From Mustelus asterias (lineage: Eukaryota): a stretch of 64,000 nt of DNA. Below the pieces are notes generated by a model that was given only the letters and a program-made list of their open reading frames with translations, made no database searches and was not told the origin of the DNA. This document shows, in pieces, positions 1-64,000 of the stretch (position 1 is its first letter; each line of letters starts with the position of its first letter). A program made the translations under genes and the position numbers. Where the stretch lies: assembly GCF_964213995.1 (NCBI RefSeq), contig NW_027590388.1, positions 124,001-188,000 on the forward strand, in the 5' to 3' direction.

Positions 1-240
1 CTGATCCGCAGCCGGTAAAGATGTGGAAACGCGCAGGGCCGATGGAGTCGGCGGGTGAACGGGGAGGGTTTCTAAATACCTGCTGAAAGCCTCAAACCGC
101 GAATACGGACCTGCAGGTTCCGCGTTTGCAGCTCCGGTTTGTCCTCCCGGGGCGAAGACCCCGGTTACCAGCCGCCATCTTAGTTCAGCGGAGGGCAGAG
201 CGCATGCGCTGGCGTCTTGGTGACGCGCATTGTGACACAA
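1..240. promoter_or_regulatory. CpG-rich promoter (left-truncated) with YY1 and NRF1 motifs
   Basis: CpG-dense; GCCGCCATCTT (YY1, minus orientation) at 171-181; GCGCATGCGC (NRF1 palindrome) at 200-209; near-identical copy from 40468. Confidence 0.7.
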
Positions 241-865
241 CAGAGAGTGGATGGGATTCAGGATTTCTGTTTTTAACTGGGTCCTAGTGCCCGAGGCCAC
301 ATAAAAGGTTCAGAGACACTGGTCAGAACTTTCTGGTTCAGTGAGGAAGGTTCCCTTTGGTTTTGTTGATGCTTGGTTGTTGATTTTTGTCTTTCAGTTC
401 GTTTGGACCATATGATTGGAGGGAATAAGAAAGGAAAGAATGTTCCATCCAAACTAGAATTGTCTGTTTTGAATTTCTATCCTGTATTTACACTGATAAC
501 TTCTGTAAACTCCTTTTACAGGGGATTAGGATGGGAGGATTGACAGGTGGGAAACTTAAATCAAACATCACATTGAGATCTGACAGTCATTCGATTCATC
601 AGGACCTGAATATCAATGTGGAAGGAGAAATGTTTATTTGTTCTGTCTGTGGGAAAAGATTTCAGACATCAGTGTGATTGGAAAAGCACCGAGACACACA
701 CACACCCGAGTGAAGGTGTTCCAGTGAACTGACTGTGGAAAGAGCTTGAACCAGTTACACAGCCTGAAAAAACATCACACCATTCACAGCAGGGAGGAAC
801 CGTACATGTGCAGTGTGTGTAGTCAACTGATCATCAACCTGGAGAGACACAAGGATACCGGCACC

Positions 866-1624
866 ATGGAGAAACCATGGAAATGTGAGGATTGTGGGAA
901 GGGATTCAAATGGCCATCCCAGCTGGAAATCCATCAGCGCACTCACACTGGGGAGAGGCCATTCACCTGCTCCATGTGTGGGAAGGGATTCAGAGAGTCA
1001 TCCAACCTGCTGCAACACCAGCGAGTTCACACTGACCTGAGACCTTTTAAATGTCCAGACTGCGGGAAGGGCTATAAAAGTTCTGGGGACCTGATGTCCC
1101 ATCAACGTGTTCACACTGACCAGAGGCCATTTAGGTGCTCTCACTGCGGGACTGGGTTCAGGAAATCATCTGAATTCACTGTACACCAGCGCACTCACAC
1201 TGGGGAGAGGCCATTCACCTGCTCCATGTGTGGGAAGGGGTTCATTAATTCATCCAACCTGTCGAGACACCAGCGCACTCACTCTGATGCAAGAACTTTT
1301 AAATGTCCTGACTGTGAGGAGAGCTTTAAAAACAGTGATAATCTGCTGAGACATCGACGCACTCACACTGGAGAGAGGCCATTCGCCTGCTCTGAGTGTG
1401 GGAAGGGATTCACTCGATCAGCCGCACTGCTGACACACCGGCGAGTTCACAGCGGAGAGAGGCCGTTCACCTGCTCCGAGTGTGGGAAAAGATTTACTTG
1501 TTCATCTCATCTATTGAAACACCAGCGCACTCACACTGTGGAGAGACCATTCACCTGCTCTGAGTGTGGGAAGGGATTCACTCAATCTTCTAACCTGCTG
1601 ACACACCAGCAAATTCACAAGTGA
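866..1624 (+). CDS. C2H2 zinc-finger protein, 9 fingers (ZNF-1)
   Basis: ORF 746-1624; ACCATGG start at 866 (alternative in-frame ATG at 806); 9 CxxC...HxxxH fingers with HTGERP-type linkers; putative acceptor ttttacag|g near 520. Confidence 0.9.
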
Positions 1625-1924
1625 GTGCAGAGGTTGGAGTTCTCTGTTATTGCTGCTGTTGATCACATTGAGGACTAAATGTGTGGATTAAACCTGAGGT
1701 GTGTAAGGAATGTGTCCCAGCTGCTCTCTTCCATGGTTCAGAGCTCCTCGGCACGGAACAGAGGCTCCTTTACAACTGTGTTTAGAGTCAGGAAGAACAA
1801 CAGTGAATGCTGGAAACATGCTGTCAAATCAGAGATTGTTGTAAAACTGGGATCTGTTCCTGAGTGAGAGTGAAACAGCAGGTTTAAGTTTCCTGTCTGG
1901 AACTGATTGTGGTAATTATGGTAA

Positions 1925-2300
1925 TCATAGAATCCCTACAATGCAGAAGGAGGCCATTTGGCCCATCGAGTCTGTACCGACTCTCTGTCAGAGCATCTTA
2001 GAACATAGAACATAGAACATTACAGCGCAGAACAGGCCCTTCGGCCCACGATGTTGCACCGACCAGTTAAAAAAAAAACTGTGACCCTCCAACCTAAACC
2101 AATTTCTTTTCGTCCATGAACCTATCTACGGATCTCTTAAACGCCCCTTCCCCAGACACACCCCTCCCACGCTAGCCCCATTACCCCACGCATTTACCCC
2201 ACTAATCCCCCTAACCATAACATCTTGGGACATCTATGGGGCAATTTAGCATTGGTCAATCTGTCTAACCTGTACATCTTTGCACTGTGGGAGGCAACCA
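1925..2300 (-). mobile_element. HE1-like SINE 3' part with a nested ~150-bp CR1-type 3' tail (about 1999-2146)
   Basis: catagaatccctac...ggccatttggcccatcgagtctg SINE tail; the nested (agaacat)n-tailed piece is absent from the duplicate at ~43085. Confidence 0.7.
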
Positions 2301-3009
2301 GGGAGCATTTCCGTGGAGATGCTGCTTCTACCCAGAGTGTAATGGTAATGCTGCTGCACTTTGATACGACTGCTCAGACATCAGACTGTGTCAGCTCTTA
2401 TTGATACTGAATAAAATCTAACCACTGTCACCAATAAGGGCTATTACTGGGAATCATTTCAGAGTTTGGGAAAAGAGAATAAAGGGCTAATGGACACCCC
2501 GAATCCCAATTCTATAGATTAAAAGGATGTTCACAATGCTCTGGGTCCAAATGGTTTCTCTTCAGCTCCTCTGCACCTGTTACTGTGACTCCACACTTTG
2601 GGCACATGGACTGAACCCCAGGGGTTCCGTCACCACCTGCCCCAATCGCCTAGTCTCCTGCCCCGATTGGCTGGAGGCCCATTTCCCAGTCAGTCTTCCA
2701 GCACCTTCCTGTCTCTCTATCAGTGCGACGTCCAGGGCAGTTTCCCAACTGGGGCACAGGCCCCATTATTCTCAGCTAAATTCAGCTCTTAGCTCCGTTG
2801 CCTGGCTGGCATTGACACAAGCAATAGAGACAGAAAGGTGCCCCAGGGTCAAGTGGGAACCTGAAACTTGTAGCTTTCAACAAACTCTTCAACATTTGTG
2901 CATTCAATACCTGTTTTTGTATGAGGTTGTTATTTTTCCATTGAGGCACTGGAGGCAAAGAATAACTTTCCCTTTCTAACTTTGTATTGTCTGTTGTATC
3001 AGCCACGGC

Positions 3010-3438
3010 GCAGTGGATCACAGTCTTCCACAAGAAACTACCAAGGGTCATGAACAAAGCCCAGTCCATCTCACAAACCAGCCTCCCATCCATTGACTCT
3101 GTCTACACTTCCCGCTGCCTTGGAAAAGCAACCAGCATAATTAAGGACCCCACACAACCTGGACATTCGCTCTTCCATCTTCTTCTGTTGGGAAAAAGAT
3201 ACAAAAGTCTGAGGACACGTACCAACCGACTCAAGAACAGCTTCTTCCCTGCTGCCATCAGACTTTTGAATGGACTTACCTTGCATTAAGTTAATCTTTC
3301 TCCACATCCTAGCTATGACTGTAACACTACATTCTGCACTCTCTCGTTTCCTTCTCTATAAACGGTATGCTTTGTATAGCGTGCAAGAAACAATACTTTT
3401 CACTGTATGTTAATACATGTGACGATAATAAATCAAAT
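3010..3438 (+). mobile_element. Rex1/Babar-type LINE 3' fragment
   Basis: Translates as HSLFHLLLLGKRYKSLRTRTNRLKNSFFPAAIRLLN, the typical C-terminus of this group; aataaatcaaatc tail; related copies at 44430-44847 and 61160-61425. Confidence 0.7.
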
Positions 3439-3439
3439 C

Positions 3440-3585
3440 TTCACTCTGAATCTGAAGATTGTTCTTTCCAATCCAAGTCCATTGACCTGAGGCCAACATT
3501 CAAAGTGCCAGCACTGAGGGAGTGCTGCATTATTAGAGCTGCTGCCTTTAGGATGAGATGTCAACCCAAGTACCCCATCTGCCCC
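3440..3585 (+). mobile_element. DeuSINE/SacSINE1-like SINE, 3'-truncated
   Basis: gtgccagcactgagggagtgctgca...taggatgagatgtcaacc core; the duplicate (44848-45260) is longer. Confidence 0.55.
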
Positions 3586-5039
3586 TTTTATCCCCAAAGT
3601 GACCATTACCTGACATCAGAGTTGGGCTGATTGTGACGTGACACTTGGTCAATTTGGTGACCAGATTAATTTAACCGGATCCCCAATTACTGACACCACC
3701 TTCTCTCATTATCTTAGACAGGAATACAATTGCACAGTTTCACACTAACCCTTTATCTGATTCTATACAATCAGGTACTCAGACAATTTCAAATTCTGAG
3801 ACAAATCAGAGCTTGAAGTTCTCTCTTGAAAATACATTTATCATCATTGCACATTCTTCACATACACAGCAATTCAGATTATAATTTTTACAGCAAATAA
3901 AACTCAGCTTTTACGATAAGCCGACATGTGACACTAATAGATAAATTTAAAAACAGTGACTGATTCTTGATTGATTTATTAATTGTAACTCAATTAAATC
4001 TCACGACTTCTCCAATCATCTATTGCTGATCGCCAGCTAATTAATACAGTAATCTTTAATTAATATACTTGGCTACTACAAGATAGACTAGTTCAGAAAA
4101 TGTGTGCCACGGAAATGTATACAGCAACATCATGCTGAGCAGAGCATATAAAAACTGCATTCATCGTGGACCCAAATGTATGGATTTCATTTTTGATGAG
4201 ACTTTGTAGAAATGGAATTGTTATTTTTAAAAGACAGTTTGTAGAAAGACAACAGCTTTCTTCCTTACTAATCCTGACCAGACTGAACCTTATTCTTCAG
4301 CTGGACTTTGGAAGAATATGATATCCTGTAGCTTATCAAAATTAGAGAATAATTTCTTCCTTTAAACAATTTCTGCTGGCTCTGCGGTTTCTGGAAACAT
4401 TTCAGGTGATTCAGTGTTAATATTTTAAAATAAAGATCTAGCCTTTATGATGTAATTGTCTATTACACTGAGTCACGAACGATATCTTAATCAAGGTTCA
4501 TTACTGAATCTGTTTCATGACTGGGTTTTAATATAAAATCAATTTGTAGCAAATAAAGACAACTGACAGAAGGTGAACAGACTGTTAGAAGCCACATGTT
4601 TTGAGTTTAAAATGGCTTCCTTGACCTTGTTACTTATAGCAATGAACATGGTATGAAAATGATTGAATTTTAAAACTAAATTTGATTACCCAGGCCTGCA
4701 GTTTCCTCCATTAGCACAGTCACTACAATTCACAGAACTTCATTCACTGTATAATGCTTCAGGACAAAGGCAGAGTTCGATAGATTCCAGAGAAACAAGG
4801 TGGTGAAAGGTTATCAGGGGGAGGTGGGAATGTGGAGTTGAGGTTTCAATTAGATCAGCCATGATCGTGTTGAATGGCAGAACAGGCTCCTGATTCACAT
4901 GTTCATCTGACACCCGGTGGTTGTGAGAGGTGCTACAGAAATGCAATTTTTTCTTGTTCTCCACAATATTGTATATATTACACTCAGTCCCTGCATCAAA
5001 ATCATTGTTAAAGGTTGAGTCTAAATTTGACACATTTTG

Positions 5040-5380
5040 AATGATGGGCTGCTTTTCTCTAGAAAAGAGAAGACTGAAGGGTGACCTGATGGAAGTCTTT
5101 AAGGTTATGAAGGGGTTCAATAATCCAATAGGGATTTCAGTGAGAAACCTCTTTACCAGCGAGTGGTGAGAATGTGGAACTCACTACCACAGCGAGTGGT
5201 TGAGGTGAACAGCATGAATACATTGAAGGGGAAGCTGGATGAGGGAGGGAGAAAGAAATAGAAGGATATGCTGATGGGGGGAGATGAAGAGGGGTGGGTG
5301 GAGGCTCATGTGGAGCATAAATACTGACACAGACCAATTGAGCCGACTGGCCTGGCCCTGTGCTGTAGACTCAATGGAAC
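5040..5380 (+). mobile_element. Degenerate CR1 3' fragment holding the single ancestral 33-bp unit
   Basis: LEKRRLKGDL-like and QRVVRMWNSLPQRVVE-like translation; cagcgagtggt occurs twice, 33 bp apart (about 5157 and 5190). Confidence 0.75.
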
Positions 5381-5663
5381 AGAGACTAATGTATTTATTT
5401 TAGATCTACCTGTAGTGGTAGGAAAAACACTATTTACTGTCCAGGATAAAATAAATATCCTTCATCAGTTTTTGTGGATCATTTCAGTGGAAATGTGCCC
5501 TCGCTCAAAGAGCATCAGCCCACTGGAGGTAAAGTTGTGAGACCAGCCAGTCCAGCAGAAAGAAACCCTCCGACCCTCTCACTTCACCAACTGTCAGAAT
5601 GAACATGCTTCAGTCCTGGATGTGATTAATAGCAGCAATAACAGCAGAATTCAGCACCTGTCA

Positions 5664-6605
5664 TCACTTGTGAACTCGCCGGTGTCTCAGCAGCTTTGAT
5701 GACTGAGTGAATCCTTTCCCACAGTCAGAGCAGGTAAACAGTCTCTCCCCAGTGTGAACTCGCTGGTGTGCCCGCAGGTTGGATGAATTACTGAATCCTT
5801 TCTCACACTGAGAGCAGGTGAATGGTCTCTCTCCGGTGTGAACCCGCTGATGTGTCTGCAGGTGGGATGACTGAGTGAATGTTTTCCCACAATTTGGGCA
5901 GGTGAATGGTCTCTCCCCAGTGTGCAATCGTCGATGTTTCTGCAGATTTGATGCATAAGGGAAACGCTTCCCACACTCAGGGCAGATGAACGGCCTCTCC
6001 CCAGTGTGAACTCGCTGATGTATCAGCAGATAGGATGAATCAGTGAATCCCTTCCCACACCCGGAGCAGCTGAACGGTCTCTCCCTGGTGTGAATTCGCT
6101 GGTGTCTCTGCAGGTTGGATGAATTACTGAATCCTTTCCCACACTCAGAGCAGATGAATGGCCTCTCCCCGGTGTGAACTCGCTCGTGTGTCTGCAGGTG
6201 GGATAACTGAGTGAATCCCTTCCCACACTCTGAACACGTGAACCATTTCTCCCCGGTGTGACCTCGCTGGTGCATCAGCAAGTTGGATGATTCACTGAAT
6301 CCCTTCCCACAATCGGAGCAGGTGAATGGCTTCTCCCCGCTGTGAACTCGCTTGTGTGTCTGCAGGTGGGATGAACTTGTGAATCCTTTCCCGCACTCAG
6401 GGCAGGTGAATGGCCACTCCCCTGTGTGAACTCGTTTGTGTGTCTGCAGGGAGGATGAATGAGCAAATACCTTCCCACACTCCAAGCAAATGAACGGCCT
6501 CTCCCCAGTGTGATTACATCGATGAGTTTCCAGTTGGTGTGAGAAATTGAATCCTTTACCACAGTCTCCACATTTCCACGGCTTCTCCATGGTGCTGGTG
6601 TCCAT
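5664..6605 (-). CDS. C2H2 zinc-finger protein, 11 fingers (ZNF-2)
   Basis: Intact 313-aa [15 protein letters not shown]...HRRVHK; paralogue of 49685-50878. Confidence 0.92.
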
Positions 6606-7396
6606 GTGTCTCTCCCAGTTTGATAGTCAGCTGAAGCCTCATCCACAACAAAACACCCGAACGGTCTCACCCCAATGTGACTGGTGCTGTCTTTTCAAGC
6701 TGTGTTGGAGTTTTTTTCCACAGTCAGTTCACTGGAACGCTCTCACTCCGATCTATGTGCGTCCATGCTTTTCCAATCACATTTATGGTTGAAATCTCTT
6801 GAAGCAGAAGAACAGACAAATATTTCTCTTTGTAGATGCCAAAGGCGGATGTTGTCCAGGTCCCGATGAATGGAGTTAATCTGTCAGATCACCATGAGTA
6901 TTTGTTTTGAGATTTCTGTCTGGAAATCCTCTTCTGATATCCTGTAACACGAATTTCCAAAATTCATCACTGTCAGTGCAACTTAGAAATTCAGAAAAGA
7001 CAATTCCAATTTTTATAGAAAATTCTTTACTTTTTCCCACTATACACCCTCCCAATTCTCCTAAAGGTGCCAATTCATGTTGGTTAACCAATCTATGCTC
7101 ATCACTTCCTGTTCAAATGTGTGTAATATGCAGCACTCATTACTTGGTTGGAGATATGGTGGGTGCAGCGAGTGATCATGATCTGGAACTGGGTGCCCAC
7201 GGATCTGGTGGCATTGAAAGCAATTAAAGATTTCAAACTGAAATTGGAGGCACACTTGAAGGAAATAATCTTGCAGGAGAATGAGTAGATGGAGGGGCAA
7301 TGGGTCTGACTGGATTGCTCTATAAGGAGTTGACATGGACTCCTTCTCTATTGGAATAACGATGCCTGGAAATATATTAACATAGTTACAATGTTC

Positions 7397-7738
7397 TCAT
7401 AGAAACCCTACAGTGCAGAAAGAGGCCATTCGGCCCATCGAGTCTGCACCGACCACAATCCCACCCAGGCCCTACCCCCATATCCCTACATATTTTACCC
7501 ACTAATCCCTCTAACCTACACATCTCAGGACACTAAGGGGCAATTTTAGCATGGCCAATCAACCTAACCCGCACACCTTTGGACTGTGGGAGGAAACCGG
7601 AGCACCCGGAGGAAACCCATGCAGACACGAGGAGAATGTGCAAACTCCACACAGACAGTGACTCGAGGCCAGAATTGAACCCAGGTCCCTGGAGCTGTGA
7701 AGCAGCAGTGCTAACCACTGTGCTACCGTGCTGCCCCA
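7397..7738 (-). mobile_element. Full-length HE1/V-SINE-type tRNA-derived SINE
   Basis: Minus strand ggggcagcacggtagcacagtggttagcactgctg (A box), gggttcaattc (B box), V-domain gtggagtttgcacattctc...gggtttcctccgggtgctccggtttcctccc, tail gtttctatg. Confidence 0.85.
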
Positions 7739-7758
7739 TTCTATTACAAGACTAGAAT

Positions 7759-7927
7759 TATAGAATCCCTACAGTGCAGAAGGAGGCTATGCATCTCATC
7801 CAGTCTGCACTGACCACAATCCCACCCAGACCCTATTCCCATAACCCCACTTAATGACCCTGCTATTCCCACAGACACTCGGGTCAATTTTACCACGGCC
7901 AATCAACCTAACCCGCACATCATTGGA
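7759..7927 (-). mobile_element. HE1-like SINE 3' fragment
   Basis: Repeats the 3' half of the adjacent SINE. Confidence 0.7.
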
Positions 7928-8059
7928 CGAACCTGTGTTGAAGATATTAAAAAGGCCATGTGTTTAACATAAAGTCAATTTATTTGACTATTATCCACAA
8001 TATTAACATCTATAAATGGACTGTTGTTTATTAACAGCAATGGAAACAGACCCATTCGA

Positions 8060-10110
8060 ACATAATAATTAGGAACAGAAGGAGGCCACTTGGCCCCTCG
8101 AGCCTGTTCCACCATTCAATAAGATCGTGGCTGATCTGATTGTAACCTCAACCCCACATTCCTGCCCACTACCCTCACCAATAATCTTCCATCTCCTTGT
8201 TAATCAGGAGACCATCTTGCTCTGTCTTCAAAATATTCCAAGATTCTGCTTCCTCTGCCTTTTGAGGAAGAGAGTTCCAAAGATCCATGATCCTCTGAGA
8301 GAAAACACTTCTCCCTATCTCTGTCTGAAACACATTTTTAAACAGTGTCTCCTTGTTCAAAATTCTCCTGCAAGAGAAAAAACATCCTTTCCACAACAAC
8401 CCAGTCAATAGCCCTCAGAAACGTAAAAGGTTTCAATCAAGGCCCCTCTTGTTCTTCTAAACTCCAGTGAACAAGCCCAGATTCTCCAATCTTTCCTCAT
8501 AAGACAACCTGCCAATTTCTGGTATTAGTCTGGTAGACATTCTCTGAACTGCTTCCAATGCATTTACATTTTCCTTAAATAAGGAGTTCAATACTTTAAC
8601 AACACTCCAGATGTGGTCTCACCAGTGTCCTGTATGACTGAAACATAAACTCACTCCTTTTGTAACCACTTTCCTCACAATAAACAATGACATTCTATTA
8701 ACTTTCCTGATTACTTGCTGTACCTGCATTCCAGCCTTTTGTGATTCATGCACTAGGACACCTCTGAATCTCAGAGCTCTGCAACCTCTCACTATTTAAT
8801 GTTTTTTGAAATATTTGGCAGGAATTCCTGCCAAAATTGATAATTCCACATTTGCCCATGTTATGCTCCATTTGCCAAATATTTGCCCACTAGCTGAACT
8901 TTATCTACATCCCTTTGTAGCCTCCTTACATCCTCTTCACAACTTACTTTTCTACCTTTGTGTCCTCAGCAAATTTAGCGACCATGCTTGCATCCAAGTC
9001 ATTTACATAAATTGTTAAAAGTAGAGGTCCCAGTTCTGATCGCTTTGGCACACCACTCGTCACATCCTGTCAACCAGATAAAGATCCATGTGTGCCAACT
9101 CTGTTTCCCGTTAGCTCGCCAATCGTCTTTCCATGCCATATTACCCCCACACTGTGAGATTCTATTTTCCACATTAAGCTTTGATGTGGCAGCTTATCAA
9201 ATGCATTTTGGAAATCTAAGTACAGTACATTCACCTTTGCTGCCCCATTATCCAATATATAAAGGCACCATCTCCCAGATGTCCCCTTGAGAGGGAGAGC
9301 TGACTGGTGGTCACTTAACCTGAGGATCATAAATTCATAAGATATAGGAGCAGAATTAGACCTTCGGCCAATCGCGTCTGTTCCACCATTCTATCATGGC
9401 TGATAACCTCCTCATCCCCATTTTCCTGCCTTCTCCCCATAACCCTTCAACCCATTACCAATTAAAAATCTGTCCAACTCCTCTTTAAATTTACTCACTG
9501 TCCCAGCATCCACCACCCTTTGGGACAGCGAATTCCACAGATTCACAACCCTTTGGGAGAAGCAGTTTCTCCTCAACTCTGTTTTAACTTTGCTGCCCCT
9601 TATCCTAAGGCTATGACCTCTCATCCTAGAATGCCCCAGAAGAGGAAGCATCCGTTCCACGTCTGCTTTATCCATACCTTTCATCATCTTGGATCACCAC
9701 ACCTCACGTGAGGGGCAAGATTGAGGAGACGGCACCTTCATGAATAACCTTGGTTGGCACGAGAATTGAAACTGTGCTGTTGGTGTCGCTGTGCATCACA
9801 AACCAGCCACCCGGCCAACTGAGCGAACCGACCCCCTTTATCCAAAGTATATGTGACTCCTTCAAAGAACTCCAATAAATAGGTCGAATATGATTTCCCT
9901 TTCTCAAACCATGCTGACTCTCTCTGGTTGTCTGAATTTTTCTCATTCTCATGATATCTTTAATAAAGATATTTTCCCTACATCAGGTTTTATATTAAGT
10001 GGTCTTTAGTTTCCTTTTTGCCTCCCTCCTTTTTTTGAATAAAGGAGTTACATTTGCTACTTTGCAATCTACTGGAATCTTCCTCAAATCTCGCGACTGT
10101 TAGATAATTA
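8060..10110 (-). mobile_element. Old degenerate CR1 LINE (ORF2 3' region) with nested insertions
   Basis: Fragments LYLDFQNAFDKLPH, FSQRIMDLWNSLPQK and ESQHGLRKG; orthologous piece at 54920-55620. Confidence 0.75.
9262..9833 (-). mobile_element. tRNA-derived SINE split by a CR1 3' fragment (about 9330-9690)
   Basis: Minus-strand head ggggtcggttcgctcagttggcc; ggatca repeated on both sides of the CR1 piece, which translates as KTELRRNCFSQRVVNLWNSL. Confidence 0.65.
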
Positions 10111-10354
10111 AAACGGTGCTATTTCCTTCCCTGTTCAAAATTCTCTGCTGTTCAGGTTACGATACATTGTGCAATTCCATCCAATCCTGATCTGATGTTT
10201 TGTGCAAGTTTCCTGACCCCAAATCCTCCCCTTCGAAGACCAATTATATCAACACCTATAACAGAGCTGGAGTCACTTTTCAATTCAGCAGAAACAGACC
10301 CAAAGGTACATGATTCAGTCTGAACACGAAAACAGCAAAATCCAATCACAACAG

Positions 10355-11224
10355 TTACTTGTGAACTCGCTGGTGTCTCAGCAGATTGGATGACTGACTG
10401 AATCCCTTTCCACACTTGGAACAAGTGAACGGCTTCTCCCCGGTGTGAATTCGCTGGTGTGTCAGCAGAGTGGATGAGTGAGCAAATCCATTCCCACACT
10501 GGGAGCAGGTGAACGGTCTCTCCCCAGTGTGAGTGCGCTGGTGTACAGTGAGTTGAGATGATTGCTTGAACCCAGTCCCACAGTGAGAGCACCTGAATGG
10601 TTTCTCATCAGTGTGAACACGTTGATGGTAGTGCAGATTTACAGAATTTTTAAAGCATTTCCCACAGTCTGGACATTTAAAAGGTCTCTCATCAGTGTGA
10701 ATCCGCTGGTGTGTGGAGAGGGTGGCTGACTGAGCAAATCTCTTCCCACACTGGGAGCAAGTGAATGGCCTCTCCCCAGTGTGAATTCGCTGGTGTAATG
10801 CGAGGTTGGAAGACTGAGCGAATCCCTTCCCACACTGGGAGCAGGTGAACGGCCTTTCCCCAGTGTGGATTCGCCGATGTTTCAGCAGATGGGATGAGGC
10901 AGTGAATCCTTTCCCACACTGGGAGCAGTTGAATGGTCTCTCGTCAGTGTGAGTTCTCTGGTGTATGTGTAAGCTGTTTGACTGAGTGAATCCCCTCCCA
11001 CACTGGGAGCAGGTGAATGGTCTCTCCCCACTGTGACTGCGCCGATGAATCTCCAGCTGGGAAGGGTAATCGAATCCCTTCCCACAGTCCCCACATTTCC
11101 ACAGCTTCTCCCTGTTGCGACTGCAATTATGTTCCGAAAGGCTGGATGATTGGTTAAAGTCTTGTCCACACACAGAACACGTGTACAGTTTCTCTTCACT
11201 GTGAACGGTGCTATTTCCTTCCAT
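10355..11224 (-). CDS. C2H2 zinc-finger protein, 9 fingers plus 1 degenerate (ZNF-3)
   Basis: Intact ORF, ATG of MEGNST at 11224; acceptor atttcacag|g at 11333. Confidence 0.9.
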
Positions 11225-23040: not shown

Positions 23041-23689
23041 GCAGTAATGTGGATAGGGCACAGTCTCACCCGCAGAGAATGTTGGGTAATCACCTCACCA
23101 TTCAAACCCATATTGTTCAATAGAAAATACGATTTGCGATCTGATTATGATTGGTACCATTGGGCCAAGGTTCAAATGTGTTACTTCAATTCATTTGGCA
23201 ACTAAGCAGCATAGGCCTTCCAGCACATTTCTGTCCTGGGTGTGATTGACAACATAACAATCACCTGCATTTAGATGTGAACTCGCTGGGGTGAACAAGT
23301 GATTTGTGCCCTCTTGGACAGAACAGTTAAACTATCCCTCGCCAATAAGAGGGGTAGTTAAAATGCTTTGAGCTTTTAAAGTTATAGATTGTTAACCACT
23401 GAGGAAATCCCTTTGCGAACGTTAAGTGTTTGAGTGGTCTTCCTCTGGTGTAATTGTGCTGTTCTATCGGTAAATGGGATGACTGAGTCAATTTTCACAT
23501 TCAGCTGGGAAATAATTTGTTGATGGTGGGATTTAATCCAAAGGTTTACAGCTTGGACGGGAATCTCAAAAATTGGGCAAAAAATGCTGGTCTTGCCAGC
23601 AATGCCCACACCCCACGAATTATTATTATTTTTAAACAGTTCCTTTTGAAGTGCTCTCCATCTCCCTGTCTCCTTCTTCCTCAAAGCAT

Positions 23690-24442
23690 CAAACTTAAGG
23701 GAAAAGCATATAGCTACACAGAGGTGAGTGACAGGTCAGATGATTGGCTGGAATATAAAGAACAGTAGAGAATTACTAAAAGGTTAATTGGAAGAAAAAT
23801 ATTAGAGTATGAGAGGAAGTTAGCTGTTAAAGTAAAAATGAATAGCAAGAGTTTCTAGAGGTATTCGAAAAGGAAAAGAGGAATAAGGTGAGTGTTGGCT
23901 CTCTGGAGAATGAGAATGGGGAGTAATAATAGATAATAAATGGCCAATGAAATAAACAAATCTTTCATAGAAATCATAGAAACCCTACAGTACAGAAAGA
24001 GGCCATTCGGCCCATCGAGTCTGCACCGACCACAATCCCACCCAGGCCCTACCCCCATATCCCTGTTTCTGTCTTCACTATAGAAAATACAAAACCAGCC
24101 AGTCCTCGCTGTAAATCAGGAGGTGGAAGGGGGAGAGGAACTAGGAGAAATTACAATGACGTGGGAAGCTGTACTGAGCAAACTGATGGAGCTGCGGCTG
24201 ACAAGTCTCTGGGTCACGATGGAATTCATCCTAGCATCTTAAGAAGGTGGTTAATGAGATAGTGACAGTAGATTTGTTGGTGTTAATTTTCCAAAGTTCC
24301 CTAGATTCTGGAGAGGTTCCATCAGACTGGAAAGTAGCAAATATAAGCCCTCCAATTCAAGAACGGATGGTGGCATAAGACAGGAAATCTAGGCCAGTTC
24401 GTTAGACATTTGTTGTGGGGAAGATGTTAGAATCAATCATTA
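23690..24442 (+). mobile_element. Old CR1 ORF2 fragment with a nested SINE tail (about 23967-24063)
   Basis: Degenerate DKSLGHDG..HP and PSDWKVANI motifs. Confidence 0.65.
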
Positions 24443-24597
24443 AGAACCTAAGAACATAAGAAATAGGAGCAGGAGTAGGCCATCTAGCCCCTCGAGCCTG
24501 CCCCGCCATTCAATAAGATCATGGCTGATCTGAAGTGGATCAGTTCCACTTACCCCCCTGATCCCCATAACCCTTAATTCCCTTACCGATCAGGAAT
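24443..24597 (-). mobile_element. 3' end of the young CR1 subfamily
   Basis: Near-identical to 18121-18275. Confidence 0.85.
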
Positions 24598-24776
24598 TCA
24601 CACAGGTGAGAGGCCATTTCAATGTTCTGACTGTAAGAAGAGCTTTAAAACCAGGACAAATTTGAGAAAACACCAGCGAGTCCATTCTGGGGAGAAGCCG
24701 TTCACCTGCCCTGTGTGTGGCAAAGGATTCAATCGTCCATCCAGCCGTCTGTCACACCAGAGAGTTCACATGTGAT
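24597..24776 (+). pseudogene. ZNF remnant (last two fingers plus family 3' UTR)
   Basis: [16 protein letters not shown]...[16 protein letters not shown]...HQRVHM*; the 5' part is missing at the CR1 junction. Confidence 0.8.
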
Positions 24777-25009
24777 TACCGAGGTTGGATTCTGCTGTTA
24801 TTGCACCCAGGACTGAACCATGTTCATTCTGACAGTTCAGGTTTATTTCAGTTGATATTAAACTCCAGTCCAGTTAAAGAGATGAATAGAATGAATATGA
24901 TTGCGTTAAATACAGTGTATGTGTCCTTGATTTTTCCATGATAAGAGGAGACTGACTGATGTCCTGTTATCGACTGTCCCATTGTTGGGTATTTTCTCCT
25001 TTGTTAATG

Positions 25010-25500
25010 GAAAACTTGTATTAATATAGCGCCTTTTGCAACTTCAGGGTGTCCCGAAGTGCTTTACAGCCAATGAAGTTCTTTTGAAGTGGAGTGCCTG
25101 CTGTAATGTCGGAAATGTAGCAGCCAGATTGTATACAACAGGCTCCAACAAACACAACTAAGATGCTGGAAACACTCAGCAGGTCAGGCAAACATCTGTG
25201 GGGAGAGAGAGAGAGAAATTTCAAAACAGAACTATGATTCTGACCAGATAGTCTGAGTGCTGATCACTGAGGGCTACGTATTGAGCAGTTCACCCGAAAG
25301 AACTTCCCTCTTCAAAATATCATAATGGGAACTTTTACCTCCTGCAGGAGCAGATGGGTTATAATTGAAGGTTTCCTCTGAAGGACAGCAGAGTATTCCC
25401 TCAGGAATGCACCAAAATACCAGCTGCATTTTATGATCAGGTTTTTGGAGGTGAAGTTGAATCCACATCCTCCTGACTCAGAATGGGAATGTAACACTAA
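25010..25500 (-). mobile_element. DeuSINE/SacSINE1-like SINE
   Basis: aagtgctttacagccaatgaagt...ttttgaagt...ctgtaatg...gcagcc is the reverse of the Deu-type 3' region seen at 45140-45240. Confidence 0.55.
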
Positions 25501-25934
25501 CACCTCATCATTAACCTCTGGATTATTTCAGCTCTCACATCTTTGGTTGGTCTCCTGAACACATTAACCCACTGGGCTCTTTGACAAAGCTAAGTGGATT
25601 CTTTGAGTTTTTATTAAGCAAATGGTGATGGTTTCCACGGTCACTTTGGTGGTGATATCACAGCAAGAGACCGAGAATTGTTTTAATGAATTCAAGAACT
25701 GACATCAAACGTCACAACATGGTGACAATTTGAATTAAAGGCTTTGCTTTTCAAAGACTGAGTCTTAACCATTCAGGCCACTTGTTGTCTTTCAAGGTAA
25801 AGTGCTTGAGATCAGGAGACATGGAAGTTACCTCCAAAATGATTGCAAACACTTCTCACTCTGATACAAAAGCACAATTTTAAAACCAACAAATCTGGGC
25901 ATAATTGTGATTGAAATTGATGAAATAAAGTGAA

Positions 25935-26275
25935 GGGGAGGAGATAGTATCGTGGTATTATAGCTAGACTATTAATCCAGACACTCAGCTAATGCTCTGG
26001 GGACCCGGGTTCGAATCCCGCCACTGCAGGTGGTGGAATTTGAATTCAATATAAAAAAATCAGGAATTAAGAGTCTGCTGATGATTGTGAAACCATTGTC
26101 GATTGTCAGAAAAACCCATGTGGTTCACTAATGTCCTTTAGGGAAGGAAATCTGCCATCATTACCTGGTCTGGCCTACATGTGACTCCAGAGCCACAGCA
26201 ACTGCTCTCGGGCAACTAGGGATGGACAATAAATGCTGGCCATCCAGCGACACCCGTGTCCCACCAATAAATAAA
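25935..26275 (+). mobile_element. Full-length tRNA-headed shark SINE
   Basis: B box gggttcgaatccc ~26008; body and aataaatgctggcc tail shared with the LINE end at 28543-28970. Confidence 0.75.
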
Positions 26276-26440
26276 AACAAGTTGCTATTTCACACATCCA
26301 AAGGGAGATTTCACTGAAGTTTGGGGGATTGTCAAATTTTCAAAACACAAACTGGCAACAAACAAGCTTGGATATTGGAAAAAAAGGTTTCCATTGGGGA
26401 AATAAATTGCAGATTAAGGAAACCTGTCATAACACTGGGA

Positions 26441-26636
26441 GTCCAAAGATGTGCGGGTTAGGTTGATTGGCCATGCTAAAATTGCCCCTTCGTGTCCTGG
26501 AATGCGTAGATTAGAGGGATTAGCGGGTAAAATATGTAGGGATATGGGAGCAGGGCCTGGGTGGGATTGTGGTCGGTGCAGACTCGATGGGCCGAATGGC
26601 CTCTTTCTGTGCTGTAGGGTTTCTATGATTCTATGA
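26441..26636 (+). mobile_element. HE1-like SINE 3' half
   Basis: Near-identical to the 3' half of 7397-7738. Confidence 0.8.
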
Positions 26637-27220
26637 GTTGAATTTGAGCTAATATTGAAATTTACAAAAAAAGTGGGTGACTTTTATATAAAACTATCTA
26701 AAATAACAAACAAATTGTGTTGCCACCTGGAATCAAATTGGCATGTTTGATTCCTGTTTTAAAGATATTACGAGAGTTGGACAGAAAAGTTTCTCCAGGC
26801 CACATGAATGAGATGGGATGGTAACTAATGGGATGTTCAAATGAGAGCAAGTGATTGAGGGTGAGAAATAGAGTGACGGGAAAATAACACACCACTGATT
26901 GGGAATTGAAATAACCCAATGTGGGTGCTGTTCAATGGAATATGGCAATGAGGTATTGATGTATATTTTAGTAAAGGGAAAGTCTAGATGCGACTAATAA
27001 AATGATGGCTCTCTTGGGGATGTTTATATCCTTGTGCATGAACTTTCACAGAGAATTGCATTTGATAAACTGGCCACTGCCAAAGATGTTGAAGAATGCA
27101 TGGGAAGACAAGCAAAGATCCTTACAGACATCTAGTGTGACTAGGTAGTAAGTTTCAGAAGAAATTATTCATATTCAGACCAGTTACATTTTATGTTTAC
27201 TTAAGTAAACTTTACTTTTG

Positions 27221-27530
27221 GGGTGGTACGGTGGCACAGTGGTTATCATTGCTGCCTCATAGCGCCAGGGATCCATGTTCGATTCTGGCCTTGGGTGACT
27301 GTGTAGAGTTTGCACATTCTCCCCGTGTCTGTGTGGGTTTGCGGTTTCCTCCCACAATCCAAAGATGTGCGGGTTAGGTTGATTGGCTATGCTAAATTGC
27401 CCCTTAGTGTCAGGGGGATTAGCAGAGTAAATATGTGGAGTTACAGGGATAGGGCTCAGGTGTGATTGTTGTCAGCGCAGGCTCGATGGGCCAGATGGCC
27501 TCCTTCTGCCCTGTAGGAATTCAGTGATCC
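27221..27530 (+). mobile_element. HE1/V-SINE-type SINE
   Basis: ggtggcacagtggttatcattgctgcc head; gagtttgcacattctccccgtgtctg V-domain. Confidence 0.8.
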
Positions 27531-28542
27531 TGAAAAAGACATTTAGTGTCCAGTGATTAACCATTTGTATTAATCAGTGAACTGTATTAATTAGTCACCA
27601 GTCAGAAACAAATTATCAAAAAAAAGTGAGCCTCAATTAATTATCATTGAAAACTTAATGATCTATTAATAGTTTTTCAGTTAAATGTTAGTTTCAAAAT
27701 GGCTTCATTGATCTTGTTAGCTTACTTCATAGAATAGAATCATAGAAGCCCTACATGCAGGAGGCCATTCAGCCCATCGAGGTTGCACTGACAACAATCC
27801 CACCTGTGCCCTATCCCCATAGCCCTATCCCTGTAACCACAATATTAATAGTTATATTAAAAGCCTGGTATATTCTTATAATTCTGTAAGCCAGTTTTAA
27901 ATTGCATACCACAATTTCTGTAAGAAGGAATGTGTGATCTGATGAGATGATTAACAACGAGTCCTTTGCGGCCTGGGTTAAACTGATTTGGAGCCGAAAG
28001 GTTACACAATGAATAGAAGGCTTGCCCAGGATCAGATAGGAGGGATGCACTGAACAGTCCCATTCTATCTCTATCTGAGACAGTTAACCAAATCATTCAA
28101 AATCACTTGAATCGATTCAATAATGAAATCAACCAACCATTGCATTCTACCCAGTTTATTCGAGTTGAGGTAAGAGCCATTGAAGGATTTAAATCTTGAG
28201 GATTCGAATTTTTAAATCCCTCGAGTTGCTGGCCAAGGACTGGAAGCCCCAAAGCACGATTCTCATCAGAATTGTTGTCAATCAAGGGGTACACAAGGAA
28301 TTATGCTTTTACAGTCTGATCAACCAAGAGAAATGGTAAAAGTCTGTTCTGTATTGATAAATGTATCTTTTTCCTTCTGTATTGATAAGTATTTGCCTTT
28401 TAAATAAATTTATTTCAATTTACCATCTGAGATTCTTGTCTTACCCAGTGGTTAAGTCTTGTTCAAACTAAAACAATTGAATGAACAATTGACAAGCTCT
28501 GATGGATTGGGTTGATTGTCACTCGCCTTAAATAAATTATAA

Positions 28543-28975
28543 GCTGGACACCATCCAGGACAAAGCAGCCCCGCTGGCATCCCATCCACAAACATTCACC
28601 CCCTTCACCATCGATGAACAGTGGTAGCAGTGTGTACCATCCGTAAGATGCACTGCAGTAACTCATCAAGGTTCCTTAGGCAGCACCTTCCAACCCACTA
28701 CCATTTAGAAGGACAAGAGCAGCAGAAACATGAGAACACCACCACCTAGAAGTTCCCCTCCAAGTCACTCACCATCCTGACTTGGAAATATATCACTATT
28801 CCTTCACTGTCGCTGGGTCAAAATCCTGCAATTCCCTCCCTAACAGCACTGTGGGGGTACCTACACCTCAGGGACTGCAGCAATTCAACAAGGTAGCTCA
28901 CTATTACCTTCTAAACGGCATCTAAGGATGGACAATAAATGCTGGCCGAGCCACATCACATGAATAAAAAAAAAA
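28543..28975 (+). mobile_element. LINE 3' end (CR1-clade-like)
   Basis: LDTIQDKAA-like start, SWNSLP-like motif, aataaatgctggcc and A-rich tail. Confidence 0.6.
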
Positions 28976-29554
28976 GAAATTGTTAACGTGAAAAGTAATT
29001 TTTTTTAAAAATCATCAATGTGTTGACACTTACTCCACAGAGAAACTGACTTTAAAACACCCAGGACGGAACTAAAATCATTGGTTCTGGTCAACAGGAG
29101 TAAAATTGAAATAAAGGAATTGAGTTTGGACAACTGGAGACTAGGAATAAATATTCCTGAATGAGAATTATCCTCAAGATAGATACAGGTGAAGGGAGAG
29201 CTGGTGAATTTTTAAAGTCCAAGCATGATCTGTCACTTTAATGGTATGTATTTATTTGCTAATAATTTAGAATTAACGGCACTCCTGAGGATAAGGAAAA
29301 TCAGAGAGTGTTGTGCGGAGTGCCAATCTCCACACAAAATGACCATCTTTGAAAAAGTTAAAAACAGGCTCCTGAGAGGGAAAAAAATACTCTGGAATTT
29401 TTTTTTAAGTGATCCACACTGCGTGGCCTCTGTCAGGCAGGAGACAACCTGGGAAGAATTTCCTAACACTTCAATTCAGAAGGAGCTGGCTCTGCCAACC
29501 ATCAACAACAGAAACAATCACTCATCCTGTCGGATCAGGAAACCAGAGTAGAAA

Positions 29555-29845
29555 TGTCAGTTACCAGGGGACATAGGTTTAAGGTAAAGGGGGGAAAGTT
29601 TAAAGGAGATGTGAGAGGCAAGTGTTTCACACAGAGGATGTAAATGCCTGGAATGCGCTACCAGAGGAGGTGGTAGACGCAGAATGTTTAATAGGCATCT
29701 TGACAGATTCATGAATAGGCAGGGAATAGAAGGGTATGGACCACATAGAGGCAAAGGGTCTTTAGTTCAGGAAGGCATCATGTGTCAGCATAGGCTAAGT
29801 GGGCCAAAGGCCTGTTCCTGTGCTGTAATGTTCTTTGCTCTCCTT
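29555..29845 (+). mobile_element. CR1 3' fragment
   Basis: TRGHRFKVKGGKFKGDVRG...FTQR translation; gggccaaaggcctgttcctgtgctg 3' UTR. Confidence 0.8.
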
Positions 29846-30077
29846 TCACAGCTCGTATGTTTCTGCTGATCTATTTTGTTCATACATGATATTTAAACGG
29901 CTGCCTCTTCATAAACTACTTTAAAATTATGTCAGCGTAATCTCCCTTATCCCCCACCTCACTTTGTGGATAACCTGTGACTCCCAAAACCAAACCTTAA
30001 CAGTTCCAGCTCTTGATAACTTCCAGAGTGTCTCTTTGAGCCTTGGTATTCAGGGATGGTATTAGTAACAATGGCCT

Positions 30078-30570
30078 TGGGAGTGTTTGATGGGGTCATA
30101 TATGTATAGAAGAGGATTTATTCTGTATCTAACTCCGTGCTGTATATTTCCTGGGGATATTTGGGGAAGAGAGTGTAAGGGGAGCTTTACTCTGTATCTA
30201 ACCTTGTGCTGTATCTGTCCTGGGAGTGTTTGATGGGGACAGTACAACGGGAGCTTTATTCTGCAACCCCGTGCTGTACCTATCTGGGAGTGTTTCATGG
30301 GGACAGTGTAGCGGGAGCTTTACTCTGTATCTAACCCCATGCTGTACCTGTCCTGTGAGTGTTTGATGGAAACAGTGTAGAGGGAACTTTTCTCTGTATC
30401 TTACTCCATGCTGTCCTGGGAATGTTTGATGGGGACAGTGTAAAAGGAGCTTTATTCTGTATCTAACCCCATGCTGTACGTGCCCTGGCAGTTTTGATGG
30501 AGTCAGTGTAGAAAGGGATTTAATCAGTATCTAACCCCGTGCTGTATGTTTCCTGGGATTGTTTGATGGC
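30078..30570. repeat. Degenerate ~69-bp tandem repeat, about 7 copies
   Basis: Consensus ctgggagtgtttgatggggacagtgtagagggagctttactctgtatctaaccccgtgctgtacctgtc; recognised as a repeat common in elasmobranch genomes. Confidence 0.85.
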
Positions 30571-31512
30571 CCCGCAAAATGACACTGCGCATGCTTCTGA
30601 TCGAATCCAGTTCTGCGCATGTTCACTGCTCTCTTGTAGCATGAATAGGGCATATTCATATCCGCACGGCATGGTGGGTAACAGCAGCGCCATTGTGACT
30701 TGAAACTGGGAATAGGAATCCCAAAAGAACAGGGAGCAGTGATTATAAAAACCAGGGAATTAACAGAAAAGTCCCAGGAAGACTGAAGTCAAAGAGACAA
30801 AAGGAACTGGAAACTGAGCAATGTACTTACTGTTCCCTGAAGTTAAAGACAAAGAGAAAGGCTCCCAGTTAAAGTCAGAGCTGACAGGTGCAGACTTGGT
30901 GAAGTTGACTCGGGAGAAGCCAGATATCTGAAGCAATCCTAAGGTTGATGATATCTTAATACAGCCTGTGAAGCAGTGATCTTCCGTTAGCATGGCTGAA
31001 TGATTGTGTGGAAGCTTGATTGCACGTGGCAATCCAAGGCATGTCTTTTCGAGTGTTGAGTTTGCAAACATTTGTTTGGAAGCTGCAGTTCCAATGAAAC
31101 CAGTTGGCTCACAATGTGATCATCATCTGGGGGAAATTCAATGAGAAATCCACAGAAGATGTATTTGGTGGTGTCTGCCACTTGGTATGAGAGTGTGATG
31201 TATCTGACCACAGTCAGAGCTCACAGGTGCAGACTTGGTGAAGTCTATCCAAGCTTTGTAAAAAAAGGAAACAAGTAGCCAGAGTAAATCTTGGTCCCTT
31301 AGCCAGAGGAAGCTCACTTCAAAAGCAACTAACTTGTGTGAAGAAATATTAAAAACATTTGCCACATTTTGTTTCACACAAAACGGATTTAGTTTAATTT
31401 TATCCAGAACAGTAACACCTATTTCCGAGCTGCAGTTTATGAACACCAGCAGAATGGAACCCCAATGAATGTTGTTCTGGGTGTGATTAACAGCAAACTT
31501 TAACTCCTGCCT

Positions 31513-32797
31513 TCACTTATGAATTCGCTGATGCGTCAGCAGGTTGGATTTCCGAGTAAATCCCTTCCCACACTTGGAGCAGGTGAATGGTTTCTCCCCA
31601 GTGTGAACTCGCTGGTGTTCAATTAGTATCGACGATCGACTGAACCCAGTCCCACATTGAGAGCACATGAATGGCCTCTCGTCAGTGTGAACACGTTGGT
31701 GGGACCTCAGATCTCCAGATCGTTTGTAGCACTTCCCACAGTCTGGGCATTTGAAAGGTCTCTCCTCAGTGTGAACCCGCTGGTGAGCCATGAGTTGGGA
31801 GGACTGAGTGAATCCCTTCCCACAATTGGAGCAGGTGAACGGTCTCTCCCCAGTGTGAATTCGCTGGTGTTCAGTGAGATGGGATGATTGCCTGAATCCA
31901 ATTGCACAGTGAGAGCACCTGAACGGTCTCTTGTCAGTGTGAACATGCTGATGGGATTTCAGTTCTCCAGAACTTTTATAGTAATTCCCACAGTCTGGGC
32001 ACTTGAAAGGTCTCTCTCCAGAGTGAACCCGCTGGTGCACCATGAGTTGGGATGACCGACTAAATCCCTTCCCACACTCCGTGCAGGTGAATGGCCTTTT
32101 CCCAGTGTGAATTCGCTGGTGTACAGTGAGTTGAGATGATTGCCTGAACCCAGTCCCGCAGTGAGAGCACCTGAACGGTCTCTCCTCAGTGTGAACGCGT
32201 TGGTGGTACGTCAGTTCCCAGGAGCTTTTATAGCCCTTTCCACATTCTGAACAGTAAAAAGGTCGTTCCTCAGTGTGAACTTGCTGATGGCGTGTCAGTT
32301 CCCGGGAACTTTTAAAGCACTTCCCACATGCTGGACATTTAAAAGGTCTCTTGTCAGTGTGATAGCAGGTTGCTTGTGTGAATGAATCCCTTCCCACACT
32401 GGGAGCAGGTGAATGGCCTCTCCCCGGTGTGAACTCTCTGGTGTACCAGCAGATTGGATGACTGAGTGAATCCCTTCCCACATTTGGAGCAGGTGAATGG
32501 TCTCTCTCCAGTGTGAACTTGCCGGTGTCTCAGCAGGTTGAACGACTGAGTGAATCCTTTCCCACACACAGAGCAGGTGAACGGCCTCTCCCCAGCATGA
32601 ACTCGCTGGTGAATTTCCAGTTCAGATGGGGAATAGAATCCTTCCTCGCAGTCCCCACATTTCAACGGCTTCTCTTCAGTGTGACGGCACTTGTGGTTCG
32701 TGGGGTCAGATGATTCATACACAGAACACGCGTACAGATTCTCCCCACTGCAATCGATGCTTTTTTCTTCCATGTTCAAAATCCAATCATGATACAA
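31513..32797 (-). pseudogene. Frameshifted C2H2 ZNF gene, about 14 fingers (ZNF-6)
   Basis: ORFs 32354-32797 and 31513-32481 are consecutive parts of one array broken in finger 4 near 32360; acceptor tttcacag|g near 32885. Confidence 0.85.
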
Positions 32798-33032
32798 TGG
32801 TCACAATAAATTGGGCGACTCCATCAGATCCTGATGTGATGTTCGCTTTGTGTTTCCCGACTGAAAATCCTCCTCTTCTAAAACCCTGTGAAACTGATTT
32901 AAATGGAAAAAAGGCAGTGAGCGCGAACCCACAGAAACACAAAGGCAGGTTGTGAAATTGAGCTGAATGAATCTGGTCATTTGTGGGGCCGGCACTGGGA
33001 AAAAGTTACCATGGAAACTGCCGGATTGTCAT

Positions 33033-33310
33033 TGGGCGGCACGGGGGCACAGTGATCAGCTCTGCTGCCTCACAGCGCCAGGGACCCGTGTTTGATTCCC
33101 AGCTTGGGTCACTGTCTGTGTGGAGTTTGTACGCTCTCCCTGTGTCTGCGTGGGTTTCCTCCGGGTGCTCTGGTTTCCTCCCACAGTCCGAAAGACATGC
33201 TGCTTAGTTGCATTGACCCGAACAGGTGCTGGATTGTGGCAACTAGGGGAATTTCACAGCAACTTCATTGATGTGTTAATGTAAGCCTACTTGTGACTAA
33301 TAAATTTTTA
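33033..33310 (+). mobile_element. V-SINE-type SINE
   Basis: gggcggcacgggggcacagtg head; gggtttcctccgggtgctctggtttcctcccacagtcc V-domain; aataaa tail. Confidence 0.8.
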
Positions 33311-33589
33311 ACTTTAAAAAAACCCACCTGATTCACTAATGTCCTTCAGGGAAGGAAACCTGCTCCCTGGTCAGGGGCGACACAAGACTCTGGACAATCT
33401 GGGAGAAGAGATCGAGGGGGAAGAGGCAGAGAGACAGAAGTAGGAGAGGGTGAGACAGAATTGGGCAGCACAGGAAAAAAGGAATTTCAAATATTTCAAA
33501 CTCCCACAACCTCCACCACCTCGATGGAGCAATGAAGCAGGCGTATGGGAACACCATCATCTCCAAGTTCCTTTTCAACTCACACACCA

Positions 33590-34160
33590 TCCTGACGTGT
33601 CTGACATCCAGTACTGGATGAACAGAAACTTCCTCCAATTGAATATTAAGAACAAAGCCGTTGTCTTCAGTCCTCACAACAGACTCCACTCTCTCTCCCT
33701 GGCAACTGTCTGAGGCTGAACCAGACTTCTCACAACCTCAGTGTCCTGGCTCATCCCAAACTGAGCTTCCAGCCACATATCCTCACCATCACCCAGAATG
33801 TCTATTTCCACCTCAGTAACATCGCCCGAGTCTCAAATCATCTTGTTCAGAAACTCTCATCCATTCCTTTGTTACCTCTGGACTTAACTATCCCAGAGCA
33901 CTCTTTGCTGGCCTCCCGCATTCAGCCTCCCTGCAATCCTGAGGTCATCCAAAACTCTGCTGTCTGTGTAATTATTCAAGACTTGTTCACCCATCACCCC
34001 TGTGCTCACTGACCTATAAAGGTTCCTGTTTAAGAACCACTAACATTTTAAAACTCCCGTTCTTGTTTCCAAATTTCTCCATGACTGCGACCACTCCTCT
34101 CTCTGTAATATCCTTCAGTCACACAATTCTCCATCATCGATGCTCTCCCCTAATTCCAGC
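33590..34160 (+). mobile_element. Degenerate L2 LINE fragment
   Basis: SDIQYWMNRNFLQLN translation and HITP.L-like downstream motifs. Confidence 0.6.
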
Positions 34161-34700
34161 CTCTCTTCAGTGTGAACATATTGATGGGATGTCAGTTCCT
34201 GGGAACTTTTATAGCACTTCCCACAGTCTGGGCATTTAAAAGGTCTCTCGTCAGTGTGAACTCGCTGTTGTGTCATGGGTAATGATGACTGAGTGAATTG
34301 TTTCCCACATACAGAGCAGGTGAATGGCCTCTCCCCCAGGTGAAGCTGCTGGTGTTTCAACAGGTTGTTTGACTTATTGAATCACAACCCACACTCAGAG
34401 CCAGTTCACAGCCTCTCCCTTGTGTGACTGCGTTGCTGAGTTTCCAGTTTAGACGGTAACTGAAGGCCTTCTCACAGTCCTCATGTTTCCACAGTTTTCC
34501 CCGGTGTGATAGTGTCTCGACAGGTTAGATGATTGGTTGAAGCCTCATCCACACATAGAACATGTGTACGGTTTTTCCCCACTGTGAACAGTGCTTTTTC
34601 CTTCAATGTTCAAAATCCCATAATTTGGACAACTCCATCTGATGTGAATGTTTGGTTTGAGTTTCCTGACTACATATCCTCCTCTTTCAATACCTCATGA
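34157..34700 (-). pseudogene. Degraded ZNF pseudogene (ZNF-7)
   Basis: [14 protein letters not shown]...[22 protein letters not shown]...; upstream fingers have indels; the 3' end abuts the L2 fragment. Confidence 0.8.
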
Positions 34701-35344
34701 AATTAATTTAAAACAGAGAAAAGGGAGTGAGAGAGTGCCCACAAAAACACAAAGGCAGGTTATGAAATTGAGCTGAATGAATCTGGTAATCTGTGGGGTC
34801 GACACGAGGAAAAAGTGACCATGGAAGCTCCTGGATTGTCACAAAAACCCAACTGGTTCACTAATGTCCTTTAGGGAAGGGAACTTACCACCCAGTCTGG
34901 GCCTACACAAGACTCTGGCCTCTATGGGAGGGGAGAGAGGTGAAAGAGGCAGGAACAAAGGAGGTGATTTTCTACTTTGAATTCTAAAACTTTGACAAAA
35001 TTCTCCAAACCTTCAACTTCCACACCAAGGAGGACCAGGTGTATGCGAACAGCATAATCTCCAAATTCCCCTCCAACTCGCACACTGTCCTGCCCTGTCC
35101 GATATCCAGTACTGAATGAACAGCAATGTGCTCCATTTAACTACTGGGAAGAAGAAAACCATTGTTTCTCTTCAGTCCCCGCTACAAACTCCACTCCCAA
35201 ACTACTGACTCCATCCTTTTCCCTGACAACTGTCTGAGACTGAACCGGACTGTTCCCAGCCTCAATAACAGCTTTCACTCTAAACTGAGCTCCTGACCTC
35301 ATATCTGAATAATCACCAAGACTGCCAATTTCCATCTCAGTACA

Positions 35345-36060
35345 AAGATCAAAGAACAAAGAACATTACAACACAGGGACAGGCCCTTCGGCCCTCCAAG
35401 CCTGCACCAACCATGCTGCCCGACTGAACTAAAACCCCCTACCCTTCTGGGGACCATATCCCTCTATTCCCATCCTATTCATGTACTTGTCAAGATGCCC
35501 CTTAAAAGTCACTACCGCTTCCACTACCTCCCCTGGCAACGAGTTCCAGGCACCCACTACTCTCTGTGTAAAAAGTCTGCCTCGTACATCTCCCTTAAAC
35601 CTCGCCCCTCGCACCTTAAACCTATGCCCCCCAGTAATTGACTCTTCCATCCTGGGAAAAAGCTTCTGACTATCCACTCTGTCCATGCTTCTCATAATCT
35701 TGTGGACTTCTATCAGGTCTCCCCTCAACCTCCTTCGCTCCAGTGAGAACAAACCAAGTTTCTCCAACCTCTCCTCATAGCTAATGCCCTCCATACCAGG
35801 CAACATCCTGGTAAATCTTTTCTGTACCCTCTCCAAAGCCTCCACATCCTTCTGGTAATGTGGCGATCAGAATTGAACACTATATTCCAAGTGCGGCCTA
35901 ACTAAGGTTCTATAAAGCATCAACATGAGTTGCCAATTTTTAAACTCAATGCCCCGGCCGATGAAGGCAAGCATGTCATATGCCTTCTTGACTAGTTTCT
36001 CCACCTCCATTGCCACTTTCAGAGACCTGTGTACCTGACTTTCAGTGACCTGTGTACCTG
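35345..36060 (-). mobile_element. CR1 3' fragment
   Basis: ALERVQKRFTRMLPG...TQRVVGAWNSLP; same subfamily as 20440-21200. Confidence 0.9.
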
Positions 36061-36189
36061 ACCTGAGTAACATCACCTGACTCTGTCCTTAGACATGATG
36101 TGTAGTTGCCGGCGTTGGACTGGGGTGAACACAGTAAGAAGTCTCACAACACCAGGTTAAAGTCCAACAGGTTTATTTGGTAGCAAATA

Positions 36190-36226
36190 CCATTAGCTTT
36201 CGGAGCGCTGCTCCTTCGTCAGATGG
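36190..36226 (-). ncRNA. Minimal type I hammerhead ribozyme motif
   Basis: ccat-CTGACGA-a-ggagc/agc/gctcc-GAAA-gc-ta-atgg; perfect stems I and II, CUA cleavage triplet. Confidence 0.75.
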
Positions 36227-36523
36227 AGTGGAAATGTGCTCTCAAACAGGGCACAGAGACACAAAAAACAAGTTACAGAATACTGATTAGAATGCGAATC
36301 CCTACAACCAGCCAGATCTTAAAGATACAGACAATGTGGGTGGAGGGAGCATTAAGCACAGGTTAAAGAGATGTGTATTGTCTCCAGACAGGACAGCCTG
36401 CAAGTCCAGGAGGCAAGCTGTGGGGGTTACTGATAATGTGACATAAATCCAACGTCCCGGTTTAGGCCGTCCTCATGTGTGCGGAACTTGGCTATCAGTT
36501 TCTGCTCAGCGATTCTGCGCTGT

Positions 36524-37819
36524 CATGGATTCATGAGGGGAAAGTCGTGCTTGACGAACATGTTGGATTTTTATGAAGATGTGACTAGGGCGGTTGATGG
36601 AGGAGAACCGGTGGATGCGGTGTTTTTGGATTTCCAAAAGGCGTTTGATAAGGTGCCCCATAAAAGGCTGCTGAAGAAGATTAGGGCACACGGAGTTGGG
36701 GGTAATGTGTTAAAGTGGATTGGGGACTGGCTATCCGACAGGAAGCAAAGAGTCGGAATAAATGGGTGTTTTTCCGGTTGGAGGAAGGTAACTAGTGGCG
36801 TGCCGCAGGGATCGGTACTCGGGCCGCAACTGTTTACCATTTATATAGATGATCTGGAGGAGGGGACGGAGTGTAGGGTAACGAAGTTTGCAGACGACAC
36901 AAAGATAAGTGGAAAAGTGAATCGTGTGGAGGACGGAGAAGATCTGCAGAGAGATTTGGACAGGCTGAGTGAGTGGGCGAGGATATGGCAAATGGAGTAT
37001 AACGTTGAGAAATGCGAGGTTATACACTTTGGAGGAAATAATAACAAATGGGATTACTATCTCAATGGAAACAAATTAAAACATGCTACCGTGCAAAGGG
37101 ACCTGGGGGTCCTTGTGCATGAGACGCAAAAGCCCAGTCTGCAGGTACAACAGGTGATCAAGAAGGCAAATGGGATGTTGGCCTATATTGCGAAGGGGAT
37201 AGAATATAAAAGCAGGGATGTCTTGATGCACCTGTACAGGGCATTGGTGAGGCCGCAGCTGGAATACTGTGTGCAGTATTGGTCCCCTTATATGAGGAAG
37301 GATATATTGGCATTGGAGGGAGTGCAGAGAAGGTTCACCAGGTTGATACCGGAGATGAGGGGTTTGGATTATGAGGAGAGGCTGAGGAGATTGGGTTTGT
37401 ACTCGTTGGAGTTTAGAAGGATGAGGGGGGATCTTATGGAGACTTATAAGATAATGCGGGGGCTGGATAGGGTGGAGGCGGAGAGATTCTTTCCACTTAG
37501 TAAGGAAGTTAAAACTAGAGGACACAGCCTCAAAATAAAGGGGGGTCGGTTTAAGACAGAGTTGAGGAGGAACTTCTTCTCCCAGAGGGTGGTGAATCTC
37601 TGGAATTCTCTGTCCACTGAGGTGGTGGAGGCTACCTCGCTGAATATGTTTAAAGCGCGGATGGATGGATTCCTGATCGGTAAGGGAATTAAGGGTTATG
37701 GGGATCAGGCGGGTAAGTGGTACTGATCCACGTCAGATCAGCCATGATCTTATTGAATGGCGGGGCAGGCTCGAGGGGCTAGATGGCCTACTCCTGCTCC
37801 TATTTCTTATGTTCTTATG
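36524..37819 (+). mobile_element. Young 5'-truncated CR1 (RT region) inserted in the PLE left arm
   Basis: Open HGFMRGKSC...FADD...GKWY frame with about 8 aa differences from 18217-19420; (ttcttatg)n tail; tgtc at both junctions. Confidence 0.95.
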
Positions 37820-38708
37820 TCGTGTGTCGTGAAGGCCGCCTTGGAGAACGCTTACCTGAAGATCCAAGGCTGAATGCCCACGACTGCTGAAGTGCTCCCC
37901 CACAGGAAGAGAACAGTCTTGCCTGGTGATTGTCGAGCGGTGTTCATTCATCCGTTGTCGTAGCATCTGCATGGTTTCCCCAATGTACCATGCTTCGGGA
38001 CATCCTTTCCTGCAGCGTATCAGGTAGACAACGTTGGCCGAGTTGCAAGAGTAGGTACCGTGTACCTAGTAGGCGGTGTTCTCACGTGAGATGATGGCAT
38101 CCGCGTCGATGATCCGGCACGTCTTGCAGAGGTTGCTGTGGCAGGGTTGTGTGGTGTCGTGGTCACTGTTCTCCTGAAGGCTGGGTAGTTTGCTGCGGAC
38201 AATGGTCTGTTTGAGGTTGCGCAGTTGTTTGAAGACAAGAAGTGGGTGTGTGGGGATGGCCTTGGCGAGATGTTCGTCTTCATCAATGACACCGCTCGAC
38301 AATCACCAGGCAAGACTGTTCTCTTCCTGTGGGGGAGCATTTCAGCAGTCACGGGCATTCAGCCTCTGATCTTCAGGTAAGCGTTCTCCAAGACGGCCTT
38401 CACGACACACCACAACGCAGAGTCGCTGAGCAGAAACTGATAGCCAAGTTCCGCACACATGAGGATGGCCTAAACCGGGATGTTGGATTTACGTCACATT
38501 ATCAGTAACCCCCACAGCTTGCCTCCTGGACTTGCAGGCCGTTCTGTCTGGAGACAATACACATCTCTTTAACCTGTGCTTAATGCTCCCTCCACCCACA
38601 TTGTCTGTATCTTTAAGATCTGGCTGGCTGTCGGGATTCGCATTCTAATCAGTATTCTGTAACTTGATTTGTGTGTTTCTGTGCCCTGTTTGAGAGCACA
38701 TTTCCACT

Positions 38709-38745
38709 CCATCTGACGAAGGAGAAGCGCTCCGAAAGCTAATGG
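38709..38745 (+). ncRNA. Minimal type I hammerhead ribozyme motif
   Basis: ccat-CTGACGA-a-ggag/aagcg/ctcc-GAAA-gc-ta-atgg, followed by AATAAA. Confidence 0.7.
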
Positions 38746-39402
38746 TATTTGCTACCAAATAAACCTATTGGACTTTAACCTGGTGTTGTTAAAACTCTTA
38801 CTCTGTCCTTAGAAACATAGAAATCCTACAGTGCAGAAAGAGGCCATTCGGCTCATCGAGTCTGCACCGACCACAATCCCACCCAGGCCCTATCACCATA
38901 TCCCTACATATTTTACCCGCTAATCCCTCTAACCTACGCTTGATTCTGTTTGTCTGCAGCTGGAACTCTCGTCCATTCCTTCAATAACTCCAGACTTAAC
39001 TATCCGAATGCATTCCCGGCCTCCTACATTCAATCTCCCTGAAGTCTTGAAGTCATCCAAATCTCTGCTGGCCATGTGCTTACTCACATCAAGTCTTGTT
39101 CATCATCACCCCCGAGCTCACTGACCTGCAAAGGCATTTAGTGTGAAAAACACTTCTTTGAAATGCCCTGGGAAAGTCTATGACATGGAAGACACATAAA
39201 TACAGATTGTTATTATTGACATGTATCATTGTTCCTTCATCATCACTGGGTGAATAACCTGTAACTCTTACCTAATGCATTGTGGGAGCACCTTCACCAC
39301 ATGGACTGCAACGGTTCAAGAAGGTCAAACATCATCTTGCCCACAGGTACCCGAGGATGGGGAATGTTTGCTGCTGGTCTTGTTAGTGAAAGGACACAGT
39401 CT

Positions 39403-39695
39403 ATTTATTTATTAGCATCATAAGTAGGCTTACATTCACATTGCAATGAAGTTACTGTGAAAACCCCATAGTCGCCACACTCCGGCGCCTGTTCGGGTTC
39501 ACTGAGGGAGAATTCAGCATGGCCAATGTACCTAACCAGCACGTCTTTCGGACTGTGGGAGGAAACCAGAGCACCCAGAGGGAACTCACGCAGATACGAA
39601 GAGAACGTGCAAACTCCACACAGACTCCACAAGGCTGGGAATCGAATCCAGTGTCCCTGGCGCTGTGAGGCAGCAGTGCTAACCACCGTGCCACC
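39403..39695 (-). mobile_element. V-SINE-type SINE
   Basis: Minus-strand ggtggcacggtggttagcactgctgcctcacagcgccaggga head; aataaataaa tail. Confidence 0.8.
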
Positions 39696-39779
39696 TTAAT
39701 GTTCACATCAAAGCAAAAACAGTGACTTAACTATTTGGGACTTTCAAAGGTGGTGATTTTAACCAACATCCCCCACGGT

Positions 39780-40362
39780 GGTGAATGTTGAGTATAAAAG
39801 TTGGCAAATTATGTTACAGTCATATCAAATATTGGTTAGGTCACATTTGGAATACTGTGTCCAATTCTGGTCGGCATTCTACCAGAAGGACGTGGTGGCT
39901 TTGGAGGGAGTACAGAAAATGTTTACCAGGATGTTGCATGGTATGGAGGGTATTAGCTATGAGGAAAGATTGAATAAACTGGAAAGATGGAGACCATGGG
40001 ACAACCTGATAGAAGTTTATAAAATTATGAGGGGCGTAGGTAAGGTAACAGTTGGAAGCTTTCTTCCTGGACAGAAATGACAATCACAAGGGGGCACAAT
40101 TCAAAGTAAGGGGGGGGAAAAGTTCAGTGGAGACACGGGGGGGACGTTTTTTTTACACAGTGGGTGGTGGGGCCTGGAATGCACTGCCAAGTGAGGTGGT
40201 CGAGGCAGATACATTAGCAACATTTAAAACTTATCTGGATAGAAACATGAACAGACGGTGTATAGAGGGATATAAGCGGTTGGTTTAGATAGGACAACGT
40301 GATGGGCGCAGGCTTGTGGGCTGAAGGGCCTGTTCCTGTGCTGTACTGTTCTTTGTTCTTTA
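39780..40362 (+). mobile_element. CR1 3' fragment
   Basis: LVRSHLEYCVQFWS...LEGVQK; GAWNALPSEVVEA; (ttctttg)n tail. Confidence 0.85.
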
Positions 40363-40384
40363 TCCCCTATCCACACCATAGGGG

Positions 40385-40705
40385 AACAGTGCGCAGGCGC
40401 AGTACCGAACATGGTCGGGAGCATGCGCGATGTCAGTGATGGCGAAGGGGAGAGAGGATCCTTTTGTCTGATCCGCAGCCGGTGAAGGTGTGGAAACGCG
40501 CAGGGCCGATGGAGTCGGCGGGTGAACGGGGAGGGTTTCTAAATACCTGCTGAAAGCCTCAAACCGCGAATACGGACCTGCAGGTTCCGCGTTTGCAGCT
40601 CCGGTTTGTCCTCCTGGGGCGAAGACCCCGGTTACCAGCCGCCATCTTAGTTCAGCGGAGGGCAGAGCGCATGCGCTGACGTCTTGGTGACGCCCATTGT
40701 CACAC
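40385..40705. promoter_or_regulatory. CpG promoter, duplicate of 1-240, with several NRF1 motifs and YY1
   Basis: tgcgcaggcgca ~40390, gcatgcgc ~40420, gccgccatctt ~40638, gcgcatgcgc ~40667. Confidence 0.7.
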
Positions 40706-41329
40706 AACAGAGAGTGGACGGGATTCAGGATTTCTGTTTTTAACTGGGTCCTAGTGCCCGAGTCACATAAAAGGATCAGTCACACTGGTCAGAACTTTCT
40801 GGTTCAGTGAGGAAGGTTCCCTTTGGTTTTGTTGATGCTTGGTTGTTGATTTTAGTCTTTCAGTTCGTTTGGACCATATGATTGGAGGGAATAAGAAAGG
40901 AAAGAATGTTCCATCCGAACTAGAATTGTCTGTTCTGAATTTCTATCCTGTATTTACACTGATAACTTCTGTAAACTCCTTTTACAGGGGATTAGGATGG
41001 GAGGATTGACAGGTGGGAAACTTAAATCAAACATCACATTGAGATCTGACAGTCATTCGATTCATCAGGACCTGAATATCAATGTGGAAGGAGAAATGTT
41101 TGTTTGTTCTGTCTGTGGGAAAAGATTTCAAACATCAGTGTGACTGGAAAAGCAGCGAGACACACACACCCGAGTGACAGCGTTCCAGTGAACTGACTGT
41201 GAAAAGAGCTTGAACCAGTTACACAGCCTGAAAAAACATCACACCATTCACAGCAGGGAGGAACCGTACATGTGCAGTGTGTGTAGTCAACTGATCATCA
41301 ACCTGGAGAGACACAAGGATACTGGCACC

Positions 41330-42713
41330 ATGGAGAAACCATGGAAATGTGAGGAACATAGAACAGTACAGCACAGAACAGGCCCTTCGGCCCACGATGT
41401 TGTGCCGAGCTTTATCTGGAACCAAGATCAAGCTGTCCCACTCCCTATCATCCTGGTGTGCTCCATGTGCCTATCCAATAACTTCTTAAATGTTTCTAAA
41501 GTGTCTGACTCCACTATCACTGCAGGCAGTCCATTCCACACCCCAACCACTCTCTGCATGAAGAACCTACCTCTGATATCCGTCCTGTATCTCCCACCAC
41601 GAACCCTATAGTTATGCCCCCTTGTAATAGCTCTATCCACCCGAGGAAATAGTCTTTGAACGTTCACTCTATCTATCCCCTTCATCATTTTATACACCTC
41701 TATTAAGTCTCCCCTCAGCCTCCTCCGCTCCAGAGAGAACAGCCCTAGCTCCCTCAACCTTTCCTCATATGACCTACCCTCCAAACCAGGCAGCATCCTG
41801 GTAAATCTCCTCTGCACTCTTTCCAGCGCTTCCACATCCTTCTTATAGTGAGGTGACCAGAACTGCACACAATATTCCAAATGTGGTCTCACCGAGGTCC
41901 TGTACAGTTGCAGCATAACCCCACGGCTCTTAAACTCCAACCCCCTGTTAATAAAAGCTAACACACTATAGGCCTTCTTCACAGCTCTATCCACTTGACT
42001 GGCCATCCCAGCTGGAAATCCATCAGCGCACTCACACTGGGGAGAGGCCATTCACCTGCTCCATGTGTGGGAAGGGATTCAGAGAGTCATCCAACCTGCT
42101 GCAACACCAGCGAGTTCACACTGACCTGAGACCTTTTAAATGCCCAGACTGCGGGAAGGGCTATAAAAGTTCTGGGGACCTGATGTCCCATCAACGTGTT
42201 CACACTGACCAGAGGCCATTCAGGTGCTTTCACTGCGGGACTGGGTTCAGGAAATCATCTGAATTCACTGTACATCAGCGCACTCACACTGGGGAGAGGC
42301 CGTTCACCTGCTCCATGTGTGGGAAGGGGTTCATTAATTCATCCAACCTGCTGAGACACCAGCGCACTCACTCTGATGCAAGAACTTTCAAATGTCCTGA
42401 CTGTGAGGAGAGCTTTAAAAACAGTGATAATCTGCTGAGACATCGACGCACTCACACTGGAGAGAGGCCGTTCACCTGCTCTGAGTGTGGGAAGGGATTC
42501 ACTCGATCAGCCGCACTGCTGACACACCGGCGAGTTCACAGCGGAGAGCGGCCATTCGCCTGCTCGGAGTGTGGGAAGAGATTTACTTATTCATCTCATC
42601 TATTGAAACACCAGCGCACTCACACTGTGGAGAGACCATTCACCTGCTCCATGTGTGGGAAGGGATTCACTCAATCTTCTAACCTGCTGACACACCAGCA
42701 AATTCACAAGTGA
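41330..42713 (+). pseudogene. Duplicate of ZNF-1 disrupted by a CR1 insertion in finger 1 (ZNF-8)
   Basis: MEKPWKCE, then the insertion at 41356-41999, then the remaining fingers nearly identical to 911-1624. Confidence 0.9.
41356..41999 (-). mobile_element. CR1 3' fragment inside a ZNF exon
   Basis: [11 protein letters not shown]...RPHLEYCVQFWSP...QRVVGVWNGLP; gttctatgtt tail; absent from the paralogue. Confidence 0.93.
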
Positions 42714-43924
42714 GTGCAGAGGTTGGAGTTCTCTGTATTGCTGCTGTTGATCACATTGAGGACTAAATGTGTGGATTAAACCTGAGGTGTGTAAGAAATG
42801 TGTCCCAGCTGCTCTTCCATGGTTCAGAGCTCCTCGGCACGGAACAGAGGCTCCTTTACAACTGTGTTTAGAGTCAGGAAGAACAACAGTGAATGCTGGA
42901 AACATGCCGTCAAATCAGAGATTGGTGTAAAACTGGGATCTGTTCCTGAGTGAGAGTGAAACAGCAGGTTTAAGTTTCCTGTCTGGAACTGATTGTGGTA
43001 ATTATGGTAATCATAGAATCCCAACAGTGCAGAAGGAGGCCATTTGGCCCATCGAGTCTGCACCGACTCTCTGTCAGAGCATCTTCCCCAGACACACCCC
43101 TCCCACGCTAGCCCCATTACCCCACGCATTTACCCCACTAATTCCCCGAACCATAACATCTTGGGACATCTATGGGGCAATTTAGCATTGGTCAATCTGC
43201 CTAACCTGTACATCTTTGGACTGTGGCAGGCAACCAGGGAGCATTTCCATGGAGATGCTGCTTCGACCCAGAGTGTAATGGTAATGCTGCTGCACTTTGA
43301 TACGACTGCTCAGACATTAGACTGTGTCAGCTCTTATTGATACTGAATAAAATCTAACCACTGTCACCAATAAGGGTTATCACTGGCAATCATTTCAGAG
43401 TTTGGGGAAAGAGAATAAAGGGCTAATGGACACCCCGAATCCCAATTCTATAGAATAAAAGGATGTTCACAATACTCTGGGCCCAAATGGTTTCTCTTCA
43501 GCTCCTCTGCACCCTGTTACTGTGACTCCACACTTTGGGCACATGGACTGAACCCCAGGGGTTCCATCACCATCTGCCCCAATCGCCCCGTCTCCTGCCC
43601 CAATTGGCTGGAGGCCCATTTCCCAGTCAGTCCTCCAGCACCTTCCTGTCTCTCTATCAGTGCAACGCCCAGGGCAGCTTCCCAATTGAGGCTCAGGCCC
43701 TGTTATTCTCAGCGAAATTCAGCTCTCAACTCCGTCACCTGGCTGTCACTAACATGAGCAACAGAGAGAGAAAGGTGCCCCAGGCTGAAATGGGAACTTG
43801 AAACTTGTGGCTCCAAACAAACTCTTCAACATTTGTGCATTCAATACCTGTTTTTGTATGAGGTTGTTATTTTGACATTGAGGCACTGGAGGCGAAGAAT
43901 AACTTTCCCTTTCCAACTTTGAAT

Positions 43925-44402
43925 TAGAACCATAGAACCATAGAAAATTACAGCTCAGAAACAGGCCTTTTGGCCCTTCTTGTCTGTGCCGAACCATTTT
44001 TTGCCTAGTCCCACTGATCTGCACTTGGACCATATCCCTCCACACCCCTCTCATCCATGAACCCGTTCCAAGTTTTTCTTAAATGTTAAAAGTGACCCTG
44101 CATTTACCACTTTATCCGGCAGCTCATTCCACACTCCCACCGCTCTCTGCGTGAAGAAGCCCCCCCTAATATTCCCTTTAAACTTTTCTCCTTTCACCCT
44201 TAACCCATGCCCTCTGGTTTTTTTCTCCCCGAGCCTCAGCGGAAAAATCCTGCTTGCCTTCACTCTATCTATACCCATCAAAATCTTATACACCTCTATC
44301 AAATCTCCCCTCAATCTTCTACGCTCCAGGGAATAAAGTCCCAACTGAATCAATCTCTCTCTGTAACTCAGTTTCTCAAGTCCCGGCAACATCCTTGTGA
44401 AC
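43925..44402 (-). mobile_element. CR1 3' fragment specific to duplicate 2
   Basis: MLPGLEKLSYRERL...TQRAVGVWNELP; (ttctatgg)n tail; empty site at ~2985. Confidence 0.88.
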
Positions 44403-44429
44403 CTGTCTATTGTCTATTGTATCAGCCAC

Positions 44430-45260
44430 AGCGCAGTGGATCCACACGCTTCCACAAGAAACTGCAAAGGGTGGTGAACGTATCCAGTCTATCTCACAAA
44501 CCAGCCTCCCATCCATTGCCTCTGTCTACACTTCCAGCTGCTTTGGAAAAACAGCCAGCATAATCACGGACCCTACACAGCCCAGACATTCTCCCTTCCA
44601 CCTTCTTCCGTTGGGAAAAAGATACAAAAGTCTGAGGACACATACCAACTGACTTCCCTGCTGCCATCAGACTTTTGAATGGACCTACCTCGTATTAAGT
44701 TGATCTTTCTCTACATTCTAGCTGTGACTGTAGCACTACATTCTGCACTCTCTCCTTTCCTTCTCTATGTATGGCATGCTTTGTATCGCGTGCAAGAAAC
44801 AATATTTTTCACTGTACACTAATACATGTGATGATAATAAATCAAATCTTCACTCCGAATCTGAAGATTGTTCTTTCCAATCCCAGTCCATTGACCTGAG
44901 GCCAACATTCAAAGTGCCAGCACTGAGGGAGTGCTGCATTATTAGAGCTGCTGCCTTTAGGATGAGATGCCAACCCAAGTACCCCATCTGCCCCTTCAAG
45001 GACATAGATGTTACCATGGATATGATTTTGAAGAAGAGCAGGGGGGGGCTATCCCCAGAGTCCTGACCAATATTTATCAATCAACATCACTACAGATCAT
45101 CTGCTCGTGATCATGTTGCTGCTTTTGGGATCTTGCTGTGTACACATTAGCTGCCACATTTCCTGCATTACAACAATGACCACACTTCAAAGCTGCTTCA
45201 TTGGTTGGAAAGTGCATTGGGACATCCTGTGGTCCTGAACGATGCTAAATGCAAGTTTTT
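44430..45260 (+). mobile_element. Rex1/Babar fragment followed by a DeuSINE-like SINE
   Basis: Duplicate of 3010-3585 with the SINE intact to its 3' end. Confidence 0.65.
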
Positions 45261-47057
45261 AATTTCAGATTTGTGTTCCCTGATCTTGATATCTGAATTT
45301 TAATTGATTTCAGCCACCCCCCAACTTGCCATTTAACAAATTCACCTTGGATCGAAGAATATTTTAACCAATTAAGGCAACAGCAGGAATCTACGGTGGG
45401 TAAATTTTAAAAATAAGTTTATTCGACAAGAAATGTTTACTTCAAACATTGGCTTTTACAGCTTGATGTGGGTGATCAGTCTGTCGAAGGTTAACCCTCT
45501 CTGGCTCCTTCTTTGACAGGAATTCTTGTGGATTTCAACCTCAGAAGTCTGGTTCCTTCTTTGACAATAATTTACCTGGAACTCGACCCTGTGAATATTC
45601 AGTACTTGGCTGGCAGGGAAGATGTTGGGAATCTCTACTTTTATCCCCAAAGTGACCATTACCTGACATCAGAGTTGGGCTGATTGTGACGTGACACTTG
45701 GTCAATTTGGTTACCAGATTAATTTAACCGGATCCCCAATTACTGACACCACCTTCTCTCATTATCTTAGACAGGAAAACAATTGCACAGTTTCATACTA
45801 ACCCTTTATCTGATTCTATACAATCAGGTATTCAGACAATTTCAAATTCTGAGACAAATCAGAGCTTGAAGGTCTCTCTTACCAGTACATTTATCATCAT
45901 TGCACATTCTTCACATACACAGCAATTCAGATGATATGTTTTTACAGCAAATAAAACTCAGCCTTTTACTATAAGCCGACTTGTGACACTAATAGATAAA
46001 CAAAAAAATGACATTCTTTATCGATTTATTAACTGTAACTCAATTAAATCTCACTACTTCTCCAGTTATTTGTTACTGACTGCGAGCTAATTAATACAGT
46101 AATCTTTAGTTAATAAACTTGGTTCCTACAAGATAGACTGGTTCAAAAAGACAGTTTGTCGAAAGACAACAGCTTTCTTCCTTACTAATCCTGACCAGAC
46201 TGAACAATTAACCTTATTCTTCAGCTGGACTTTGGAAGAATATGATATCCTGTAGCTTATCAAAATTATAAAATAATTTCTTTCTTTAAACAACTTCTGC
46301 CGGCTCTGCAGTTTCTGGAAACATTTCAGGTTATTCAGTGTTAATATTTTAAAATAAAGATCTACCCTTTATATAATTGTCTATTACACTGAGTCACTGA
46401 TGATAGCTTATTCAAGGTTCATTACTGAATAACCATATGTTACATATAAAATCAATTTGTAGCTAATAAAGCCAGTGACAGAAGGTGAACAGACTGTTAG
46501 AAGCCACATGTTCGATTTTAAAATGGTTTCCTTGACCTTGTTACTTATAGCAATGAATATGGTATGAAAGTGATTGAATTTTAAAACTAAATTTGATGAC
46601 TCAGGCCTGCAATTTCCTCCATTACAACAGTCACTACAATTCACAGAACTTCATTCACTGTATAATGTTTCAGGACAATGGCAAAGATAGATAGAGAAAC
46701 AAGGTGGTGAAAGGTTATCAGGGGGAGGTGGGAATGTGGAGTTGAGGTTTCAATTAGATCAGCCATGATTATGTTGAATGGCAGAACAGGCTCCTGATTC
46801 ACATGTTCATCTGACACCCTGTGGTTGTGAGAGGTGCTATAGAAATGCAATTTTTTTTTGTTTCCCCACAATGTTGGATAATTACACTCAGTCCCTGCAT
46901 CAAAATCATTGTTAAAGGTTGAGTCTAAATTTGACACATTTTGAATGCTGGGGTGGTTTTCTCCAAAGAGAAGACGAAGAAGTGATCTGATGGAAGTCTT
47001 TAAGATTATGAAGGGGTTCAATAATCCAACGGGGATTTAATGAGAAACCTCTTTACC

Positions 47058-49246
47058 CAGCGAGTGGTGAGACTGTGGAACTCACTATCACAGCGAGTGG
47101 TGAGACTGTGGAACTCACTATCACAGCGAGTAGTGAGACTGTGGAACTCACTATCACAGCGAGTGGTGAGACTGTGGAACTCACTATCACAGCGAGTGGT
47201 GAGACTGTGGAACTCACTATCACAGCGAGTGGTGAGACTGTGGAACTCACTATCACAGCGAGTGGTGAAACTGTAGAACTCATGACCACAGCGAGTGGTG
47301 AGAATGTGGAACTCACCATCACAGCGAGTGGTGAGAATGTGGAACTCACCATCACAGCGAGTGGTGAGAATGTGGAACTCACCATCACAGCGAGTGGTGA
47401 GAATGTGGAACTCACTGTCACAGCGAGTGATGAGAATGTGGAACTCACCATCACAGCGAGTGGTGAGACTGTGGAACTCACTATCACAGCGAGTGGTGAG
47501 AATGTGGAACTCACTATCACAGCGAGTGGTGAGAATGTGGAACTCACTATCACAGCGAGTGGTGAGACTGTAGAACTCATGACCACAGCGAGTGGTGAGA
47601 ATGTGGAACTCACCATCACAGCGAGTGGTGAGAATGTGGAACTCACTATCACAGCGAGTGGTGAGACTGTAGAACTCATGACCACAGCGAGTGGTGAGAC
47701 TGTGGAACTCACTATCACAGTGAGTGGTGAGACTGTGGAACTCACTATCACAGCGAGTGGTGAGACTGTGGAACTCACTATCACAGCGAGTGGTGAGACT
47801 GTGGAACTCACTATCACAGCGAGTAGTGAGACTGTGGAACTCACTATCACAGTGAGTGGTGAGACTGTGGAACTCACTATCACAGCGAGTGGTGAGACTG
47901 TGGAACTCACTATCACAGCGAGTGGTGAGACTGTGGAACTCACTATCACAGCGAGTGGTGAGACTGTAGAACTCATGACCACAGCGAGTGGTGAGAATGT
48001 GGAACTCACCATCACAGCGAGTGGTGGGAATGTGGAACTCACCATCACAGCGAGTGGTGAGAATGTGGAACTCACCATCACAGCGAGTGGTGAGAATGTG
48101 GAACTCACTATCACAGCGAGTGGTGAGACTGTAGAACTCATGACCACAGCGAGTGGTGAGAATGTGGAACTCACCATCACAGCGAGTGGTGAGAATGTGG
48201 AACTCACTATCACAGCGAGTGGTGAGACTGTAGAACTCATGACCACAGCGAGTGGTGAGAATGTGGAACTCACTGTCACAGCGAGTGATGAGAATGTGGA
48301 ACTCACCATCACAGCGAGTGGTGAGACTGTGGAACTCACTATCACAGCGAGTGGTGAGAATGTGGAACTCACTATCACAGTGAGTGGTGAGACTGTGGAA
48401 CTCACTATCACAGCGAGTGGTGAGACTGTGGAACTCATGACCACAGCGAGTGGTGAGAATGTGGAACTCACCATCACAGCGAGTGGTGAGAATGTGGAAC
48501 TCACTATCACAGCGAGTGATGAGACTGTAGAACTCATGACCACAGCGAGTGGTGAGACTGTGGAACTCACTATCACAGTGAGTGGTGAGACTGTGGAACT
48601 CACTATCACAGCGAGTGGTGAGACTGTGGAACTCACTATCACAGCGAGTAGTGAGACTGTGGAACTCACTATCACAGCGAGTAGTGAGACTGTGGAACTC
48701 ACTATCACAGCGAGTGGTGAGACTGTGGAACTCACTATCACAGCGAGTGGTGAGAATGTGGAACTCACTATCACAGCGAGTGGTGAGACTGTGGAACTCA
48801 TGACCACAGCGAGTGGTGAGACTGTAGAACTCATGACCACAGCGAGTGGTGAGAATGTGGAACTCACTATCACAGCGAGTGGTGAGACTGTGGAACTCAC
48901 TATCACAGCGAGTGGTGAGACTGTGGAACTCATGACCACAGCGAGTGGTGAGACTGTAGAACTCATGACCACAGCGAGTGGTGAGAATGTGGAACTCACC
49001 ATCACAGCGAGTGGTGAGAATGTGGAACTCACCATCACAGCGAGTGGTGAGAATGTGGAACTCACCATCACAGCGAGTGGTGAGACTGTGGAACTCACCA
49101 TCACAGCGAGTGGTGAGAATGTGGAACTCACCATCACAGCGAGTGGTGAGAATGTGGAACTCACCATCACAGCGAGTGGTGAGACTGTGGAACTCACTAT
49201 CACAGCGAGTGGTGAGAATGTGGAACTCACTGTCACAGCGAGTGGT
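47058..49246. repeat. CR1-derived 33-bp minisatellite, 66 units plus 11 bp
   Basis: cagcgagtggtgagactgtggaactcactatca and variants; first cagcgagtggt at 47058, last at 49236 (2178 = 66x33); embedded in the CR1 fragment 46945-49430. Confidence 0.98.
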
Positions 49247-49684
49247 TGAGGTGAACAGCGTGAATACATTGAAGGGGAAGCGAGATACATACATGAGGGA
49301 GAAAGGAATAGAAGGATATGCTGATGGGGGGAGATGAAGAGGGGTGGGTGGAAACTTATGTGGAGTATAAATAGTGACACAGACTGATTGAGCCGACTGG
49401 CCTGGCCCTGTGCTGTCGACTCAATGGAACAGAGACAAATGTATTTTAGATCTACCTGGAGTGCTATTAAAAGCACTATTTACTATCCAAGATAAAATAA
49501 ATGTCCTTCATCAGCTTTTGTGGGTCATTTCAGTAGAAATGTGCTCTCCCAGGCTCAAAGTGCATCAACCCACTGGAATCAACATCGAGAGACCAGCCAG
49601 TCCAACAGAAAGAAACTTCACCAAAATGATTCAGTCCTGGACATGATGAACAGCAGCAATAACAGCAGAATCCAACCCCTGTCA

Positions 49685-50878
49685 TCATTTGTGAACTTGC
49701 TGATGTCTCAGCAGCTGTGATGACTGAGTGAATACCTTCCCGCACACAGAGCAGGTAAACTGTTTCTTCCCAGTGTGAACCCGTTGGTGTGCCCACAGGT
49801 TGGATGAATTACTGAATCCCTTCCCACACTGAGAGCAGGTGAATGGTCTCTCTCCAGTGTGAACTCGCTGGTGTGTCTGCAGGTGGGATGACTGAGTAAA
49901 TGCTTTCCCACAATCAGAGCAAGTGAATGGTCTCTCCCCAGTGTGCACTCGTCGGTGTTTCTGCAGATTGGATGCATCTGGGAATCCCTTCCCACAATCG
50001 GGGCAGGTGAACGGTCTCTCCCCAGTGTGAACTCGCTGGTGTATCAACAGATGCGATGAATCAGTGAATCCCCTCCCACATTCGGGGCAGGTGAATGGCC
50101 TCTCCCCAGTGTGAATTCGCTGGTGCATCAACAGATGGGATGAGCGACTAAATCCCTTCCCACAGGTAGAGCAGGTGAATGGTTTCTCTCCAGTGTGAAC
50201 TCGTTGGTGCATCAGCAGACTGAATGAATCACTGAATCTCATCCCACACATTGAGCAGGGGAATGGTCTCTCTCTGGTATGAACCCTCTGGTGCATCAGC
50301 AGGTTGGATGAATCAGTAAATCCCTTCCCACACTCGGAGCAGGCGAACGGCCTCTCCCCAGTGTGAACTCGCTGGTGCCTCAACAGGTTGGATGAATCAC
50401 TGAATGCCTTCCCACACTCAGAGCAGCTGAATGGTCTCTCCCCGGTGTGAATGCGCTCGTGTGACTGGAGGTGGGATAACTGAGTGAATTCCTTCCCGCA
50501 CTCCGAGCAGGTGAACCGCCTCTCCCTGGTGTGAACTCGCTGGTGCATCAACAGGTTGGATGAATCACTGAATCCCTTTCCACAATCGGAGCAGGTGAAT
50601 GGCCTCTCCCCAGTGTGAACTCGCTTGTGTGTCTGCAGGTGGGATGAACTTGTGAATCCTTTCCCACACTCAGGGCAGGTGAATCGCCTCTCCCCTGTGT
50701 GAACTCGTTTGTGTGTCTGCAGGGAGGATGAATGAGCGAATCCCTTCCCACACTCCAAGCAAGTGAACGGCCTCTCCCCAGTGTGACTGCGTCGATGAGT
50801 TTCCAGCTGATATGGGAAATTGAATCCTTTACCACAGTCTCCACATTTCCATGGTTTCTCCATGGTGTAGGTGTCCAT
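49685..50878 (-). CDS. C2H2 zinc-finger protein, 14 fingers (ZNF-9)
   Basis: Intact 397-aa ORF; paralogue of ZNF-2 with three extra fingers. Confidence 0.92.
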
Positions 50879-51699
50879 GTGTCTCTCCCAGTTTGACAGT
50901 CAGTTGAAGCCTTGTCCATACATAAAAAACCTGAATAGTGACTAGTGATGTCTTTTCAAGCTGTGTAACTGGTTGAAGCTTTATTCCACAGTCAGTGCAC
51001 AGGAACACCCACTCATGTCTGTGTCTCCACGTTTTCCAATCACACTTATGGTTGAAATCTCTTGAAGCAGACAGAACAGAGAAATATTTCTCTTTATAGA
51101 TTCCAAAGGCTGATGTTGTTCAGGTCCCGATTTATCAAGTTAATCTGGCAGATCACCACGAGTATTTGTTTTGAGAAGTCCAATTCTGATATTCTGTAAA
51201 ATGAGTTCCAAAATTCATCACTGTCAGTGCAACTTAGAAATTCAGAAAAGACAATTCTAGTTTTTATAGAAAATTCTTTACTTTCTCCCGCCATTCTTAC
51301 CCTGCATCTAATACACATCATAGAACAACACTCGACATATCCCTGTCCTGTATTAATTTACTGTCTCCTTAATATCAGCTATCTCCTGGGGATCCACCCC
51401 TTTAATTGTGACCATTACGAATATAGACCATCCTTTTAGCCAGACAAATAAATGTATTAAGCTGAGGGAGCTAAAGAATGTTAATGTCTTTAAAAGAGAA
51501 AGACTTGGGGCAACCTTTCCAGAGTCTGCAGCCTCCCTGGATTCACTTCCTTTCCCTTCAGTTGCTGCAAGTCCCCAATTTCCCCCAGAATGAGAAAAGA
51601 AATGGAAAGGGGGTTGAAAAGAAAGTGTTTTACTCACAGATGTCGGAGACAGGAGGACGTTTCTGTCTGCATGAAGCTCAATCTGCATTGTCACAAAGA

Positions 51700-51925
51700 C
51701 AGCATTCTGATTGGCTGGAGGACCAGAGGGCTTCCGGTCCTCCAACTATTCTCATTGGTGAATGTCTCACGCGACATAATGGTGGGTGGGACCTCCTCCG
51801 TACATGCGCACCTTCCCTCTCCCCTGGACATGCGCATTCGGGGTCGCCTGCTTGCGTGGCGAATAGAGCGGTTTCCCCAGCGCCGTGGATTGTGGGTATG
51901 CGGCTGCCATTATTCAGCCGTCTCC
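51700..51925. promoter_or_regulatory. CpG promoter with CCAAT boxes and NRF1-like motifs
   Basis: gattggctggaggacc ~51709, cattgg ~51753, catgcgca ~51803 and ~51829; lies upstream of ZNF-9. Confidence 0.6.
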
Positions 51926-52984
51926 AAACTCCTGGGACTGGGGTGAAAATTCGTGGGTTTGGGTTTGGTACCTGTGGGTTATAACTGGATTTGATTGTGA
52001 CGCCCCTTTCGCAAAAGAGCTTGTTAAATACAGCTGTAAAGATTTGGACAGTGGCACAGTGGTTAGCACTGCTGCCTCACAGCGCCAGGGACCCAGGTTC
52101 AATTCCAGCCTTGGGTGACTGTCTGTGGGGAGTTTGTACATTCTCTCTGTATCTGTGTGAGTGGCTGGGCTTCCCCGTCTTGCCAGCGGTTGACATGAGC
52201 TGGCCATGTCAATGATGAACCTCATGCAGGAGGACACCAAGGCAGCCTCATGCAGGAGGACACCAAGGGCAGCCTCAAGGCTGGTTTGGCCCTTCTGGTT
52301 CCCCTCTCCCCCTGCTCCAATGGCACAGACATTTGGAAATATGTAACCAATGTCCAACTCCTCAGTGCCAAAAGATATTGCTGATTTTTAAAATTACTGC
52401 CTCTGAAAACTGGCATGGTTTGCAGAGATTAACAATTTAATGCACTTAACTGGACAGACTGGAAAATGCCCACATCTTTTCTCTGTCGAGTTAATCCACT
52501 CGAATGATCATCTGATGAGTCAGCTGACACTGTCCCATGCAGGGAGCCTTTTAAAGTGCTGGCCGTGACCTTGTTCTGGGTCACTGCCTGCAGTCTACAA
52601 CACTAGACATCCCACTCTCCAACACTCATTGAGCAAAATGAAGGTCTACAACCCGCCCTTGCTGCTAATTGGTGACAATGAATGTATTATCAGACACGCA
52701 GTGATGGCGACCCAGAAGTCGGAATGCTGCCGAATTCCGGATGTGGAATGTGCTGTCATAGAAGCGAGAAGCAGGAGTAGGCCATTTGGCCCTTCAAACC
52801 TGCTCCACCATTCATTATAATCATGGCTAATCATCGAATTCAATGGGCTGATCATCGAATTCAATATCCTGATCCCACATGACTGCATTGTTCAGCTGTT
52901 GGAAGTTACCTCAAAACTGATTGCAAACGTTTATGTCTCTGATGTAAATCACCATTTAAAGTCAATAAGGCTGAGTGTAATTAT

Positions 52985-53122
52985 TGAGCTCTGATGGAGG
53001 GTCATCTAGACTCAAAATGTTGGCTCTATTCTCTCTCCACAGATGCTGTCAGACCTGCTGAGATCCCAGCATTTTCTGTTTTTGTTTCAGATTCCAGCAG
53101 CCACAGTAATTTGCTTTTATCT
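52985..53122 (+). mobile_element. Short shark interspersed repeat with a decayed hammerhead-like core
   Basis: gagct-ctgatgg-agggtc/atcta/gactc-aaaa-tgtt-ggctc, then ctctctccacagatgctgtcagacctgctgag; related pieces at 25160-25220 and 59733-59830 (minus). Confidence 0.5.
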
Positions 53123-53429
53123 TAAGAGATTATTCCTCAAATTGAAATTGACAAAATAAATTGATATGAATGGCTGATTTGAACATCCAAAGGGAAAGTT
53201 TAAGGGAATAATCACATTGTCAGAACAAAAAGAAACTAACAACTAACAGCCAGGTGGTTCCTCAGTGTCAAAAACGATTTCTTTTTCACAATAATATTTC
53301 TACTTGAATTTGGGTTAATTTCGGAAAAAAAGTCAGAGAAAATTTGTGTTATCTTTAGGAAATAAAAGACCATCTAAAACAAAGATCTTGATAATGCCTG
53401 AAATCAAATATGATTATAATATATGAAAT

Positions 53430-53710
53430 ATGATATGGGGAAGTTTAGGAGTGAGAGGAGGAGAAATTTCTTCATGCAGAGAGTGGTGAACTTGTGGAAT
53501 TCGCCAGCACAGAAGGCTGTGGAGGCCAAAACATTAGAAATATATCTGTTTACCTTCTGAGATATATTCAGACTCTAAAAGCCTCAAGGAGTTTGGGGGG
53601 ATCAGTGGAGAATGGTGTTGAGATAAGGGATCAGTCATGATCATATTGAATTGCAGAACAGGATTGAAGGGCCAAATGACCTACTCCTGCTTCTATTTTC
53701 TATGTTTCTG
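53430..53710 (+). mobile_element. CR1 3' fragment
   Basis: RRNFFMQRVVNLWNS translation; tcctgcttctattttctatgtttct tail. Confidence 0.75.
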
Positions 53711-53898
53711 GAAGTCAACAAAACAAGAATCTCATCAGGACTGTTGTTAAAAATGGAAACGAGGAATTACACATCTTCAGCCTGATCAACCAACATAAAT
53801 TATAAAAGTCTGTTTTCTTAAGTATATTTTTCCATTCTATATTGACAAGTATTTTTCTTTTAAATAAGCTTCCTTCAATTGATTATCTAAGATTCCTG

Positions 53899-54117
53899 TC
53901 ATAGAATCCCTACAGTGCTGAAGGAGGCCATTCGGCCCAGGGAACCTGCACCAACAACAATCCCACCCAGGCCTAACCCCATAACCCATTTACCCTGCTA
54001 ATCCCTCTGACACTAAAGGTCAATTTAGAATAGCCAATCAACCTAACCCACACATCTTTGGAGTGTGAGGAAATCAGAGCATCTGGAGGAAACCCACGCA
54101 GACATGGGGAGAATGTC
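53899..54117 (-). mobile_element. HE1-like SINE fragment
   Basis: catagaatccctacagtgc...ggaggaaacccacgcagac. Confidence 0.75.
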
Positions 54118-54169
54118 TTATCCAGTGGTTAAAAGTCTTGTTTAAAGTAAAATAACTGAGGGAGTTGTT

Positions 54170-54760
54170 TACAGGCATCGGTGAATTGGGCTGATTGCAG
54201 ACAGAATGAGCAGGACAGTGAGAGAGAGCTGTGTCTGCACTGGCGCAGAGACAGAAATCCGATTGGAGGGTTGAAACATGGAGTTACAGGATTTGGGAGG
54301 TGACAAGGACGTTACAGGGGAAAAGACGATTAGAGATTGGGGCGGGAGTTTACAAGGATATTGGGAGTTAAGGGTTGGTTTCATTGGGGGAGGGTGCTGG
54401 TGATGATGGCAGAACTGAAGGACATAGGAATACCTGAAGGGAGAGAACCATGAACGATATCAGTGAAAATAGGGAAGTTGGGTGAGGAGCAGTTTAGTGG
54501 GAATAAGGTCGAGGGAGGAGGTGGGATTGCTGGAAAGATATACTCTGAGAGGATACAAGGAGAGATAGGAGAGAATTGAAACAAAGGATCAAATTCAGGG
54601 CTACAGCAAAGGGGGGTCATTAGAAAGAGTTTGGCTCGGTGGGCTAGGGGAAGGGAGGGAAGCAGTAGAGGCAGCTGATTACATTGTCTAAATCTTAATG
54701 ACAAAGAAGCTCCATGAGCTCCTCACACTGGAGGTGAAGATGGAGGAGACAGAGGAAAGA
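54170..54760 (-). mobile_element. Degenerate L2-like fragment
   Basis: Purine-rich plus strand; minus strand resembles L2 ORF2 (SL.SG....F..A.I, P.....Y.....L). Confidence 0.5.
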
Positions 54761-55925
54761 GACCTTCAAAGGATCCAAATTGTGTTTGAGATATTAAAAA
54801 AGCTCAACACTCTTCATGTCGAACACAAACTGAATTTATTTTACATAACAATGTATAACTTAACATTTATAACTATGCTTTGTTTATTAACAGCAATACT
54901 GTGATAACTTTCCACACAAATATGAACATACAAATTAGGAGCAGGAGAAGGCCACTCGGCCCCTCTAGCCTGCTCCACCACTCAATAAGACCCTGGTTGA
55001 TCTGATTGTAACCTCAAATCCACATTCCTTTTACCCCCTGTTAATCAAGAATCTATCCAGCTCTGCCTTCAAAATATTCAAAGACACTGCTTCCAATGCT
55101 TTTTGAGGAAGACCCAGAGACTCGCTGCCCTCTAAGAGAAAACATTTATTTCTCATCTTTGTGTCAACTGAGCAACATTTTATTTTTCAATAATGTATTC
55201 AATAATAAGTATTAGATTCGCTCACATGAGAAATCATCCTCTTTAAATCGATCCTGTCAAAATACCTCAGGAACTGAAAAAGATTTCAATCAAATTGCCT
55301 CTTACTCTTTTAAGCTCCAGCAGATACAAGCTCAGGCTACTCAGTCTTTCCTCATAAGACAACCTCCCATTTCTGGTATAGTCTAGTAGACCTTCTCTGA
55401 ACTGCTTCTAACACATTTACATTCTTCTTTAAATAAGGAGACAAATACTTTAATCATATTCCAAATCGCCAGTGTTCTGTAAAGCAGAAGCATAAGCTCT
55501 GTTTTGTATTCAATTCCCCTCACAATGAACAATAACATTATGTTAACTTTCCCAATTACTTGCTGTACCCTTCTACTAGCCTTTTGTGACTCATGAACCA
55601 GGACACTCAGAATCCTCTGACGGGGAACTGAATTTCTCCTCACAGTCTCCACATTTACACGGTTTCTCCCTAATGTGACTGTGGATGTGAATGGTGCTGT
55701 TTCCTTCCATGTTCAAAATTCTCTGCTGTTAAGGTTACGATAAATTGTGCAGCTCCATCCAATCCTGATATTCTGTGTGAGTATCCTGACCCCAAATCCT
55801 CCTTCTAAGCCAATTATATTAACACCTATAACAGAGCTGGAGTTATTTTTCAATTCAGCAGAAACAGACCCAAATGAACATGGTTAAGTCTGAATATGAT
55901 TAACTGCAAAATCCAATCACAATAG

Positions 55926-56510
55926 TTACTTGTGAATTTGCTGGTGTTTTCGCAGCCTGGATGAAGTAATGTATCCCTTCCCACACTGGGAGCAAGTGAA
56001 TGGCCTCTCCCCAGTGTGAGTTCGCTGGTGATTTAGCAGTGTGCATGAGGTAATAAATCCCTTTCCACACACAGAGCAGGTGAATGGCCTCTCCCCAGTA
56101 TGAATTCGCTGGTGTTTCAGCAGCATGGCTGAGGTAGTGAATCCCTTCCCACACTGGGAGCAGGTGAATGGCCTCTCCCCAGTGTGAACTCGTTGATGAT
56201 TTAGCAGCGTGGATGACTGAGTGAATCCCTTCCCACACTGAGAGCAGATGAATGGCCTTTCCTCAGTATGAATTCGCTCGTGTATCGCTAGGTTGGATGA
56301 CTGATTGAATTCCTTCCTACACACAGAACATGTGAACGGTCTCTCCCCTGTGTGAATTCGCTGGTGTTTCAGCAGATGGGATGAGGTAGTGAATCCCTTC
56401 CCACATTGAGAGCAGGTGAACGGTCTCTCCCCTGTGTGAATGCGTCGATGAGTTTCCAGGTGGGATGGGTAATCAAATCCCTTCCCACAATCCTCACATT
56501 TCCAAGCCAT
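55926..56510 (-). CDS. C2H2 zinc-finger protein, 7 fingers (ZNF-10)
   Basis: Open from the ATG of MAWKCEDC at 56510; the family start is mutated (ATA) and the leader finger is frameshifted at a (GT)n run; paralogue of ZNF-3. Confidence 0.75.
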   Translation of the reverse strand: MAWKCEDCGKGFDYPSHLETHRRIHTGERPFTCSQCGKGFTTSSHLLKHQRIHTGERPFTCSVCRKEFNQSSNLAIHERIHTEERPFICSQCGKGFTQSSTLLNHQRVHTGERPFTCSQCGKGFTTSAMLLKHQRIHTGERPFTCSVCGKGFITSCTLLNHQRTHTGERPFTCSQCGKGYITSSRLRKHQQIHK

Positions 56511-58409
56511 CTCCCTGTTGCGATTGCAATTATGTTCCGAAAGGCCAGATGATTGGGTGAAGTCTTGTCCACACACACAGAACACGTGTACAGTTTCTCT
56601 CCACTGTGAATGGTGCTTTTTCCTTCTATATTCAAAATACAATGATATTCAGGTTACAATAAATTGGTCGACTCAATCAGGTCTGAGATCACATTTGATT
56701 TCTGTTTACCAACTGCAAATCCCCCTCTCCTAAAATGCTGTGAAATTGATTTAGAACAGAAAAAAACTCATTTTCTTCTCATGCAACTGGCAAACATTAT
56801 TTTATCTATGGAAAGAGACATAAAGTTAAAAGGCAAAAGCGATCGAAGGATATGGGGGTTTGGGCTATTATCATAATGAATAGAAGAGCAGGCTTGAAGG
56901 GCCAAATGGCCTACTCCTGATCCTATTTTCTATGTTTCGATGGAACTCAATGTCTATGAGGATGGTGGAACAGGAGACAAATGGTTTCAAAATGAGATTG
57001 GATCGGCACACAAAGGAAATGAACATGCTGCATTAATGGAGATATAGAGGGGAATGGGGCTGAGTGATCGCTTTGCAGAAAGTTGACATGGACTCAAGTT
57101 CCTTCTGAAGTGTGGAGTCTATGACTGGAAATGTATAACATCGCTGCAGTACCAGATTACAAGAATGGAAATAATAAATACATTATTTTACTGAAATATA
57201 AATATTAGACCTAATACGTACTATAAAACAACACTGGATATATCTCTTCTTGTGGCGTCCCAAGCCAACTGATAACTCTAAAATAAACACATTTCCAGAC
57301 AATTCCAAGGATAAAATGAGTGAGGTTTCACTTTTTAAAATGTTTCATTGTAAAAGTCAAAATAAAAGCAACATAAATGAATCAGGCATTGACAGACAAA
57401 TAGCATTTGAATAGATGGGATACTTTTTACTTCAATAAAACCAGTCTCCACAAAATCACCAGCAATTCCTCCCTTAGAATTCATGGCACTAATTTAATTT
57501 ACTACAACTCTCTGTATTTCCCAGAGAGAAAAAACACAGGAGAATGGCACTCAGTCAAAATGCTCATTTGAAGAGTCGGGTACAGATATAATGTTCTAAA
57601 TGGCCCGTATATATTTATACATTTGCATATTTAATGGATAATAAATGTGTGTAATATACAGCTCTCTGTTATGTGATTGGCGAGATAGGGATCAGTGAGG
57701 AAGAACTTTGTTTAGGCCCTGGAACTTGCTGCTGATGAGAGTGGTGCAACAAGAGATGATCAGTGATTTCAAAATGAAATTTGATGAACACTTGAAGGAA
57801 ATAAACTTTCAGGGAAATGGGGATATCGAGGGGGTATGGAATTGACTGACTTTCTGTACAGAGGGTTGGTATTGACTTGAGTTGCCAAATAGATTCATTT
57901 TGTGCCACAGTGACTCTGTGGCTGGAAATATAAAACAGCAACGCTGCTATATATTTCAAGACAAGAAATAATTATAATGAACTTCAGAGAATCATAAATG
58001 ATTTTGTGTGTGCCATATGACCATACTATCTCTGTCCTCAGTTGATTTACTGTTCCTTTAAACGTCATCCATCTCTTGGGAAAACGTTATAATTGTGAAC
58101 ATTAGATAGGAGGCCATCCTATTAACCAGACAAATAAATGTGTCAAACTGAGAGCTAAAGGATGTCTTTGAGAGAAAAAGGAAAACTTCCCCCTCTGGCC
58201 AACATCTGTGAGGAAAACACTTTCTTTCTCCCCCTGGGAAATACAGAGAGTTGTGGGACTCTGTAACTGGAATTAGAGCCAAATATACTGAGGGGGAAAT
58301 GTTTGTGATTTTGTGGAATCTGTTTTTATTGTTTGAGCTATTTAATGACAAAGTTATCATGCGCATTCAAATACAATTTGAATGTCATTGCATGATTCAG
58401 CAATGTTCA

Positions 58410-58713
58410 AAGAATCCCTAAAGTACAGGAGGTCATTTGGCCCATCGAGCCTGCACTGACATCAATCCCACCCAGGCCCTAATCCTTCAACTCCACGTAC
58501 TACCCTGCTAATCCTCCTGATACTAAGGGCAATTTAGCATGGCCAATCCACCTAACCCTCAGATCTTTGGAGTGTGGGAGGAAACCAGAACACCCTGAGG
58601 AAACCCACACAGACACAGGGAGAATGTGCAAACTCTACACAAGGCCAAATTTGTACCCGGGTCCCTGGTGCTGTGAGGCAGCAGTGCTAAACACTGTGCC
58701 ACTATGTTGCCCG
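58410..58713 (-). mobile_element. HE1/V-SINE-type SINE
   Basis: Minus-strand gggcaacatagtggcacagtgtttagcactgctgcctcacagcaccagggacccggg head. Confidence 0.8.
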
Positions 58714-60612
58714 TTTGATAATTTTAATTAGATTGTTACAGAAAAAGTTTTTAAAATGTGAAATGTTGTCCTTCGGTTTATTCCATTGAGTTTCTCTGGG
58801 AATTTATTTGCTTTAAGGTAATTGGTCTCCACAAAGATCATACCAACAGGGATACATCTAGTGTTATCCTTTGGTACATTAGTATAATATTTCTGTCATT
58901 TGTTCTTATTTCTGGTCTGGTACTTTGGAACTATAGCTATATTCTATATTTCCAGCATTAGATCCATGATGGCAGATGAGTCAATTAGTCAACTGGAATC
59001 CATGCTAACTCATTATAGGACAATCCAGTTAATCCCATTCCCACTATGTATCTCCGTAGCCCTGCAAATTTATTTCCTTCAAGTTCCATCCAATCTTGTT
59101 TTGAAATAATTAATTATCTCTGCTTCCACCACCCTCATTGGCAGCCAGTGCCAGGTCGAGATCGCTCACTGCCTGAGGAGTGGTCTTCCTCATAACCCTG
59201 TATCTGGAAATTACACTGACATTTAGTCCAATAAATATATATACATGTGAGCAGCTGGCATGAAGACGGTGTGTGTGTCCTGGACAGGAAGCAGTGAGCA
59301 GGGATCTGTTGATCAACATGAATTAGCACCTTCAGGAGAATTGGGAGGATATATATTAGAAATAGCAGAATGAGAAAGGAGAGAGTGTGTGGGATGGAGA
59401 TTTACAACTTTGGGAGAAGGAGCGAGGAAAGAATATTCCATAGAAACTAGAATTGTCTGTTTTGAACTTCTATCCTGCACTGATAGTGATGCTTTTTGTC
59501 AAGCCTTTTAAAGTATATCAGAAAAGGGAGGATTTACAGAGTGAAATCCCAACAAACATCACATCCAAGATCTGATAGTCACTCAATTATTGGTGCCTCA
59601 ATTTCGTCTGCATTTGAAACTTCTTCAAATAGTTTAAACATCAGTGTGACTGGAGAGAACACACGCGCGCACGCACACACACTTTCTATGTCATCCTTGA
59701 TGAAGACCGACACACATTTGTTTAATAATAAATAAGAACAGGAAATGCTGGAGAAATTCAGCAGGTCTGGCAGCATGTGTGGAGAGAGGAGTACGGTTAA
59801 TATTTTGAGGCCATACGAACTTCTACAGAACTGTTTCTTTTCTCAGCCATTTCCTCATTCGCCATTATCAATTCTGTGGTAACAAACACACATTTTTTCT
59901 TTCTTTTTCATGCATCATGTTTTTACAGTCAGTTTTTATGCTTTTTACCAGTTCTTTCTCATTGTTTTCTTTTTCTTTATCAGTTCCTTTGTGCCAAATT
60001 CTAAAAAGATCCAAATCCTCTGGCTTAATACTTTTCTGATCACTTTGTGAGCCTCTTCCTTTGATTAATGCAAATATTTACTTCTCTCGATAACCACAGT
60101 TGCAATCACTATTCCTGCAGGACTTTTGTCTTTAAAGGAATGCACACTTGTTATAAATCATGTATTAATTCCTGAAATGTTAGGTATTGCCTATCTTCTA
60201 TCATATCTTTTAATGTAGCTTCCCATCTACCTAAGCTAACTTTCCCCTCAAATCTTTGAACTTTCCTTCTATGAGGAACACTCAGCTGAATTAAACAAAA
60301 GAACCTATTAAACACCACAGCCCATCTCCATGGCAACATGGCATGCTTTGGGGTGTTCCAAATAGAAATGCAAAGTAAATATCTTTGACCTCCCAAACAT
60401 CCTTTCATTCTATGATTCAGATGAAATATCAAACTAGAATTTTGCAACAAGGCTCTAAGAGTATCAAACCATTGGAAGCAAAGTTCCGAGACCAGCCAGT
60501 CCACCTGAAAGAAACATTCTGACACTCCCACTTTGCCACCTGTCAGAATGAACATGGCTGAGTCCCAGAAGTGATTAATAGCAGGAACAATGGCAGAATC
60601 CATTCTCTGTAA

Positions 60613-61155
60613 TCACTTGTGAACTTGCTGGTGTGTCTGCAGATGGGATAACTGAATGAATCCCTTTCCACACAAGGAGCAGATGAATGGCCTCTCCCCA
60701 GTGTGAACCCGTTGATGTGTCAGCAAGTTAGATGATTGAGTGAATCCCTTCCCACACTCAGTGCAGGTGAACGGCCTCTCCCCAGTGTGAACTCGCTGGT
60801 GCATCTGCAGGGTGAACGATTCAATGAATCCCTTCCCACATTCAGAGCAGGTGAATGGCCTCTCTCCACTGTGAACTCGCTGGTCTGCCAGCAGATGGGA
60901 CAACAGAATGAATCTCCTGCCACACTCAGAGCAGTTGAATGGTCTCTCCCCAGCGTTAACACGCTGATGTGTCTGCAGGCTGCATAAGCGACTGAATCCC
61001 TTCCCACACTCAAAGCAGGCGAATGGCCTCTCTCCAGTGTGAAGTCACTGGTGTGTCAACAGATTCCATGAGTGAGTGAATCCCTTCCCACACACAAAGC
61101 AGGTGAACAGCTTCTCTCCACTGTGAACTCGCTGGTGCATCCGCAGGTTGTTTAA
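60613..61155 (-). pseudogene. 5'-truncated ZNF pseudogene (ZNF-11)
   Basis: About 6 fingers ending HQQVHK*; in-frame TGA near 61047; the 5' end is replaced by a Rex1/Babar fragment. Confidence 0.8.
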
Positions 61156-61159
61156 ATGC

Positions 61160-61425
61160 AAAGCAGCCAGCATAATCAAGGACCCCACACACCCTGGACC
61201 TAAGGTCATGCACCAACTGACTCAAAAACAGCTTCTTCCCTACTGCCATCTGACTCTTGAATGGACTTACCTTGCATTAAGGTCATTCTCCGCACCCTAG
61301 CTATGACTGTAACATTACATTCTGCACTCCTTTCCTACGTATGGTATGCTTTGCCTGTACAGTGCGCAAGAAACAATACTTTTCACTTTATAGTAACACA
61401 CGTGACAAGAATAAATAAAAAATCA
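61160..61425 (+). mobile_element. Rex1/Babar-type 3' fragment
   Basis: aaagcagccagcataatcaaggacccc...aacagcttcttccc, as at 3124-3438. Confidence 0.7.
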
Positions 61426-62019
61426 ACAGTCTCCAGACTCTCCACTCTTCATCCACAGTTTCAGCCACTCTCCCCTTGTGTTCACCTGCATTTTTCCAGA
61501 CTCTGCGTTTCATCATGTTTTCCAGATATCTCCCCCACCCCAGATTGTTCACCTGCAGTTTCCAGGCTCCCCAGGCATGTGCTCACTTACAGTTTCCTGC
61601 CACCCCACCCCACCCACATTCACCCAGTGTTTAGGCCCCCTTCTGAACCTGTGTTCACCCACAGTTTCCAGCTCCCCACGCCAGCTTACCCACAGTTAGC
61701 AGGCCCCACACAATGCTCAATTTGTCAGCAACAGCACCACACTATGCATGCTCAGAGCACAGGCCGATTCCATACCTGTGCACTGGGTACCTAGAATCAT
61801 GCATAGGGACTTTATGGGGTGCTCTGGGTAACTAATGCAGCATTGACAGAGTGAATTTCAGATAGATCATTAATGTTTTAGCATTCCAATTGAGATCAGG
61901 AAGAGAGCAGACAGACTCAATATGAAAAATCATCACGATCTGTTCAGGATAGAATTCAGATGAGAGACATTTCTCTTGGTTTGAGTTTTGCAGATAGAAA
62001 TTCATTCCTTTCCTCTGCT

Positions 62020-62570
62020 GGCAGGGAGCACTGCGCATGCGCACTGTTGCAACCTCATGCGATCAAGAGGCAGCCTTGACCCCAGGTCTGTCATCAAAAA
62101 ACTCGCAGCTTCTCTTCCTGAAAACACGGAACCGATAGCTTCTTATTCGGATCGTGAATCCTCCAGAAGGTGTTAATGGAACCTCCCAGTCCACTCACCG
62201 GCTCTGTTCCTCTCCTGTCCGGGCCTCATGTCTCCCTGCGGATTCCACACCACTGTCTGCATCCGCACTGCGCATGCTCCAGTCACAGCCCCGCACAGAG
62301 CCTGCGCAGCGGGCTCCGGCAGAGGTTAGGGCCCCGCCCCTCATTCACTCCTATTGGTTGGAAGACCAGCCGCTCCAGCTCGGTCCTCCAGCCCCGCCCC
62401 TCATTCACTCCGATTGGTTGGAGGACCAGCCGCTCCAGCTCGGTCCTCCAGCCCCGCCTCTCATTCACTCCGATTGGTTGGAGGACCAGCCGCTCCCGCT
62501 CGGTCCTCCAGCCCCGCCCCCTCACATTGTTCCGGAATCTCACTCCGCCGCTTCCGCCTTCACCCCCAGC
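62020..62570 (+). promoter_or_regulatory. CpG promoter of ZNF-12 with NRF1, Sp1 and CCAAT motifs
   Basis: tgcgcatgcgca ~62032; actgcgcatgctc ~62268; four gccccgcc boxes and three attgg boxes. Confidence 0.7.
62331..62524. repeat. 60-bp tandem repeat x3 plus a partial (GC box and CCAAT box)
   Basis: gccccgcccctcattcactccgattggttggaggaccagccgctccagctcggtcctcca at 62331, 62391, 62451; partial at 62511. Confidence 0.95.
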
Positions 62571-63342
62571 AGCAACTTCAACCAAAGACCCAACTGGGAA
62601 AAGGTGAATATTTCCGCATGTTTAAAATCAGTCATAAAATCATTAAATATGATTTGTTGTTGTGAGCTGCATTATTTGTGAGAATGAGAGTGACGGAGTG
62701 GGATTGATCCACAGCCTGAGTCACCAGTTTAAGGACAGGAGGAGAGAGAATCTGGAGAGGACAAAAGAATCAGGAGAGTGCAGTGAGCATGGATCTGTCA
62801 ATCAGCCTCAATCAGCACCTTCAGGAGAATTGGGAGGGTGAATATTAGATACAGCAGAGTGAAAATGGAGGGAGAGTGTGTGGGATGGAGATTCACAGCT
62901 TTTGGGGAATGAGAGAGAAAGAATGTTCCATAGAAACGAGAATTGTCTGTTCTGAATTTCTGTCCTGTACTGACACTGATGACTTTTGTAAACTCATTTT
63001 ACAGGATATTGAAAGAGGAATCACAGACCGAAATCTCAAACGTCACATCAGATCTGACAGAGTCATATTCCTTGGGAGCTGAATATCATCGGCCTTTGAA
63101 TCCAGAAGGACAAATGATTGTCCGGTCTGTCGATTTGAAAGGATTTCAAATGTCAGTGTGACTGGAAAAGGACCAACACGCTGCCACGCTCGGGTGAGGG
63201 TGTTAAAGAGCTTTAACCAGTTACACAGCCTGAATAAAGATCACACCATTAACAGCGGGGAGAGACTGCACTCGTGTTGTGTGTGTGTTAACGAGGCTTC
63301 AACTGATTGTCCACCAAAGAGAGAGGCAAGGACACATGCACC

Positions 63343-64000
63343 ATGGAGAAACCATGGAAATGCGGGGACTGTGGGAAGAGATACAGATCGCCATCAGAGC
63401 TGGAAGTTCATCGGCGCAGTCACACTGGAGCGAGGCCATTCGCCTGTTCTCAGTGTGGGAAGGGATTCAGTGAAATATCCCACCTGCGGACACACCAGCG
63501 AGTTCACACTGGGGAGAGGCCGTTCACCTGCTCTCAGTGTGGGAAGGGATTCAGTCAGTTATCCAGCCTGCAGACACACCAGCGAGTTCACACTGGGGAG
63601 AGGCCGTTCACTTGCTCTCAGTGTGGGAAAGGATTCAGTCAATTATCCAACTTGCAGACACACCAACGAGTTCACACTGGGGAGAGACTGTTCACTTGCT
63701 CTCAGTGTGGGAAGGGATTCAGTCAGTTATCCAACCTGCGCAAACACCAGCGAGTTTGCACTGGGGAAAGGCCATTCACCTGCTCTCAGTGTGAGAAGGA
63801 ATTCACTCATTTATCCAGCCTGCAGACACACCAGCGAGTTCACACTGGGGAGAGGCCGTTCACCTGCCCTCAGTATGGGGAGGGATTCACTCAATCATCC
63901 AACCTGCAGACACACCAGCGAGTTCACACTGGGGAGAAACCATTCACTTGCTCTCAGTGTGGGAAGGGAGTCACTCAGTTATCGAGTCTGCGGACACACC
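63343..64000 (+). CDS. C2H2 zinc-finger protein, about 8 fingers visible, runs off the window (ZNF-12)
   Basis: ACCATGG at 63343; manual translation [38 protein letters not shown]... shows no stop before the window edge, which is why the ORF track omits it. Confidence 0.85.

What the first reader, a model, noticed from the sequence alone, without database searches (positions are those of the whole stretch)
47058..49246. Birth of a minisatellite caught by duplication: 1 unit to 66 units from a CR1 coding segment
Seen: the paralogue at 5157-5200 has one 33-bp unit between two cagcgagtggt 11-mers. Here the same flanks enclose exactly 66 units with no length variants. The unit is the CR1 ORF2 motif SQRVVRLWNSL. 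Inference: the 11-bp internal repeat seeded slippage or unequal exchange after the duplication, giving 2.2 kb of new sequence ~440 bp downstream of an intact ZNF. A rare case with ancestral state, seed and product all in view.
Basis: partly seen in the sequence, partly recalled or inferred. Interest (0 to 1): 0.7.

Follow-up and report, generated by a model that had tools for sequence, protein, structure and literature searches.

The report
Minisatellite grown from dead CR1 LINE
A 33-base piece of a dead jumping gene sits 66 times head to tail beside a zinc-finger gene, and sister gene copies in the same genome hold it 1, 2, 3, 10, 11, 13 or 67-68 times, so this is likely a known kind of slip-born repeat whose growth steps are unusually well preserved.

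Summary
Real, and a known kind. The array is exactly 66 x 33 + 11 bp in 13 unit types. Its unit is the ORF2 C-terminal segment of a CR1-like LINE remnant behind a family of about 150 ZNF genes. Paralogues in G000 hold 1 (most), 2, 3, 10, 11, 11, 13, 66, 67, 67 or 68 units; multi-unit copies arose or reverted repeatedly (AU p=0.0004). The same 33-mer is also expanded in 5 of 70 LINE copies sampled without regard to arrays, and up to 481 units elsewhere, so it is a recurrent hotspot, not a rare event. Corrections: the 5157 copy is a distant paralogue, not the sister. Its perfect 11-mer is derived (the LINE has a 10/11 match) and not sufficient, since most copies carrying it never grew. Lead: all eight arrays of 10 or more units lie in one 14-copy subclade that lost the ZNF's conserved AATAAA, so the array may lie in a read-through 3' UTR (one event; no RNA test). 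The scan noted the 67-unit duplicate before (e1-9810475). Mechanism: direct-repeat-seeded duplication (Haber-Louis), then in-register gain and loss.

The parts
47058..49246 (+). Minisatellite, 66 x 33-bp units plus a terminal 11-mer; 13 unit types
46944..47057 (+). Left remnant of LINE ORF2 C-terminus (RRRRSDLMEVFKIMKGF...NLFT), internally deleted; start approximate
49247..49435 (+). Rest of LINE ORF2 (VVEVNSVNTLKGKRDTYMREKGIEGY..., stop about 49337) and LINE 3' UTR with decayed terminal hairpin and tail; end approximate
49440..49449 (-). Site where a 4-bp deletion removed the ZNF-strand AATAAA kept by most cassette copies; AATACA remains (49445), AGTAAA at 49484
47036..47041 (-). First ATTAAA on the ZNF strand beyond the array (candidate distal poly(A) signal, untested)
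46025..46030 (-). First AATAAA on the ZNF strand downstream of the stop codon in this copy
49685..50899 (-). C2H2 zinc-finger frame, 404 aa stop to stop, 14 fingers
5157..5200 (+). Single-unit seed (11-mer, 22 bp, 11-mer) in the distant paralogue
5394..5399 (-). AATAAA on the ZNF strand, intact in the single-unit paralogue
5664..6626 (-). Paralogous ZNF frame, 320 aa, about 11 fingers (ends approximate)
40468..51289 (+). Duplicated block matching window 1 to about 7040 (83-97% by piece)

Best explanation
This is a non-coding minisatellite made of a 33-bp piece of a dead CR1-like LINE behind a zinc-finger gene, likely born in place when two 11-bp direct repeats 33 bp apart mispaired and duplicated the piece, and likely grown stepwise by whole-unit gains and losses. 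Shown: the LINE remnant was copied along with the 3' end of about 150 ZNF genes; these hold 1, 2, 3, 10-13 or 66-68 units; the same segment is expanded in many unrelated LINE copies. Inferred: (1) the seed went from the LINE's 10/11 match to a perfect match by copying of the right 11-mer onto the left; (2) doublets arose several times; (3) one lineage reached 10 or more units once and later about 66; (4) replication slippage or unequal exchange/conversion does the work, which sequence alone cannot separate. It is most likely a neutral passenger.
For: Whole units plus one terminal 11-mer, with LINE sequence continuing in register on both sides. Homology to the ORF2 C-terminus of RT+endonuclease LINEs, E 3e-13 and 3e-10. 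27 close cassettes: 19 single (L037 read by eye), 8 with 10-68 units; 13 doublets and 2 triplets in other ZNF subfamilies. Exact junction counts in G000 equal the known loci (71 of 71, 118 of 118). Multi-unit copies are not one clade (p-AU 0.00036, at least 4 changes); the 8 long arrays may be one (p-AU 0.35) and all carry A16C and C31T. The four 66-68 arrays share unit order, differ by whole units and hybrid units, and differ at 1-2 of 3000 flank bases from the window copy. L062 keeps the left LINE-type 11-mer and the right cassette-type one. 5 of 70 LINE copies picked by an upstream anchor carry arrays at this segment; array-bearing copies are no more alike in their flanks (74.2%) than single copies (73.9%). 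A short-read contig of run X3 holds an array-specific D unit in tandem context.
Against: No long read spanning the array and no outgroup genome could be examined. Paralogue trees are blurred by conversion: doublet L176, outside the subclade, carries the array variants A16C, C31T and C4T. The branching of the three groups in the 14-copy subclade is unresolved, so one versus two origins of long arrays is open. Dispersed array units resemble each other (87%) more than their flanks do (74%), which needs selection for certain seed variants, conversion between loci, or my ascertainment by pattern. CR1 clade membership was not tested by phylogeny.
Confidence: 0.85

Rival explanations
1. Birth and death: the six single-unit copies inside the array subclade are collapsed arrays, and perfect-11-mer singles in general (5157 included) are left over from short-lived doublets. 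The single state seen is then partly secondary. This is compatible with the best explanation and changes only the direction for some copies.
For: Sisters L022 and L026 differ at 3 of 44 seed bases against 0.9% in flanks (P=0.008, pair chosen after viewing), all at array-variant sites. A16C occurs in 2 of 138 terminal or single units, one being L026. Both 11-mers changed to C from different bases (A and G), which suggests templating.
Against: The second A16C case, doublet L176, lies outside the subclade and holds the same unit as L026, so seed-limited gene conversion between paralogues explains the pattern too. The tree does not nest the six singles inside the arrays.
Confidence: 0.4
2. Loss of the ZNF's proximal poly(A) signal let transcription run through the seed, and that let doublets grow to 10 or more units; the array now lies in the ZNF 3' UTR.
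For: AATAAA or ATTAAA about 197 bp from the seed is kept at 84 exact sites, in 11 of 12 outer close paralogues (the twelfth has an interrupted flank) and in all 15 doublets and triplets. It is deleted in all 14 copies of the subclade that holds all 8 long arrays. The next ATTAAA lies 17 bp beyond the array. PMC13167724 (passage) mentions elevated transcription as a driver of repeat expansion in a bacterium.
Against: One deletion and probably one growth event, so shared ancestry explains the link fully. Six of the 14 signal-less copies have one unit. AATACA and AGTAAA remain upstream of the array. Dispersed arrays grew with no ZNF nearby in the loci viewed (not tested systematically).
Confidence: 0.15
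3. The arrays were spread ready-made, by retrotransposition of an array-bearing LINE or by ectopic conversion from arrays elsewhere, and this array was imported.
For: Consensus units of unrelated dispersed arrays converge (GGGGAG in the first unit of 5 of 5 unbiased arrays against 7 of 65 other copies, P=7e-5, post hoc); C13 and C17 arrays share C31T with this one.
Against: This array keeps the cassette-specific C at position 4 (62 of 66 units; the other 4 have T), seen in none of the 28 dispersed consensus units. Flanks of array-bearing LINE copies are as diverged as those of single copies. Short intermediates exist in the cassette family.
Confidence: 0.07
4. Assembly artefact: the array length or the four near-identical copies are products of assembly.
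For: The cassettes lie on unplaced, highly duplicated contigs; some copies may be alternate haplotypes; no spanning read was seen.
Against: 13 unit types in a non-periodic order repeated across four loci with distinct whole-unit differences; two copies lie 136 kb apart on one contig; array-type tandem junctions stand in independent short-read contigs.
Confidence: 0.03
5. The array is a coding repeat or a selected regulatory element.
For: Three of six frames are open across the array, 745-808 codons; it lies next to an intact ZNF frame.
Against: A 33-bp unit keeps frames open by arithmetic; the LINE frame has 25 stops; most paralogues lack the array; unit number ranges from 1 to 68 among near relatives.
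Confidence: 0.04

Closest known systems
Haber-Louis model of minisatellite origin; Alu-derived minisatellites (Jurka and Gentles 2006). Originals not read; seen as summarised in PMC3389668 (parts 1-3 of 4 read) and PMC6947457 (passages)
   Same: A TE segment flanked by short direct repeats is duplicated and then amplified; PMC3389668 counts 7,276 TE-derived human tandem repeats, 300 with 5-20 bp direct repeats, TE-internal hotspots, and multilocus families with fewer loci at higher unit counts.
   Different: Here the source is the coding 3' end of a CR1-like LINE in a shark-like genome, the seed is 11 bp, and intermediates survive as paralogues within one genome.
SINE-derived satellites (sSats) of squamates, PMC10702118 (abstract, passages and Discussion read)
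   Same: Many loci with tandem copies of one internal segment of a retroelement, element sequence at the ends, up to hundreds of units, similar units between loci, subtelomeric bias.
   Different: Source is a LINE ORF2, and this locus lies in a ZNF cluster. Subtelomeric bias was not significant in my unbiased sample (4 of 35 against 0 of 34, P=0.11).
Microhomology-mediated tandem duplication (MTD), PMC13167724 (passages)
   Same: Single-copy segments between microhomology arms duplicate reversibly; few go beyond two copies.
   Different: The passages seen concern yeast, bacteria and human data; here one lineage went on to 66-68 units.
Mouse MaLR- and B1-derived minisatellites (Kelly 1994; Bois 1998), human MsH42 (Boan et al.), chicken CR1-containing HinfI repeat; seen only as cited in PMC9659126 and PMC7767330 (passages)
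   Same: Minisatellites expanded from retroelement segments, or with a birth traced through orthologues.
   Different: HinfI embeds a CR1 piece in a larger tandem unit; MsH42 was traced across species, not paralogues.

Membership tests
Direct-repeat-seeded (Haber-Louis) minisatellite | Head-to-tail units of 10-100 bp | tested here: met
   66 x 33 bp, no indels
Direct-repeat-seeded (Haber-Louis) minisatellite | Pre-expansion state has one unit between short direct repeats; array ends in the partial repeat | tested here: met
   11-mer at both ends of the array and of single copies; 10/11 match in the LINE majority
Direct-repeat-seeded (Haber-Louis) minisatellite | Change by whole units in register | tested here: met
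   66/67/67/68 differ by whole and hybrid units; 1, 2, 3, 10, 11, 13 in paralogues
VNTR | Allelic length variation between individuals | not testable with these tools
   Only short-read contigs were served
TE-derived multilocus tandem repeat | Unit matches an internal TE segment, TE sequence flanks the array | tested here: met
TE-derived multilocus tandem repeat | Same segment expanded at unrelated loci | tested here: met
   5 of 70 anchor-picked copies; 28 dispersed runs tabulated
CR1 LINE | ORF2 with endonuclease and reverse transcriptase | tested here: inconclusive
   The remnant holds only the ORF2 C-terminus; it aligns to neighbours with RVT_1 and endonuclease domains
CR1 LINE | 3' hairpin and ATTCTRTG-type tail (the tail as a CR1 mark is recalled; PMC5381603 lists it only as a non-LTR tail) | tested here: inconclusive
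   Hairpin motif in 20 of 65 old copies, tail-like 8-mer after it in 12 of those (loose match, no control); decayed in the window
CR1 LINE | RT phylogeny places it in CR1, not L2 | not tested
   No reference RT set was available
G-quadruplex-type unstable minisatellite (CEB1/CEB25, recalled) | Four G-runs per motif | tested here: not met
   0 motifs in this array; 5-10 per 500 bp in the five unbiased dispersed arrays

The most novel reading that the evidence does not exclude
Loss of a zinc-finger gene's poly(A) signal opened a dormant LINE seed to read-through transcription and so released it from the reversible 1-2-3 unit stage into a 2.2-kb array inside the mRNA's 3' UTR, while sister copies collapsed back to one unit: a whole minisatellite life cycle, with its trigger, readable from paralogues in one genome.
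Probability: 0.12. Interest if true: 0.62.

Novelty: new member of a known kind. Interest (0 to 1): 0.33.

Why it matters
The mechanism is described, so the locus is no surprise. Its value is as a natural experiment: about 150 copies of one seed in one genome, of which 15 reached 2-3 units and 8 reached 10-68, plus many independent expansions in dispersed LINE copies. That allows a direct test of an open point: why a few seed duplications run on into long arrays while most stay at one or two units. Two candidate triggers fall out: read-through after poly(A)-signal loss (this locus) and G-rich seed variants (dispersed arrays). Seven literature searches listed no paper on this CR1-derived family in sharks or rays; the library lacks most subscription journals, and supplements and repeat databases were not searched.

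Tried and rejected
Hairpin-driven variants: the single seed folds only mildly (z -1.7 and -2.2; type A about 0), and 12 observed unit variants do not stabilise folding more than class-matched changes (P=0.34); rejected for this array. G-quadruplex: none here. Coding use of the LINE frame: 25 stops. Subtelomeric enrichment of arrays among anchor-picked copies: not significant. Young array-bearing master LINE: flanks no more alike than background. Expression: no RNA holder listed, so no test. Spanning reads: only short-read contigs were served, none spanning; samples S1-S3 belong to one study and may be one animal. Protein Atlas gave no answer. Look-ups of earlier findings by sequence, by words and nearby found nothing. 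Rows dropped: 4 of 74 anchor matches were not fetched; 28 of the 70 had no recognisable core; L037, L038, L068 and L176 are not in the 40-row tree; the three C25 runs are not.

Full report
Observation. The stretch 47058-49246 is 2189 bp, exactly 66 units of 33 bp plus the 11-mer CAGCGAGTGGT, in 13 unit types and a non-periodic order. The unit core occurs 67 times in the window against 0.01 by chance. The 67th is the single unit at 5157-5200, whose flanks match at 90.4% and 82.6%. An open 404-aa, 14-finger C2H2 frame ends on the minus strand at 49685, 438 bp away.

Source. The unit and both flanks translate as the C-terminus of a LINE ORF2. A paralogous 78-aa piece and the window's own 44-aa piece align to the ends of two neighbouring LINE frames that carry RVT_1 (one also an endonuclease domain), E 3e-13 and 3e-10. 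Old copies of the subfamily show a 3' hairpin in 20 of 65 cases and a loosely matched ATTCTRTG-like tail in 12 of those. I call it CR1-like; the CR1 label rests on recalled features and was not tested with an RT tree. The LINE frame has 25 stops across the array, so nothing of ORF2 is made. That the host is a shark or ray is recalled from its repeats and stated in earlier notes of the scan.

Paralogue series. The left flank finds 27 close cassettes in G000. Nineteen hold one unit and eight hold 10, 11, 11, 13, 66, 67, 67 and 68. More distant ZNF subfamilies share only the LINE remnant and the ZNF 3' end; among them are 13 doublets and 2 triplets. At least 138 cassette ends match two exact patterns, so the family has roughly 150 members. 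Two exact junction patterns give 71 and 118 matches in the genome, the same as the sums over known loci, so no further long array of these unit types is hidden. Multi-unit copies do not form one clade (p-AU 0.00036; at least 4 changes; 40 rows). The eight long arrays all lie in a starred 14-copy subclade, may be one clade (p-AU 0.35) and share variants A16C and C31T. The 13-unit copy is nearest to the 66-68 group (1.2% flank difference; branch not starred). The 5157 copy is outside this subclade (15% difference over 2803 columns including the ZNF). It shows the ancestral layout but is not the sister. The four long copies differ from the window copy at 1-2 of 3000 flank bases, yet show at least four whole-unit gains or losses, two leaving hybrid units (my reading).

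Seed. In 65 dispersed non-array LINE copies the left 11-mer has A at position 4 (40 of 65) and the right has G (38 of 65); C occurs once and never. The cassette has C in both, and L062 keeps A left and C right. The perfect repeat is therefore derived, probably by templating from right to left. It is not sufficient, since most cassettes with it have one unit. It is not required either, since dispersed arrays grew from the imperfect seed. It does mark this array as home-grown: 62 of 66 units keep that C and none of 28 dispersed consensus units has it.

Hotspot. A tandem-junction pattern gives 298 matches in G000. Fetched loci show arrays of 5 to 481 units on 12 large contigs and three others, mostly with LINE sequence in register on one or both sides. 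To avoid picking by the array, I anchored on a LINE motif upstream: 5 of 70 copies examined (of 74 matches) carry arrays at this segment, and I saw no array made from another part of the LINE remnant (read by eye). Right flanks of array-bearing copies are 74.2% alike, against 73.8% to single copies and 73.9% among singles, which argues for separate births in old insertions. Their units are more alike (87%) and share G-rich variants; selection of seeds, conversion and ascertainment could each contribute. Tandem junctions of this segment also appear in contigs of three samples of organism A and one of organism B.

Independent data. No long read was available. A short-read contig of run X3 passes through a D-type unit, seen only in the 66-68 arrays, between two 11-mers. 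This is independent of the assembly but perhaps not of the animal.

Two leads, with what stands against them. First, collapse: L022 and L026 are sisters that differ at three seed positions, all array-variant sites (P=0.008, post hoc), and A16C is found in 2 of 138 single or terminal units. But the second case, L176, lies outside the subclade, so conversion between paralogues is an equal rival. Second, poly(A) loss: an AATAAA or ATTAAA on the ZNF strand stands at 84 exact sites, in 11 of 12 outer close paralogues and in all 15 doublets and triplets. It is deleted in all 14 subclade copies, and the next ATTAAA lies 17 bp beyond the array. The array may thus be in the 3' UTR. This is a single event, six signal-less copies have one unit, weaker signals remain, and no RNA could be laid.

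Mechanism. Most likely two 11-bp repeats 33 bp apart mispair, giving a reversible doublet; longer homology then allows further in-register gains and losses. The anatomy and the series are shown; slippage versus unequal exchange or conversion is inferred. Hairpin and quadruplex explanations failed for this array.

Known systems. The direct-repeat model and TE-derived, multilocus minisatellites with internal hotspots are described in PMC3389668 (parts 1-3 of 4 read) and PMC6947457 (passages). Squamate SINE-derived satellites are a close parallel (PMC10702118; abstract, passages, Discussion). Reversible microhomology duplication is in PMC13167724 (passages). Traced births (MsH42) and CR1-containing or B1/MaLR-derived repeats were seen only as cited. 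Searches listed no paper on this family; no supplements were read. The scan reported the 67-unit duplicate of this locus earlier with the same basic reading (e1-9810475); I had reached mine before seeing it.

Verdict. A real, well-preserved new member of a known kind. Interest 0.33: ordinary mechanism, unusually complete series, one testable lead.

Noticed in passing
window 49440-49449 and 5394-5399; G000-wide: The ZNF family keeps a poly(A)-signal-like AATAAA (ATTAAA in some) just past the LINE remnant at 84 exact sites; a 4-bp deletion removes it in one 14-copy subclade.
   Followed up: partly
G000 C75:3538500-3568200 and C79:196600-212000 (L060, L165-L170): Giant arrays of the same LINE 33-mer, with 35-bp variants: 481 + 248 units split by an insertion, and 463 units (15-17 kb per run).
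   Followed up: partly
L071, L072, L092, L125, L140: All five anchor-picked dispersed arrays share GGGGAG and CTCCC variants that create G-runs and quadruplex-like motifs; cause or consequence of expansion unknown.
   Followed up: partly
L113, L127, L128, L139: A second multilocus repeat with a 52-bp unit (2-10 copies) at four unrelated loci; looks SINE-derived (recalled).
   Followed up: no
window 16988-17658: 95-bp x 7.1 array at 97% identity at the 5' edge of a ZNF exon; other ZNF copies in the window match its flank and unit at 68-80%.
   Followed up: no
window 12369-12606, 12717-13012, 30117-30569, 62331-62520: Four more minisatellites (38 x 6.3, 18 x 16.3, 69 x 6.7, 60 x 3.2); this ZNF cluster is rich in them.
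   Followed up: no
window 18123-19419 and 36524-37820: A 1.3-kb inverted repeat pair at 99.1% identity, probably two young copies of one element.
   Followed up: no
window 47055-47057 and paralogues: The C run before the seed (CC or CCC) changes repeatedly across the paralogue tree, including between array-bearing sisters.
   Followed up: no
L176 (G000 C123:237292): A doublet outside the array subclade holds two array-type units, a sign of seed-limited conversion between ZNF paralogues.
   Followed up: partly
G000 C356: The window's ZNF pair is repeated about 136 kb further along the same contig, there with 67 units.
   Followed up: partly
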